Source: Thermococcus kodakarensis KOD1
Lineage (GTDB): Archaea > Methanobacteriota_B > Thermococci > Thermococcales > Thermococcaceae
Reading direction: 5' to 3'
Length of the DNA stretch: 32,000 nucleotides
Assembly: GCF_000009965.1 (NCBI RefSeq)
Contig: NC_006624.1
Span: forward strand, 1,290,001 to 1,322,000
Part shown: in pieces, positions 1-32,000 of the stretch
Position numbering within the stretch: position 1 is the stretch's first letter
How the letters are laid out: every line of letters starts with the position of its first letter
The notes under the pieces: generated by a model
What the model was told of the DNA's origin: nothing
Database searches by the model: none
The model's input: the letters and a program-made list of their open reading frames with translations, nothing else
Program-made: the position numbers and the translations under genes

Positions 1-2862
1 AAGCGCTGGATGGAAGCGAGGGTTTTTGAGCCGGACAGGAAGGCAAAGCCCAAGGAGAAGAAGTTCTACATAACGGTTGCGTTCCCATACCTCTCGGGCC
101 ACCTTCACGTCGGCCACGCGAGGACGTACACAATACCCGATGTTATAGCCCGCTTCAAGAGGATGCAGGGCTACAACGTGCTGTTCCCGATGGGCTGGCA
201 CATCACAGGCGCGCCGATAGTCGGTATCGCCGAGAGGATAAAGAACCGCGACCCCAAGACAATCCACATCTACCGCGACGTTTACAAGGTTCCCGAAGAG
301 ATACTGTGGAAGTTCGAAGACCCGAAGGAGATAGTCAAGTACTTCATGAAGGCCGCGAAGGAGACATTCATAAGGGCCGGCTTCTCCGTTGACTGGACGA
401 GGGAGTTCCACACAACCAGCCTCTTCCCGCCCTTCAGCAAGTTCATAGAGTGGCAGTTCTGGACGCTCAAGGACATGGGGCTGGTCGTCAAGGGCGCCCA
501 CAGGGTCAGGTGGGATCCTGTCGTGGGCACTCCCCTCGGTGACCACGACATAATGGAGGGTGAGGACGTCCAGATACTCGAATACGTCATAATCAAGTTC
601 ATCCTTGAGGAGAACGGCGAGACCATCTACCTGCCAGCCGCGACCCTGAGGCCCGAGACAGTCTATGGAGTCACTAATATGTGGCTGAACCCAGAGGCAA
701 CCTACGTGAAGGCAAAGGTGAGGAAGGGCGACAGGGAGGAACTCTGGATCGTCAGCAAGGAAGCAGCTTACAAGCTCTCCTTCCAGGACAGGGAGATAGA
801 GGTCATCGAGGAGTTCAAGGGCGAGAAGCTCATCGGAAAGTACGTCAAGAATCCGGTGACGGGTGACGAGGTTATAATCTTGCCAGCCGAGTTCGTTGAC
901 CCTGACAACGCCACGGGCGTCGTCATGAGTGTCCCAGCCCACGCACCCTTCGACCACATAGCCCTCGAAGACCTGAAGAAGGAGACCGAGATACTGCTCA
1001 AGTACGACATCGACCCGCGCGTCGTGGAGGAGATAAGCTACATCTCGCTGATAAGCCTAGAGGGCTACGGCGAGTTCCCGGCTGTTGAAGAGGCCGAGAG
1101 GCTCGGAGTCAAGAGCCAGAAGGACAAGGAGAAGCTGGAGCAGGCGACCAAGAACATCTACAAGGCCGAGTACCACAAGGGAATCTTCAAGATAGAGCCC
1201 TACGCCGGAAAACCCGTGCAAGAGGTCAAGGAGCTTGTTGCCAAGGAAATGATGGAGAAGGGCATCGCCGAGATAATGTACGAGTTCGCCGACAAACCTG
1301 TCATAAGCCGCTTCGGAAACCAGGCCGTCATCAAGATAATCCACGACCAGTGGTTCATAGACTACGGAAACCCAGAGTGGAAGGCCAAGGCGAGGGAAGC
1401 ACTTGCTAATATGACCATCTACCCCGAGAGCAGGAGGGCGCAGTTTGAAGCAGTTATAGACTGGCTGGACAAGAAGGCCTGTGCCAGGAAGGTTGGCCTT
1501 GGAACACCGCTCCCGTGGGACCCGGACTGGGTTATCGAGAGCCTTAGCGACTCGACGATCTACATGGCCTACTACACCATAAGCAGACACATCAACCAGC
1601 TGAGGAAGGAAGGTAAACTCGACGCCGAGAAGCTCGACAGGGAGTTCTTCGACTACATCTTCCGCGAGCCCTTCAGCGAGGAGAAGGAGAGGAAACTGAG
1701 CGAGAAGACGGGGATTCCGGCGGAGACCATCCACGAGATGAAGGAAGAGTTCGAGTACTGGTACCCGCTCGACTGGCGCTGTTCGGCCAAAGACCTAATC
1801 CCGAACCACCTGACGTTCTTCATCTTCAACCACGTGGCCATCTTTGATAAAAAGCACTGGCCCAAGGGAATAGCGGTAAACGGCTTCGGAACGCTGGAAG
1901 GCCAGAAGATGAGCAAGAGCAAGGGCAACGTGCTGAACTTCATTGACGCAATCGAGGAGAACGGCGCCGACGTTGTGAGGCTCTACATAATGGGCCTGGC
2001 CGAGCACGACAGCGACTTCGACTGGAGGAGGAAGGAAGTGGGCAAGCTGAGGAAGCAGGTCGAGAGGTTCTACGAGCTGGTGAGCGAGTTCGCCACGTAC
2101 GAGGCCAAGGAAGGCGTCGAGCTGAAGGACATAGACAGGTGGATGCTCCACCGCCTGAACAAGGCCATTGAAGGAGCAACCAAAGCCCTTGAGGAGTTTA
2201 GAACGAGAACCGCTGTGCAGTGGGCGTTCTACACCGTCCTCAACGACCTCCGCTGGTACCTGAGGAGAACGGAGGGAAGGGACGACGATGCAAAGCGCTA
2301 TGTCCTGAGAACGCTCGCCGACGTCTGGGTCAGGCTGATGGCCCCGTTCACGCCTCACATCAGCGAGGAGCTCTGGGAGAAGCTCGGCGGAGAGGGCTTC
2401 GTCAGCCTCGCTCCCTGGCCCGAGCCGGTTCCGGAGTGGTGGAACGAGACGGTTGAGGCCGAGGAAGACTTTGTCAAGTCCCTCATAGAGGACATCAAGG
2501 AGATCATAACAGTCGCAAAGATAGAGAACCCGAAGAGGGCATACATATACACCGCTCCAGAGTGGAAGTGGAGGGTCGTTGAGGTAGTTGCTGAAAAGAG
2601 GGACTTCAAGGCGGCGATGGCAGAGCTGATGAAGGACCCTGAGATGAGGAAGCACGGCAAGGAAGTTAGCAAGCTCATACAGAGGCTCATAAAGGAAAGG
2701 GCCTTCGAGGTGAAGCGCATAGACGAAGAAAAGGCCCTTAGGGAAGCGAAGGACTTCATCGAGAAGGAGCTCGGCATCGAGATAATCATCAACCCGGAGG
2801 AGGACAGGGGCGGAAAGAAGAAGCAGGCCATGCCGCTGAAGCCCGCGGTGTTTGTGGAGTGA
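1..2862 (+). CDS. leuS: Leucyl-tRNA synthetase (archaeal class I aaRS); N-terminus truncated by the window edge
   Basis: The frame is open from base 1. It has the HIGH motif (HVGH in [14 protein letters not shown]) and the KMSKS motif ([10 protein letters not shown]). The length and N-terminal sequence closely resemble Pyrococcus LeuRS as I remember it. The stop is TGA at 2860-2862. Confidence 0.95.
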
Positions 2863-2876
2863 GGGGGTTTCTCTTC

Positions 2877-2884
2877 TTTTTTTT
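2877..2884 (+). terminator. Oligo-T run (T8) 15 nt after the leuS stop; candidate archaeal terminator
   Basis: ctcttcTTTTTTTTc lies between the convergent leuS and the 2895-3302 gene. Archaeal RNAP is known to terminate at oligo-T tracts. Confidence 0.45.
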
Positions 2885-2894
2885 CTAAGTTTGG

Positions 2895-3302
2895 TCAACT
2901 CCCTGAAACAGTTCCCTGTACTCCCGATTCTTTGTTTTGGTACTCTGTGTAGCCTCCTAAGAATCCCACTAGAAGGCTTGCAACTGGCCAATAGCCGAGA
3001 ATAAACATAATTGGGATTATAACAACGAGAATCAGGGCAGTGAATCTTGGTAATTTGCCGTTAAGGACCGACAGAGTTCCACGCTGAAATATTGAGACTC
3101 CCCACAATGCAATAGCAATGGAGAATGCGAGCTCTAGGGAGTTCCCTTTAATCCACGCTAGAGGACTTATCAAAGAATAGATTACTGGACCTGCTATCAC
3201 TCCTAAAAAATAAATGAGAAGCATATCTTCAAAAAAGGTAAATAGGACTTCAGATAAGTACCTTTCCACCGTCTCCCACCTTTTTATTCTTTGAGTGTAC
3301 AC
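2895..3302 (-). CDS. Small integral membrane protein, function unknown
   Basis: 135-aa ORF with 3-4 hydrophobic helices (LLIYFLGVIAGPVIYSLI, AFSIAIALWGVSIF, ALILVVIIPIMFILGYWPVASLLVGFLGG). GTG start with no clear SD. It lies 33 nt downstream of the 3336-4517 gene on the same strand. AT-rich codon usage. Confidence 0.5.
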   Translation of the reverse strand: MYTQRIKRWETVERYLSEVLFTFFEDMLLIYFLGVIAGPVIYSLISPLAWIKGNSLELAFSIAIALWGVSIFQRGTLSVLNGKLPRFTALILVVIIPIMFILGYWPVASLLVGFLGGYTEYQNKESGVQGTVSGS

Positions 3303-3335
3303 AGTAGCCTGTTGAAATGAATAACTAAAGCAATA

Positions 3336-4517
3336 TCACCTCCTGTTTATGAACCATGGGTACATTTCCACTGTGAATTCAATTGGAGGTGCTTGGACGG
3401 TGTGCCTTGGGTGGGAAACCCAACAATTGTAGCCCAAGCAGATGATAACATCCTCTTCATAAACGAACTCTGCTTCACCCCTTAGCTTAAGCTCTATCAT
3501 GTGGAATGGTGTTCCCTTTTTAACGAATGGGACAACAACAGGGTGTGCCACGAATATTTTGCCCCACGCGGGAGAGCTGCTCAGTAACCCTTTTTTCTTC
3601 AGGTCATAAAACTGAAATTCAATATCGCGGTTGGCATCGATGTCGTCCGTGTACCATTTGAAAATGAGCCCCTTAGTGTAAGTCTCACTGAAGCCTGCTG
3701 CTGCACTTGGAAGGCCCTTAGCGTCGATCCCTATATTTAAGCCCCAAGTGACGGTTGGCTCTGATGAAGAACCACTGCCTTCTGGCCTGAAACTCCCCAC
3801 GCCAAAGTAGGCTTGTTCAGGTGAGGGATTAAGGATCGTTGCCCTTTCTCTGACCTCCTTAACTGCCACTCGGAAATTCTTAGGGAAATCTCTCTCACTG
3901 GGCACTTTTGCCTCATGGCTCATGTAGACGTAGTAATAATATCCCATTCTTGCTTCGGCTACCCAAAAATCAGCACCAAGCTTGTTGTACACATGAACTT
4001 TGTGCCCCTCTCTGGTTGTTATTTCCTCTGATGTAGTCACCGTGCTAATCCGGCCTATTGACGTCCACTCTCTTGGGGGTTCATCTGCGAGCGCACCTCT
4101 AACTTTGAGAGGGAGCTTTCCGAACTTTCTGGCCTCAATGTAGAAGCTTTTCGTCATGACTTCAACATCCGAGGCCTTAACATCGTACCCGAGGTAATAC
4201 AATGGGGCATACGCTCCTGAGGGAAGTCTTCTCAGGGCAATACCAACGAAAGTAGCATTACTGAACTCTTCAAGGTTTATCCTAAGTGTTAGTCTATCCC
4301 AATATTTCTGCAAAAACTGTTCAGCCATTTGTGTACTGGATTTTCCGGAAAAAGTTTTCAATGCAACATTATCCCCTGGGACTGGCAATGGCAATGAGGG
4401 CTCCTTTTGAGGCGATGGAGAAACTCCAACCTCTTCATACCCTCGAACCTCGGCAAGTACTACGCTGCCAACCACAAGTAGCCCCAGCAGGACTGCGAAC
4501 AAGGGTTTCCACTTCAT
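3336..4517 (-). CDS. Secreted or exported protein of unknown function (N-terminal signal peptide)
   Basis: Start chosen at the internal ATG (4517) because GAGGTG lies about 6 nt upstream. The N-terminus MKWKPLFAVLLGLLVVGSVVLAEV is a typical signal peptide. I recognise no motif in the remaining ~370 aa. Visibly AT-richer than flanking genes. Confidence 0.7.
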   Translation of the reverse strand: MKWKPLFAVLLGLLVVGSVVLAEVRGYEEVGVSPSPQKEPSLPLPVPGDNVALKTFSGKSSTQMAEQFLQKYWDRLTLRINLEEFSNATFVGIALRRLPSGAYAPLYYLGYDVKASDVEVMTKSFYIEARKFGKLPLKVRGALADEPPREWTSIGRISTVTTSEEITTREGHKVHVYNKLGADFWVAEARMGYYYYVYMSHEAKVPSERDFPKNFRVAVKEVRERATILNPSPEQAYFGVGSFRPEGSGSSSEPTVTWGLNIGIDAKGLPSAAAGFSETYTKGLIFKWYTDDIDANRDIEFQFYDLKKKGLLSSSPAWGKIFVAHPVVVPFVKKGTPFHMIELKLRGEAEFVYEEDVIICLGYNCWVSHPRHTVQAPPIEFTVEMYPWFINRR

Positions 4518-4840
4518 GCTTGCACCTCTTACAGTTGTTTGCACTATATTTTGCGACAGACACATTTATAAACTTTACTATTCAAAGTTTTTAAAATGAC
4601 TATGCCAATAGTAATTTTATTAATACTTCTAAAATTCCGACTTCTCTGGGAAAATAAGCCGTGAGTAAAAAGTGTTGCATGGGGATGTAAGTGAGCCGTA
4701 GAGACTTATTAAATCAAGCCTTTTGGGAGAAACCCTGAAACTCCAAAATTTCTCCCTGCCATTAATTCAACACCGCCTTATAAAACATTTTCCCAAAAAC
4801 GCTTTAAACAGAGGTTCTTTAGCTCTCTTTGGTGTTCTCC

Positions 4841-5662
4841 ATGCCTGCCAACGAAGAAAAGTTTAGAGAAGAGATCCTTTCCAAAATCCCACCCCGGAAC
4901 GAGCCACCTTTGCCTCCCAACTGGTTGCATATTGAAATGCTCGAACGATTCCGTGTCCTCAGGTTCGCGCCCCTAAGAGAAGGCATGAACGTCCTCGAAA
5001 TCGGCTGTGGTGCTCACGCGATAACAACAGTTCCGCTCGCTTACCTCGTTGATGAGACCGGTAGGGTAGTTGCCGTGGATAAAGCCCGCTGGCACTTCTT
5101 CGAGGAAATAACATCCGTTGCTGGACTGAAACACAGGATAATCCCCATGAAACTCGACGCGAGAGAGCTGCCCTTTCCATTCAAAGCGTTTGACCTGGCA
5201 GTTCTCGTCCACGGCATCAGAAGTCTGAAAAACGAAGAAACCATCGTAAAGGTCATATCTGAGATGCTCCGCGTTTCTGATAGAGTTTTCATAGCCGAGA
5301 GCCTCCCAATAGCAAACAACGAGCGCCAGAGGGCACACCTTGAGCTGTACAACCTGAGGCAGGAGATATTCGAGGCTTTGTTCGGTGAGAAGGACGACCT
5401 GCACTACTTCCCGCTGGAAAAGCTGGAGGAGTTTGTGGAGCGCGCCGGAGGACGGATCGTTGAGAGCGGAACCTTCGAGCCCAACCTGCCGCACTACCTC
5501 GCATACATACCGCGGGAGTACGTATCGCAGATAAAAGACGAGAAAAAGCGCACTGAACTCCTGGAGCGCTGGGATAGGGCCTATGAAAAGTGGAAGAACG
5601 GAGCCGAACATCCACCCGTGGGATGGCTGATTGCCGAAAGCGAGGTCAACCGAAACCCTTAA
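4841..5662 (+). CDS. Class I SAM-dependent methyltransferase, substrate unknown
   Basis: Motif I VLEIGCGAHAIT, then an acidic residue after beta-2 (VVAVD) and a post-I/II pattern typical of Rossmann-fold methyltransferases. The first ATG is at 4841; the ORF-track start at 4829 is TTG. Confidence 0.8.
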   Translation: MPANEEKFREEILSKIPPRNEPPLPPNWLHIEMLERFRVLRFAPLREGMNVLEIGCGAHAITTVPLAYLVDETGRVVAVDKARWHFFEEITSVAGLKHRIIPMKLDARELPFPFKAFDLAVLVHGIRSLKNEETIVKVISEMLRVSDRVFIAESLPIANNERQRAHLELYNLRQEIFEALFGEKDDLHYFPLEKLEEFVERAGGRIVESGTFEPNLPHYLAYIPREYVSQIKDEKKRTELLERWDRAYEKWKNGAEHPPVGWLIAESEVNRNP

Positions 5663-5687
5663 AATTAATAACGCGATATTAAATACC

Positions 5688-7055
5688 ATGATATTAAAAT
5701 TCATCGATCGGGAAGAGGAGCTCCGGGCACTTGAGGAGCTTTACGCCCAGGACAAGGCTCACCTCGTCCTCATCTACGGCAGGAGAAGGGTGGGAAAGAC
5801 CGAGCTTGTGAAGCAGTTCATAAATGGAAAGAAGGCCTTCTACTTCCTAGCTAAAAAAGAGCCGATGGAGCTTGAGCTGGATAGGCTCGTAAGGGCCTTC
5901 AACAGGAAGTTCAACGTCTTCATCGAGGCTGAGAACCTTGAGGAGTTCTTTGAGAGAGTAAAAGAGTTCGGAAAGATAGCCTTCGTAATAGACGAGTTCC
6001 CTTACTGGGTTGAGGAAGATAAGGGGATTCCCTCAACATTCCAGTACATCTGGGATGAGGTGCTGAAGGACTCAAAGGTTTTTCTCGTTCTGCTCGGTTC
6101 TTCGATCTCGACGATGGAGAGCCTTATGAGTTACAAGAACCCGCTCTACGGCAGGAGGACTGGTCAGATAAAGCTCCGTCCCCTTGAATTCTTCCACCTG
6201 AAGGAGGCTTTCCCGCGCTACAGCTGGGAGGAGCTCGTTAAGGTCTATGGAACTATAGACGGAATTCCAGCTTACTTCCAGTACTTCGATGACTCTCTTT
6301 CAGTGGAGAAAAACATCGAGAACAACTTCTACAACCGGGTGAGTGTCCTCTATGAAGACGCCGAGAGGTTGCTGAAAGACGAGCTGAGGGAGCCGACTAC
6401 GTACCTCAACATCCTGAAGGCCATAAACGACGGAAAGGCGAAGCTCACGGAGATAGCTAATGAGACGAGGGTCGCTGTGACGAACCTCCCGAAGTACCTC
6501 AAAGTTCTTGAGACCCTCGACCTCGTAAAGAAGGAGTACCCGATAAACCAGAGAAAGCGCGGGCGCGGTGTTTACAGGGTGAAAGACTTTTACCACCGCT
6601 TCTGGCTCCGCTTTGTCTACCCCTACCGCGATGACATAGAGATCGGAGCAATAAGCTTCGAGGACTTCCAGAGCGACTTCAACCGCTACCTCGGCGAGGT
6701 CTTCGAGAGCGTTGCCGGACAGTTCCTGATCAGGATGAACCGTCTCGGAAAGCTGCCCTTCAGGTTTACGAAGCTCGGAAGGTGGTGGCACAAGGGGGAG
6801 GAGATCGACTTGGTTGCCCTCAACAGCATCACAGGGGAAGCGGGCTTTTTCGAGGCCAAGTGGAAGAACTTGAGCGAAAGGGAAGCGAGGGGAATCCTGA
6901 AAGACCTTGAAAGAAAAGCGGAGCTCACGGGAATACCAGGGAATTACTTCGGACTGATCGGGAAGAGGATAGAAGGAAAAGAGAGCCTCAGAGAGAAAGG
7001 CTACCTCGTCTTTGACCTCGAGGATTTCAATGAAGTTGGGGAGGAAGGGCGCTGA
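5688..7055 (+). CDS. Archaeal AAA-type ATPase (Arch_ATPase/COG1672-like) with a DUF234-like C-terminal domain
   Basis: N-terminus MILKFIDREEELRALEELY followed by the Walker A motif GRRRVGKTE. Walker B-like FVIDEF. The C-terminal EIDLVAL...FFEAKWK resembles a PD-(D/E)xK signature. ATG at 5688 is preferred over the TTG at 5631, which overlaps the upstream gene. Confidence 0.85.
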   Translation: MILKFIDREEELRALEELYAQDKAHLVLIYGRRRVGKTELVKQFINGKKAFYFLAKKEPMELELDRLVRAFNRKFNVFIEAENLEEFFERVKEFGKIAFVIDEFPYWVEEDKGIPSTFQYIWDEVLKDSKVFLVLLGSSISTMESLMSYKNPLYGRRTGQIKLRPLEFFHLKEAFPRYSWEELVKVYGTIDGIPAYFQYFDDSLSVEKNIENNFYNRVSVLYEDAERLLKDELREPTTYLNILKAINDGKAKLTEIANETRVAVTNLPKYLKVLETLDLVKKEYPINQRKRGRGVYRVKDFYHRFWLRFVYPYRDDIEIGAISFEDFQSDFNRYLGEVFESVAGQFLIRMNRLGKLPFRFTKLGRWWHKGEEIDLVALNSITGEAGFFEAKWKNLSEREARGILKDLERKAELTGIPGNYFGLIGKRIEGKESLREKGYLVFDLEDFNEVGEEGR

Positions 7056-8375
7056 CTACTCCCTCACCAGCCTCCTCGCCAGCTCAGCGTAGAGCGCCGG
7101 CATCTTGCGGAGCGAGTCTATCTCAACGTACTCGTTCGGGCCGTGGATGTTGCCTCCCCTCGGGCCAAAGTCTATCGCCTTCACCCCGTAGGGCGTGAAG
7201 AACCTTGAGTCTGCCGCTCCAGGCCCCTCCACCGGTTCCGCCTTCTCGCCGAGCTCCTCAAGGACTTCCAGAGTCACTCTGACGATCTTTTCCTCCGGGT
7301 GGGTGAAGAGGTAGCCCGCCTTTTCATTGGTGGCAACCTCTATCTCCGCCTTCGGAAGGTTGAACTCCGCCACTTCCCTCATCGCCTGCTCAATCTCGTC
7401 CTTCAAGCGGCTCATCGCCCTCACGTCAAATTTGAGGATGTGCTTCCCGTCTTTGATGGAATACAGATTGGGCGTGATCGAGACGCCGTAGTCGCTGTAC
7501 TTCTCCGCTTTTATCGGAGCCCTCACGAAGGGCACCACCGCCTTGAGGAGCCTCGTGAGGCCGACGTCAACCTCGACTTCCTCACCCTCGCCGGGAACAA
7601 CGTACGTAAGGGTCACTTCACCCGGCACGACGTTGCCCTTGAGGAACTTTCCTTCGAGCGAAACGGCGAAAGCCTCTCTGCTCCGGAGGAAGTGCGAGGC
7701 CGCTATGAGAGGGTGTGTATCAACGCCGGGGAGGAAGTAGGCGGCGTGCCTCGTCTCCAGCACGGGCGTCCTTATCCTGAAGATCTCACGCTTAATAGTG
7801 CCCTTAACCATTGTTTTCTCCGAGGGGACGCGCACGGTAACTCCAAAGCCCTTCCTCCTTCTGATTATCGGCTTCATTCCAATCCCGTCGGCGTTCACCA
7901 TGTACTCGGGAAGTTTTCCCTCTTGAGCAAGCCTTTCAGCTATGTGCATCGCCATCCTGCCACCGATTTCCTCATCGCCCGTGAAAGCAAAGAGAACCTT
8001 TCCATCGAGCTTCTCCTTCGAGAGCTCCTTCAGTGCGAGCATTATTGAGGCAACGTTGCCCTTGTCGTCGGCACTGCCCCTTCCGTAGGCGCGGTCTCCT
8101 TTTACTGTGAGCTTGAAGGGATCGGTCTCCCACTCCTCCCTGTTTACGGGCACGACGTCGAAGTGGGCCATAAAAAGGAGCTTCGGCTTTCCTTCCCCAA
8201 TCTCACCGTAGACCGCGTAGTAGCCGTCGCGCTCGATCAGCTCGCTCTCTATCCCCCACGATGCGAGCGTATCCCTTATGAAGGCCGGGCAATCCCTGGA
8301 AGGCCTTATCCCCCTGGCCGGGTCGTTCACAGTCTCAAAGGACACAAGGCTTGAGAGGAGTTCGAGAACGTCCAT
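7056..8375 (-). CDS. M20-family metallopeptidase/deacylase (ArgE/DapE/LysK-like)
   Basis: MAHFDVVPV and GRGSADDKGN motifs (metal ligands of the M20 family), and GDEEIGG. ATG at 8375; an in-frame GTG at 8384 is also possible. Confidence 0.85.
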   Translation of the reverse strand: MDVLELLSSLVSFETVNDPARGIRPSRDCPAFIRDTLASWGIESELIERDGYYAVYGEIGEGKPKLLFMAHFDVVPVNREEWETDPFKLTVKGDRAYGRGSADDKGNVASIMLALKELSKEKLDGKVLFAFTGDEEIGGRMAMHIAERLAQEGKLPEYMVNADGIGMKPIIRRRKGFGVTVRVPSEKTMVKGTIKREIFRIRTPVLETRHAAYFLPGVDTHPLIAASHFLRSREAFAVSLEGKFLKGNVVPGEVTLTYVVPGEGEEVEVDVGLTRLLKAVVPFVRAPIKAEKYSDYGVSITPNLYSIKDGKHILKFDVRAMSRLKDEIEQAMREVAEFNLPKAEIEVATNEKAGYLFTHPEEKIVRVTLEVLEELGEKAEPVEGPGAADSRFFTPYGVKAIDFGPRGGNIHGPNEYVEIDSLRKMPALYAELARRLVRE

Positions 8376-8410
8376 CGAAACCACCGTTAAGATAGACGTC
8401 GAAATGATAT

Positions 8411-9061
8411 TTAAGGGTTGGTCTGGTTTGAGACATAGACTACCTCAACCTCCACCCTGAAGTTTGCCGCAATAACCAGGATAACCAAAACAAGGAGCAG
8501 AACTAATCCTTTGGAGACCCAGATCGGATAAGGTTCAGGAAATTCAATTTCCGACTTCATAACTGTGCCTTCGTCCCACACAGGGGCTTCAGACGGCATC
8601 TTTGAGAGCACGAGGAGTATCAAAAAGTCCCCCGCCATTCCAGCGGTGTTGAAGATGTATAGGAGTGCCCAGAAGGGAGAGCGAGTAAGCCACGAGACTA
8701 AGAAGGCAGCAATGGAAATTAAAATAGGAGCCACTATCACGTATCTCGCTTTCTTAACTGTCAAGGGAGTCCTAAAGCTGATGTAAGGCGTAACCATTCC
8801 ATACTTGGCTGAGATCCCAAAGCCGACGTCAGCGCCGCAGAGCTTTGCCACAAGGGCGTGAAACCCCTCGTGAAGAAGGACGGTAAGGACGAGCGGAAGA
8901 GCAAGGTAGTAAAGGGTATCCCAGTATGAACGAAACGACACTTCAAGCCAGGGTGCTGTTAGGGCAGAGCCTATGAGCAGAAGCAGGGATAGGATTATGA
9001 CGTCGTTGTAGTACTTGAAGATGTCAAATTCTCCTCCCGAAACGTCCTCCCCCATCGCCAT
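8411..9061 (-). CDS. Polytopic membrane protein with an HExxH motif (putative zinc metalloprotease, DUF3267-like)
   Basis: HEGFH sits inside a predicted TM helix (LVLTVLLHEGFHALVAKL), and there are 5-6 hydrophobic helices. The start is set at the internal ATG 9061 because the longer ORF (to 9241) overlaps the 3' end of the GGPP synthase gene and encodes low-complexity S/R-rich sequence. Confidence 0.65.
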   Translation of the reverse strand: MAMGEDVSGGEFDIFKYYNDVIILSLLLLIGSALTAPWLEVSFRSYWDTLYYLALPLVLTVLLHEGFHALVAKLCGADVGFGISAKYGMVTPYISFRTPLTVKKARYVIVAPILISIAAFLVSWLTRSPFWALLYIFNTAGMAGDFLILLVLSKMPSEAPVWDEGTVMKSEIEFPEPYPIWVSKGLVLLLVLVILVIAANFRVEVEVVYVSNQTNP

Positions 9062-9128
9062 TCCAGCACAAACTAACGATGGAAAGTTAAAAAGATTTTG
9101 ACCAACAAGTGAGTGAGAGAAAGAGGCC

Positions 9129-10160
9129 TCAGAACTCCCTCTCGACGAGGAACTCCGCGAGAAGCTCAAGGTCTCTCCTGGCTTCGCTCTCAGGGAGAAC
9201 CTTGAGGGCCTCGTTCGCTTCCCTGATGAGGTTCTTGGCATAGTTTGCCGCGTAGTCTATGCTGCCGTACTTCTTGAGGAGTTCGATGGCCTTCGCGACC
9301 TCCTCCTTGACGTTCTCGTCGTGTATCAGCGCATCGCCCTTAGCATCGCCAGCATACTTGCCGAAGACTTTCAGGAACTCGGCCTTGTCCTCCTCGCTCG
9401 CGTGCTCAAAGAAGTGGCTCACTATGAGCGTCTTCTTACCCTTCCTTATGTCGCTTCCAACGGGCTTTCCGAGCTTCTCCTCGTCGGCAATCAGATCGAG
9501 GACGTCGTCCCATATCTGGAAGGCTATTCCGACGTTCATGCCCCACTTTGAGAGGGCCCCGATGTACTCCTCGTCCTCCGTGCCCACTATTGCACCTATC
9601 TCTGCCGAGCCCTGGAAGAGCGCGCCGGTCTTGCCGCTTATCATCTTGAGGTACTCCTCTACGGTGACCTCTTCCTTCGTCTCGAACTCTATGTCGAGGG
9701 CCTGGCCTTCACAGAGAAGGTTGGAAGTCCTGACGAGAACATCCAGGATTCTCGCCTTCTTCTCGGCTGGGACTTCCGCTTTGGCTATCGCCTCGAAAGC
9801 CTTGCTGAAGAGCAGATCGCCGGCGAGGATTGCCATGTTCACTCCCCAGAGCTTGTGGACGGTCGGCCTGCCGCGCCTGAGCTCGTCCATGTCCATTATA
9901 TCGTCGTGAACGAGGGAGTAGTTGTGGATGAACTCAACGGAAGCCGCCGGATAGAGGGCCTTCTCCGGGTCGCCGCCAACTGCCTCGGCCGCGCGGAGGA
10001 CGACGAAGGGCCTAACGCGCTTTCCACCTGCAAGAGGGTAGTGTCTAGCAGCTTTATAAAGCTCAAGAGGCTCCTTTTCGGGAACAAGTTCGAGAATGAC
10101 CCTATCAACGTCCTTCGCCTTCTCCTTAATCCTTGCAAACAGCTCATCGTACTTTCCCAT
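9129..10160 (-). CDS. idsA: Geranylgeranyl diphosphate synthase (trans-polyprenyl synthetase)
   Basis: First aspartate-rich motif LVHDDIMDMDELRRG and second motif FQIWDDVLD. The ~340 aa size is typical of archaeal short-chain prenyl synthases. Confidence 0.9.
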   Translation of the reverse strand: MGKYDELFARIKEKAKDVDRVILELVPEKEPLELYKAARHYPLAGGKRVRPFVVLRAAEAVGGDPEKALYPAASVEFIHNYSLVHDDIMDMDELRRGRPTVHKLWGVNMAILAGDLLFSKAFEAIAKAEVPAEKKARILDVLVRTSNLLCEGQALDIEFETKEEVTVEEYLKMISGKTGALFQGSAEIGAIVGTEDEEYIGALSKWGMNVGIAFQIWDDVLDLIADEEKLGKPVGSDIRKGKKTLIVSHFFEHASEEDKAEFLKVFGKYAGDAKGDALIHDENVKEEVAKAIELLKKYGSIDYAANYAKNLIREANEALKVLPESEARRDLELLAEFLVEREF

Positions 10161-10229
10161 GATACCACCCCGTGAGCAATGAAAGTGAAGCTGAAAAAAG
10201 AGAGAAGGTATCCTTTATCAGTTTTACCC

Positions 10230-11564
10230 TCACTCAATCTCAACCGTGTATCCGTTCCTCGACACGAAGACATCTCTGCCGATCAGGTAGCCCTCTTCCT
10301 CGGCAAGCTCGGCGTAATGGGTGAGCATCCTGAACTCGCCGTGGGCCGGAACGATGTTCTCAGGGTTGAGCATCCTGAGGAGGTAGCGGTGGTCTTCCCT
10401 GCTCGCGTGGCCGGAGACGTGGAGATCTTTTATCATCCTGACGCCCTTCATCTTGAGTTTTGTCTCCAGGATGTAGCGCTGGGCCCTGTTGAGGGGGTTC
10501 GGTATCGTTCCAGCGGAGAAAACGACCGTATCCTGCTTTCCTATGTCGTAGAGCTCACCGTTGGCCATCCTGGTCAATACTGCCCCCGGTTCACCCTGAT
10601 GGCCCGTAACAACGAGGAGGTAGTTCTCCCTCGCTCCAGAGACTTCAGCGAGGACTTTCTTTATGGCATTCGGGCTTCTGACTGCCCTCGCTCCCTTCAT
10701 CTTTATCAGGCCGAGCTGTTTGGCTATTCCGGTGTACTTCGCCAGAGACCTGCCAACGAAGACGGCCTGCCTGCCCATCTTGTTGGCTATCCAGATAAGC
10801 TCCTGGAGACGGGCTATATGGCTGGCAAAGGTGGTCGCTATGAGACCCTTCTCGTCCATACCCTCGTAGAGGAAGAAGTCTTCCAAGAGCATCTGGGCAA
10901 CGGCCTCGCTCGGTGTCTTAGTCGGCTCTGCGACGCGGGTTGATTCGGCTATGAGAACCTTGACGCCCTCCTTGCCGAGCTCCTTTAGGCGTTTGTAGTC
11001 AGGCCTCTCACCGAGCGGGTTGTTGTTGTCGAACTTGAAGTCGCCGGTGTGGACGACCGCACCCTCGGGAGTGTGGACAACCACCATCGCCGCCTGAGGT
11101 ATCGAGTGAGTTATCCGTACGAACTCTATCGCCAGGTTCTCGCTCACCTGGACTATCTCGCCGAATTCCGTTTCGTACATCGGGTTCTTGACCTCGAAGT
11201 ACTGCTCGCTCTTGACCTCGCTCTTGGCCAGCTTTATCGTGTAAGGAGTCCCGTATATCGGAACGTCCGGGTAGTGAGGTGCTATTTTCCCGACCGCTCC
11301 AATGTGGTCGAGGTGGCCGTGGGTGAACGTTATCGCCACGACCTTCTTGTTTCTCAGAATTGAATCATCGGGTATTGCGCCGAGCCTCTGGAGTTCCTTG
11401 GTCGGGAACTGCTGAATGTTGACATCCTCGTGGATGAGAACGCGGTCGAGCCTTATGCCCATGTCAATTATAACGACTTCCTCTTTCCTGCCGTCAGAAT
11501 AGCCGACGGCGGTCATGTTCTTACCGACTTCCTCGTAGCCGCTGATTGTGTAAACTCTAATCAT
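10230..11564 (-). CDS. rnj: RNase J-like beta-CASP metallo-beta-lactamase ribonuclease (archaeal 5'-3' exoribonuclease)
   Basis: HxHxDH motif (THGHLDHIG), beta-CASP-type conserved Asp/His positions (TGDFKFD, VSGHAS, VPAHGE). The ~444 aa size matches euryarchaeal RNase J. GGAGGAGGAT SD upstream of ATG 11564. Confidence 0.9.
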   Translation of the reverse strand: MIRVYTISGYEEVGKNMTAVGYSDGRKEEVVIIDMGIRLDRVLIHEDVNIQQFPTKELQRLGAIPDDSILRNKKVVAITFTHGHLDHIGAVGKIAPHYPDVPIYGTPYTIKLAKSEVKSEQYFEVKNPMYETEFGEIVQVSENLAIEFVRITHSIPQAAMVVVHTPEGAVVHTGDFKFDNNNPLGERPDYKRLKELGKEGVKVLIAESTRVAEPTKTPSEAVAQMLLEDFFLYEGMDEKGLIATTFASHIARLQELIWIANKMGRQAVFVGRSLAKYTGIAKQLGLIKMKGARAVRSPNAIKKVLAEVSGARENYLLVVTGHQGEPGAVLTRMANGELYDIGKQDTVVFSAGTIPNPLNRAQRYILETKLKMKGVRMIKDLHVSGHASREDHRYLLRMLNPENIVPAHGEFRMLTHYAELAEEEGYLIGRDVFVSRNGYTVEIE

Positions 11565-11698
11565 GCCTAATCCTCCTCCTGCCCCAGGCCCCTCTCGAGG
11601 CGTGGGGCTGCGTTGCTCATAGTTGTTGTCATGGGTTTAAAAAGGTGTGCATTTGAAAGAAGTACGAGAAGAAAGAGGGAAAGCGCAAAGGACGGAAA

Positions 11699-12823
11699 TC
11701 AGATGCCCCTGTTCCTCAAGTAAGAGGGCAGGTCAATCCTCTGCTCCAGCCACTCCCTTGTGAAGCCCGTTATTACGAGCGGAACCTTTCTCAGCTCCTC
11801 GACATTTCTGGCCCCGACGAGGAACATGGCGTTTCTTATCTCCTCTATGTAACGCCTGAGGATTTTTATCACGCCCTCAACATCGCCCTTGACGGCCGGC
11901 TTGAGGAGTGGCAGAGCAACACCCGCGAAGGTGGCTCCCATCGCTAAAGCCTTCGCCATCGCTATGCCGTCCCTCATCCCGCCTGTGGCTATTATCGGGA
12001 GTTCTGTGGCGTACCTAACTTCCGCAACGCTGATGGCGGTCTTTATGCCCCAGTCCCAGAAGCGAAGGGCTAAGTCCTTTCCGATCTCATCTTTCGCACG
12101 ATAGTACTCCACACCGCTCCAGCTCGTCCCGCCGAGGCCACCCACGTCGATGGCGTCGATACCTATGCTCTCAAGCCTCACCGCGACCTCCATGGAGACC
12201 CCTGCCCCGGTCTCCTTCGCGATTATCGGATACGGAAACTCGGCCTTCAGCTCTGCTAAAGCCTTCAAAACGCCCCTGTACTGTGTGTCCCCCTCGGGCT
12301 GGACGCTCTCCTGGAGCGGGTTCATGTGGATGGCCAAGGCATCGGCTTGGATCGTCTCAACGGCCTTAAGCGCCTCCTCAAGGCCGTAGCGCTCCCTGAT
12401 TGTCTCGGAGAACTGAGGAGCACCGAGGTTTCCAACGAGAAACACATCGGGAGCAACGTCCCTAACGTAGTAGCTCTCCCAGGTCTCGGGCTTCCTTATC
12501 ATGGCCCTCTGACTGCCAACGCCCATCGGAATGTTGAGCTCCTGGGCGGCTTTGGCAAGGGTTTTGTTAATCCTCCCCGCGAGCTGTGAACCCTTCGTTC
12601 CGCCGGTCATTCCAGCGATGAAAATCGGATAGTCGAACTTCCTCCCAAGAAACTCGACGCTCAGGTCGATTTCATCCTTGTCAATCTCGGGCAGGCTCAT
12701 GTGGACGAAGTGGACATCCTCAAAACCGTTGGTGACATGCGCCTGGACGTTCCTCTTGAGGCAGTGCTCTATGTGCTCGAACTTCCTGATGATCGTGAGT
12801 TCCTCCCTATCAAACTCCCCCAT
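11699..12823 (-). CDS. fni: Isopentenyl-diphosphate delta-isomerase, type 2 (FMN-dependent)
   Basis: TIM-barrel IDI-2 motifs ([25 protein letters not shown]). ATG at 12823 is preferred. A GTG at 12874 would give a GTGA overlap with the upstream gene and remains possible. Confidence 0.9.
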
Positions 12824-12870
12824 TACAACCACCGAAGGAATAGAGGAAAAGAAGTTAAAGAAGTTTCCGC

Positions 12871-13548
12871 TCACTCCATCGCCTTCTCGATGAGCGCCCT
12901 CATGTGAATCTCTGCGCTGTCGAGGACTTCTATGCCGACGTCGCCGGGCTTTATTGCCAGCGGGAGCTCAGTACAGCCCAAGATTACACCCTCAACGCCT
13001 TCCCGGGCGTACTTTTCAATCAGCTCAACGAGGTACGGCTTGCTCTCAAGCTTGCCCAGGGCCAGCTCGTTGAATATTATCGAGTTTACCCTCTCGCGCT
13101 CTTCCTCGTCTGGAACTACAACCTGGAAGCCCTTCTTTTCGAGAGCCTCCCTGTAAAACGGCATTTCCATCGTGGTCTTTGTTCCGAGCAAGAGGAGCTT
13201 TTTAAGGCCGCGTCTCCTTGCCTCCTCCGCAACTGCATCTATTATGCTGACCATTTCAGCGTTCACGGCCTCCTGAACGTCCGGGAAGACTATGTGCGGC
13301 GTGTTCGCGGCGATGCCGATTACCTCCGCTCCGGCCCTCTCAAGGGCCTTAGCCGCTTCGATGAGCATCTCCTTCCTCCCTTCCCAGCCGCGCGGGTTGT
13401 CCTTGAAGGTCTTGAAGTTCATCGAGAAAACAACCAGCTCCGGGAAGAAGTAGGGCTCGAAGAGCTCCCTCGATATTTCGATGTATTTGCGGTAGTAGTA
13501 CTCGGTTGATTCAGGGGTTGTTCCGCCGATGAGACCTATCCATTTCAT
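12871..13548 (-). CDS. Asp/Glu/hydantoin racemase-superfamily protein (aspartate racemase-like, atypical active site)
   Basis: It has the N-terminal [12 protein letters not shown] and C-terminal GCTELP motifs of the family. The first catalytic-Cys motif reads AANTPH instead of the PCNTAH I remember from Pyrococcus AspR. ATG at 13548 is preceded by GGTGAT. Confidence 0.8.
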
Positions 13549-13629
13549 CGGGATCACCAACGCAAGTGGACAGAAATGGTTAATAGTCTTTCCAATGAAA
13601 GGGATTTCAAGAAAAGAAGGAAGTGAAGG

Positions 13630-14385
13630 TCAGGCCTCTTCCAGCCTTATTCCCCTGCTTTCGAGGTACTCAACGGTTTTCTCCAGTTCTCCTTCGTCCT
13701 CGGCAAAAATTATCAGCCCTATGTACTTCCCAAAGCCTTTGGGAGAGGAGTGAATTCTGACATTGAACCTCTCAAGCGCCTCCCTGAGAATGGGAGCCAG
13801 CTTGCTCTCGTCGGTTATCTCTGCCAGAAACTTTCTCTGAAGGAACTTCCTTCTTCCAAGTCTTGGAAGGACTTCCTTCTCAAGCATGGCCTTCATTTCC
13901 CTTGGCATACCTGGAAGGACGAATATCTTCACACCCTTATGCTCGATGAAAGCTCCGGGCGCGGCTCCCCCAGTGTTCTCAAGCGGCTCCGCCCCCTCTG
14001 GCAAATAGGCCATCTTCTTCCGCCCCTCGTTCAGACTCGGGTCGTCTATGTAGCCTTCGCTGTAGAGCTTCTCGTAGAAGGCCTTTATCCTCTCAAGGCA
14101 CTTCTCGCAGAGGACGAGCTTCCTGCCCAAAGCTTCAGCGACGGCCAACATTGTAACGTCGTCGTGAGTCGGACCAAGGCCGCCGCTGATGACGAGAACC
14201 TCAGGCTTCCTTGCAAGTATCTCCCCAACGACGGCCTTTATCTCCTCAACGTCGTCTCCGACCGTCGTTATCCTCCTCACCCAGTAGCCCTGCTCGGTCA
14301 GCTTCGAGGCTATGAAGGCAGAGTTGCTGTCGACGGTGTGGCCGGTCAAAAGCTCATCGCCGATGGTGAGGACTTCGGCGAACAT
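13630..14385 (-). CDS. CinA-like / MoCF-biosynthesis (MoaB-MogA fold, COG1058) domain protein
   Basis: AEVLTIGDELLTGHTVDSNSAFIA and SGGLGPTHDD motifs are typical of the CinA N-terminal domain. The start is either ATG 14385 or GTG 14394 (GTGA overlap with the ipk stop). Confidence 0.75.
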   Translation of the reverse strand: MFAEVLTIGDELLTGHTVDSNSAFIASKLTEQGYWVRRITTVGDDVEEIKAVVGEILARKPEVLVISGGLGPTHDDVTMLAVAEALGRKLVLCEKCLERIKAFYEKLYSEGYIDDPSLNEGRKKMAYLPEGAEPLENTGGAAPGAFIEHKGVKIFVLPGMPREMKAMLEKEVLPRLGRRKFLQRKFLAEITDESKLAPILREALERFNVRIHSSPKGFGKYIGLIIFAEDEGELEKTVEYLESRGIRLEEA

Positions 14386-14390
14386 ACCCC

Positions 14391-15179
14391 TCACCTCAGC
14401 CTCGTTCCGAAGCCGTCCCCCCTAATAGCCCCGCTCAGCCTGCCAGGAACTTTACCGTTCACGAACCAGACTTCAGAGTAGTGGGCCATCTCGTAGGCTT
14501 TCCTCAGCTTGTTGCATATCCCCCCGGTAACGTCTGTCCCGGCGGCGGTGCAATGAAGCCTTTCAAGGAGGGCAGGAACTTCCTCGCGGGCAAGTTCCGG
14601 AATGAGAGTCCCCTCGCCAGGTTTTCCGTCGTAGATGCCGTCAACGTCCATGAGGAATATCGCCTTCTTCGGCTTGAGCATTTTCGTGAGGTACGCCATT
14701 ATCTGGTCGCCTGAGAGGATGTCTATTCCCTGGGCGACATCAACGGAAACATCACCGAAGAGGATTGGAATGAAATCCAGCTCAAGGAGCTTCTCAATGA
14801 CCTCTATGTCGGCGTAGAGTATCTCCCCTCTTTCCGTTATGAACAGGGAGGAAGTGGATATTGAAAACCCTGGAAGGTTGTGGTCAGTAAATATCTCAAC
14901 GAACTTGGAATTGGCCCTAAGCATTGACTGATGAGTTAGTGAAAAGCCGAGTCTCCTCCAGCTGTCAATCCCCCAGCTCCCGGAAAGCCCCTCTCTTATG
15001 GAGTACTCTTTAGCATAGTGGTGTCCAAAGCTGCCTCCCCCATGGACTATAACGAATTTTTCATCGGGATAGAACTCAGCCAGCTCTCTTGCAATTTCCT
15101 CAACGACGTCCGTCCTGAAGTTTTCTGGCTCCCCCCTCTTATCACTGAAGACGCTACCGCCGATCTTGATGAGTATCAC
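14391..15179 (-). CDS. ipk: Isopentenyl phosphate kinase (amino-acid-kinase fold)
   Basis: MILIKIGGS...[11 protein letters not shown] motifs, ~260 aa, adjacent to mvk. The GTG start overlaps the mvk stop (GTGA). Confidence 0.85.
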
Positions 15180-16189
15180 TCTTCCACCTCCTCAATCCTC
15201 ATGCCCTCCCTGCTTATCTTCGTTATCATCGGCGTTCCGCCGGCTATGGTTATGGCCGTTGCCACCTCGCTCTGCTTCCCAGGGGCGAGGGCGTACATAC
15301 AGCCACCGCCACCAGCACCGGTAATTTTTGCTCCAAGAGCGCCGGCGGTTCTGGCAGCGTAAACCAGCTCGCTGAGCTTCTTGGTCGAGACGCCAAGAGC
15401 ATCGAGGAGGCCGTGGTTTATGTTCATTAGCTTCCCGAGTGTCTGGAACTTCAGTTCCCTGTCGAGGTCGGAGGTGATGACTTCCCTGGCCTTCTCAACG
15501 AGCCTGCCCATTGAGTTCAATATCGGCTCGAATATCTCTGGCATCTCCTCGTAGTTTTTCCTGACCATTGCAACGAGCTCTTTCGTGGACCCGCTCGAAC
15601 CTGTGTATCCAACGACTAGTGGAAGCTCCATGAAGGGAAGGTGCTCGAACTTCCCCTTCTGGTAGTGTATGAAGCCGCCTATGGCGGAAACTGTTGGATC
15701 GATGCCGCTCGATGCGCCTTGGACGAGGAGCTCAACCTTGTGGCCGAGCTTTCCAACCTCCTCGTTGCTCAGCTCGAGGCCGAGGAGCCTTGAGACCGCC
15801 CCGATGGTCGCAACGGCAACGGCAGCAGAGCTTCCAAGACCAGCGCCGACGGGAATCTGGGAGGTTATCGAGACGGTTATGCCCTTCCCGTTTACGTCCG
15901 CTTCTTCCCTTACGAGCTCTATCGCCTGCCTGACGTAGCCGAGAACTTCAGCGGCCTTTCCGTAGTCGCTCTCGAAGTAGATGCTGTCCTCGGTGAAGGA
16001 AACTATCAGGCCTGGAGTCCTTATGTCATGGGCCTCTATCTTTATCGCTCCCGTATCGTTGAACTCGGCGCTGACGTACGTCCTCAGGTCTATGGCAGCC
16101 GCTATGGCGGGTTTTCCGTAAACAACGCTGTGCTCTCCAAAGAGGATAATTTTAGCCGGTGCCGAGGCAAGAACCCTTTTAACGCTCAT
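15176..16189 (-). CDS. mvk: Mevalonate kinase (GHMP kinase)
   Basis: [17 protein letters not shown]-terminal motif, GHMP motif [11 protein letters not shown], and C-terminal KITGAGGGG. The ATG overlaps the stop of the HEPN gene (ATGA at 16186-16189). Confidence 0.93.
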
Positions 16190-16608
16190 TTTTGACCCTC
16201 CAAAAACTTCTCTATAGTCTCAATGAACTCATAAATGTCATCTAGATGCTCGCGAAGTGCCTCAAAGGCAAGTTCATCGTTTATCCTGCCGTATCTATGA
16301 ACCAAGACGTTTCTAAAGCCCTTCATGAGCCTCAGCTTTTGGGCCAGCCCCTTGGAGATGATCCCTCCTCTAACAAGTCCTTCAAATACGTCCTCTTCCT
16401 TCTCAGGGATTCCCAGCTTTAGGTCAGAGTTTATGATTGCGCAGATATCGATGACGTTCTGTATAGCAAACTCAACGCGCTTGTAAATCCCGTCCTTTAT
16501 GAGACCCAGCGACTGGAAGGTCTCGAAGTCCTCTGGCAGGTGCTCTTCAACCAGCTTCAGGCTTTCTAGTATTTCCTCGATCTTCGAGCGTATCAGCTCA
16601 ACCCTCAT
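16186..16608 (-). CDS. hepT: HEPN-domain protein (DUF86, HepT-like toxin)
   Basis: Rx4H motif RNVLVHRY near the C-terminus, ~140 aa. ATG at 16608 forms an ATGA overlap with the stop of the upstream MNT gene. The longer ORF-track start (16662) lies inside that gene. Confidence 0.8.
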
Positions 16609-16979
16609 TCTATCGCCTCCAGGCCGAGGTAGTCGTAATAATAGCGCTTGAAGTCCTCCCACTCCTTCAAAACCTCATAGGCGAGGTCGTAGAGAAAAGT
16701 CTCGTCGCGACAGAAGAGAATCTTCCCCTTGAGGCACTCCCTTTTCAGGGGCAGAGGAAGGAGCTGGAAGATCTGAACGTCATATTTGTCCGGAAGGTTT
16801 CCCAGAACGAGCACCCTGAACCTGAAGGCCTCCTTTTCGTTCCCTTCGTAATAAACGCAGAGGTCGTAGTCGCTGTCTTTGCGAGCGTCTCCCCTCGCCC
16901 TCGAGCCAAAGAGGATTATAAACTTGACCTTATCTCCACCAAGCTGGAGGATTCTGGCAACGGCCTCGTCGAGGTTCAT
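16605..16979 (-). CDS. mntA: Minimal nucleotidyltransferase (MNT, MntA-like antitoxin)
   Basis: GSxxRG...DxD signature (LFGSRARGDARKDSDYDLCV), 124 aa, immediately upstream of and overlapping the HEPN gene. Confidence 0.85.
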   Translation of the reverse strand: MNLDEAVARILQLGGDKVKFIILFGSRARGDARKDSDYDLCVYYEGNEKEAFRFRVLVLGNLPDKYDVQIFQLLPLPLKRECLKGKILFCRDETFLYDLAYEVLKEWEDFKRYYYDYLGLEAIE

Positions 16980-17015
16980 AGTAGAAAATATGGAAAAGGG
17001 CTTATCACACTTTCG

Positions 17016-17894
17016 CTAGCGCCTGAAGACTATGCTCGCGTACCCGACAACTGCTTCTGTTGAGCGGCTCACCTCAAAGCTCGTTGTGTAGTGGAGAAGC
17101 TCAGCCTCGACCGCACCAGCGAGGCGGGAGTAGACTATTGCAGTCCCTACACCGCCAGGCCCGCACATGGTGTGGTTCATCTCCCTTATCTCCTCAAACA
17201 TCCCCCTTACGTCGAAGTCGAGGATTCTCCTTATTATCCTGAAGTCCCACTCCTTTATCCTGTGGGGGAGCTCGTCCGCCCTCGCTCTGAAGGGCACGTA
17301 GCCGTAGATCTGGCCGTAGTGCATGAAGTCAGTGCTCGCTATGACCACCACGTCCTTTCCTAGCTCCCTGCTCGCCTCGAAGATGGCCCTCCCAAGGTCT
17401 TCGGCAACGTCTTCGTCCTGAATACCGAGTGTTATCGGGACGATCTTGACTTCCTTTCCTGCCTTCTCCGCGAGGTACTGTATGAACGGAACCTGAACCT
17501 CGATGGAGTGCTCGTATTTGTGAGCGAGGTCGTCAAGGTCAGCTATGCCTGAGATTTTTGCTATCTCCCTGGCAAGCTCGCCGTCGACCTCAATCTCGCC
17601 GAGCGGCGTTATCCAAGTGCCCGGAGGGTGAACCGCTATCGGAGAGCCGAGGCCGGTGTGGTTCGGCCCGAGGATCACGAACGTCTCCGGAAGACCGTCC
17701 TCAAAGATGGCCTTATAGGTTCTGCTCGCCGTGTAGCCGGAGAATATGTAGCCCGCGTGAGGCGCAACACCTGCGGTTATCCTTCTATCATTCCCCTCCT
17801 CGCCGAGGTCGCTGAAGAACCTCTCCAGCATGAGGACTAGCTCCTCGTCAGCGGGATAAAAGCTTCCAGCTACAGCGGGATACCTTACCACCAT
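17016..17894 (-). CDS. Memo-like protein (AmmeMemoRadiSam system protein B family)
   Basis: [11 protein letters not shown]-terminal motif and His/Asp metal-site pattern (APHAGY, HS..VQ.PF) of the MEMO1 family. ATG 17894 is preceded by GGGGTGAT; alternative starts are at 17900 and 17909. Confidence 0.85.
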
Positions 17895-17928
17895 CTCCAT
17901 CACCCCCAATGGATTTTAGCTCGAGAGT

Positions 17929-18993
17929 TTAAATACCTTCGGTTATTTTAAGGCCCGAACCAGATAGGGGAAGGAGAACTTTGGAACCTTCGGGTATTTC
18001 ACCCGAATCCACGAGCTTCCACATCCCAGCAAGAACAACGGCAGATGTCGGTTCTACAAGGAAGCCCGCGTTGATGAGCCACTCAAGCGCTTCTCTCGTC
18101 TCGGCCTCACCAACGCTCACGCAGAGGCCGTTACTCTCCTCCAGAGCCCTGAGCATGTCCTCCTTTCGCGGAGGCTCGGGAATTGCTATCCCGTCGGCGA
18201 GGCGGTTTTTCATTACGGAGCGCTCGCAGAGGCTCTCGTAACCTTCTGCCTGGACGGCTACAAGCCGGGGGGCCTCGTTTATCTCCCCCATCTCTCTAAG
18301 CTCTCTAAAGCCCTTCCAGAGACCGAGGAAGAGCGTTCCAGAACCTGTTGGGGCGAAAGCATAGTCCGGAACTCCCACCTGCTCGTAGGTCTCGTAGGCG
18401 ATGAGCTTCGTCCCCTCGATGAAGTAAGGGTTGAGCCAGTGGGTCACGTAGGTTATACCCTCCCTCTTCGCGAACTCTATAGCCTCTTTGTGAACTTCCA
18501 TTCTGTCCCCATCAACGAAGTGAATCACCGCCCCAAGCCGCTGGAGTAGGGAAATCTTTGCGGGCATTGCGTCATAGGAGACGAAAGTGTGAACCCGGAT
18601 TCTAGCGGGAAGTGAGTAGAGGGCGAAGCTCAAAGCCGCGTTTCCCGAGCTGTCGATTACTACTTCACTTACCCCCTCCTCCATCAGCTTTGCCACAGTC
18701 ACCCACGTGCCCCTGTCCTTAAACGAGCCGCTTGGCTGGAGGTAGTCGAGCTTGAAGAGAGCAGTAACAGGGCCGACCTGAAGTTCAACCGTTGGCGTTA
18801 TGGCGGGTACTGGCGGTGGAAGAAGGTTACCGCTAACGGGCAAAAAGTTGATGTATCTCCTTGCATCAAGGTAGGGCATGAGGCTCCCGAAGAAGTCGAA
18901 GTACTCCCTCTCCACAAAGAGCGTTCCGCCGCAGTCGCACTTCAGCATGAAGGTCTCAGGATAGGTTTTTCCGCACCTTGAACACCTGAGCAT
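17929..18993 (-). CDS. Threonine synthase-like PLP-dependent enzyme (tryptophan-synthase-beta fold) with an N-terminal Cys4 zinc ribbon
   Basis: The PLP-lysine motif SGSFKDRG is typical of ThrC. Also the N-terminal CSRCG...CDCGG and a glycine-rich PLP phosphate loop (PTGSGT). The exact reaction cannot be determined from sequence. Confidence 0.75.
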   Translation of the reverse strand: MLRCSRCGKTYPETFMLKCDCGGTLFVEREYFDFFGSLMPYLDARRYINFLPVSGNLLPPPVPAITPTVELQVGPVTALFKLDYLQPSGSFKDRGTWVTVAKLMEEGVSEVVIDSSGNAALSFALYSLPARIRVHTFVSYDAMPAKISLLQRLGAVIHFVDGDRMEVHKEAIEFAKREGITYVTHWLNPYFIEGTKLIAYETYEQVGVPDYAFAPTGSGTLFLGLWKGFRELREMGEINEAPRLVAVQAEGYESLCERSVMKNRLADGIAIPEPPRKEDMLRALEESNGLCVSVGEAETREALEWLINAGFLVEPTSAVVLAGMWKLVDSGEIPEGSKVLLPLSGSGLKITEGI

Positions 18994-19054
18994 GCCATCA
19001 CCTTTTTTAGGTCTTGGGAAAAGTAAATGATATCAAGTTAAAAAGGTGGTTGCC

Positions 19055-19888
19055 ATGGTCGAGAAGTTCGTTTCCGCAGAGAGACCGCAGACCGAGGAAG
19101 GAATGCAGTACCATATAGCCTGCAAGCCGGGCGATGTTGCTCGCTACGTCCTTCTTCCGGGCGATCCAGAGAGAGTACCCAAGATAAGCTCGCTCTGGGA
19201 TGAGGCGAGGGAGATAGCATTCCACAGGGAGTACAGGACGCACACCGGAAAGTACAAAGGAGTGCCGATAAGCGTTACCTCAACGGGCATAGGCGGGCCA
19301 TCAACCGCTATAGCCATCGAAGAGCTTGCGGCGATAGGGGCGGACACCTTCATCCGCGTTGGCTCCACGGGTGCAATACAGCCCGGGATTGAGATAGGAG
19401 ACCTCATCATAGCGAAAGCTGCTGTTAGGCTTGAGGGAACTTCAAAACAGTACGTAAGGGTCGAATATCCTGCCGTTGCAGACCTTGAGGTCACCCTCGC
19501 CCTCATAGAGGCCGCCGAAAGCCTTGGAGTGAGATACCACATAGGAATAACGGCTTCAACCGACAGCTTCTACCTCGGACAGGGTAGGCCAGGGCTGAAC
19601 GGCTACTTCCCAAGCTTTGCCAGGAACCTCGTTGACGACCTCAGACAGGCCCGCGTGACGAACTTCGAAATGGAGGCCGCGACTCTCTACACGCTCGCCA
19701 ACATCTACGGGCTCAGGGCGGGCTGTGTGTGCGCAGTATTCGCCAACAGGGTAACAAACGAGTTCGGTAAGGCGGGCGAGAAGGAGGCTGCTTTGGTCGC
19801 GAGTGAGGCCGTCAAGATACTCGCGGAGTGGGACGAGGAAAAGGAGAGGGCCGGAAAGAGGGTATGGCACCCTGGCATGAGGGGTTGA
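19055..19888 (+). CDS. udp: Uridine phosphorylase (NP-I family, hexameric PNP/Udp type)
   Basis: LLPGDPERV, STGIGGPS and EMEAATL motifs. ATG 19055 is preceded by AGGTGG at a 5-nt spacing; the track start at 19046 is GTG. Confidence 0.85.
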   Translation: MVEKFVSAERPQTEEGMQYHIACKPGDVARYVLLPGDPERVPKISSLWDEAREIAFHREYRTHTGKYKGVPISVTSTGIGGPSTAIAIEELAAIGADTFIRVGSTGAIQPGIEIGDLIIAKAAVRLEGTSKQYVRVEYPAVADLEVTLALIEAAESLGVRYHIGITASTDSFYLGQGRPGLNGYFPSFARNLVDDLRQARVTNFEMEAATLYTLANIYGLRAGCVCAVFANRVTNEFGKAGEKEAALVASEAVKILAEWDEEKERAGKRVWHPGMRG

Positions 19889-19889
19889 A

Positions 19890-20960
19890 ATGGACGAGAG
19901 GCTATTCATTATCAAAACCCTGCTGAGGGATGGAAGAAGGGAAGAGGCGCTCAAAGAAGCCCGGAAGATTAAGGACTCCTACTGGCGCTCCTACGCGCTC
20001 CGGTGGGTTGCCGAGAGCTATGCACACGAACCCGAGAAAGCCCTTGAGGTAGCGAGTGAAATAGAAGAGCACTCAATCAAGGACGAGACCCTCGCCTCCC
20101 TTTCCTACCTTTTTTCAAGAGAGGGGGAGTTTAAGAAAGCCCTAGAAGCGGCGAGGCTTATCAAAGACCAGTTCGTTAGAAAGAAGGCCTTCAGATCGGT
20201 GAGCAATCTTCTGGCAATAGCGGTTGCACGCGGCGGGACGGAGATAAGGCTCAGCGACCTGAAGCTGGATGAGAGGGACATTGAGGAGTTGAAGCCACTC
20301 CCCCATGGAATCGTCTACAAGGACGGAAAGCTCATGCCCGGAGCCACCCTGCACAGGATAAAGGGAGAGGTCCAGACGGGAGTAGTGGAGCGTTTTGAGA
20401 AGAGACCCAAATGGAGGCCCCCAGAACCAGAGTTCGAGGAGAAAGGGCAGACCAATGAATACGTATTAAGCTACATAAACAGGCTTTTGAATGAAGGGAA
20501 ACTTGAAGAGGCCGAAAAACTTGCCAAAGGGCTTCCTGAGCCCGTGAGGAGCGCATATCTCGAGAGAGTGGGCATTGAGTATCTAAACAGGGGCAATGCA
20601 GAAAAGGCCGAAGAGATATTCTCCCAGCTTGAAGTCGCAAATACTCTTGGGCACGCCCTAATACACCATTATGGATACGAGGTTGATAGGGCACTTGAAT
20701 ACATCAAGAAGGTTTTCGATCCCCTTCCCAGGATGCTGATAGCCTACGAGCTCGCAAAAAAACATGGCGCGAAAGAGAAAGCTATTCTTGAAGTTCTTTC
20801 GTGGAGGGGAACCCCCTCAAAGATAGCCAGGGTTCTCAAGTTCTTGGCCTTTGAAATGCTAGAAGAGTCTAAGAAGTCAAAGGATGATGAGATGAGAAAA
20901 ACTTCTAAGGAGCTCTTTGAGCTGGGCAGGAAAATTGAAACTGGAGAACACGCTCTTTAG
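19890..20960 (+). CDS. Alpha-helical repeat protein (TPR/HEAT-like ~34-aa repeats), function unknown
   Basis: Repeats of the form G..E.A...A..IKD.(Y/F).R..A...V (e.g. IKDSYWRSYALRWVAESYA, IKDQFVRKKAFRSVSNLL). It starts 1 nt after the udp stop, with GAGGGG upstream. Same repeat type as the 24197-25576 protein. Confidence 0.65.
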   Translation: MDERLFIIKTLLRDGRREEALKEARKIKDSYWRSYALRWVAESYAHEPEKALEVASEIEEHSIKDETLASLSYLFSREGEFKKALEAARLIKDQFVRKKAFRSVSNLLAIAVARGGTEIRLSDLKLDERDIEELKPLPHGIVYKDGKLMPGATLHRIKGEVQTGVVERFEKRPKWRPPEPEFEEKGQTNEYVLSYINRLLNEGKLEEAEKLAKGLPEPVRSAYLERVGIEYLNRGNAEKAEEIFSQLEVANTLGHALIHHYGYEVDRALEYIKKVFDPLPRMLIAYELAKKHGAKEKAILEVLSWRGTPSKIARVLKFLAFEMLEESKKSKDDEMRKTSKELFELGRKIETGEHAL

Positions 20961-21074
20961 ACCCTTTTTAGCGCCTAAACCGGCCGGAAACTGAATTAAT
21001 TAGGTGTCCAAAAGGGCTACGAAATAAATTGCCACGAGAAGAAGCTTTGAATGCTTGGAAAGCCCAGAAGATTG

Positions 21075-21151
21075 TGGTGCGGTGGCCGGGATTTGAACCC
21101 GGGCCAGCGGCGTGGCAGGCCGCTGTCCTAGCCAGGCTAGACTACCACCGC
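21075..21151 (-). tRNA. tRNA-Gly (anticodon GCC), CCA encoded
   Basis: The reverse complement folds as a cloverleaf: acceptor GCGGTGG/CCACCGC, D stem GTCT/GGAC, anticodon stem GCGGC/GCCGC with loop CTGCCAC, 4-nt variable region, T arm CCGGG-TTCAAAT-CCCGG, then discriminator A and CCA. Confidence 0.9.
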
Positions 21152-21185
21152 AGTTCCAGCCCGTAGGATACTCATTGGGGACTCG

Positions 21186-21193
21186 TTTATAAA
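21186..21193 (-). promoter_or_regulatory. TATA box (TTTATAAA, self-complementary) upstream of tRNA-Gly
   Basis: A consensus archaeal TATA octamer 35-42 nt upstream of the mature tRNA-Gly 5' end on the minus strand. Confidence 0.5.
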
Positions 21194-21219
21194 TCTTTCG
21201 GTCTGTTCCGAAGGTTAAA

Positions 21220-21227
21220 TTTATAAA
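21220..21227 (+). promoter_or_regulatory. TATA box (TTTATAAA) upstream of tRNA-Arg(GCG)
   Basis: A consensus TATA octamer ending 27 nt before the mature tRNA 5' end (21255). Confidence 0.55.
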
Positions 21228-21254
21228 GAGTCTTCAGAAAGGGTTAGCGGGCGT

Positions 21255-21332
21255 GCCCCGGTGGCCTAGTCTGGATAGGGCGCGAGGCTGCGGACCTCGA
21301 GGTCCGGGGTTCAAATCCCCGCCGGGGCGCCA
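21255..21332 (+). tRNA. tRNA-Arg (anticodon GCG), CCA encoded
   Basis: Acceptor GCCCCGG/CCGGGGC, D stem GCCT/GGGC, anticodon stem CGAGG/CCTCG with loop CTGCGGA, variable AGGTC, T arm CGGGG-TTCAAAT-CCCCG, discriminator G and CCA. Confidence 0.9.
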
Positions 21333-21574
21333 TAGAAACTTTTCTGGCGAAAAGTTTCATCAAAGAGGGAATGTCTTTTTAAACTGCTGAGTTTCAGCTA
21401 TTCTCATTACCAAATTAGCAGTTTTCAAGGGGTTTGCTCGCAGTATAACGCCCAACGAGCGTTAAAAAGAAGAAAAACCCAAATTCTCTTGCCTGTACAT
21501 TAGGAGAATCTCCATTCTCAGCCAATATCACGAAGACATTCAAGCTTTTGGTGAAGCTTTCTCCAAAAGCTTCC
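21333..21574 (+). repeat. Mosaic-array module type I, copy A1 (paralog of 30155-30397)
   Basis: It begins 2 nt after the tRNA CCA with the hairpin GAAACTTTTC-tggc-GAAAAGTTTC (21335-21358). The core hairpin is at 21447-21463. It ends with three AAGCTT hexamers (21542, 21554, 21567). It is alignable by eye over its whole length to B1, at roughly 70-75 percent. Confidence 0.85.
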
Positions 21575-21885
21575 TCGTGAAGTTTGATCAAGTTCGTGGT
21601 TCTCTTGAAATTGCCCTTCTAAAAGGATTTTCACGATAAATTAGCTAAAAGTGAGTGAATTCTTCGAGCATACTTAATTGGAAAGGAGTTTTCTCGCCTT
21701 GACGCCCTATGGGCGTCGATTAAAAAGCAAACTCACAAAGAGCGAGCGAACAAAAATGGAATTCACACTCCAAGACAGCATTCAAAAGGAAATCCACTCA
21801 AAACAACCCTCTAATCAAGAACCACAAACTTTGATGAAACTTTGCCGGGCAAAGTTTCTTTGGTGAAGCTTTCCCAAAAGCTTGC
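21575..21885 (+). repeat. Mosaic-array module type III, copy A2 (paralog of 30659-30946)
   Basis: The ~25-bp terminal inverted repeats 21580-21607 and 21816-21842 close the module. The core hairpin GACGCCC-tat-GGGCGTC is at 21701-21717. The 23-bp palindrome GAAACTTTGCC-g-GGCAAAGTTTC is at 21836-21858, followed by an AAGCTT hairpin at 21866-21883. Confidence 0.85.
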
Positions 21886-21904
21886 TAGAAAATGAAAGGG
21901 GAAT

Positions 21905-23248
21905 TCAGGCCCCCGCTCTCAGCTTCGCCAGTGCATCCTCCGCTGCCTGGAGTATCTGGTATCCGACTGGAGAAGCCGTGAGGAGCGGGTGAGTCGCTAT
22001 CTGGAGGGTGTAGAGCTCGCTAGCCGTAAGCCTCTTCTGTATGGCCAGTGCAAGAACGTTGATCATCTCGCCAACGCTCTTTCCACCGGCTAGCTGGGCA
22101 CCCAGAATGGCCCCCCTGTCCCTGGAGAATATAAGCTTGACCGTTACCATCGAAGTATCCTCGAACTTTGCTGGATGTCTGTCGGGGCCAGTAGCCCGTC
22201 CAACAATGACCTCAAAGCCCTCTCTCTTGGCGGCTTCCTCAGTTAGTCCTGCGGCGGCTAAGGTCAAGCCAGCAACGTGGGTGGAGTAAGCGCCTATTGT
22301 CCTCCTGTTCTCCCTGACTATCTGGAGCTTAAAGAGGTTCGCCCCTGCTATCCTCGCCTCGAAGGTTGCCGTTGAGGCTAGCATCAGAGGGAAGGGCTTT
22401 CCTGTAAAGAAGTCCCTGTGCTCGACGCAGTCGCCGACGGCGAATATGTCCGGGCAGGAGGTTCTCATGTACTCGTCAGTCCAGATGCCGTATCTTGTAA
22501 CTTTTAGACCTGTTTTTACTGCCAGCTCAACGTTTGGGCGGTAGCCCGTTGAGAGAATTACCAGATCGGCGGGGATTTCCCCACCTTCGACGAGCTTGAC
22601 ACCTTCAACGCGCTCTCTGCCGACTAGCCTCTCCACGTGCCCGTAAACAACGTTTATTCCAACTTCCTTGAGCCTGTTCTCGATCATCTCACTGAATTCG
22701 GGGTCGAAAGAGTTTCTCAACAGCCTGCTTCTGACAACTATCGTAACGTCCTTCCCGAGCTTTCTGATCTCGTCCCCAACTTCAAGGGCTATGAAACCGC
22801 CGCCGATAATGACAACCTTCTCGGCATCCTCTACTCTCTTCTTGAGCTCTTTGAGGTAGTGGTAGTCCTTGGAGACGGTGTACACACCCTCAAGCTCAAC
22901 GCCGGGGATGTCAGGGATCTGGGGTCTCGAACCAGTCGCCAGAACGAGCTTTTCCCAGCCTATCTCTCTCCCTGACTTCGTCAGGAGTGTCTTGGACTTG
23001 GGATTTATTTCCGTGACCTCATCAACCAGAACGTCGATGCCGAGGGGTTTGAGAAACCTCTCCGTTGGGAGAACATCATCCTCAACGCTCCTCAGGGTAC
23101 CGAAGATGTACGGAATCCCGCAAGGAATCATGGAAACGTCCTCTTTCTTGATCACGAGGACGCTTTTGTCGGGATAGAACCTCTTGGCAGAGATCGCAGC
23201 CGTTAGACCGCCAGCACTTCCACCTATAACAACCACATCGTACTTCAT
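21905..23248 (-). CDS. FAD-dependent pyridine nucleotide-disulfide oxidoreductase (NADH oxidase / NAD(P)H polysulfide or CoA-disulfide reductase family, single redox Cys)
   Basis: N-terminal FAD motif VVVIGGSAGG, a single-Cys motif SMIPCGIPY, an NAD(P) motif VVIIGGGFIALE and GD motif AVGDC. ATG 23248 is preceded by GGTGAGGT; the track start at 23260 is TTG. Confidence 0.87.
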   Translation of the reverse strand: MKYDVVVIGGSAGGLTAAISAKRFYPDKSVLVIKKEDVSMIPCGIPYIFGTLRSVEDDVLPTERFLKPLGIDVLVDEVTEINPKSKTLLTKSGREIGWEKLVLATGSRPQIPDIPGVELEGVYTVSKDYHYLKELKKRVEDAEKVVIIGGGFIALEVGDEIRKLGKDVTIVVRSRLLRNSFDPEFSEMIENRLKEVGINVVYGHVERLVGRERVEGVKLVEGGEIPADLVILSTGYRPNVELAVKTGLKVTRYGIWTDEYMRTSCPDIFAVGDCVEHRDFFTGKPFPLMLASTATFEARIAGANLFKLQIVRENRRTIGAYSTHVAGLTLAAAGLTEEAAKREGFEVIVGRATGPDRHPAKFEDTSMVTVKLIFSRDRGAILGAQLAGGKSVGEMINVLALAIQKRLTASELYTLQIATHPLLTASPVGYQILQAAEDALAKLRAGA

Positions 23249-23295
23249 TAACCTCACCAAAGAGAGTTCTCAAAAGACTATTAAACACTTTCCTT

Positions 23296-23312
23296 AACCC
23301 GAGGTTTAAAAC
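23296..23312 (-). promoter_or_regulatory. SurR-type motif GTTn3AACn5GTT upstream of the oxidoreductase gene
   Basis: The minus strand reads GTT-tta-AAC-ctcgg-GTT, about 50-65 nt upstream of ATG 23248. It matches the extended SurR consensus I recall from P. furiosus. The motif is short, so a chance match is possible. Confidence 0.35.
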
Positions 23313-23351
23313 GTAAGCACAGTTAAGAAGTGGAGAGAACGAAGAGGAACA

Positions 23352-24155
23352 CTACTCACCGGTCGCGCCCTTCAGTGCATCCTTGCAGGGGCACCTTCTT
23401 TCCTTTGGAATGTACTCGATGGCCTTCATGAGCAGGAGCTTTATCTCGTTGGACTTCTGGGCCATAAGCTCGACCACTTCCGTGTGAGTGAGCTTGTTGG
23501 GGCTTATGCCAGCGGCGTAGTTGGTGACTATGGCAACGCTCGCGTAGCACATCTCAAGCTCCCTCGCGAGTGCTGCCTCCGGACACTGGGTCATTCCAAC
23601 GACGTCGGCCCCGAGGATCTTTAGCGCCCTTATCTCAGCCCTCGTCTCAAAGCGGGGCCCTTCCATGCAGGCATAAGTTCCCATGGGGTGATATGTAAAG
23701 CCCAGCTCCCTGGCGGCGTTCATCAGGGCTTTCCTCAGCTCGGGACAGTAGGGTTCAGTAAAGTCCACATGGGCCACGAACTTTCTATCGTGCGGGCTTT
23801 CTTCACCGTCGTAGAAGGTGTAGTGTCTGGTCTTGGTAAAGTCCATGAGCTGGTCGAGGATTACGAAGTCACCGGGCTTCATGTCTAGGTTGAGAGAACC
23901 AACAGCCGAAGTCGAAAGAATCCTCTCGACGCCGAGCTCGTAGAGGGCCCAGATGTTCGCACGGTAGTTTATCTTGTGCGGTGGAACGCTGTGTCCCTCA
24001 CCGTGCCTGGCGAGAAATACTATTTCCTCGCCGTTGTACTCGCCGATCTTGACTTTGACCGTTCCGTAGGGTGTTTCAACGGTCTCTTCCCTGATGTTGG
24101 TTAGAAGTGCGGGGTCGTAAACTCCAGAACCGCCTATTATCGCTATCCTTGGCAT
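23352..24155 (-). CDS. mtnP: S-methyl-5'-thioadenosine phosphorylase / purine nucleoside phosphorylase (trimeric NP-I type)
   Basis: IAIIGGSG, RHG.GH..PP..INYRAN, and the MT..PE...ARE motifs of MTAP. ATG 24155 has GGTGAT 3 nt upstream; an alternative ATG lies at 24161. Confidence 0.88.
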   Translation of the reverse strand: MPRIAIIGGSGVYDPALLTNIREETVETPYGTVKVKIGEYNGEEIVFLARHGEGHSVPPHKINYRANIWALYELGVERILSTSAVGSLNLDMKPGDFVILDQLMDFTKTRHYTFYDGEESPHDRKFVAHVDFTEPYCPELRKALMNAARELGFTYHPMGTYACMEGPRFETRAEIRALKILGADVVGMTQCPEAALARELEMCYASVAIVTNYAAGISPNKLTHTEVVELMAQKSNEIKLLLMKAIEYIPKERRCPCKDALKGATGE

Positions 24156-24196
24156 TCGCATCACCTAGACAGATAAAAGAAACGTGCCTTAAAACG

Positions 24197-25576
24197 TTAT
24201 TCATCTGCCCACAGGCGCTTTTGCTCCTCTGCCCGCTCCTCTATATCCTCAACCACGCGACCACTGGCCTGAAGCTCTGCTATCTTCGCCAAAATCTCGC
24301 TGAGCAACCATGAACCCCACCTCGGATCCTTAACCTCGAGGGCCGCGTCTATGGCTCCATCTATGTCGCCCTCTTTGAGCTTCTCGATTGCTATACTCCC
24401 AAAGGCGAGGGAGCGCAGGTGGGGGTCACTTATAGAGGAAGCAAGATTCCAAGCCCCCTCATAGTCATGGAGTTTCGAGAGATAACGGACGGCCTTGACC
24501 TTCAAGCGTTCCGAAGAGACAAAAGAGCCTATTTTTCTGACGAGTTCTAGGTACTCCGAACTTGGAGGCCTTTCAAGAAGAATATCCAGCACATATCCCG
24601 CTGCGAGTAGTTTAGCATCCTCAGGCAGCGAATCAATGAACTCCTCAACAAGCTCCACTCTATCGATTATAGAGGATACAACGGCAGATATCACCTCATC
24701 CCATTGCTCACGGGGGATTCTCTCAAGGGACTCTGAAACGAACTTGATTTCACCCTGGACCGCCAGACTGACAAGGAACGATTTAAGAACGTCAACGCTA
24801 ACATCCGACGAAAGGCCGACTATAAACTGGAAAACTTTCTCGTAAACCGCAGAGTCCAGACTGCCCGATTTTTTGAGGTAAACAGCCACAGCCTTCACGG
24901 CCTCACCAAGCCAGTAATCACTCTTGAACTGAGAAAGCATGCCCAGAGCTGTGCCAAGCTCATCTCTTTTGAGATGCTCCTTCAGGATATTGAAGAGCGC
25001 AAGCGACTTCCAAGGCTCGTTTTGGATTTTTTCAACAATTTTGTGCGCATTTCTCAGATTGCCATCCTGGATATGCTTATTCAGGATCAGGAGTAGTGCA
25101 TCATTTCTTTTAACTTCGTTTTCAATCTCCAAAGAATACTCAAACGCCCTGTCCATGAAGTCTATTTGAACGAGTTTTTTCACTAAGCGATAGAGGAAAT
25201 CATCCCTTGGTGCTTGCGGCATTTTGAGTATTGCCTCATAGGCGCTTTCGAGAACACGGTTAGCACTCTGAGGGTTTATACTGCTCAAAAGTGTCCCGAC
25301 CTCAATTAGAGCGTGAACCATAAGGGGAGGATTTTCAATCGAGGCTATTGCCTGGAGAGCAGAAGAGAACGCATCTTTATATTTGGGACGTTTGGCTAGA
25401 TGCATATAGTAGCCGATTCTAGCATACGTAAGTGCCCTTAGATAGGGGTCTTGAATACTACGGGCTATTGACAGCAACTCAAAATAAACGTCTTTGGACA
25501 AACTATACCACCCCAAAAAATATCCAATGATGTTGTATTTATATGTTATGCCCCCATGTTCAAGATCAAAACACAT
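24197..25576 (-). CDS. Alpha-helical repeat protein (same ~34-aa repeat family as 19890-20960), function unknown
   Basis: Repeated I.DP(Y/H)LR(A/S)L..(A/G).I motifs (IQDPYLRALTYARIGYY, ISDPHLRSLAFGSIAIEKL, VKDPRWGSWLLSEILAKIA). AT-richer than neighbours and sits directly upstream of mtnP. The start is uncertain because there is no SD. Confidence 0.6.
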   Translation of the reverse strand: MCFDLEHGGITYKYNIIGYFLGWYSLSKDVYFELLSIARSIQDPYLRALTYARIGYYMHLAKRPKYKDAFSSALQAIASIENPPLMVHALIEVGTLLSSINPQSANRVLESAYEAILKMPQAPRDDFLYRLVKKLVQIDFMDRAFEYSLEIENEVKRNDALLLILNKHIQDGNLRNAHKIVEKIQNEPWKSLALFNILKEHLKRDELGTALGMLSQFKSDYWLGEAVKAVAVYLKKSGSLDSAVYEKVFQFIVGLSSDVSVDVLKSFLVSLAVQGEIKFVSESLERIPREQWDEVISAVVSSIIDRVELVEEFIDSLPEDAKLLAAGYVLDILLERPPSSEYLELVRKIGSFVSSERLKVKAVRYLSKLHDYEGAWNLASSISDPHLRSLAFGSIAIEKLKEGDIDGAIDAALEVKDPRWGSWLLSEILAKIAELQASGRVVEDIEERAEEQKRLWADE

Positions 25577-25600
25577 AAAAGTTACAGAAATCCAAAAGAA

Positions 25601-25810
25601 TCAGCTGAGGTCGTCGTACACAACTCCAACGACTTCCCCATCGTCCAGGGAAACGAAGCTGACCTTTGTCTTCTTTCCGGTTTTCGGATCCACAACGACA
25701 AAATCCGGGCTGGCCAAGTACTGGCTCGAGGGCATCTTCCAGACATCGCCGTAATGGATGCGAAGCTCCTTCAAAAACCTCTTGGGATCACGCTTGATAA
25801 CCGTTGGCAT
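25601..25810 (-). CDS. Small protein (69 aa), function unknown
   Basis: ATG 25810 is preceded by GGTGA at a 5-nt spacing, with TTTTTATATG about 40 nt upstream as a TATA candidate. The longer 103-aa track ORF would start upstream of these signals. Confidence 0.5.
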   Translation of the reverse strand: MPTVIKRDPKRFLKELRIHYGDVWKMPSSQYLASPDFVVVDPKTGKKTKVSFVSLDDGEVVGVVYDDLS

Positions 25811-25980
25811 AGGTATCACCAATGATATATACAACTTCAACATATAAAAAGCTTTCCTAAAGACATTCGTTAAAAAATGATTCGACAATCGACGAATAAT
25901 TTGAAAAAGCACCCAATCCGTCCGACGAAAACCATAAAAATGCTAAGAACAGCCAAAAAAGAAAAACAGCCCTATCAGAC

Positions 25981-26091
25981 TCACCTACGGAGCATCTCAA
26001 CGTACTCAAGCTCCTCAGGAATCGGCCTTCTCTTTCTCCTCTCGTTCTCCTTGGTGAACATGTACTCGTAAACGAGCATCCACGGAAGCAT
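25981..26091 (-). CDS. Candidate small ORF (36 aa: MLPWMLVYEYMFTKENERRKRRPIPEELEYVEMLRR)
   Basis: Not in the ORF track because it is under 60 aa. The ATG is preceded by GGGGGTGAGAGA (strong SD), and a TTTTTAAA TATA candidate lies about 50 nt upstream. Codons are the GC3-rich type used by the housekeeping genes here (GAG, AAG, AGG, TAC, CTC). The overlapping 80-aa and 64-aa track ORFs encode low-complexity sequence. Confidence 0.35.
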   Translation of the reverse strand: MLPWMLVYEYMFTKENERRKRRPIPEELEYVEMLRR

Positions 26092-26318
26092 TCTCTCACC
26101 CCCTATTTTTCTCTCCGTTAACCAATAGCATTTTTAGGTTTAAAAACTTTTGTAGATTGTTTTTTCACAGAAATGAACCGAAAAGAACTCCAAACTCAAT
26201 AAAAGAGACCATAGAATTGGATTTAGCTTCAATGTACAAAAAATTACATCTTAAGCGGCTCTAAAACGGCTGATTAAACGAAATGAATACATTTTACAAG
26301 AACTCAAAGACCCAACCG

Positions 26319-26326
26319 TTTATAAG
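26319..26326 (+). promoter_or_regulatory. TATA box candidate (TTTATAAG) for srp54
   Basis: It lies about 33 nt upstream of ATG 26359, with GGTGA in between. Confidence 0.4.
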
Positions 26327-26358
26327 GTTATGGTTCATCTCTAAACAAGGTGAGAAAA

Positions 26359-27705
26359 ATGGCACTTGAGAAGCTCGGCCAAGCACTGAACAGCGCTCTC
26401 AAAAAACTCGCCCGTTCGAGCACCGTTGATGAGGCCACGATCAAAGAGATTGTGAGGGATATCCAGAGGGCACTACTCCAGGCAGACGTTAACGTCAAGC
26501 TCGTCCTTCAGTTAACAAAGCAGATACAAAAGCGGGCGCTCGAAGAAGAACCTCCCGCAGGTGTCAGTAAGAAGGAGCACATAATAAAGATCGTGTACGA
26601 AGAACTAACCAAGTTTCTCGGAACCGAGGCAAAGCCCCTCGAGATAAAGCACAAGCCGACCGTTATCCTCACGGTTGGAATCCAGGGTTCCGGAAAGACG
26701 ACAAGCGTCGCAAAGCTCGCCCGCTACCTTCAGAAGAGGGGATACAAAGTCGGCGTTGTCTGTTCCGACACCTGGAGACCGGGAGCCTACTACCAGCTCA
26801 GACAGCTTCTCGACCCGTTTGGCATAGAGGTTTTTGGTGATCCCGAGGAGAAGGACGCAGTTAAGCTCGCGAGGGAAGGCGTTGAGCACTTCCGTGAGAA
26901 GGGTGTTGACGTCATAATAGTCGACTCCGCGGGAAGGCACAAGGAAGAGAAGGGTCTCATCGAGGAGATGAGGCAGATAAGCGAGGCCATTAAGCCCCAT
27001 GAAGTCATACTTGTAATAGATGGTACCATAGGTCAGCAGGCGTACAACCAGGCAATGGCCTTCAAGGAAGCAACCCCCATAGGATCAATAATCGTGACGA
27101 AGCTCGATGGAAGCGCCAAGGGTGGTGGAGCGCTCTCAGCAGTAGCGGCGACGGGTGCTCCGATAAAGTTCATCGGAACCGGAGAGAGGATAGACGACCT
27201 TGAGCCCTTTGATCCAAAGCGCTTCGTTTCGAGGCTGCTCGGTCTCGGCGACATACAGGGCCTTCTGGAGAAGATAGAAGAGCTCCAGAAGGAGCAGGAG
27301 TTCAGGGAAGAGGACATGGAGAAGTTCCTGCGCGGAAAGTTCAACCTCAAGGACATGTACGCCCAGCTTGAAGCGATGCAGAAGATGGGCCCTCTGAAGC
27401 AGATACTCCAAATGATACCGGGACTTGGCTATTCCCTCCCGGAGGACGCAGTTAGGGTAGGAGAAGAAAAGCTAAAGAGGTACAAAGTCATAATGGACTC
27501 AATGACGGAAGAAGAGCTTGAAAACCCAGAGATCATCAACTATTCGAGGATAAAGCGCATAGCCAGAGGATCTGGGGCAACAACGGCGGAAGTAAGGGAG
27601 CTTCTCAACCAGTACAATCAGATGAAGAAGATGTTCAAGAGCTTGAATAAGAGAAAGCTCGCGAAGATGGCCAAGAAGTTCAATTTCGGGGGGCTGGGAA
27701 TATGA
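26359..27705 (+). CDS. srp54: Signal recognition particle protein SRP54
   Basis: N domain, then G-domain motifs [16 protein letters not shown] and TKLDG, then a Met-rich M domain ([23 protein letters not shown]). ATG 26359 is preceded by GGTGA. Confidence 0.95.
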
Positions 27706-27941
27706 TAGAGGCAATCGTTCTGATAGTTGTGAAACCCGGAAACGAAGAGAAGGTCTATCAGGAGATAATAAAAGACCCCCGCGTCAAAGAGGCCTACAGA
27801 GTATACGGAGAGTACGACATTATAATCCGCATCGAAGTCCCCAGCATTGAGGAGCTAGACAGGTTCCACGACGAAGTTCTCAGGAAGATCAAGGACATTG
27901 AACTAACGGAGACCCTTATAGCAAGCAGCTACCGGAGGTGA
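27702..27941 (+). CDS. Stand-alone RAM domain protein (Lrp/AsnC ligand-binding domain only, demi-FFRP type)
   Basis: The 79-aa beta-alpha-beta-beta-alpha-beta pattern ([10 protein letters not shown]...[17 protein letters not shown]) is typical of the AsnC_trans_reg domain, and there is no HTH. The ATG overlaps the srp54 stop (ATGA). Confidence 0.8.
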
Positions 27942-28468
27942 ACGAATTGAAAAGGTGGGTCGCGACAGTCGACCTAGTCACTTTGGAGGTCGAGTCCGAC
28001 CCAACCTTCAAATTTAAGTGCATTGAGAACTGCGGACTTTGCTGTGAGAGGCTTGAAATCCCGCTCAGGGATGAGGACATAGAGAGAATCGAAGGATTGG
28101 GCTACAATACCTGGGAGTTCGTGGACTATGAAAAGCTCTTCTACAGAGGGGATAAGTTTCTAGGGTATGCGATAAAGAAGAACCCCGTTACTGATGCATG
28201 CGTCTTTCTCGATCCAGAAACAAAGAAGTGCAAAATCTACAACCACAGGCCGCTCGCATGCAGGCTGTATCCATTTGTCTTTGTTAAACACGGGGAGAGA
28301 ATGGAGATCTATATTAAGGAAGATTCATTCTGCCCTGGCATTAACCATCCCGACGGTAAACCCGTCACCAAAGATTTCCTTATGAAAGAATACTGGGACA
28401 TCATCGAGGAATACAGACAAAAAGTAATCCACAAAGGCCAGAAAACCCAGGTGAATGCGAGCGTTTAG
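27938..28468 (+). CDS. YkgJ-family Cys-cluster protein (putative Zn/Fe-chelating domain, UPF0153)
   Basis: CIENCGLCC...C.FLD....C.IY..RP..CR.YPF pattern. The GTG at 27938 overlaps the upstream stop. Alternatively a TTG at 27946 lies 5 nt after GGAGGTG. Confidence 0.75.
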   Translation: MNELKRWVATVDLVTLEVESDPTFKFKCIENCGLCCERLEIPLRDEDIERIEGLGYNTWEFVDYEKLFYRGDKFLGYAIKKNPVTDACVFLDPETKKCKIYNHRPLACRLYPFVFVKHGERMEIYIKEDSFCPGINHPDGKPVTKDFLMKEYWDIIEEYRQKVIHKGQKTQVNASV

Positions 28469-28524
28469 ACCGAAACATATTTATACATTTTTTTGTTAAT
28501 CCCTGGCCACCTGGAGGTGAGAGG

Positions 28525-29238
28525 GTGAGCCAGTTAAAGGCAGTCCAGGAAAAGCTGAGACTGATAAGAATCCTGAGGCTGTTAAAGAAGTCTTACACAT
28601 ACGAGGAGCTGTCCCGCATAACGGGATTGCCAATAACGGTCCTTAACCGATACGTTAGGGGAAAGGTACTACCAAGCTCCGAGAGGACTAAAGAGCTTAT
28701 GGAGCTGCTTGCACCCTATATCAACATTGAAGAAGAGGTTCGCAAGAGGATAAAGTTCGATGAAAGGGGATTCTTCGACAACATGCCCGCCCTGAGCGAC
28801 ACCGCGCTGATGAGTCTGATAGCGGAGGAAGTTGCCAGCAAGTACATGGACAAGGACATTGACAAAGTCCTCACAGCCGAAACCGACGGCATTGTCCTGG
28901 GAGCTCATATAGCGAGAGAGCTGGGGGCCGACCTGATATACGCAAAGAAGAAGAAGGAAGTCGGCGTCGAGAAGTTCTACGAGGTGAACTACGTACCAAG
29001 TGCATCGGGAAGCGTTATGACTCTCTATCTGCCACAATGGGCACTGAAGAAGGGAGAGACCGTGCTCATCGTTGACGATGTCATAAGGAGCGGTGAGACC
29101 CAGAGGGCGCTCGTGGAGCTGGCACACCAGGCCGGTGCAAAGCCCGTCGGCATGTTCTTCCTGATAAGCGTTGGAGACGAAGTGGAAAAACTCAAAGGGG
29201 AGTACCCATTCCCCGTTGAGAGCCTCATAAAGCTCTGA
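28525..29238 (+). CDS. HTH domain fused to a type-I phosphoribosyltransferase (PRT) domain; putative ligand-sensing transcription regulator
   Basis: The N-terminal wHTH-like segment is YTYEELSRITGLPITVLNRYVRG. The C-terminal PRPP-binding loop is VLIVDDVIRSGET. The GTG start is preceded by GGAGGTGA. Confidence 0.8.
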   Translation: MSQLKAVQEKLRLIRILRLLKKSYTYEELSRITGLPITVLNRYVRGKVLPSSERTKELMELLAPYINIEEEVRKRIKFDERGFFDNMPALSDTALMSLIAEEVASKYMDKDIDKVLTAETDGIVLGAHIARELGADLIYAKKKKEVGVEKFYEVNYVPSASGSVMTLYLPQWALKKGETVLIVDDVIRSGETQRALVELAHQAGAKPVGMFFLISVGDEVEKLKGEYPFPVESLIKL

Positions 29239-29247
29239 GGGATTTCC

Positions 29248-29577
29248 ATGAAGGGGTTCATTTACAACGCCGCCGGGCTGAGCATCCCAGTCGAGTTCAC
29301 GCCCGGCGTTCCTTTTAGATTTGAGTGCCCCGAAGAAGACTGCGGAAAGGTTGTGGTCATAGAAGGCGTGATAGAAGAAGTCGATGAAGTTGAATTCACA
29401 AAGGTTCTTGAGAAAACAATAAAGGAAAATCCGTCCTTCAGCAAAATCAGGGAGATAACTTCCAGAAGGTTTGTTTTCAAAGGGAAAGTTAATGAAAGGG
29501 AAGTAACTCTTCCCGTGGAAAGTTTTCAGGACTTTACCGAAAGATTCCTCAGGGAAGTCCTAATCCTCAAGGGATAG
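29248..29577 (+). CDS. Small hypothetical protein (109 aa)
   Basis: The ATG follows the upstream stop by 9 nt, and codon usage resembles the neighbours. I recognise no motif. Its 3' end overlaps the convergent Lrp gene by 18 nt. Confidence 0.5.
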   Translation: MKGFIYNAAGLSIPVEFTPGVPFRFECPEEDCGKVVVIEGVIEEVDEVEFTKVLEKTIKENPSFSKIREITSRRFVFKGKVNEREVTLPVESFQDFTERFLREVLILKG

Positions 29578-30018
29578 TCTCGGTTCCTCTTTAACAACCT
29601 GCATGACCACGCTCGTGTTCGTTTTTTCAACGCCGTCGAGCGACAGCAGCCATTTTACAAACCTGTTCATATCAGCCCTGTCCTTGAACTTTGCGATTAC
29701 GAATATATCAAACTCACCGGTGATGTCGTAAACCATCATGGCCCTACCGCTCTCCGCGATTTTTCGCTCAATCTCAATTATTTTCTTCCCCTGGGCCTTA
29801 ACTCCAATTAGGGCAGTCAAACCAAAACCCAGCTTTTCATAGTCAACAATCGGGGCGTATCCCTTAATAACCCCGCTCTCCTCAAGACGCTTAATGCGGT
29901 TGTATACAGTGCCGACAGCCACCCCCAGCTCCTTCGCTATCTCCCTGTAGGAAAGCCTAGCGTTTTTCTGGAGTAATGACAGTATCCTCATGTCAAGCTC
30001 ATCGACCACAATCACCAC
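29560..30018 (-). CDS. Lrp/AsnC-family transcriptional regulator (full length: HTH plus RAM)
   Basis: LDMRILSLLQKNARLSYREIAKELGVAVGTVYNRIKRLEESGVI is the HTH, followed by a RAM domain. GTG start candidates lie at 30018, 30015 and 30009. Confidence 0.88.
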   Translation of the reverse strand: MVIVVDELDMRILSLLQKNARLSYREIAKELGVAVGTVYNRIKRLEESGVIKGYAPIVDYEKLGFGLTALIGVKAQGKKIIEIERKIAESGRAMMVYDITGEFDIFVIAKFKDRADMNRFVKWLLSLDGVEKTNTSVVMQVVKEEPRLSLED

Positions 30019-30038
30019 CGGAGAGAATACACCGTAAA

Positions 30039-30047
30039 CTTTAAATA
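30039..30047 (+). promoter_or_regulatory. TATA box (CTTTAAATA) upstream of tRNA-Arg(CCT); possibly bidirectional
   Basis: It ends 29 nt before the mature tRNA 5' end (30077) and is centred about 26 nt from the GTG start cluster of the divergent Lrp gene. Confidence 0.5.
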
Positions 30048-30076
30048 CCCTTCTCTAAGAGGGATTAGCGGGCAGT

Positions 30077-30154
30077 GGACCGGTAGCCTAGCCAGGATAG
30101 GGCGGCGGCCTCCTAAGCCGCAGGTCCGGGGTTCGAAGCCCCGCCGGTCCGCCA
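30077..30154 (+). tRNA. tRNA-Arg (anticodon CCT), CCA encoded
   Basis: Acceptor GGACCGG/CCGGTCC, D stem GCCT/GGGC, anticodon stem GCGGC/GCCGC with loop CTCCTAA, variable AGGTC, T arm CGGGG-TTCGAAG-CCCCG, discriminator G and CCA. Confidence 0.9.
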
Positions 30155-30397
30155 TAGAAACTTTTCTAATGAAAAGTTTCACCAAAGAGCGAATGTCCTT
30201 TTGAGCGCCCTGCTTTTCAGTGATTCTCACAATCAATTTGCAATTCTCAAGGGGTTTGCTCGGAGTATAACGCCCAAAGGGCGTTAAAAAAGAAGAAAAA
30301 CCCGCACTTCCCTGCCCATCCATCAAGAGAATCTAACCTTATCAAGCCAATTCTCGGAGACATTCGAGCTTTTGGTGAAGCTTTTCCAAAAAGCTTC
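30155..30397 (+). repeat. Mosaic-array module type I, copy B1
   Basis: Hairpin GAAACTTTTC-taat-GAAAAGTTTC at 30157-30180. Core hairpin AACGCCC-aaa-GGGCGTT at 30269-30285. Terminal GAGCTT/AAGCTT/AAGCTT triplet at 30366, 30378 and 30391. Collinear with A1. Confidence 0.85.
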
Positions 30398-30658
30398 AGC
30401 GCTGGCGGAAGATTGGTATGCTTTCTTTTTAGATATGCCTGCTTTTGAAGGGTTTACTTCCAATTGGCTGATTCAAAAGGATTTTCTCACCGTATAGTGC
30501 CCGAAGGGCACTAAAAAGAAAGTCAAAAATCACAATTAGCGCGGGGATTTTGGAGTTAAACCCGCGCGAGCCTGCCTTCTTGAGAGCATACACTCCCTAA
30601 CAGGCGAGATCGAGGAGAAGGGCACACACTTTTGGTGAAGCTTTTTCTAAAAGCTTCC
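30398..30658 (+). repeat. Mosaic-array module type II, copy B2
   Basis: It starts AGCGCTGGCGGAAG. Core hairpin AGTGCCC-gaa-GGGCACT at 30496-30512. Long-range complement GTATGCT (30416-30422) / AGCATAC (30585-30591). It ends with the hairpin GAAGCTTTT-tct-AAAAGCTTC (30637-30657). Collinear with B4 at about 70 percent by eye. Confidence 0.85.
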
Positions 30659-30946
30659 TGCGCGAAGTTTGATCAAGGTTCGTAGCTCTTTTTCGGAATG
30701 CCAATTCACCGTGATTTTCCAACTCAAATGGCTTTTTGAGAGTGAGAACCCTTAATCCACCCTGTCAACTCGTGTTTAACTCTAAATCGGCGCCCTTTGG
30801 GCGTCAAAGAAAAGAAAACACCCTCTTCAAGAAGCTTCCTAAAAGGTTCTCACTCAAAAATGAGCACTTGCAGTCTAAAATCCTAAAATAAAACCCTCTT
30901 GAAGAAGAGCTACAAACTTTGATGAAACTTTGCCTGGCAAAGTTTC
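30659..30946 (+). repeat. Mosaic-array module type III, copy B3
   Basis: The 30-nt terminal inverted repeats 30665-30694 and 30901-30930 match at 26/30. Core hairpin GGCGCCC-ttt-GGGCGTC at 30789-30805. It ends with the 23-bp palindrome GAAACTTTGCC-t-GGCAAAGTTTC at 30924-30946. Confidence 0.85.
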
Positions 30947-31205
30947 AGCGCCGGCGGAAAAGAGGTATGCGTTTTTAATGAACTAATTTTTGAGTGGGTT
31001 TACTTTCGAGTTGCCAGACTTACAGGATTTTCCCCACAGTATAGTGCTCTTTGAGCGCTAAAAAGAAAGTTCGAAATCACAATTAACGAGAGATTTTTAA
31101 GAACAAACCCACACGCGAACCTGCTTTCTGGGGAGCATACACTCCCGATAAGCAAAGTTCGAGAAGAAGGGCACACTTTTGGTCAAGCTTTTTCCAAAAG
31201 CTTGC
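30947..31205 (+). repeat. Mosaic-array module type II, copy B4
   Basis: It starts AGCGCCGGCGGAAA. Core hairpin AGTGCTC-ttt-GAGCGCT at 31043-31059. It ends with the hairpin AAGCTTTT-tcc-AAAAGCTT (31185-31203). Confidence 0.85.
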
Positions 31206-31274
31206 TGGAAACGAAAGGCTTAAATACTTCAACACTTTTATTTTCTTCAGGTAAGAAAAAAGGAGGTGGTGGCC

Positions 31275-32000
31275 ATGGTGTACGTGGCCGTTCTTGCAAA
31301 CATCAACGGCAACCTTCCAGCACTGGCAAAGGCCCTTGAAAAGATAGAGGCCCTAAAGGAGGAAGGGTACGAAATAGAGAAGTACTATGTTCTGGGCAAC
31401 ATCGTTGGTCTGTTCCCGTACCCGAAGGAAGTCCTTGACGCTCTTGATGACCTCATCAGAAACAACACAGTCAAGGTCATCAGGGGTGAGTTCGACCAGG
31501 TAATAGCCGAGAGCGATCCCCACGCGGAAGGACCGGACTACATTGACAAGGTTGAATATCCCGACTACATAAAGAAGGCCCTCAAGTACACCTGGGAAGC
31601 CCTTGGTCACGAAGGGCGCGAGTTCATAAGGGACCTTCCAATATACCTTGTCGACAAGATTGGAAAGAACGACATATTCGGAGTCTATGGAAGTCCTCTG
31701 AACCCGTTTGGAGGAGTTGTACTGCCAGACCAGCCGACCAGCTACTACGAAGCCATCATGAGGCCGGTCAAAGACTATGAGATACTCTTTGTTGCATCAC
31801 CCAAGTATCCGGTCAACGCTATGACCCGCTACGGTAGGGTCATCTGTCCCGGAAGCATTGGATACCCACCGGGCAAGAACCACAAAGCAACCTTTGCCCT
31901 CGTTGATGTGGACACTCTACACACCAAGTTCATAGAAGTGGACTATGATGACGAGAAAAAGCTCATAGAGGAGAAAATCAAGAAAGAGGGCCTTCCGGAA
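31275..32000 (+). CDS. Metallophosphoesterase-fold protein (YfcE/MJ0936-like) with degenerate metal-binding motifs; 3' end beyond the window
   Basis: It is absent from the ORF track because there is no in-window stop. The ATG is preceded by AGGAGGTG at a 6-nt spacing, and the frame is open for 242 codons to the window end. It is collinear with the calcineurin-like phosphoesterase family (..GN....L...I......G......LGx.VG..P, ..PGS.G.P), but the ligand positions are substituted (see findings). Confidence 0.8.
   Translation, partial: MVYVAVLANINGNLPALAKALEKIEALKEEGYEIEKYYVLGNIVGLFPYPKEVLDALDDLIRNNTVKVIRGEFDQVIAESDPHAEGPDYIDKVEYPDYIKKALKYTWEALGHEGREFIRDLPIYLVDKIGKNDIFGVYGSPLNPFGGVVLPDQPTSYYEAIMRPVKDYEILFVASPKYPVNAMTRYGRVICPGSIGYPPGKNHKATFALVDVDTLHTKFIEVDYDDEKKLIEEKIKKEGLPE

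Follow-up and report, generated by a model that had tools for sequence, protein, structure and literature searches.

Hairpin-bounded repeat units arrayed 3' of two tRNA-Arg genes of Thermococcus kodakarensis KOD1 look like cassette DNA

The window analysed here, i.e. a stretch of 32,000 nt of the T. kodakarensis KOD1 genome (window coordinate + 1,290,000 = genome coordinate), contains two arrays of non-coding repeat units, which are unannotated in this main archaeal genetic model. Array A (units A1 and A2) lies between tRNA-Arg(GCG) and a convergent gene, with TK1480, tRNA-Gly and TK1481 as neighbours; array B (units B1-B4) lies between tRNA-Arg(CCT) and a downstream promoter, and is neighboured by genes for an Lrp/AsnC regulator and a phosphoesterase-like protein. 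The two repeat units reported at 21333-21885 by the first-pass annotation are real. The features of array A and its flanks are:

21255..21332, plus strand: tRNA-Arg(GCG) (TKt24; ARAGORN, Rfam tRNA), whose encoded CCA end anchors array A
21335..21358, plus strand: hp1a, the tRNA-adjacent hairpin GAAACTTTTC-TGGC-GAAAAGTTTC, 2 nt past the CCA and followed by ATCAAAG
21333-21574, plus strand: unit A1 (type I), homolog of B1; body plus its own hp2a, 21359..21574
21376..21383, plus strand: TATA-like TTTTTAAA in A1, 23-30 nt 5' of an orphan transcription start at 21406 (+)
21447..21463, plus strand: A1 core GC hairpin AACGCCC-AAC-GAGCGTT, then AAAAAGAAG; enclosed by GGGGTTT..AAACCC
21541..21573, plus strand: hp2a, CAAGCTTTTGG-TGAAGCTTTCT-CCAAAAGCTTC, with an inner hairpin at 21553-21573; marks the 3' end of A1
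21575..21858, plus strand: unit A2 (type III / G2 subfamily), ending in hp1b (21836-21858)
21701..21717, plus strand: A2 core GC hairpin GACGCCC-TAT-GGGCGTC (-14.6 kcal/mol, z -3.4)
21859..21885, plus strand: hp2b, the terminal hairpin of array A
21886..21914, minus strand: terminator-like signal of TK1481 (the 'tail' of array A), GC hairpin GGGGGCCTGAATTCCCC plus TTTCATTTTC, outside the repeat
21905..23248, minus strand: TK1481, NADH oxidase-type flavoprotein, convergent neighbour of array A

The corresponding features of array B are:

30077..30154, plus strand: tRNA-Arg(CCT) (TKt25; ARAGORN), anchor of array B
30155..30397, plus strand: unit B1 (type I), with hp1 at 30157-30180 and hp2 at 30365-30397
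30398..30657, plus strand: unit B2 (type II), beginning with AGCGCTGGCGG
30658..30946, plus strand: unit B3 (type III / G1 subfamily), with a long-rod fold (z -5.8)
30947..31205, plus strand: unit B4 (type II), between an hp1 and an hp2
31206..31235, plus strand: B tail, the BRE/TATA region (GAAACGAAAGGCTTAAATA) of the downstream gene

In global alignments against shuffled sequences, A1 and B1 are 81% identical (z = 24), B2 and B4 75% (z = 30), and A2 and B3 60-65% (z = 13 for the global alignment at 60%, for which A2 was taken as 21575-21885, i.e. including hp2b); cross-type pairs reach 52-57% (z = 4-9). A1 aligns with B1 over its full length, as had been claimed, and no 30-column window falls below 66% identity. 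A2, in agreement with the earlier description, shares its ends (80-94%) and the area of its core hairpin (73%) with B3, whereas the remaining windows are at 43-66%. Since these window identities show that the units are alike over their whole length, a similarity confined to the hairpins is ruled out. The order I-III without type II, described earlier for array A, was also recovered: hp1b directly abuts hp2b at the site that the type II unit B4 occupies in array B.

The first-pass annotation had further proposed that both arrays end in the same short tail. The tails are indeed near-identical (CTAGAAAATGAAAGG in A and CTGGAAACGAAAGG in B, differing by one substitution and a one-base indel), but they belong to different neighbours, i.e. 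to the terminator-like signal of TK1481 in array A and to the BRE/TATA region of the downstream gene in array B; the latter sequence is present in T. stetteri without any array.

The hairpins that bound the units were found in the window with two patterns, TTTGGTSAAGCTTT..AAAAGCTT for hp2 (five occurrences vs none in shuffles) and GAAACTTT..AAAGTTTC for hp1 (four vs none); no additional copies lie outside the two arrays in the 32,000 nt. Hairpin hp1a is predicted to fold with -10.9 kcal/mol (z -4.5). The boundary-hairpin consensus is SAARCTTT..AAAGYTTS, with a stem that varies by compensatory changes: among 39 boundary hairpins there are four lower-stem variants, all perfectly compensatory, and 27 have at least two extra pairs above the 8-bp stem (2.8 expected). 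The left and right ends of every unit pair over about 25-35 bp as terminal inverted repeats (TIRs), e.g. 21352-21380 with 21531-21559 in A1 (z -3.5 for the paired ends) and GAAGTTTGATCAAGTTCGTGGTTC with GAACCACAAACTTTGATGAAACTT in A2, and subfamily-specific compensatory TIR variants occur (GTGATTC/GAATCAC, GTAGCTC/GAGCTAC, GTGGTTC/GAACCAC). The units are not whole-length perfect palindromes; outside the ends and centre their arms reach 57-65% complementarity (baseline 50%).

In the arrays of the window, each unit type carries its own 3' hairpin, and the following unit begins directly past the 3' foot of that hairpin. The right-hand hairpin thereby tracks the type of the cassette and the left-hand one its upstream neighbour, and the type II cassette is placed after hp2 at one site and after hp1 at another. 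The sequence AGCGCTGGCGG at the start of B2 is the right half of hp3, the tRNA-adjacent hairpin of other species. There is no target-site duplication at the unit junctions, the sole repeated flank being the hairpin itself (26-31 nt). The spacing between hairpins (210-290 bp), together with 'spacers' that are themselves repeated between loci, led us to discard a CRISPR-like array, for which identical repeats of 24-40 bp, unique spacers of 30-40 bp and a leader would be expected.

The units belong to a family that spans the genus: numerous tRNA genes of T. indicus, Thermococcus sp. 21S9, Thermococcus metagenome-assembled genomes and vent metagenome contigs are followed by related units. They follow tRNAs for Arg (GCG, CCT, TCT), Val (TAC, GAC), Glu (TTC), Leu (TAG), Asp (GTC), Pro (TGG), Gly (GCC, CCC) and Thr, and a specificity for tRNA-Arg was therefore dismissed. 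The arrays start 0-6 nt past the tRNA 3' end, and their units share one plan (210-300 bp, TIRs of about 30 bp, a central GC hairpin and a short 3' hairpin whose lower stem is fixed). When 116 kb of Thermococcus sequence taken without selection were searched with nhmmer, all matches lay within tRNA 3' flanks; relatives of A2 found by nhmmer include L259, L210 and L204. Between species, members of a subfamily are still 60-75% identical and keep their pairing, and truncated or mini-derivatives retain their ends (L252, L265). A scan of genome contigs with the hp2 pattern returned at least two Thermococcus loci; the other matches listed were unrelated palindromes of Acetobacteraceae and Oscillospiraceae. 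In the literature, no published description of this repeat family was found by topic or by motif sequence.

The unit content of orthologous tRNA sites differs between close species and turns over rapidly. The site of locus A carries types I and III in T. kodakarensis, a single type II unit in T. stetteri (the right end of which is the counterpart of hp2b), a G1 unit with a truncated type II and a partial G2 unit in Thermococcus sp. 21S9, and G1 plus type II in T. indicus, where the tRNA-Gly/Arg pair has undergone inversion and tRNA-Gly now precedes the array; at locus B, T. stetteri has no units. Modular gain and loss of units at orthologous tRNA sites, favoured over block duplication by the first-pass annotation, is thus well supported.

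The same annotation had suggested a part for the boundary hairpins as bidirectional terminators or insulators between tRNA genes and convergent protein genes, which we consider improbable. Runs of T4-T5 and A4-A6 do occur on both strands across the arrays, and some related units (L206, L144) have a GC hairpin followed by T5-T6, but the boundary hairpins themselves are A/T-rich with T runs of just T3-T5, and hp1 variants such as GAAACTTTGCC have T3 only. Archaeal termination relies on U-tracts and aCPSF1/FttA (PMC8716108, PMC7515710), and the placement of the arrays, ahead of a convergent gene or a downstream promoter, would fit such a role. However, TK1481 already has a GC hairpin and T-rich tract (21914-21898, minus strand) at its stop codon, ahead of the first array hairpin that its transcript would meet, and this signal, a better terminator-like site than the boundary hairpins, is kept in T. 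stetteri, whose locus B does without an array. Structured repeats of 570-1065 bp are also unneeded for termination, and the same hairpin occurs inside tRNA introns, where a transcript that ended would yield no intact tRNA. From the T3-T5 runs, the signal of TK1481, locus B of T. stetteri and the intron hairpins, we conclude that termination or insulation is not supported as the main role, although the T/A runs of the units may cause incidental termination.

Transcription does start within the arrays. Differential RNA-seq data list orphan starts at 21406 (+) in A1 (TTS1311406_+), at 21594 (-) in A2, from where transcription reads through hp2a into A1 (TTS1311594_-), and at 30419 (-) in B2 (Jaeger 2014 Table S6). 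The published T. kodakarensis tables also contain gene-free gaps of 400-1200 bp with many orphan starts 3' of other tRNA genes, and the arrays are probably behind many of the 'orphan, species-specific small RNAs' of this transcriptome. The units might accordingly be genes for structured non-coding RNAs, co-transcribed with the tRNA or made just 3' of it and freed by tRNA 3'-end processing, with end hairpins that would shield them against exonucleases; we regard this as unlikely, though it deserves more weight than termination. The tRNA and the elements are co-oriented with the first hairpin 0-6 nt from the CCA, and in 13 of 14 cases the hairpin with its AUCAAA tail shares the strand of the tRNA, yet the published starts map to either strand and fall within the units rather than at their boundaries. 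Predicted folds of the units are better than those of shuffles (z -2.3 to -5.8), and for several first-position units the tRNA-sense fold is better than the antisense fold by 15-24 kcal/mol, but the T. kodakarensis units have no such sense-strand advantage. Conserved U-G pairs in the closing stem (sense strand) and compensatory changes in the central hairpin and the closing stems would likewise suit an RNA, whereas the interior arms exceed the baseline of complementarity by only 7-15 percentage points. Persistence of subfamilies across species with pairing kept would fit a functional RNA, as would the occurrence of the same hairpin in tRNA introns, which are transcribed; against this, whole arrays are missing or replaced at orthologous sites of a close relative. 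Neither a protein-coding nor a known RNA function was apparent: the units contain no conserved ORF (the short ORFs differ between A2 and B3), and Rfam returned only tRNA and 5S rRNA, at the gathering threshold for the window and 12 related loci and at E up to 10 for both arrays. A circular, viroid-like RNA excised at a bulge-helix-bulge was rejected: the closing stems either form perfect helices or contain an internal loop that is symmetric, the predicted folds have no bulge-helix-bulge motif at unit boundaries, and the searched parts of the published circRNA tables (positions 13113xx-13118xx and 13201xx-13206xx) contain no unit-length circles.

Integrated elements of Thermococcales use tRNA genes, including tRNA-Arg, as integration sites (PMC6972569), and in that scheme the DNA directly after the reconstituted tRNA 3' end is element-derived. 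For pT26-2/TKV-type elements the attachment site is tRNA-Arg. The arrays could on this ground be decayed plasmids or viruses, e.g. of the pT26-2/TKV type, integrated successively into tRNA genes, yet such an origin is very improbable. Successive integration is at variance with the lack of att repeats, i.e. partial copies of the tRNA, between units and of integrase or other coding remnants in the arrays; array B had no DNA match in plasmid and phage collections (blastn), and the same subfamilies stand, with intact ends, behind many tRNAs and in many species. In IMG/VR, the hairpin pattern matched just unrelated AT-rich contigs. Neither a transposase nor an integrase nor any other enzyme for mobilisation was linked to the arrays at loci A and B, and no integrase at the syntenic loci in relatives.

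The arrays resemble several known repeat systems in part. Like IS200/IS605-derived palindrome-associated elements (PATEs), the units have hairpins at both ends, an apparent insertion 3' of a specific structure without duplication, strand orientation and a TTGAT motif beside the hairpin; they differ in having true TIRs, which IS200/IS605 elements lack. In the one IS that was inspected, the TnpB element of T. indicus (L266 16460-17719), the end hairpins are GC-rich (CCTCGCC..GGCGGGAGG) and unlike SAARCTTT..AAAGYTTS. With these end hairpins and the TIRs of the units, a link to IS200/IS605 PATEs or TnpB was rejected. With miniature inverted-repeat elements (MITEs), the units share their small size, TIRs of about 30 bp, long-hairpin folding potential, several subfamilies, an intergenic position and deletion derivatives that retain the ends; in contrast to MITEs, they have no target-site duplication, are placed strictly behind tRNAs, and are stacked head-to-tail at shared hairpins; the one IS inspected does not share their ends.

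The enterobacterial REP/BIME elements are similar in having short imperfect palindromes where transcription units end (3'), as was found here, and in forming non-coding mosaic arrays that differ by locus and strain and at which assemblies break; the arrays described here have structured bodies of 200-280 bp between the hairpins instead of 10-30 bp linkers, an archaeal host, and a tie to tRNA 3' ends. Integrons (attC, Vibrio VCR) offer a likeness of layout only, i.e. unit arrays that adjoin a fixed primary site and have their unit boundaries at hairpin feet, as well as a hairpin stem conserved by structure (compensatory changes) and mosaic arrays that gain and lose units. Unlike in integrons, there is no adjacent integrase gene, attI-like site or promoter, the cassettes have no ORFs, and the hairpins are 20-31 nt long vs 57-141 nt for attC.

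Taken together, the units look like mobile or recombining 'cassette' DNA and not like a purpose-built terminator. The explanation we prefer, tentatively and with somewhat less than even confidence, is that the arrays consist of selfish, cassette-like DNA which attaches to the 3' foot of a hairpin already in place. The anatomy, tRNA linkage, subfamilies, turnover and compensatory hairpin variation of the cassettes are demonstrated; the explanation adds the following proposed steps. The first docking hairpin would be the one 0-6 nt past the tRNA CCA end, and a new cassette would join at its 3' foot. As the cassette imports its own hairpin, the docking site would be re-formed at each insertion, which would give rise to head-to-tail growth and to mosaics of subfamilies. 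Loss or exchange of cassettes might proceed via the hairpins and by homologous recombination between them. The DNA, putatively selfish or else neutral, would be parked in the discarded trailer of the tRNA transcript, where insertion is harmless; the cassettes would be weakly transcribed from internal promoters, with termination at T/A runs as a by-product.

The same hairpin was found inside tRNA introns of DPANN archaea (Nanoarchaeota/Woesearchaeota-type), at canonical and non-canonical positions. In Thermoproteales, related introns are reported to recur at many tRNA positions (transposed archaeal tRNA introns). The likeness to such introns consists of one short module in different tRNA genes and positions, always in discarded parts of the precursor; the difference is that the Thermococcus module is in the 3' trailer and has bodies of 200-280 bp. 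It is conceivable, though rather unlikely, that the hairpin GAAACUUU(n)..(n)AAAGUUUC with AUCAAA is an old, cross-phylum, tRNA-associated docking module, from which the cassettes of Thermococcus were elaborated. The hairpin would then reside in portions of tRNA precursors that are thrown away, i.e. introns in DPANN and 3' trailers in Thermococcus, and some machinery would copy cassettes to the foot of the hairpin or insert them there, possibly via single-stranded DNA or RNA. If true, this would constitute a new hairpin-directed, tRNA-targeted mobile cassette system in Archaea, and if the link to the DPANN intron hairpins is real, it also becomes possible to test how 'intron transposition' works in the tRNA genes of archaea.

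The arrays also offer a tractable system for the gain and loss of hairpin-bounded DNA in an archaeon with few classical transposases, and recognition of one tRNA-3'-linked repeat family would lead to cleaner catalogues of non-coding RNAs. It would further account for assembly breaks and local rearrangements beside tRNA genes; in short-read assemblies, contigs break exactly at hp1/hp2 after TK1481. The contigs of a 92%-identical relative stop about 150 bp or less past the TK1480 homolog, short of the array.

Two gene-free arrays of repeat units follow the tRNA-Arg genes of the window: array A (unit A1, type I; unit A2, type III, subfamily G2) and array B (B1, type I; B2 and B4, type II; B3, type III, subfamily G1). 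The units are cassettes of 210-300 bp, bounded by the short A/T-rich hairpins hp1 and hp2. Genome coordinates are window coordinates plus 1,290,000; with this offset the published positions of TK1480, TKt23, TKt24 and TK1481 agree exactly with the window.

Features of the two loci
Genome 1309890-1310960, TK1480 (supplementary tables of Jaeger et al. 2014, PMC4247193)
21075-21151, minus strand, tRNA-Gly(GCC) (ARAGORN)
21255-21332 (genome 1311255-1311332), plus strand, tRNA-Arg(GCG), TKt24 (ARAGORN; tables of Jaeger et al. 2014, PMC4247193)
21333-21899, array A, gene-free, directly 3' of tRNA-Arg(GCG)
Genome 1311905-1313248, minus strand, TK1481, NADH oxidase-type flavoprotein gene convergent on array A (supplementary tables of Jaeger et al. 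2014, PMC4247193)
30077-30154, plus strand, tRNA-Arg(CCT) (ARAGORN)
30155-31219, array B, gene-free, directly 3' of tRNA-Arg(CCT)

Global alignments on the unit boundaries of the first-pass annotation, with z computed against shuffles, gave 81% identity for A1/B1 (z 24), 75% for B2/B4 (z 30) and 60% for A2/B3 (z 13), which bears out the proposed relatedness of A1 to B1 and of A2 to B3; cross-type pairs reached 52-57% (z 4-9), and together these values point to a distant relationship among all six units. The similarity is not confined to the low-complexity hairpins: identity of A1/B1 is at least 66% in all 30-column windows, and the A2/B3 profile (ends 80-94%, near the core hairpin 73%, remainder 43-66%) agrees with the earlier description of shared ends and core hairpin and a diverged interior. 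The hp2 motif occurs five times and the hp1 motif four times in the window, and neither occurred in 100 window shuffles; nhmmer with all collected units found no further unit copies in the 32-kb window. A 128-nt direct repeat (21253-21380 versus 30075-30202, 80% identity) comprises both tRNA-Arg genes and the first 48 nt behind them, and tRNA-Arg and array start may have been duplicated or homogenised as one piece.

Every unit is closed by a short hairpin whose lower stem reads SAARCTTT/AAAGYTTS. Across arrays A and B, the right-hand hairpin tracks the unit type (hp2 for types I and II, hp1 for type III) and the left-hand hairpin is a property of the upstream neighbour, type II following hp2 in B2 and hp1 in B4, which places the unit junction at a hairpin's 3' foot. 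The two ends of each unit are inverted repeats of about 25-35 bp (in A2, GAAGTTTGATCAAGTTCGTGGTTC pairs with GAACCACAAACTTTGATGAAACTT), and in its centre lies a GC-rich hairpin (21447-21463 in A1, 21701-21717 in A2), usually enclosed by GGGTT..AACCC and usually with an A-run on its 3' side. Away from ends and centre the arms are 57-65% complementary (baseline 50%), less than the 60-81% identity of corresponding arms between related units, so the units are not near-perfect palindromes. A third tRNA-adjacent hairpin, CAGCCCTTTC..GAAAGCGCTG followed by GCGG, lies upstream of type II units in several species; B2 opens with its right half, AGCGCTGGCGG, and B4 with the variant AGCGCCGGCGG. Some units of other Thermococcus arrays have a linker module beside them, made of extra GC-rich hairpins, CGTCGAGC..GCTCGACG and ACGGGAC..GTCCCGT (retrieved loci L204 1-40, L210 337-375, L252 2905-2925 and L265 11893-11920); the window is without them.

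Among 39 boundary hairpins the lower stem has four variants, every one perfectly compensatory, and in 27 of the 39 the fixed stem is extended upward by at least two Watson-Crick pairs (shuffled interiors predict 2.8 such hairpins), which come as three alternatives (GC/GC, TC/GA, TG/CA); the terminal inverted repeats also vary compensatorily by subfamily. These variants argue that pairing itself is maintained in both. Single-strand folding was better than for shuffles (z -3.5 for A1, -2.7 for A2, -2.3 for B2, -5.8 for B3). A functional RNA is a possible but rather doubtful reading of the units, and the maintained pairing is silent on which molecule, DNA or RNA, is selected, since palindromic DNA gives the same pattern. 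Published orphan primary transcription starts (Jaeger et al. 2014, PMC4247193) lie within A1 (1311406, plus strand; window 21406), at the start of A2 (1311594, minus strand; window 21594) and within B2 (1320419, minus strand; window 30419); a TATA-like TTTTTAAA precedes the start at 21406 by 23-30 nt. A published circular-RNA junction (2 reads; 1311251-1311347, window 21251-21347) corresponds to tRNA-Arg(GCG) plus 15 nt and reaches the hp1 loop. Elsewhere in the window, 25577-26349 has no ORF of at least 120 aa and no Rfam match; relatives have small called genes there, and a published orphan start (26297, minus strand) and circular-RNA junction (25956-26044, 89 nt) fall within it.

Four species differ in the units at their orthologous array A sites.

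Content of the array A site
T. kodakarensis: I + III
T. stetteri (TK1480 83% identical): about 70 nt, then one type II unit, with the same terminal hp2 and tail
Thermococcus sp. 21S9: G1 unit, truncated type II, partial G2
T. indicus: G1 + II, tRNA-Gly/tRNA-Arg pair inverted

The array B site of T. stetteri contains zero units and instead 330 nt of unrelated sequence, past which the promoter region GAAACGAAAGGCTTAAATA is the same as in T. kodakarensis. The modular gain or loss proposed earlier is supported by these differences, and such turnover argues against an indispensable local function. In T. indicus (L266 11135-11396, compared with window 21075-21332) the divergent tRNA-Gly(GCC)/tRNA-Arg(GCG) pair is inverted; the array keeps its side and now lies behind tRNA-Gly.

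Bidirectional termination or insulation between TK1481 and the tRNA genes had been suggested for the boundary hairpins, which are A/T-rich with T3-T5 runs; archaeal termination depends mainly on U-tracts and aCPSF1/FttA (PMC8716108, PMC7515710). On the minus strand, a GC hairpin that overlaps the stop codon of TK1481 is followed by TTTCATTTTC (21914-21898), and T. stetteri retains this signal. TK1481 would thus meet a terminator-like signal of its own ahead of the array; a terminator or insulator role also leaves array structure and turnover unexplained, and we consider it unlikely, some termination within the arrays being plausible as a side effect. The array tails described as the same are indeed similar in sequence, but that of array A is the TK1481 signal and that of array B a promoter region. 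Many public read sets contain TK1481; of four retrieved TK1481 contigs, three end 6 to 89 bp past the gene, at or before the first array A hairpins, as expected from repeat behaviour.

Further loci were gathered by two pattern scans and synteny look-ups, and comprise two MAGs (L089, L113), thirteen vent metagenome contigs (50-55% G+C), T. stetteri, Thermococcus sp. 21S9, T. indicus and Thermococcus sp. AM4. At these loci similar arrays begin 0-6 nt past the tRNA 3' end, behind tRNA-Arg(TCT), Val(TAC), Val(GAC), Glu(TTC), Leu(TAG), Pro(TGG), Gly(GCC), Gly(CCC), Thr(GGT) and others, and behind tRNA-Asp(GTC) in a 5S-tRNA-Asp operon. This rules out specificity for tRNA-Arg and points to a link with tRNA genes generally. 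Subfamilies are common to several species (nhmmer; A2 versus L259, E = 1e-17; B3 versus L089, E = 3e-16). Of the 55 unnamed orphan starts published by Jaeger et al. 2014 (PMC4247193), about 23 fall no more than about 1.2 kb 3' to a tRNA gene, and published gene coordinates leave gene-free gaps behind TKt08 (681 bp), TKt16 (1051 bp), TKt32 (400 bp), TKt33 (513 bp) and TKt35 (1206 bp), which suggests more arrays elsewhere in the T. kodakarensis genome. TK0495 (1263 bp) converges on the gap behind TKt08.

Our preferred reading, held with somewhat less than even confidence, is that the units are non-coding cassettes: an incoming cassette would dock at the 3' foot of an existing hairpin and supply a new one, and homologous recombination between shared hairpins could account for part of the unit exchange. 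This reading draws on the strict placement at the 3' ends of tRNAs, the head-to-tail order with hairpins shared between neighbours, a 3' hairpin in each unit, the subfamilies, truncated derivatives that keep their ends, rapid change in presence and absence, and the absence of coding capacity. The layout resembles integron cassette arrays, BIME mosaics and MITEs, but the units depart from each: there is no integrase adjacent to the arrays, bodies of 200-280 bp take the place of the 10-30 bp linkers of BIMEs, and no target-site duplication was seen. The end hairpins of an IS200/IS605-type element (one Thermococcus case) differ from the unit hairpins; this TnpB element (OrfB_IS605 and Cas12f1-like TNB domain, 419 aa; GC-rich end hairpins) splits an ARMT1-like gene in T. 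indicus (L266 16366-17746) that is unbroken in Thermococcus sp. 21S9 (L265 15997-16851). Remnants of integrated elements are an improbable origin. No description of the family was found in Rfam, in plasmid and phage collections or in the literature covered, motif-sequence searches included (the genome paper lies outside this coverage), and the arrays are best filed as a new archaeal, tRNA-linked form of interspersed palindromic mosaic repeats or miniature mobile elements.

The pattern GAAACTTT(3-10)AAAGTTTCAYCAAA gave more than 120 metagenome matches. Nine of 125 motif occurrences lie within tRNA genes as part of an intron, five directly behind a tRNA 3' end (the Thermococcus type) and 11 at most 400 nt from a tRNA; the tRNA-linked fraction is far above expectation from tRNA density, and 13 of the 14 intron and direct-3' occurrences have tRNA-strand orientation.

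Introns containing hp1 with an AUCAAA tail
L226 1176-1295
L153 1374-1481, minus strand
L216 2857-2964, minus strand
L145 5099-5218, minus strand
L156 475-669, minus strand
L237, L235, L246 and L257

The hosts are low-GC uncultured archaea, one of them (L153) DPANN by its aIF2-gamma, with best matches in Nanoarchaeota/Woesearchaeota MAGs. By eye, the intron-bearing tRNAs are genuine, among them tRNA-Arg(TCT) (47-nt intron, L226), tRNA-Gly(TCC) (L153) and tRNA-Arg(CCT) (L216), and the L156 tRNA has a 119-nt intron with an hp1-type hairpin, a similar hairpin just upstream and an hp2-like stretch; some introns sit at anticodon-loop positions, and others apparently in the D-loop or T-loop. The hairpin occupies the intron interior, beyond the helix pairing with the anticodon region. 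Its sharing with Thermococcus might stem from one mobile module, or one binding partner, common to both.

Many other matches to the hp1-type pattern are unrelated repeats on bacterial or giant-virus contigs. Among the matches listed (L005-L124), the hp2-type pattern TTTGGTSAAGCTTT..AAAAGCTT recurs many times in Acetobacteraceae (Komagataeibacter, Novacetimonas, Acetobacter) and in MAGs of Oscillospiraceae/Acutalibacteraceae, probably as unrelated palindromic repeat families, and one match is in a Micrarchaeota MAG (L115). Metagenome contigs (L147, L152, L155, L173, L176, L177, L179, L189, L193, L197, L200 and others) share a GC hairpin ending in CCCCGAACCCCG and followed by GAAACTTTTGAAAAAGTTTCATCAAAACTTTAA, up to three per contig, which is probably an unrelated bacterial repeat.

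What the first reader, a model, noticed from the sequence alone, without database searches (positions are those of the whole stretch)
30155..31205. Four-module mosaic repeat array (I-II-III-II) directly 3' of tRNA-Arg(CCT): an unclassified structured non-coding system
Seen in sequence: about 1.05 kb with no credible ORF lies between the tRNA CCA end and the next gene.
- It resolves into four units: B1 30155-30397, B2 30398-30658, B3 30659-30946 and B4 30947-31205.
- B2 and B4 are paralogs. B1 and B3 are paralogs of the two units that follow tRNA-Arg(GCG) at 21333-21885.
- All three module types share one architecture. Each has a boundary hairpin made of perfect AT-rich arms (GAAACTTT..AAAGTTTC or GAAGCTTT..AAAGCTTC). 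Each has a long-range closing complementarity, and a central block AGGRTTTYCTC..GTAT plus a 7-bp GC stem with a 3-nt loop plus an AAAAAGAAR run. Each ends with a terminal hairpin.

The array is not a CRISPR locus (there are no short uniform repeats and spacers). It is not an IS (no transposase) and not an integrated element (no integrase, no duplicated tRNA 3' half).

Inference: it may be one of three things:
- A tRNA-linked array of small structured RNA genes, possibly released from a tRNA-led precursor.
- A MITE/BIME-like mosaic element family that targets or is retained downstream of tRNA-Arg.
- A protein-binding DNA scaffold.

I do not recognise it as a described family.
Basis: partly seen in the sequence, partly recalled or inferred. 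Interest (0 to 1): 0.82.

Follow-up and report, generated by a model that had tools for sequence, protein, structure and literature searches.

The report
Hairpin-bounded repeat cassettes behind tRNA genes
The 1-kb gap after a tRNA-Arg gene of Thermococcus kodakarensis holds four stacked copies of a non-coding, self-complementary repeat family that in this genus was found only just behind tRNA genes, changes its make-up between close relatives, and contains start sites of small RNAs previously listed as orphans.

Summary
The window is T. kodakarensis KOD1, genome positions 1,290,001-1,322,000. tRNA-Arg(CCT) is followed by four 240-290 nt units in the order I-II-III-II. tRNA-Arg(GCG) is followed by I-III plus a solo end hairpin.

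- **Non-coding:** indels between copies are mostly 1-2 nt, and Rfam has no match.
- **Shared anatomy:** all units share hairpin-bearing ends and a central GC hairpin. Types I and III are long imperfect palindromes.
- **Always tRNA-linked:** related units lie behind tRNA-Arg, tRNA-Gln and tRNA-Gly genes in seven other Thermococcus genomes or contigs. Every copy found is in a tRNA 3' flank.
- **Rapid turnover:** KOD1 and T. peptonophilus flanks are 85-92% identical, yet the modules between them are replaced or absent. The breaks fall at the hairpins.
- **Transcribed:** published dRNA-seq places three orphan start sites inside these two arrays. Of 53 unnamed orphan start sites in KOD1, 28 lie within 1.5 kb of a tRNA gene (chance about 2.5).

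Best reading (about 0.5): a MITE/BIME-like cassette family that is recombined or mobilised at its hairpins, is confined to tRNA 3' flanks, and carries promoters. The enzyme is unknown. Selected small-RNA genes and terminator or insulator roles remain open. I found no prior description.

The parts
30077..30154 (+). tRNA-Arg(CCT), TKt25. Its encoded CCA end is the fixed left anchor of array B.
   Evidence: Coordinates match Jager 2014 Table S8.
30155..30397 (+). Unit B1, type I. Inverted end hairpins at 30157-30180 and 30377-30397. Central GC hairpin at 30270-30284, followed by an A-run.
   Evidence: Self-complementarity z=5.3.
30398..30658 (+). Unit B2, type II. Central GC hairpin at 30497-30511. 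End hairpin at 30637-30657. A published minus-strand orphan start site lies at 30419, 22 nt right of the B1/B2 hairpin. A BRE/TATA-like GTAAAC-CCTTCAAAAG lies at 30457-30442 on the minus strand.
   Evidence: The promoter was read directly from the sequence.
30659..30946 (+). Unit B3, type III, a long imperfect palindrome. Its left end keeps only the 3' arm of the type III left hairpin. Central GC hairpin at 30789-30805. End hairpin at 30924-30946.
   Evidence: 81% identical to the type III unit behind T. peptonophilus tRNA-Gln.
30947..31207 (+). Unit B4, type II, ending in the array-terminal hairpin CAAGCTTTTTCCAAAAGCTTG (31184-31204) plus CTG. Central hairpin at 31043-31059.
   Evidence: The right boundary comes from the comparison with T. 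peptonophilus.
21255..21332 (+). tRNA-Arg(GCG), TKt24, the anchor of array A.
21333..21573 (+). Unit A1, type I. End hairpins at 21335-21358 and 21553-21573. A published plus-strand orphan start site lies at 21406, 26 nt downstream of a TATA-like CTTTTTAAA at 21375-21383.
21574..21858 (+). Unit A2, type III, a divergent subtype. A published minus-strand orphan start site lies at 21594, 21 nt right of the A1/A2 hairpin.
21859..21885 (+). Solo terminal hairpin TTTGGTGAAGCTTTCCCAAAAGCTTGC. It matches the right end of a type II unit whose body is missing here but present at the same site in T. peptonophilus.

Best explanation
**What it is.** The array belongs to a lineage-restricted family of non-coding, hairpin-bounded, largely self-complementary DNA modules. 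There are three sub-types of 240-290 bp. They sit head to tail in the 3' flanks of tRNA genes in the T. kodakarensis clade of Thermococcus.

**How the modules behave.** They act like cassettes.
- The short AT-rich hairpins at their ends are the points where modules are gained, lost and swapped between tRNA loci.
- The first hairpin sits 2 nt after the encoded CCA.

**How this probably happens (inferred).** The likely route is a recombinase or transposase acting in trans, or template switching at the palindromes. No enzyme was identified.

**By-product or secondary function.** The modules carry promoter-like and oligo-T sequences. Each array therefore emits short transcripts on both strands. 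This would account for a large share of the 'T. kodakarensis-specific orphan small RNAs'.

**Shown versus inferred.**
- Shown: the anatomy, the non-coding nature, the tRNA linkage, the turnover between species, and the published start sites inside the arrays.
- Inferred: mobility as the cause of turnover, the hairpins as the sites of action, and the presence of the same family at the other KOD1 tRNA loci.
For: **Family and anatomy**
- All six units in the window align and share their ends and central hairpin.
- Type I has inverted ends of about 41 nt.
- The type III closing stem and central hairpin keep pairing through double changes at 5 positions across 6 copies.

**Non-coding**
- 1-2 nt indels dominate every pairwise comparison.
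- No open frame is kept across copies.

- KOD1: tRNA-Arg(GCG) and tRNA-Arg(CCT).
- T. peptonophilus: tRNA-Arg(GCG) and tRNA-Gln.
- Metagenome contig L125: tRNA-Gln. This hit came from a pattern that did not include the tRNA.
- T. siculi: tRNA-Arg(GCG) and tRNA-Gly.
- T. profundus and T. piezophilus: tRNA-Arg(GCG).
- T. onnurineus and strain GR6: a degenerate unit behind tRNA-Arg(CCT).
- The junction CCA-TA-GAAACTTT is identical at three different tRNAs.

**Turnover**
- KOD1 and T. peptonophilus flanks align at 85-92% identity up to 21363, from 21859, up to 30172 and from 31208.
- Between those points, locus A is I-III in KOD1 and III-II in T. peptonophilus.
- Locus B holds 1,035 bp of array in KOD1. 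T. peptonophilus has 294 unrelated bp with a small ORF there.
- The III-II pair of KOD1 locus B recurs behind tRNA-Gln in T. peptonophilus.

**Transcription**
- Jager 2014 lists orphan start sites at genome positions 1311406(+), 1311594(-) and 1320419(-), all inside the arrays.
- 28 of 53 unnamed orphan start sites lie within 1.5 kb of a tRNA. The random mean is 2.5 and the maximum 8. Of the 28, 23 are on the 3' side.
- Non-coding gaps of 0.7-1.1 kb follow TKt7/8 and TKt16/17.

**Not a known family or element**
- Nothing in Rfam.
- Nothing in plasmid or phage collections.
- Nothing in viral contigs with family-specific patterns.
Against: - No target-site duplication, partner transposase or recombinase was found.
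- Locus B is a replacement, not a clean insertion.
- Copies are not dispersed as typical MITEs are.
- Sampling was centred on tRNA loci. Only one hit (L125) is unbiased with respect to tRNA.
- I could not read the rest of the KOD1 genome, so 'only at tRNA flanks' and 'many loci' rest on published start-site coordinates, not on sequence.
- Diverged units persist at the same tRNA in distant species: type I behind tRNA-Arg(GCG) in T. piezophilus, and a type II-like unit behind tRNA-Arg(CCT) in T. onnurineus and GR6. Compensatory changes also keep two helices. Both facts fit a selected function as well as they fit mobility.
Confidence: 0.5

Rival explanations
1. The modules are true small-RNA genes kept by selection. 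Each junction encodes a transcript of about 125 nt. It starts about 21 nt outside a boundary hairpin, runs through the hairpin, and stops at the oligo-T next to the central GC hairpin of the neighbouring unit. The arrays would then be clusters of paralogous regulatory RNAs placed beside tRNA genes.
For: - Three published start sites lie inside the arrays. Two minus-strand sites sit at the same offset (21-22 nt) from a junction hairpin, although the units to their right are of different types (sequence).
- BRE/TATA-like sequences lie at the right distance from those sites (read from the sequence).
- Compensatory changes occur in the closing stem and central hairpin.
- Plus-strand folds of types I and III still beat shuffles at 85 C, with z from -2.6 to -6.0.
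- Diverged units persist at the same tRNA across species.
Against: - Only 3 of 6 units have a reported start site.
- B1 has lost the TATA-like box that A1 has.
- The units are about 68% self-complementary, and most mismatches break pairing on both strands.
- The strand tests disagree. The 85 C z-scores favour the plus strand. The count of G.T versus A.C mismatches (87 versus 129) favours the minus strand.
- The whole array is absent at the orthologous site of relatives with 94-98% protein identity.
- GC content is 40-46%, which is low for structured RNA at 85 C (argument from PMC3849170).
Confidence: 0.2
2. The modules are cis-acting parts of tRNA gene expression. The hairpins, with T4-T5 runs on both strands, stop read-through from the strong tRNA promoter and shield the neighbouring gene. 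The arrays would then be stacked two-way terminators or insulators.
For: - The first hairpin begins 2-6 nt after CCA at every occupied tRNA, including T. siculi and T. piezophilus.
- A circularised pre-tRNA-Arg(GCG) on record spans 1311251-1311347. It ends 15 nt after the tRNA, in the T-run and loop of the first hairpin (2 reads only).
- The same hairpin motif lies just downstream of tRNAs in other archaea.
- The motif occurs in tandem, each copy followed by a T-run, in a tailed-virus contig.
Against: - One hairpin would be enough. This does not explain 240-290 bp bodies, three body types, or a 1-kb array.
- Several tRNAs in the same loci have none.
- Close relatives manage tRNA-Arg(CCT) without any unit.
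- The units themselves start transcription.
Confidence: 0.12
3. The arrays are decayed non-coding remains of plasmids or viruses that once integrated into these tRNA genes. The remains were later copied between loci by recombination.
For: - tRNA genes are the integration sites of Thermococcales elements and the breakpoints of inversions (PMC5495485).
- Inversions with ends at these very tRNA flanks are seen in T. profundus and T. siculi.
Against: - There is no second copy of the tRNA 3' half.
- No integrase family appears among the neighbouring genes of the syntenic locus.
- There is no similarity to any plasmid, phage or viral contig.
- The units begin after the CCA end, not inside the tRNA as att sites do.
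Confidence: 0.08
4. The arrays are neutral segmental duplications of spacer DNA, with no mobility and no function.
For: The two KOD1 loci share the tRNA type and the type I unit (family D1).
Against: - The modules occur at tRNA-Gln and tRNA-Gly in other genomes.
- Module order differs per locus.
- Interiors are replaced within 85-92% identical flanks.
- The breaks fall at hairpins, and some helices covary.
Confidence: 0.03

Closest known systems
BIMEs / REP mosaic elements of enterobacteria
   Same: - Intergenic mosaics built from a few palindromic unit types in variable order.
- They are transcribed and vary between strains.
   Different: - REP units are about 35 nt, whereas these modules are 240-290 nt with internal structure.
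- BIMEs lie between genes in general, not behind tRNAs.
- REPs are linked to RAYT (HUH) transposases. No such gene was seen or tested here.
MITEs and foldback elements, such as Sulfolobus SM elements, Neisseria Correia elements and haloarchaeal PATEs
   Same: - Small non-coding units with inverted ends that fold back on themselves.
- Presence/absence differences between close relatives.
- Outward promoters, as in Correia elements.
   Different: - No target-site duplication was found.
- No partner IS was found.
- Copies are stacked in tandem at one kind of site (tRNA 3' ends) rather than dispersed.
- Type II has only the 21-nt hairpins as shared ends.
Integron cassette arrays (attI plus attC-bounded cassettes)
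   Same: - An ordered array beside a fixed anchor.
- Each cassette ends in a hairpin site.
- The same cassettes occur in different orders and at different loci.
- One cassette appears precisely lost, leaving its end hairpin (21859-21885).
   Different: - No integron integrase was found.
- The cassettes are non-coding.
- The hairpins are short perfect palindromes (8-bp arms), not 60-140 bp attC sites with extrahelical bases.
- The anchor is a tRNA end.
tRNA-linked small RNAs in Archaea, such as the Tko-sR44/tRNA-Arg co-transcript in T. kodakarensis and the dicistronic tRNA-C/D box RNAs of Nanoarchaeum
   Same: Non-coding RNA sequence directly adjoining a tRNA gene.
   Different: - No C/D or H/ACA boxes, and no Rfam match.
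- Tko-sR44 lies with TKt19 at genome position 1,240,785, outside this window.
- Oligo-T runs argue against one long tRNA-led precursor.
Repeated small-RNA families of Pyrococcus abyssi (sRk48/52, sRk49, sRkB/C; PMC3124441)
   Same: Repeated intergenic sequences in Thermococcales that give small transcripts.
   Different: - sRk48/52 has one copy in T. kodakarensis and a K-loop.
- sRkB/C relate to OrfB transposase 3' ends and are specific to P. abyssi.
- None is described as tRNA-linked.
- I did not compare the sequences directly.

Membership tests
MITE | Terminal inverted repeats | tested here: met
   - Type I has inverted ends of about 41 nt, including the hairpins.
- Type III has a closing stem of 27 nt or more.
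- Type II shares only the hairpins.
MITE | Target-site duplication flanking each copy | tested here: inconclusive
   - Units abut each other or the tRNA.
- The only filled-versus-empty comparison (locus B) is a replacement of 294 bp, so no duplication can be read.
MITE | Many dispersed copies in the genome | tested here: inconclusive
   - All copies seen are in tRNA 3' flanks.
- The rest of the KOD1 genome could not be read.
- Start-site statistics suggest about 14 tRNA loci.
MITE | A related autonomous transposon with the same ends | tested here: not met
   - No transposase lies next to any unit.
- No recurrent protein gene lies next to the hairpin motif in 180 loci.
- No plasmid or phage match.
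REP/BIME | Units are imperfect palindromes of 20-40 nt combined in mosaics | tested here: not met
   - The mosaic order is present.
- The units are 240-290 nt. Only their end hairpins (21-24 nt) are of REP size.
Any Rfam RNA family | A match at or near the gathering score | tested here: not met
   Only tRNAs matched. The best other hits have E>0.08, and these overlap the tRNAs.
CRISPR array | Short uniform direct repeats (20-50 nt) separated by unique spacers of similar length | tested here: not met
   - The repeats are the whole 240-290 nt units.
- Hairpin spacing is 216-547 nt, and the sequence between hairpins is itself repeated.
Integrated element at a tRNA (attL/attR) | Direct repeat of the tRNA 3' part at the far end, plus an integrase | tested here: not met
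   - There is no second copy of the tRNA 3' 26 nt, allowing up to 3 mismatches.
- No integrase family appears among the neighbours of the syntenic locus.
Integron | An IntI integrase gene next to the array, and attC sites with the R''-L''/L'-R' structure | tested here: not met
   - No integrase family appears in the syntenic annotation.
- The boundary sites are perfect palindromes with 8-bp arms.
Small protein gene | A reading frame kept across homologous copies | tested here: not met
   - Indels between copies are mostly 1-2 nt.
- The longest open stretches fall in different frames and strands in different copies.

The most novel reading that the evidence does not exclude
**The reading.** tRNA 3' ends in Thermococcus serve as docking sites of an integron-like platform for non-coding cassettes.
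- A still unknown enzyme recognises the short hairpin SAARCTTTT-loop-AAAAGYTTS-AYCAAA.
- It inserts, excises and shuffles promoter-bearing small-RNA cassettes there.

**Wider link.** The same hairpin may mark an old, widespread tRNA-associated mobile or processing signal.
- In tRNA-sense orientation it begins at the 5' exon/intron boundary of tRNA introns in Micrarchaeota, Woesearchaeota, Altiarchaeota, Methanocellales and Nitrosopumilaceae.
- It lies just behind tRNAs in other archaea.
- It occurs in multi-copy intergenic repeats of Acetobacteraceae and Clostridia.
Probability: 0.12. Interest if true: 0.85.

Novelty: new variant of a known kind. Interest (0 to 1): 0.62.

Why it matters
- **Orphan small RNAs.** T. 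kodakarensis is a main genetic model for Archaea. About half of its unexplained orphan small-RNA start sites cluster behind tRNA genes. If these arrays are the source, one repeat family explains much of that 'species-specific' non-coding transcriptome.
- **Genome rearrangement.** The arrays mark tRNA 3' flanks as sites of fast, cassette-like DNA turnover. This sits beside the known role of tRNA genes in integration and chromosome inversion in Thermococcales.
- **A testable mechanism.** If the hairpins are true recombination sites, this would be a new way of building and shuffling non-coding gene arrays. It could be tested directly in a tractable organism.

Tried and rejected
- **Metagenome scan.** The central-block pattern gave only two loci, and one (L124) was a chance match.
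- **Box C/D or K-turn reading of TGATGA in the hairpin flank.** Rejected: there is no CUGA partner, the variants TGGTGA and TGATCA occur, and Rfam is negative.
- **IS200/IS605-derived element (PATE) or TnpB guide-RNA remnant.** This idea came from sRkB/C in PMC3124441 and the HgcC RNAs. It was set aside because:
  - the ends are inverted rather than the asymmetric left and right ends of that family;
  - the hairpin directly abuts the putative TTGAT;
  - no TnpA or TnpB gene is nearby;
  - there is no HgcC match.
- **Conserved small ORF.** Rejected. The 54-58 aa minus-strand ORFs of B2 and B4 are frame-shifted in the T. peptonophilus copy.
- **Integrated-element remnant.** No att duplication and no mobile-element similarity.
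- **Strand of a putative RNA.** Two tests gave opposite answers, so I make no strand call.
- **Circular RNAs from the arrays.** None was found among the coordinate prefixes I searched in the KOD1 circRNA tables. That search was incomplete.
- **A protein gene travelling with the hairpin motif.** None recurs across loci.
- **Literature searches.** I found no description of these repeats.
Full report
**Where the window comes from**

The three tRNA genes found in the window lie at 21075-21151 (-), 21255-21332 (+) and 30077-30154 (+). After adding 1,290,000, these coordinates match TKt23, TKt24 and TKt25 of Thermococcus kodakarensis KOD1 in Table S8 of Jager et al. 2014 (PMC4247193). The window is therefore KOD1 genome positions 1,290,001-1,322,000. 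The nearest protein match of the downstream gene is 98% identical, from T. peptonophilus.

**Checking the observation**

The region 30155-31274 has no credible gene. The four proposed units and the two units behind tRNA-Arg(GCG) align with one another. nhmmer supports the proposed pairings, with identities:

| Pair | Type | E-value | Identity |
|---|---|---|---|
| A1/B1 | I | 1e-38 to 5e-38 | 80% |
| B2/B4 | II | 1e-34 | 71% |
| A2/B3 | III | 1e-15 | 57% |

- **Boundary motif.** TTTGRTSAARCTTT..AAAGYTTS occurs nine times in 32 kb, only in the two arrays. None is expected by chance.
- **First hairpin.** The copy directly after each tRNA is inverted. Type I therefore has inverted ends of about 41 nt.
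- **Self-complementarity.** Types I and III, and unit B2, are self-complementary over their whole length (z=3.2-6.5). B4 scores 0.8 and coding controls are at or below 1.7. B3 folds into one long hairpin with z=-6.8.
- **Central hairpin.** All types carry a 6-7 bp GC hairpin followed by an A-rich run. The AGGRTTTYCTC..GTAT block is present only in types I and II.
- **Composition.** The arrays are 40-46% GC against 50-55% in the flanking genes.

**Not coding and not a known RNA**

- Among all homologous pairs from KOD1, T. peptonophilus and a metagenome contig, indels are mostly 1-2 nt. The longest open stretches fall in different frames and strands in different copies.
- Rfam gives only the tRNAs, at gathering thresholds and at E up to 10.
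- The array has no similarity to plasmids or phages.
- Family-specific patterns are absent from viral contigs.
- No second copy of the tRNA 3' end is present.

**Related loci**

I fetched syntenic loci through the downstream phosphoesterase and through a triose-phosphate isomerase next to a metagenomic hit.

| Genome or contig | Locus | What lies behind the tRNA |
|---|---|---|
| T. peptonophilus | L121 | III-II behind tRNA-Arg(GCG); nothing behind tRNA-Arg(CCT), where 294 unrelated bp with a small ORF lie |
| T. peptonophilus | L184 | III-II-III behind tRNA-Gln |
| Metagenome contig | L125 | I plus half of III behind tRNA-Gln, with the same CCA-TA-GAAACTTT junction as in KOD1; found with a pattern from the centre of the unit |
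| T. siculi | L122 | Type III behind tRNA-Arg(GCG) and half a type III behind tRNA-Gly; the tRNA pair is inverted |
| T. profundus | L200 | Type III behind tRNA-Arg(GCG); the segment from tRNA-Gly to tRNA-Arg(CCT) is inverted relative to KOD1 |
| T. piezophilus | L189 | Half a type I behind tRNA-Arg(GCG) |
| T. onnurineus, strain GR6 | L123, L188 | A degenerate type II-like unit behind tRNA-Arg(CCT) |
| 94%-identical relative | L187 | None |
| T. zilligii, T. celer, P. furiosus | L185, L186, L199 | None in the stretches fetched |

In all of this DNA no unit lies away from a tRNA 3' flank. Other tRNAs in the same stretches (Leu, Pro, Ser, His, Val, Arg-TCG) have none.

**Turnover**

KOD1 and T. 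peptonophilus align at 85-92% identity up to window 21363 and again from 21859. They also align up to 30172 and again from 31208. Between these points the content is not collinear.

- Locus A is I-III plus a solo end hairpin in KOD1, and III-II in T. peptonophilus.
- The two type III units at locus A are only 49% identical, so one did not descend from the other in place.
- The solo hairpin at 21859-21885 matches the right end of the type II unit that T. peptonophilus has there. This looks like precise loss of a module body between two hairpins.
- The III-II pair of KOD1 locus B, including its junction, recurs behind tRNA-Gln in T. peptonophilus. Its type III unit is 81% identical.

In every locus compared, the boundaries of change coincide with the hairpins. 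This is the main evidence for cassette-like exchange. The agent is unknown.

**Structure conservation**

Across six type III copies, the closing stem and the central hairpin keep pairing through double changes at five positions. The interior has no conserved consensus pairing. Inverted ends recognised by a protein would covary in the same way, so this does not separate an RNA function from a DNA function.

The strand tests conflict:
- At 85 C the plus-strand folds of types I and III beat shuffles (z from -2.6 to -6.0), and the minus-strand folds do not.
- Mismatches in the self-alignments are G.T 87 against A.C 129 on the tRNA strand. That would favour the minus strand.
- Most mismatches (357) break pairing on both strands.

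**Transcription**

Jager et al. list orphan small-RNA start sites at 1311406(+), 1311594(-) and 1320419(-). In window coordinates these are 21406, 21594 and 30419.

- The plus-strand site lies 26 nt downstream of CTTTTTAAA in A1. B1 has lost that box.
- The two minus-strand sites lie 21 and 22 nt to the right of a junction hairpin.
- BRE/TATA-like sequences sit about 27 nt further right, for example GTAAAC-CCTTCAAAAG in B2.
- Reading leftward, these transcripts would cross the hairpin and meet the oligo-T beside the central hairpin of the neighbouring unit after about 125 nt. This is read from the sequence and is an inference.
- Units II-IV carry several T5 runs on the tRNA strand.
- A circularised pre-tRNA-Arg(GCG) in a KOD1 data set ends 15 nt after the tRNA (PMC9014305; 2 reads).

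A single long tRNA-led precursor is therefore unlikely.

Genome-wide, 28 of the 53 unnamed orphan start sites lie within 1.5 kb of a tRNA gene. The random mean is 2.5 and the maximum of 2,000 trials is 8. Of the 28, 23 are on the 3' side. Gaps of 0.7 and 1.1 kb follow TKt7/8 and TKt16/17. I could not read those sequences, so their membership in this family is an inference.

**Interpretation**

- **Best-supported reading.** This is a MITE/BIME-like family of hairpin-bounded cassettes confined to tRNA 3' flanks. It turns over quickly by events at the hairpins and emits small transcripts from internal promoters (confidence 0.5).
- **How it differs from typical MITEs.** It has tandem stacking, one kind of site, no visible target duplication and no partner transposase.
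- **How it differs from BIMEs.** The units are much larger, and they are tRNA-linked.
- **How it differs from integrons.** There is no integrase gene nearby, and the boundary sites are not attC-like.
- **Rivals.** These are selected small-RNA genes (0.2), terminator or insulator modules for tRNA genes (0.12), remains of integrated elements (0.08) and neutral duplication (0.03).

**A side observation**

The hairpin motif is not specific to Thermococcus.

- It matched 58 viral contigs, against 3 and 6 for two scrambled controls.
- In seven ARAGORN-called archaeal tRNA genes, and one more that I read by eye (L038), it lies inside the intron. These come from Micrarchaeota, Woesearchaeota, Altiarchaeota, Methanocellales, an unclassified archaeon and Nitrosopumilaceae. 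In each case it begins at the 5' exon/intron boundary, in the same orientation as behind Thermococcus tRNAs.
- In other archaea it follows the tRNA within 3-56 nt.
- In Acetobacteraceae and Clostridia it is part of multi-copy intergenic repeats.
- Some viral matches are inside coding sequence.
- No protein gene travels with it.

I cannot explain this. It may be the intron-internal helix next to the splice site, a general AT-rich terminator-type hairpin, or a shared recombination signal.

**Limits**

- Copy number and distribution in the full KOD1 genome were not measured directly.

Noticed in passing
L014 4380-4510, L116 690-814, L050 6056-6170, L100 4277-4390, L094 2602-2769, L031 2353-2476, L062 6197-6315, L038 about 4120-4290: The boundary hairpin of the Thermococcus repeats, [CG]AAACTTTT-loop-AAAAGTTT[GC]ATCAAAA, also lies inside tRNA introns of very different archaea. 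These are Micrarchaeota, Woesearchaeota, Altiarchaeota, Methanocellales, an unclassified archaeon and Nitrosopumilaceae. It always starts at the 5' exon/intron boundary and is always in tRNA-sense orientation.
   Followed up: partly
L016 636-790; L049 6076-6237; L010 2924-3082: In other archaeal MAGs the same hairpin follows a tRNA within 3-56 nt. In L016 and L049 it is followed by a second copy of the tRNA's 3' end (about 21 nt). This looks like a tiny insertion with a long duplication.
   Followed up: no
L007, L009, L028, L029, L034 and others (Acetobacteraceae); L001, L025 5450-6250, L039, L044 (Clostridia MAGs); L033, L052 (Aminicenantes): - The same motif is part of multi-copy intergenic repeats in bacteria.
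- In Acetobacteraceae it is followed by a second hairpin, CCGCCTTTTTGAAAAAAGGCGG.
- In Clostridia it is followed by a GC hairpin and sometimes occurs as inverted pairs 250-460 nt apart.
- L025 has a tandem unit of about 400 nt full of such hairpins.
- On viral contigs the motif matched 58 loci, against 3 and 6 for scrambled controls.
   Followed up: partly
L121 9872-9949; L122 about 9855-9924; L123 4313-4395; L188 about 9844-9926; L187 about 9847-9929: A small ORF of about 25-28 codons lies between tRNA-Arg(CCT) and the phosphoesterase gene in five Thermococcus genomes. Its product reads M-[IVL]-E-D-A-[VIL]-L-x-Y with a K/R-rich tail. It is missing in KOD1, where the array sits in its place.
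   Followed up: no
L200 700-10000; L122 800-1660: - In T. profundus the roughly 9-kb segment from tRNA-Gly to tRNA-Arg(CCT) is inverted relative to KOD1. The breakpoints are in the tRNA 3' flanks.
- In T. siculi only the tRNA-Gly/tRNA-Arg(GCG) pair is inverted, with type III pieces on both sides.
   Followed up: partly
window 21251-21347 (genome 1311251-1311347): A KOD1 circular-RNA table lists a 97-nt circle (2 reads). It spans from the tRNA-Arg(GCG) start site to 15 nt past its 3' end, and it ends in the T-run and loop of the first hairpin (PMC9014305 supplement).
   Followed up: no
window 26297 (-), genome 1316297: Another published orphan start site (GC 0.32, 'T. kodakarensis-specific') lies in the gap between the ORFs ending at 25912 and starting at 26350, upstream of the SRP54 gene. 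It is not part of the repeat family according to nhmmer.
   Followed up: no
L158 9100-9165 and 4356-4382: A 11.6-kb, 33% GC tailed-virus contig with portal, capsid and terminase genes carries two tandem copies of GAAGCTTTTCCTAAAAGCTTC, each followed by a T-run. It also has a third hairpin just upstream of a gene start. These are near-identical to the KOD1 junction hairpins.
   Followed up: partly

Follow-up and report, generated by a model that had tools for sequence, protein, structure and literature searches.

Covarying GC hairpins at the tips of foldback repeats that follow tRNA genes in Thermococcus

MITEs and foldback elements are non-coding, multi-copy sequences of less than 400 bp with terminal inverted repeats of about 40 bp; they are intergenic, are present or absent according to strain and have a strong potential for secondary structure. 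All of this also describes the modules that lie behind two tRNA-Arg genes in the 32-kb stretch of Thermococcus kodakarensis DNA analysed here (the window). The modules differ from MITEs in their fixed orientation relative to the tRNA, their exact start past the CCA and their tandem arrays with shared ends, and neither a target-site duplication was seen nor an autonomous relative found. REP, BIME, REPIN and ERIC sequences are likewise extragenic palindromes that are kept by compensated changes and clustered in mosaics, and REPINs resemble the modules further in being doublets that fold into long hairpins. Compensatory substitutions are seen in ERIC. In contrast to REP sequences, the modules are archaeal, measure about 250-300 nt rather than 20-40 nt and are tied to tRNA 3′ ends, and no RAYT-type (IS200-like Y1) transposase was seen with them. 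Integron attC arrays and IMEX at dif also consist of tandem imperfect palindromes beside one anchor, with recognition of the folded structure, but the modules are several times the length of attC and have no nearby integrase, no GTTRRRY/RYYYAAC core sites and no cassette ORFs. The attC core sites R″ and R′ have the consensus RYYYAAC and GTTRRRY, which the GAAAC/GTTTC ends of the modules do not fit, and membership of this class was rejected. Casposon-derived MITEs and archaeal elements that target tRNA 3′ ends share insertion at that position and possible accumulation in tandem, although the modules have 19 tRNA targets, showed no target-site duplication and were not seen with Cas1 or integrase genes. 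The repeated ncRNAs sRk48/52 and sRkB/C of P. abyssi, which are related to the 3′ end of orphan OrfB/TnpB genes, are again intergenic repeats of Thermococcales with conserved, covarying stems, some of them expressed (PMC3124441). They are set apart by their description, since they carry K-turn or K-loop motifs and resemble TnpB gene ends (PMC3124441), neither of which is seen in the modules.

Each module is a non-coding unit of 240-310 nt bounded by inverted copies of a palindromic element of 27-30 nt, here called h (TTTGRTGAARCTTT-loop-AAAGYTTC), with a short tail. The layout of h is that of two inverted arms of 9-11 bp around a 3-6-bp centre, and the h elements act as punctuation shared between modules placed head to tail. 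The two arrays, A (modules A1 and A2) and B (modules B1 to B4), are made up as follows, in window coordinates.

21255-21332, plus strand: tRNA-Arg(GCG) (ARAGORN, Rfam); array A begins 2 nt past its CCA
21335-21364, minus strand: h (GAAAC type), palindrome beside the tRNA, tail CATCAAAG pointing into A1
21430-21480, plus strand: A1 core; outer helix GGGTTT (21430-21435)/AAACCC (21475-21480), hairpin AACGCCC-aac-GAGCGTT (21447-21463)
21547-21573, plus strand: h (GAAGC type) closing A1
21686-21734, plus strand: A2 core; outer helix GAGTTT/AAACTC, hairpin GACGCCC-tat-GGGCGTC (21701-21717)
21830-21884, plus strand: two adjacent h closing array A, of GAAAC type (21830-21858) and GAAGC type (21859-21884)
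30077-30154, plus strand: tRNA-Arg(CCT) (ARAGORN, Rfam); array B begins 2 nt past its CCA
30157-30186, minus strand: h (GAAAC type) beside tRNA-Arg(CCT)
30252-30303, plus strand: B1 core; outer helix GGGTTT/AAACCC, hairpin AACGCCC-aaa-GGGCGTT (30269-30285)
30371-30397, plus strand: h closing B1
30480-30531, plus strand: B2 core; outer helix GATTTT/AAAATC, hairpin AGTGCCC-gaa-GGGCACT (30496-30512)
30631-30657, plus strand: h closing B2
30772-30821, plus strand: B3 core; outer helix GTGTTT/AAACAC, hairpin GGCGCCC-ttt-GGGCGTC (30789-30805)
30918-30946, plus strand: h closing B3
31026-31078, plus strand: B4 core; outer helix GATTT/AAATC, hairpin AGTGCTC-ttt-GAGCGCT (31043-31059)
31178-31204, plus strand: h, degenerate (GGTC/…CTTG), closing array B

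The h copy adjoining each tRNA is inverted, with its palindrome abutting the tRNA and its tail (CAYCAAAG) pointing into the first module, and this tail pairs with the tail of the next h. Terminal inverted repeats are present, the ends GAAACTTTGC..GCAAAGTTTCATCAAAGTTnGTAGCTC and GAGCTACnAACTTTTGGTGAAGCTTTT..AAAAGCTTC being inverted complements, and no module contains an ORF of 80 aa or more. The window holds seven exact matches to h, against none in shuffled sequence, and two degenerate copies. The six modules sort into three pairs (A1/B1, A2/B3 and B2/B4), and in each a tract of T4-T5 can be read 40-50 nt from its start.

Over its full length a module folds into a long imperfect hairpin, and the GC hairpin lies at the tip or close to it. 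Relative to shuffled sequences the z-score is -5.4 for B1 and -6.1 for B3, where 30650-30948 forms a single long imperfect hairpin, but only -1.9 for B2. An alignment of 16 sequences from one subfamily, B3 included, gives a rod of 61 pairs, in which conservation is concentrated in complementary blocks (GTAGCTC/GAGCTAC, GAGAAC/GTTCTC, GGTTT/AAACC and the hairpin) with variable stretches between them. The consensus fold has at its base an 8-bp helix, a 2x2 internal loop and a 9-bp helix, with no 3-4-3 motif of the bulge-helix-bulge (BHB) kind seen. At least five helices are conserved in each module, namely tail:tail, GTAGCTC/GAGCTAC, GAGAAC/GTTCTC, GGGTTT/AAACCC and the GC hairpin, and together they give the element the predicted shape of a rod with the 7-bp/3-nt hairpin at its end. 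Each GC hairpin is the tip of a foldback repeat of about 250-300 bases, and a role as an RNA motif in its own right is not demonstrated. At the junction of B2 and B3 (30647-30682) the right arm of the h closing B2 (AAAAGCTTC) can alternatively pair with the start of B3 (GAAGTTTG), giving overlapping alternative hairpins at module junctions.

Two classes of guide RNA were considered for the modules and rejected. Archaeal H/ACA RNAs do not fit the 3-nt apical loop or the lack of a GA/AG motif and of a K-loop, and ACA is found in three of the six window copies. For box C/D sRNAs, h does contain UGAUGA/UGGUGA, but neither strand has a CUGA at the spacing that a guide needs, and Rfam reports no snoRNA.

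The first-pass annotation of this DNA described six hairpins with a 7-bp stem and 3-nt loop, and a direct check of the sequence finds all of them at exactly the positions given there, with the same non-Watson-Crick pairs (C.A in A1, G.T in B3 and T.G in B4). Ten perfect Watson-Crick hairpins of these dimensions occur in the whole window, three being module cores, five the h palindromes of the same arrays and two unrelated. The GG(R)(K)TTT motif that had been remarked on upstream is present, and is better described as the 5′ strand of a second, outer helix of 5-6 bp, which also covaries: its partner strand is AAAYYC, located 10-14 nt beyond the hairpin on the 3′ side, in the versions GGGTTT/AAACCC, GAGTTT/AAACTC, GTGTTT/AAACAC and GATTTT/AAAATC within the window. 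The columns past the outer helix are T/C-rich. GTAT, which had been counted upstream of five copies, precedes four of the six, and the context described as AT-rich is only mildly so (41-49% GC, against about 52% for the window).

A covariance model of the core, comprising two helices and 13 pairs, matched the six copies and nothing else in the window (E<0.01). In 762 kb of Thermococcaceae loci 115 matches were obtained at E≤0.001, counting both strands, and 303 kb of loci from other archaea, bacteria and viruses, with h-like motifs in them, gave none at E≤0.1, which argues that the core is specific to the clade and h is not. It had been proposed that the motif would fall if an Infernal search returned no further instances and covariation was not significant; many further copies were found, and the covariation persists. 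A genome scan with the h pattern recovered, among the matches listed, Thermococcus loci with h directly after tRNA-Arg(TCG), tRNA-Arg(TCT) and tRNA-Leu(GAG); its output consisted largely of an unrelated repeat of the Acetobacteraceae and also included many archaea other than Thermococcus. A metagenome scan with the Thermococcus variant of h yielded 113 loci from hydrothermal vents.

From these copies 98 unique modules were anchored on the flanking h alone, the hairpin not being used in the choice. A perfect 7/3 hairpin (G.U allowed) with at least five GC pairs lies 100-169 nt from h in 63 of the 98, its start being 110-149 nt from h in all but one of the 63, whereas composition-preserving shuffles of the same segments would be expected to contain 0.19 such hairpins. 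When loops of 3-8 nt were allowed, the loop was of 3 nt in 74 of 81 cases and the uninterrupted stem of 7 bp in 50 of 81. Other GC 7-bp/3-nt hairpins form short linker modules between the main modules of some arrays (L203 ~1320-1370; L253; L060, reverse complement, ~400-460; L050, reverse complement, ~380-440), with the sequences GTGGGGC-ttc-GCCCCAC, GTCGAGC-ttt-GCTCGAC, TTGAGGC-ctc-GCCTCAA and GGGAAGC-ttc-GCTTCCC.

The compensated changes reported for the window hold in this wider sample of copies. The stems are diverse (GCGCTCC, GACGCCC, AGCGCCC, AATGCCC, GGCGTCC and others) and the changes are paired. Among 70 distinct stems placed in register, 92.9% of cells are paired, as against 58.2% with shuffled partners (none of 500 shuffles was as high), each of the seven pairs has changed on both sides, and a shift of the partner by 1-3 columns lowers pairing to 34-50%. 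The windows for this set were picked for best pairing, and the independent evidence is the h-anchored shuffle test above. MAFFT misaligned the GCGCTCC class, and the register was forced with artificial constant anchors before pairs were counted. In the model-based alignment the hairpin is 95.8% paired, with five of its seven pairs changed on both sides, and the outer helix 81.3% paired, making 11 of 13 pairs overall changed on both sides; many rows are from related strains, so that cells are not independent events. The purine-rich 3′ flank was of no use in orienting copies, since the flanks are complementary and both strands look alike. The GC hairpins are real, and their pairing is kept by matched base changes.

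The link to tRNA genes is precise. In the Thermococcaceae loci h starts 0-6 nt, mostly 2-3 nt, past the 3′ end of 61 of 174 tRNA genes, representing 19 isoacceptors, a fraction that is inflated by the selection of most loci for h, although the geometry is not. At these 174 genes h is always palindrome-first; the opposite orientation does not occur, nor does h at a 5′ end. Among loci chosen without regard to h type, the h nearest the tRNA is of the GAAAC type in 11 of 11 cases and the distal h of the first module of the GAAGC type in six of seven, so the polarity of the first module is fixed, unlike that of a randomly inserting inverted-repeat transposon. Modules stack with this one polarity in tandem arrays behind many different tRNA genes. 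Some arrays lie between two convergent tRNA genes, and each of these genes has a variant of h of its own behind it, such as CAAACTTCGC-ctgc-GCGAAGTTTG (L170 ~3970-4000; L234, reverse complement).

Copies occur in the 113 metagenome loci and in several genomes, and fall into at least four subfamilies above 150 nt of BLAST similarity, with clusters of 23, 17, 7 and 6 members and smaller groups. In the Thermococcaceae loci 62 of 74 inverted pairs of h are spaced 200-299 nt apart. The SRP54 protein of the window is 93% identical to that of T. eurythermalis, and arrays differ even among strains with an identical SRP54 protein (L122, L123 and L124). At syntenic loci from T. eurythermalis, two strains with the same SRP54, T. 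onnurineus, T. piezophilus, T. barophilus, T. camini and T. gammatolerans, the DNA past tRNA-Arg(CCT) is unrelated and holds from zero to four modules, and behind one tRNA (…GGCGGGGCTACCA) any of three different subfamilies, or no element at all, is found according to the contig. Modules are gained, lost and replaced quickly. In T. eurythermalis and relatives a TROVE/Ro60-like gene lies beside a pyridine-nucleotide disulphide oxidoreductase gene (L121 and L125, 1-1240; L122, 1-1079), at the position occupied in the window by tRNA-Gly, tRNA-Arg and array A. A small conserved ORF (M[I/V]EDALLLY…KKKKK…), preceded by GGAGGTGA, lies upstream of a metallophosphoesterase gene in five relatives (L122 ~10580-10670, L123, L127, L132 and L134) and is missing from 31205-31275 of the window, where array B ends.

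Neither a transposase, an integrase nor a longer autonomous element with the same ends was found in about 0.9 Mb, and among the Thermococcaceae loci there was no longer h-bounded element with an ORF and no inverted h pair more than 450 nt apart enclosing a sizeable one. No neighbouring protein family recurs in more than seven of the 113 loci, none of the recurrent ones being a transposase, and a possible integrase-like ORF family is seen in only four. The 10 scanned window ORFs flanking both arrays include no integrase, nor is one linked to the arrays among the locus neighbours. No TnpB was found near any Thermococcus array, and same-orientation hairpins of the LE/RE style were not seen. No repeat of the flanks that might mark a target-site duplication was seen at the tRNA-adjacent copies. 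Plasmid, phage and IMG/VR viral contig collections contained no copies. At gathering thresholds Rfam returned tRNAs only, a search of 30000-31300 in E-value mode gave nothing credible, and searches of the literature, both by sequence words and by topic, turned up no account of such elements. The repeat family is common in one Thermococcus clade and, with no description found in Rfam or the literature, appears so far undescribed.

We give about an even chance to the reading that the modules are a non-autonomous foldback repeat family, similar to MITE, REP or ERIC sequences, whose propagation or function needs folding as a single strand. The modules fall short of the MITE class proper on three counts: orientation is non-random, no autonomous partner was found and target duplication is not demonstrated. 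How the modules spread we infer as follows. Copying or integration of the element would take place at h sites and would require the self-folding of one strand, and candidates for this are a single-stranded DNA intermediate or a recombinase or structure-specific enzyme acting on extruded hairpins. The all-GC triloop hairpin would be the nucleation point. It had been singled out as the part most likely to fold, and it is indeed the sole part predicted to be paired at about 85°C, with energies at 85°C of -1 to -4 kcal/mol, although A1 and B4 are predicted to melt. Lineages that lose hairpin pairing would stop propagating, and it is proposed that stems differ between subfamilies yet are almost always complementary for this reason.

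Some features sit less well with a foldback repeat. Fixed polarity relative to the tRNA is unexpected for a simple terminal-inverted-repeat transposon, the excess of GAA over TTC loops (26:10 overall and 11:3 in the tRNA sense) amounts to some strand asymmetry, and the conservation of paired blocks across diverged copies, with their tight size, would also fit a functional RNA. The main rival reading, unlikely but serious, is that the modules are structured non-coding RNA genes, extending or adjoining the tRNA transcripts, processed and perhaps circularised; the RNA would be rod-shaped, and the GC hairpin would form its thermostable tip and a handle for protein binding. The covariation of two helices, the constant length and loop size, the conserved paired blocks with variable internal loops, the fixed polarity and 0-6-nt spacing past the CCA and the GAA bias of the loops in the tRNA sense are all consistent with this, as is the U.G in the tail helix, which is near-fixed on the tRNA-sense strand (14 of 16). 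Folding of 23 tRNA-adjacent metagenome copies points the same way, the tRNA-sense strand being more stable by about 7 kcal/mol (p = 0.013), although four of the six window modules (A1, A2, B1 and B3) favour the antisense strand. An RNA gene would also accord with the tRNA-sense orientation of h within tRNA introns of many other archaea, and T. kodakarensis has a documented co-transcript in which a small RNA lies downstream of tRNA-Arg (PMC4247193).

The wobble pairs of the window had been taken, by two to one but not decisively, to favour the plus (tRNA) strand as RNA, an argument that disappears in the larger sample. The non-canonical positions in stems chosen by Watson-Crick pairs only comprise 12 G.T, 12 A.C and 9 others, and the tRNA-adjacent copies read in the tRNA sense have 8 G.T, 6 A.C and 4 others. 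An RNA gene would be expected to show an excess of G.U, and the equality of G.T and A.C fits a constraint at the level of DNA, or on either strand, better; an RNA role of the plus strand is not established. The T4-T5 tracts would probably stop archaeal read-through from the tRNA, the modules have no Rfam match, and variation of presence and type among close strains would be unusual for a needed RNA.

It is quite unlikely that the palindromes instead act as DNA, in double-stranded or cruciform form, with the GC hairpin and h as binding or crossover sites of a dimeric protein, for example a tyrosine recombinase, and that the arrays are serial site-specific integrations beside tRNA genes, as with Xer/dif exploiters or integron cassettes. 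The layout of h is that of a recombinase core site, h in direct orientation punctuates the tandem arrays, mismatches show no strand bias, and the tRNA loci of Thermococcus are hot spots of recombination (PMC5495485). The sequence of the GC stem, on the other hand, varies freely across subfamilies, which suggests recognition of structure rather than sequence, and neither the lack of an array-linked integrase nor that of copies in plasmid, phage and viral collections would be expected. Such a site is possible for h and a poor fit for the sequence-variable GC stem.

A rather improbable reading takes the modules, together with their h ends, as an element that is mobile or processed at the level of RNA and is linked to the machinery of tRNA maturation. 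Such a route is conceivable because h is found in the tRNA introns of DPANN archaea and methanogens, in the tRNA sense, and directly past the CCA in Thermococcus. Spread, or excision and circularisation, might then proceed through pre-tRNA processing, by ligation to or priming from the tRNA 3′ end or by an endonuclease and ligase, and the products would be rod-shaped RNAs of about 280 nt with a thermostable GC tip. A role of the hairpins in terminating transcription of the tRNA genes upstream, or in insulating these genes, is very improbable and was rejected: they have a GC stem and lie downstream of tRNA genes, but on neither strand does a T run follow any of the six (an A run follows on the plus strand and ATAC on the minus strand), a terminator scan does not flag the cores, they lie 110-150 nt past the tRNA and beyond the earlier T tracts, and up to four serial copies would be redundant.

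If the foldback-repeat reading is true, a Thermococcus clade carries an abundant, undescribed repeat family that turns over between strains and marks the 3′ flank of about a third of the sampled tRNA genes, in loci mostly chosen for h. Different tRNA loci would thereby gain long shared sequence. Conserved sequence just past two tRNA-Gly genes served as a crossover region in Thermococcus chromosomal inversions (PMC5495485), and because shared post-tRNA sequence of this kind has been seen at a crossover, the repeats may help to explain the shuffling of Thermococcus genomes. The modules would also be a natural example of structure kept at about 85°C by a 7-bp GC triloop hairpin, and the h end element ties the family to a hairpin in the tRNA introns of distant archaea.

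Several observations concern h outside the Thermococcus arrays. The form GAAACTTTT-N3-5-AAAAGTTTC-ATCAAAA occurs in contigs of Micrarchaeota, Woesearchaeota, Aenigmatarchaeota, Nanoarchaeia, Altiarchaeota, Methanobacteriaceae and Methanocaldococcus. As GAAACTTTT-N3-5-AAAAGTTTCATCAAAA, of 27-31 nt, it is a hairpin of tRNA introns in DPANN and other archaea of several phyla, always in the tRNA-sense orientation and at both canonical and non-canonical intron positions (L007 4381-4509, L028 6197-6312, L041 4278-4389, L058 4634-4743 and L105 2881-2983; also L068, L077, L078 and L084). Together with a sister palindrome, GAAAGATTTTAGAAAAATCTTTCAGC, h forms tandem intergenic copies in AT-rich contigs of archaea and viruses, placed either just past the end of a gene or ahead of a promoter (L040 ~3730-3790, L087 ~3190-3250, L009 ~6480-6565, L052 6126-6153 and 6729-6755, L138 3310-3420 and L144 4300-4640). 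In a Micrarchaeia contig a 27-nt copy (L044 109-135) lies in frame near the 5′ end of a TnpB/OrfB-like ORF (MEVTRAYKFRIYPDAKKQ…). The Acetobacteraceae repeat, which matches the h pattern by sequence, is a high-copy GC hairpin followed by GAAGCTTTTTGGAAAAAGCTTCACCAAAA in Komagataeibacter, Novacetimonas and Acetobacter (L003-L005, L008, L010, L137, L141, L149 and many others). Between variants of h the arms of the palindrome themselves covary.

Follow-up and report, generated by a model that had tools for sequence, protein, structure and literature searches.

The window, the whole stretch of 32,000 nucleotides analysed here, is from the model archaeon Thermococcus kodakarensis KOD1 (1,290,001-1,322,000). 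Two arrays of non-coding units lie in it, region A behind tRNA-Arg(GCG) and region B behind tRNA-Arg(CCT) (Table 1). The latter gene, TKt25, is placed at 1320077-1320154 in Table S8 of PMC4247193, which equals its coordinates in the window. The inverted repeats that an earlier note had reported in two units, designated A2 and B3, are the inner parts of two terminal units of about 45 nt each, which bound non-coding foldback cassettes of about 300 bp. At least six units, all without an open reading frame, were present in the window, and 10 of its 10 hairpin + AYCA sites were within the two tRNA-Arg flanks.

In region A, the array is followed by a solo end unit (21859..21884). This unit is located approximately 20 nt past the stop codon of the minus-strand gene for NADH oxidase (21905-23248). 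A break at 21816/21817, where the A2 3' arm starts, is present in public read assemblies of KOD1. In region B, the type I cassette had GAATGTC at both ends and a central hairpin, AACGCCC-aaa-GGGCGTT, with a purine tract after it, and the type II cassette had asymmetric ends. The second type II cassette (II') contained a repeat match of 81% to 30565-30627, and its end hairpin was located approximately 14 nt ahead of the BRE/TATA of the next gene, the ATG of which is at 31275. At the junction before B3, a hairpin of the form CAAACTTCGC-nnnn-GCGAAGTTTG lacked its 5' half, and GCGAAGTTTG was its 3' half; the intact hairpin was found in loci L041, L017, L082, and L126, and junctions of this kind also in L158 and L098.

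Table 1. Positions of array features in the window
Feature	Position	Strand	Description
tRNA-Arg(GCG), TKt24	21255..21332	+	region A array begins 2 nt past its CCA
Region A type I cassette	21335..21573	+	hairpins 21335-21358 and 21553-21573
Published transcription start site	21406	+	23 nt past TATA box TTTTTAAA (21376-21383), in region A type I cassette
A2 5' arm	21580..21607	+	half-hairpin AAGTTTG, tail ATCAAG, core GTGGTTC (21596-21602)
Published transcription start site	21594	-	inside A2 5' arm, outward-pointing; TATA box TTTTAGAA at 21624-21617
A2 central hairpin	21701..21717	+	GACGCCC-tat-GGGCGTC
A2 3' arm and terminal hairpin	21816..21858	+	core complement GAACCAC (21819-21825), AAACTTTGAT (21826-21835)
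A2 terminal hairpin	21836-21858		GAAACTTTGCC-g-GGCAAAGTTTC
Solo end unit	21859..21884	-	hairpin CAAGCTTTTGGGAAAGCTTC + ACCAAAG (minus-strand reading)
tRNA-Arg(CCT), TKt25	30077..30154	+	region B array begins 2 nt past its CCA
Region B type I cassette	30157..30397	+
Region B type I left bound	30157-30187		hairpin GAAACTTTTC..GAAAAGTTTC + ACCAAAG
Region B type I right bound	30377-30397		TTTTGGT + hairpin GAAGC..GCTTC
Region B type II cassette	30398..30657	+	start AGCGCTGGCGGAAG; end CACACTTTTGGT + hairpin 30637-30657
Published transcription start site	30419	-	inside region B type II cassette
Junction before B3	30658..30671	+	loop remnant CTGC + GCGAAGTTTG
B3 5' arm	30665..30694	+	half-hairpin AAGTTTG, tail ATCAAGG (30672-30678), core GTAGCTC (30682-30688), pyrimidine run
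B3 inner inverted repeat, left half	30733..30750	+	TTTTTGAGAGTGAGAACC; pairs with 30845-30860; family-conserved block
B3 central hairpin	30789..30805	+	GGCGCCC-ttt-GGGCGTC; purine tract AAAGAAAAGAAAACACCC next
B3 inner inverted repeat, right half	30845..30860	+	GGTTCTCACTCAAAAA
B3 3' arm	30901..30930	+	GAAGAA, core complement GAGCTAC (30907-30913), tail complement AAACTTTGAT (30914-30923), first 7 nt of terminal hairpin
B3 terminal hairpin	30924..30946	.	GAAACTTTGCC-t-GGCAAAGTTTC; in minus-strand reading ATCAAAG follows
Type II cassette II'	30947..31204	+	terminal hairpin CAAGC..GCTTG (31184-31204)

Structure of the terminal units

The first part of a terminal unit was a hairpin of 9-11 bp, [G/C]AA[A/G/C]C[T/C]TT..AA[A/G]G[T/C/G]TT[C/G] (consensus SAANCTTT..AAAGNTTS), and the second part, directly after it, was A[T/C]CAAA(G). 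In type III units, this tail preceded approximately 3 variable nt, a core of GTRRYTC, and a pyrimidine run. Several cassette types (I, II, III, and others) had a common frame with a central G+C hairpin and then a purine tract. At least about 40 complete units with both hairpins, 265-332 nt in length with a mode near 300, were collected from Thermococcus MAGs and metagenomes, with several units per MAG, and 205 kb of Thermococcus MAG loci contained at least 73 hairpin + AYCA sites; the loci were obtained through a hairpin pattern scan, among the matches listed, and these frequencies are biased accordingly. The A-Y-C-A tail was invariant at 85 of 85 Thermococcus sites and 82 of 82 other archaeal sites, partly by construction because the collection required AYCA, and was ACCA at 35 of the 85.

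Variable positions in the terminal and central hairpins kept their complementarity. In the terminal hairpin, pair 1 changed from G-C to C-G, pair 4 from A-U to G-C, and pair 9 from G-C to U-A, with seven G:U against three A.C combinations in the hairpins. MAFFT alignment followed by RNAalifold recovered only the terminal helix, a GGG/CCC helix, and the central hairpin. Type III and type I cassettes had terminal inverted repeats, in which hairpin, tail, and core recurred in inverted orientation at the two ends; complementarity of the ends stopped at the tail in types I, II, and others, and the ends of some other types were non-complementary. Inverted doublets of hairpin units forming a longer hairpin were found in L057, L041, L099, and L047.

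Pairing of the two arms

The B3 arms showed the claimed 26 Watson-Crick and 2 G:U pairs in 30 ungapped positions and no other ungapped inverted repeat of 30 nt with a spacer of 60-460 nt in the entire 32-kb window paired as well; the best in thirty block shuffles had only 20-23 pairs of 30. The A2 arms had been located correctly, but their pairing needed two indels or bulges, and without gaps only 15 of 28 positions paired. The core of A2, GTGGTTC/GAACCAC, differed from that of B3, GTAGCTC/GAGCTAC, at two positions altered on both arms, as the note had described, and the conserved G.G and C.A mismatches were real in both copies. A2 and B3 share these mismatches because their left and right ends differ in subtype. 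On the left, ..GCGAAGTTTG-ATCAAGGTTCG represents the 3' half of a hairpin of the CAAAC type, and on the right, CAAACTTTGAT-GAAAC.. is an intact GAAAC-type hairpin; the same combination was found in L041, L017, and L082.

The compensatory substitutions are real, but they represent only two or three subfamily types common to both ends and not many independent events. The core subfamilies were GTAGCTC, GTGATTC, and GTGGTTC; an identical core type was present on both arms in 23 of 26 copies, and core type was linked to central-hairpin type. Core pairs 3-5 co-varied with 11-12 double changes each, but as two or three types. Paired cells of the closing helix amounted to 81.5%, versus 77.8% in shuffles, and arm pairing decayed at distances from the core greater than approximately 9 bp. 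The interiors were examined for element-specific complementarity by identity and duplex-energy tests that were uninformative or negative; complementarity within an element was no better than between different elements. The arms had no G:U strand bias (40 G:U versus 36 A.C, symmetric).

Folding z-scores at 37°C were -6.1 and -4.4 for the plus and minus strands of B3, and -2.6 and -4.9 for those of A2. At 85°C, the high-temperature check that had been proposed, the plus strand of B3 still formed the closing helix, with a z-score of about -8 at -14.6 kcal/mol. The 3' arm indeed overlapped the 23-bp terminal palindrome in both B3 and A2. The switch proposed from this overlap is merely the built-in result of two similar inverted palindromes, and nothing favours regulation.

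Distribution and junctions

Thermococcus cassettes formed arrays of one polarity directly 3' of tRNA genes, starting 0-6 nt past the CCA. Among the units next to tRNAs, 23 had a central hairpin that could be recognised, and in all 23 the purine tract was 3' of it on the tRNA-sense strand. At orthologous tRNA loci, the presence, number, and subfamily of cassettes varied between species, indicating gain, loss, and replacement. At the locus of nox and tRNA-Arg(GCG)/tRNA-Gly(GCC), KOD1 had cassettes I and III (core GTGGTTC), and L041, with a Nox protein 84% identical, had a II-like cassette and a type III cassette of another subfamily (48% identical); in L092, the tRNA-Arg flank was empty and an element followed tRNA-Gly instead, this being the only one of the three in which the tRNA-Gly(GCC) flank was occupied. 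The closest relative of A2 (80% over 312 nt) was found in L006, at a different locus adjoining a different tRNA. Neighbouring units met inside the loops of terminal hairpins. Half hairpins adjoined complete hairpins, as in CAAACTTCGC-GCAG directly followed by GAAGC.. and GAAACTTTGC directly followed by AACAGCCTTT.., and approximately 10 of 126 hairpins were chimeras of halves of two types.

The copies were only 40-65% identical to each other, and among the collected loci no two had near-identical copies, so that recent movement is not demonstrated. Public KOD1 read assemblies showed no cassette change, with a region A match of at least 99.98%. In the orthologous tRNA-Leu(GAG) set, the ends of about 45 nt and the central stem were invariant, and the interiors were 70-80% identical with deletions of 18-75 nt. 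This conservation of the ends across speciation suggests a host-level function or concerted evolution and is unexpected for a purely selfish element.

No autonomous parent was found, and approximately 0.6 Mb of Thermococcus loci contained no hairpin pair more than 630 nt apart. Plasmid and phage collections gave no BLAST match to the cassettes, and a viral pattern scan gave mostly unrelated matches; a plasmid or phage origin was therefore rejected. Bacterial matches of the genome scan were set aside because of their unrelated contexts, for example CtsR-box-like repeats, with the exception of one cross-domain element. No description of the repeat family was found, and the motif string was absent from the open-access papers searched.

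An ordinary cut-and-paste MITE would have terminal inverted repeats, a small uniform size, and no open reading frame, would be present or absent at orthologous sites, and would show subfamily structure in its ends, as the cassettes do. According to this explanation, a transposase binds the approximately 45-bp terminal inverted repeats as double-stranded DNA, the arms match only because it needs identical ends, and the copies are functionless decaying relics. The target-site duplications that the note had suggested looking for as the MITE test were, however, found at none of the approximately 40 complete units, and neither the collected loci nor the plasmid and phage collections yielded a related autonomous IS. 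The low identity between copies leaves no young ones, the ends are invariant in orthologues while the interiors drift, variable stem positions are kept complementary although binding to double-stranded DNA does not demand it, and polarity and tRNA-flank targeting are strict. We consider an ordinary MITE improbable for these reasons. Of the two possibilities that the note had raised for the maintained pairing, MITE-like repeats are much closer to the evidence than a long closing helix in an RNA of ~290 nt, although several features contradict a plain MITE.

Transcription

Published dRNA-seq starts at 21406(+), 21594(-), and 30419(-) were in or beside cassettes, and none was in B3. Some cassettes carried promoters matching published start sites of orphan sRNAs, and many other published orphan sRNAs start within approximately 500 nt of tRNA genes, a correspondence of position only. 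The word 'repeat' is absent from the text of the primary transcriptome paper of T. kodakarensis. Rfam returned only tRNAs at gathering score for regions A and B, and nothing credible at E-value <= 5. Inspection excluded a C/D box, in that UGAUGA at the TGAT/GAAAC junction had no CUGA partner and GAAGC-type ends read UGGUGA, and an H/ACA structure of the central region (GGGTTT / pocket / hairpin / AAACCC), which had neither an ACA box nor a K-turn. A promoter or operator role of the hairpin was also rejected; the TATA-like boxes 10-14 nt upstream in L036, L080, L065, and L113 are better explained as promoters of divergent neighbour genes at the array end, as at window position 31226.

Transcription starts within cassettes would suit a family of tRNA-linked structured ncRNAs. 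Such an array would be co-transcribed from the tRNA promoter, hairpin + A(C/U)CA would be an acceptor-like minihelix cut in the precursor by RNase P, RNase Z, or another processing enzyme, and the type III closing helix would belong to a functional rod-like RNA of about 290 nt. The hairpin was located 0-6 nt past the CCA in 19 of 30 tRNAs in the collected loci, and the ACCA tails resemble a discriminator base followed by CCA. The polarity fixed to the tRNA, the stems that stay paired via double changes, the folding of B3 far above shuffles at 37°C and 85°C, the conservation in place of the ends and central hairpin, and the DPANN tRNA introns with the same hairpin as first helix, always on the sense strand, are all in line with this explanation; co-transcription with the tRNA would account just as well for the fixed polarity and for the position immediately behind the CCA. 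Nevertheless, no Rfam family was found even at the permissive threshold, two of the three mapped starts were antisense to the tRNA polarity and none was in B3, and the arms lacked a G:U strand bias. The interiors showed no element-specific compensation and tolerated deletions of 18-75 nt, and the ends of type I, type II, and other cassettes were not complementary past the tail. Orthologous tRNAs of some species had no element, which indicates that the element is not needed for tRNA maturation. We regard structured ncRNAs as possible but rather doubtful.

The location of hairpins after tRNAs also agrees with host cis-acting signals, that is, terminators, 3'-end or stability elements of tRNA or neighbour genes, with the cassettes as tandem duplications. 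Hairpins were found at the cbf5 stop codon in three Thermococcus species and approximately 20 nt past the nox stop codon, and DPANN hairpins, which contain T5 runs, occupied the interval from a stop codon to the following promoter, with tandem copies in some cases. This explanation is nonetheless a poor candidate: Thermococcus versions had only T3-T4 runs, the same hairpin occurs inside DPANN tRNA genes, where termination is harmful, many tRNAs had no hairpin, its occurrence was variable among orthologues, and termination does not need a 250-nt body of conserved length with a central hairpin.

DPANN tRNA introns

In distant DPANN archaea, the hairpin followed by ATCA starts tRNA introns, and introns with hairpin + ATCAAAA were present at canonical and non-canonical positions. 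A bulge-helix-bulge with the hairpin as helix h' could be drawn in L047, L061, and L014. The common hairpin in introns at varied tRNA positions indicates that one sequence spread among tRNA genes. For Thermococcus, bulge-helix-bulge excision was rejected on inspection, as the flanks form no 4-bp helix with 3-nt bulges at tRNA-hairpin or unit-unit junctions. Hairpin + A(C/U)CAAA may be a pan-archaeal signal for one conserved machinery that moves non-coding sequence into or next to tRNA genes, although we think this unlikely. One process would then make both the 'transposing' tRNA introns of DPANN and the tRNA-flank arrays of Thermococcus, with polarity always fixed to tRNA transcription; a possible route would be insertion of single-stranded DNA at tRNA genes under heavy transcription, into their exposed non-template strand. 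The end motif that the cassettes share with DPANN tRNA introns is relevant to the way in which such introns spread in archaea.

Interpretation

We interpret the cassettes as MITE/REPIN-like, non-autonomous DNA that recombines or is mobile, with arguments that we judge about evenly balanced for and against; compared with this DNA-cassette reading, an RNA with a long closing helix has less in its favour. The hairpins would form when the nucleic acid is single-stranded and would serve a putative enzyme of the host or element as break-and-join sites; a single-strand transposase of the HUH/Y1 type and a site-specific recombinase are candidates. The type III arms would match since both ends must share an end type, or because they stem from one palindromic duplication, and not through compensatory mutation of a 290-nt RNA helix. 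Promoters inside some cassettes would yield small transcripts as a by-product.

If the DNA-cassette reading is true, it provides a genomic origin for three 'orphan' small RNAs that start in or beside cassettes. tRNA genes are known breakpoints of chromosome inversions in Thermococcus, and the cassettes would supply repeated sequence beside them. 'Strictly conserved sequences immediately following' two tRNA genes at a crossover are described in PMC5495485.

Comparison with known systems

Among mobile archaeal tRNA introns (transposition in Thermoproteales, non-canonical introns in ARMAN/Micrarchaeota), the likeness is that hairpin + ATCAAAA forms the first helix (h') of bulge-helix-bulge introns; the Thermococcus motif, in contrast, is outside tRNA, and no bulge-helix-bulge is present at cassette borders. 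The hairpin is not mentioned in the accessible papers on these introns. Prokaryotic MITEs (Sulfolobus SM1-SM4, Neisseria Correia, and enterobacterial ERIC) are likewise small foldback elements with terminal inverted repeats and no open reading frame, show insertion polymorphism among relatives, and have some copies that carry promoters and are transcribed. The cassettes differ from them in that they had no target-site duplication and that no parent IS was found in the loci, plasmids, and phages searched; in addition, their copies share little identity, their ends are conserved in place, their polarity is strict, and their units join inside hairpin loops.

PATEs derived from IS200/IS605 have structure-recognised hairpins at both ends, no target-site duplication, and oriented insertion near a short motif; the cassettes correspondingly have subterminal hairpins, oriented insertion, and no target-site duplication, and movement as single-stranded DNA would explain their polarity and hairpin covariation. 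However, the ends of IS200/IS605 are not mutual inverted repeats, as the cassette ends are, and the distance from the CCA to the cassette hairpin varies from 0 to 6 nt. Integron attC arrays (Vibrio VCR) also consist of cassettes of one polarity separated by imperfect palindromes, in which structure and not sequence co-varies and recombination occurs within the palindrome. The tRNA-proximal unit was intact and distal units had a truncated proximal hairpin, and growth of the cassette arrays from one fixed end, as in integron arrays, is suggested. Unlike integron arrays, the cassettes are non-coding and mutually homologous, lack an adjacent integrase, and have no core motifs (RYYYAAC / GTTRRRY), which the hairpin consensus does not fit.

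REP doublets mobilised by RAYT (REPINs) share with the cassettes a short palindrome unit with an adjoining conserved short motif, a longer hairpin formed by two inverted units, pairing kept via double changes, the lack of target-site duplications, and an extragenic, non-coding, non-autonomous nature. Whereas REPINs are bacterial, the cassettes are archaeal doublets with a body of approximately 250 nt and their own central hairpin, the AYCA motif is on the inner side of the palindrome, and the arrays have one polarity and keep to the 3' flanks of tRNAs; the DPANN mini-versions, 65-75 nt in length, are closer to REPINs in size. If the cassettes are indeed such DNA, they would offer a tractable system in which to look for an archaeal equivalent of hairpin recombination of the REPIN/RAYT or attC type.

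Pairing and folding of the B3 and A2 arms

As the earlier note had claimed, the arms of B3, the type III cassette of the array 3' of tRNA-Arg(CCT) (region B), contained 26 Watson-Crick and two G:U pairs in 30 positions. They formed the best ungapped inverted repeat of the window at spacers of 60–460 nt, and 30 composition-preserving shuffled controls reached at most 23 of 30 pairs. The arms of A2, the type III cassette of the array 3' of tRNA-Arg(GCG) (region A), also paired, with two bulges needed. Folding z-scores of B3 and A2 on both strands at 37°C were −2.6 to −6.1 against shuffled sequence, and the proposed high-temperature check by an energy model retained the closing helix, the inner helix, and the central hairpin of the B3 plus strand at 85°C. 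The difference in the core heptamer (GTGGTTC in A2, GTAGCTC in B3) was mirrored on the opposite arm, and the 3' arm overlapped the 23-bp palindrome, both as described. The G.G and C.A mismatches said to be conserved were present, and they represented only the differences of the left end subtype from the right-end GAAAC subtype. The AAGTTTG in the B3 left arm corresponded to the 3' half of the hairpin CAAACTTCGC-nnnn-GCGAAGTTTG, intact in relatives (e.g. loci L041, L017, and L082); therefore, this arm is not free-standing.

Gene setting and the cassette family in Thermococcus

Regions A and B each began 2 nt past the CCA of the tRNA-Arg gene. Neighboring genes were housekeeping genes for SRP54, a purine nucleoside phosphorylase-family protein, an Lrp/AsnC regulator, and a metallophosphoesterase. 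Three tRNA genes had window positions exactly 1,290,000 below those given for TKt23, TKt24, and TKt25 of KOD1. The NADH oxidase (Nox) product was matched exactly by 123 public read-assembly blocks, whose contigs were at least 99.95% identical to the window. All units shared one boundary motif, a perfect 8–11 bp hairpin, [G/C]AA[A/G/C]C[T/C]TT..AA[A/G]G[T/C/G]TT[C/G], followed directly by A[T/C]CAAA(G). Ten such hairpin+AYCA sites were present in the window, none of them outside regions A and B.

A pattern scan with one genome per species gave at least 120 loci, about 34 of them from Thermococcus MAGs, and a second scan of metagenomes gave 46 more. Since every locus was collected via the hairpin motif itself, locus frequencies are biased; orthology calls rest on few flanking genes and tRNA identities. 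The matches listed contained 73 hairpin+AYCA sites in 205 kb, about 40 complete units having a terminal hairpin on each side (265–332 nt, mode near 300), and 26 distinct two-armed type III copies. Overall identity between copies was just 40–65%; despite this divergence, the copies still had in common the terminal units, a G+C hairpin at the center, and symmetric blocks such as a GGGTT/AACCC pair. A central core of hairpin and purine tract was common to types I, II, and III, which are therefore variants of one frame.

Coordinates of the features (window positions, or positions in collected loci, L numbers)
Feature	Sequence	Position	Strand	Remark
tRNA gene TKt23	window	21075–21151	−	Table S8, Jäger et al. 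2014, PMC4247193
tRNA gene TKt24	window	21255–21332	+	Table S8, Jäger et al. 2014, PMC4247193
tRNA gene TKt25	window	30077–30154	+	Table S8, Jäger et al. 2014, PMC4247193
Nox gene	window	21905–23248	−	
SRP54 gene	window	26350–27705		
A2 arms	window	21580–21607, 21816–21842		
B3 arms	window	30665–30694, 30901–30930		
Region B, order 1	window		+	tRNA, then hairpin + ACCAAAG, cassette I, TTTTGGT + hairpin
Region B, order 2	window		+	cassette II, TTTTGGT + hairpin
Region B, order 3	window		+	half hairpin + ATCAAGG, cassette III (B3), CTTTGAT + hairpin
Region B, order 4	window		+	cassette II', TTTTGGT + hairpin, then promoter of next gene
Start site 1311406	window	21406	+	within region A cassette I, 23 nt past TTTTTAAA box
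Start site 1311594	window	21594	−	within A2 left arm, outward-pointing, 23 nt past minus-strand TTTTAGAA
Start site 1320419	window	30419	−	22 nt upstream of hairpin opening region B cassette I on minus strand
Start site 1316297	window	26297	−	outside repeat family
DPANN intron motif	L001	4380–4510		
DPANN intron motif	L013	4355–4479		
DPANN intron motif	L014	4431–4555		
DPANN intron motif	L015	6184–6309		
DPANN intron motif	L026	3449–3573		
DPANN intron motif	L042	5767–5889		
DPANN intron motif	L047	124–276		
DPANN intron motif	L061	3589–3747		
DPANN intron motif	L095	7280–7499		
DPANN intron motif	L119	7450–7626		
Multi-hairpin element, DPANN-like	L021	~3360–3460		
Multi-hairpin element, DPANN-like	L022, L031, L034, L045, L054, L055, L067, L070, L087, L089, L090, L100, L112			
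Multi-hairpin left part, Eubacteriales	L012	~4170–4260		
Multi-hairpin left part, Eubacteriales	L046	~4080–4170		
Multi-hairpin left part, Eubacteriales	L063, L104			
Exact DPANN consensus	L178	10407–10433		IMG/VR contig
Exact DPANN consensus	L183	420–446		IMG/VR contig
Hairpin and palindrome	L091	~290–341	−	
cbf5 stop-codon hairpin	L053	7045	−	
cbf5 stop-codon hairpin	L079	839	−	
cbf5 stop-codon hairpin	L094	7407		
cbf5-type flank	L050	3166–3179		DPANN MAG
tRNA-Lys(CTT), CGCGTTTCTTCTCGACGCG 3' flank	L010	987–1064		
tRNA-Lys(CTT), CGCGTTTCTTCTCGACGCG 3' flank	L017	1464–1541		
tRNA-Lys(CTT), CGCGTTTCTTCTCGACGCG 3' flank	L082	964–1041		

Compensation in the arms and hairpins

The claim of compensatory substitutions held to a limited extent: 23 of the 26 type III copies had matching cores on both arms (GTAGCTC, GTGATTC, or GTGGTTC); in the other three the arm cores differed by transitions. 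Double changes at core pairs 3–5 numbered 11–12 each. Because core type was linked to central-hairpin type (GACGCCC..GGGCGTC with GTAGCTC or GTGGTTC, and GCGCTCC..GGAGCGC with GTGATTC), the covariation amounts to two to three subfamily types, not to many events. Overall arm pairing was 81.5% versus 77.8% with partners shuffled among copies and fell off past about 9 bp from the core, and complementarity of interiors within one element was no higher than with halves of other elements. G:U and A.C numbered 40 and 36 in the arms, which therefore carry no strand signal. This lack of strand bias, and the ends of type II and several other cassette types, which were non-complementary past the tail, speak against the main rival explanation, a structured RNA linked to tRNAs and processed at hairpins resembling minihelices, which we regard as rather improbable. 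Variable positions of the short terminal and central hairpins stayed complementary, which argues that these hairpins fold in single strands, as RNA or DNA, and disfavors a role solely as double-stranded protein sites.

Proposed movement or recombination, and polarity

The divergent tRNA-Gly(GCC)/tRNA-Arg(GCG) pair was found in KOD1, L041, and L092. The tRNA-Arg(GCG) flank carried cassettes I and III (GTGGTTC) in KOD1 and, in L041 (Nox 84% identical to that of KOD1), a II-like cassette and a type III copy of another subfamily, 48% identical to A2; it was empty in L092, in which an element lay 3' of tRNA-Gly instead. The nearest relative of A2 among the matches listed (80% over 312 nt) was beside another tRNA in L006. 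Unit junctions lay inside hairpin loops (CAAACTTCGC-GCAG/GAAGC.. and GAAACTTTGC/AACAGCCTTT..), and about 10 of 126 hairpins among the matches listed were chimeric, with halves of two types. Target-site duplications, by which the earlier note would have recognized a MITE, were seen at none of about 40 complete units. No unit in the Thermococcus loci among the matches listed reached protein-coding length, plasmid and phage collections gave no matches, and no near-identical copies at separate loci were found among the collected loci. In locus L091, after tRNA-Arg(TCG), a hairpin was directly followed by the palindrome ATCAAATTTGAT without a cassette body, a possible empty site or excision footprint.

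We give about an even chance to the arms being the matching termini of non-autonomous DNA cassettes, delimited by hairpins, that would insert or recombine at hairpins adjoining tRNA genes. Arm matching would then come from a shared end type or from descent from a palindromic duplication; the enzyme and exact chemistry involved are presumptive.

Six species with orthologous cassettes next to tRNA-Leu(GAG) had invariant ~45-nt ends and an invariant central stem, and the interiors were 70–80% identical with deletions of 18–75 nt. A purine tract lay 3' of the central hairpin on the tRNA-sense strand in all 23 tRNA-adjacent units with a recognizable central hairpin, and all region B units had the same polarity. 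The proximal hairpin was intact in the tRNA-proximal unit and truncated in distal units, which suggests that arrays grow from the tRNA end. Fixed polarity relative to the tRNA, placement just past its CCA, and ACCA tails count in favor of a processed tRNA-linked RNA, whereas deletions within the cassette body and loss of the element in some orthologues count against it.

Transcription start sites

Three orphan small-RNA start sites listed in Jäger et al. (PMC4247193) fell in or beside the cassettes; B3 had none among those listed there. Start sites antisense to the tRNA are a further point against a tRNA-linked RNA, and promoters were, by inspection, not kept among copies. Many orphan start sites in Tables S6/S8 of PMC4247193 were no more than about 500 nt away from tRNA genes (TKt05, 07, 10, 14, 16/17, 31, 32/33, 34, 37, 38, 41, and 43), and this clustering suggests like cassette arrays at those tRNAs. 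Another orphan site in the window from the same source preceded the divergently oriented SRP54 gene by about 50 nt.

Related hairpins in DPANN archaea and at other genes

Among the matches listed in the pattern scan, the hairpin followed by ATCAAAA also occurred in Micrarchaeota, Aenigmatarchaeota, Woesearchaeota, and other DPANN MAGs. DPANN tRNA introns, at canonical and non-canonical positions, started with GAAACTTTTTnGGAAAAAGTTTC+ATCAAAAAC as the first helix, always at the intron 5' end and on the sense strand among the matches listed. In L047, L061, and L108 the intron consisted of a 75-nt hairpin doublet, forming helix h' of the bulge-helix-bulge, and a 4-nt strand completing that motif; bulge-helix-bulge, C/D, and H/ACA assessments were made by inspection. 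The motif was also found 3' of tRNA ends and stop codons, at times in tandem, and DPANN copies included the Thermococcus-like variants GAAGC..+ACCA and CAAAC.. (L099, L095, and L062). We found no description of these occurrences in the openly accessible literature.

In the pooled Thermococcus loci, the second base of the AYCA tail followed hairpin base pair 4, GAAAC..GTTTC being mostly with ATCA, and GAAGC..GCTTC and CAAGC..GCTTG mostly with ACCA; this link was repeated in DPANN copies (L099 6022–6084, and L095). Woesearchaeota and Nanoarchaeia-type MAGs contained many copies of an intergenic multi-hairpin element without an Rfam match, composed of a G+C hairpin (TTCG-type loop), TTGACGGCGG, a GAAAC hairpin with ATCAAAAA, and often a second hairpin, GTGCCATCTTCGATGGCAC. 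The left part recurred in very similar form in Clostridia MAGs (CAAGGGCTTCGCGCCCTTGACGGCG, hairpin, ATCAAAAACTT). Two IMG/VR viral-bin contigs with a G+C of 0.18–0.20, one labelled a giant-virus MAG, carried an exact copy of the DPANN consensus GAAACTTTTTGGGAAAAAGTTTCATCAAAAA; this could reflect mis-binning or genuine viral sequence, and the remaining 16 viral matches seemed unrelated.

The final G of the cbf5 stop codon, TAG (..PKLW*), was the first base of a GAAAC hairpin in three Thermococcus species, and the hairpin flank CTCTGGTA/GAAAC recurred at an unrelated small gene. The conserved hairpin 3' of tRNA-Lys(CTT) in three species was distinct from the GAAAC family. A supporting-figure legend of Cossu et al. 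(PMC5495485) describes strictly conserved sequences right after two tRNA genes at a crossover, possibly the flank repeats described here.
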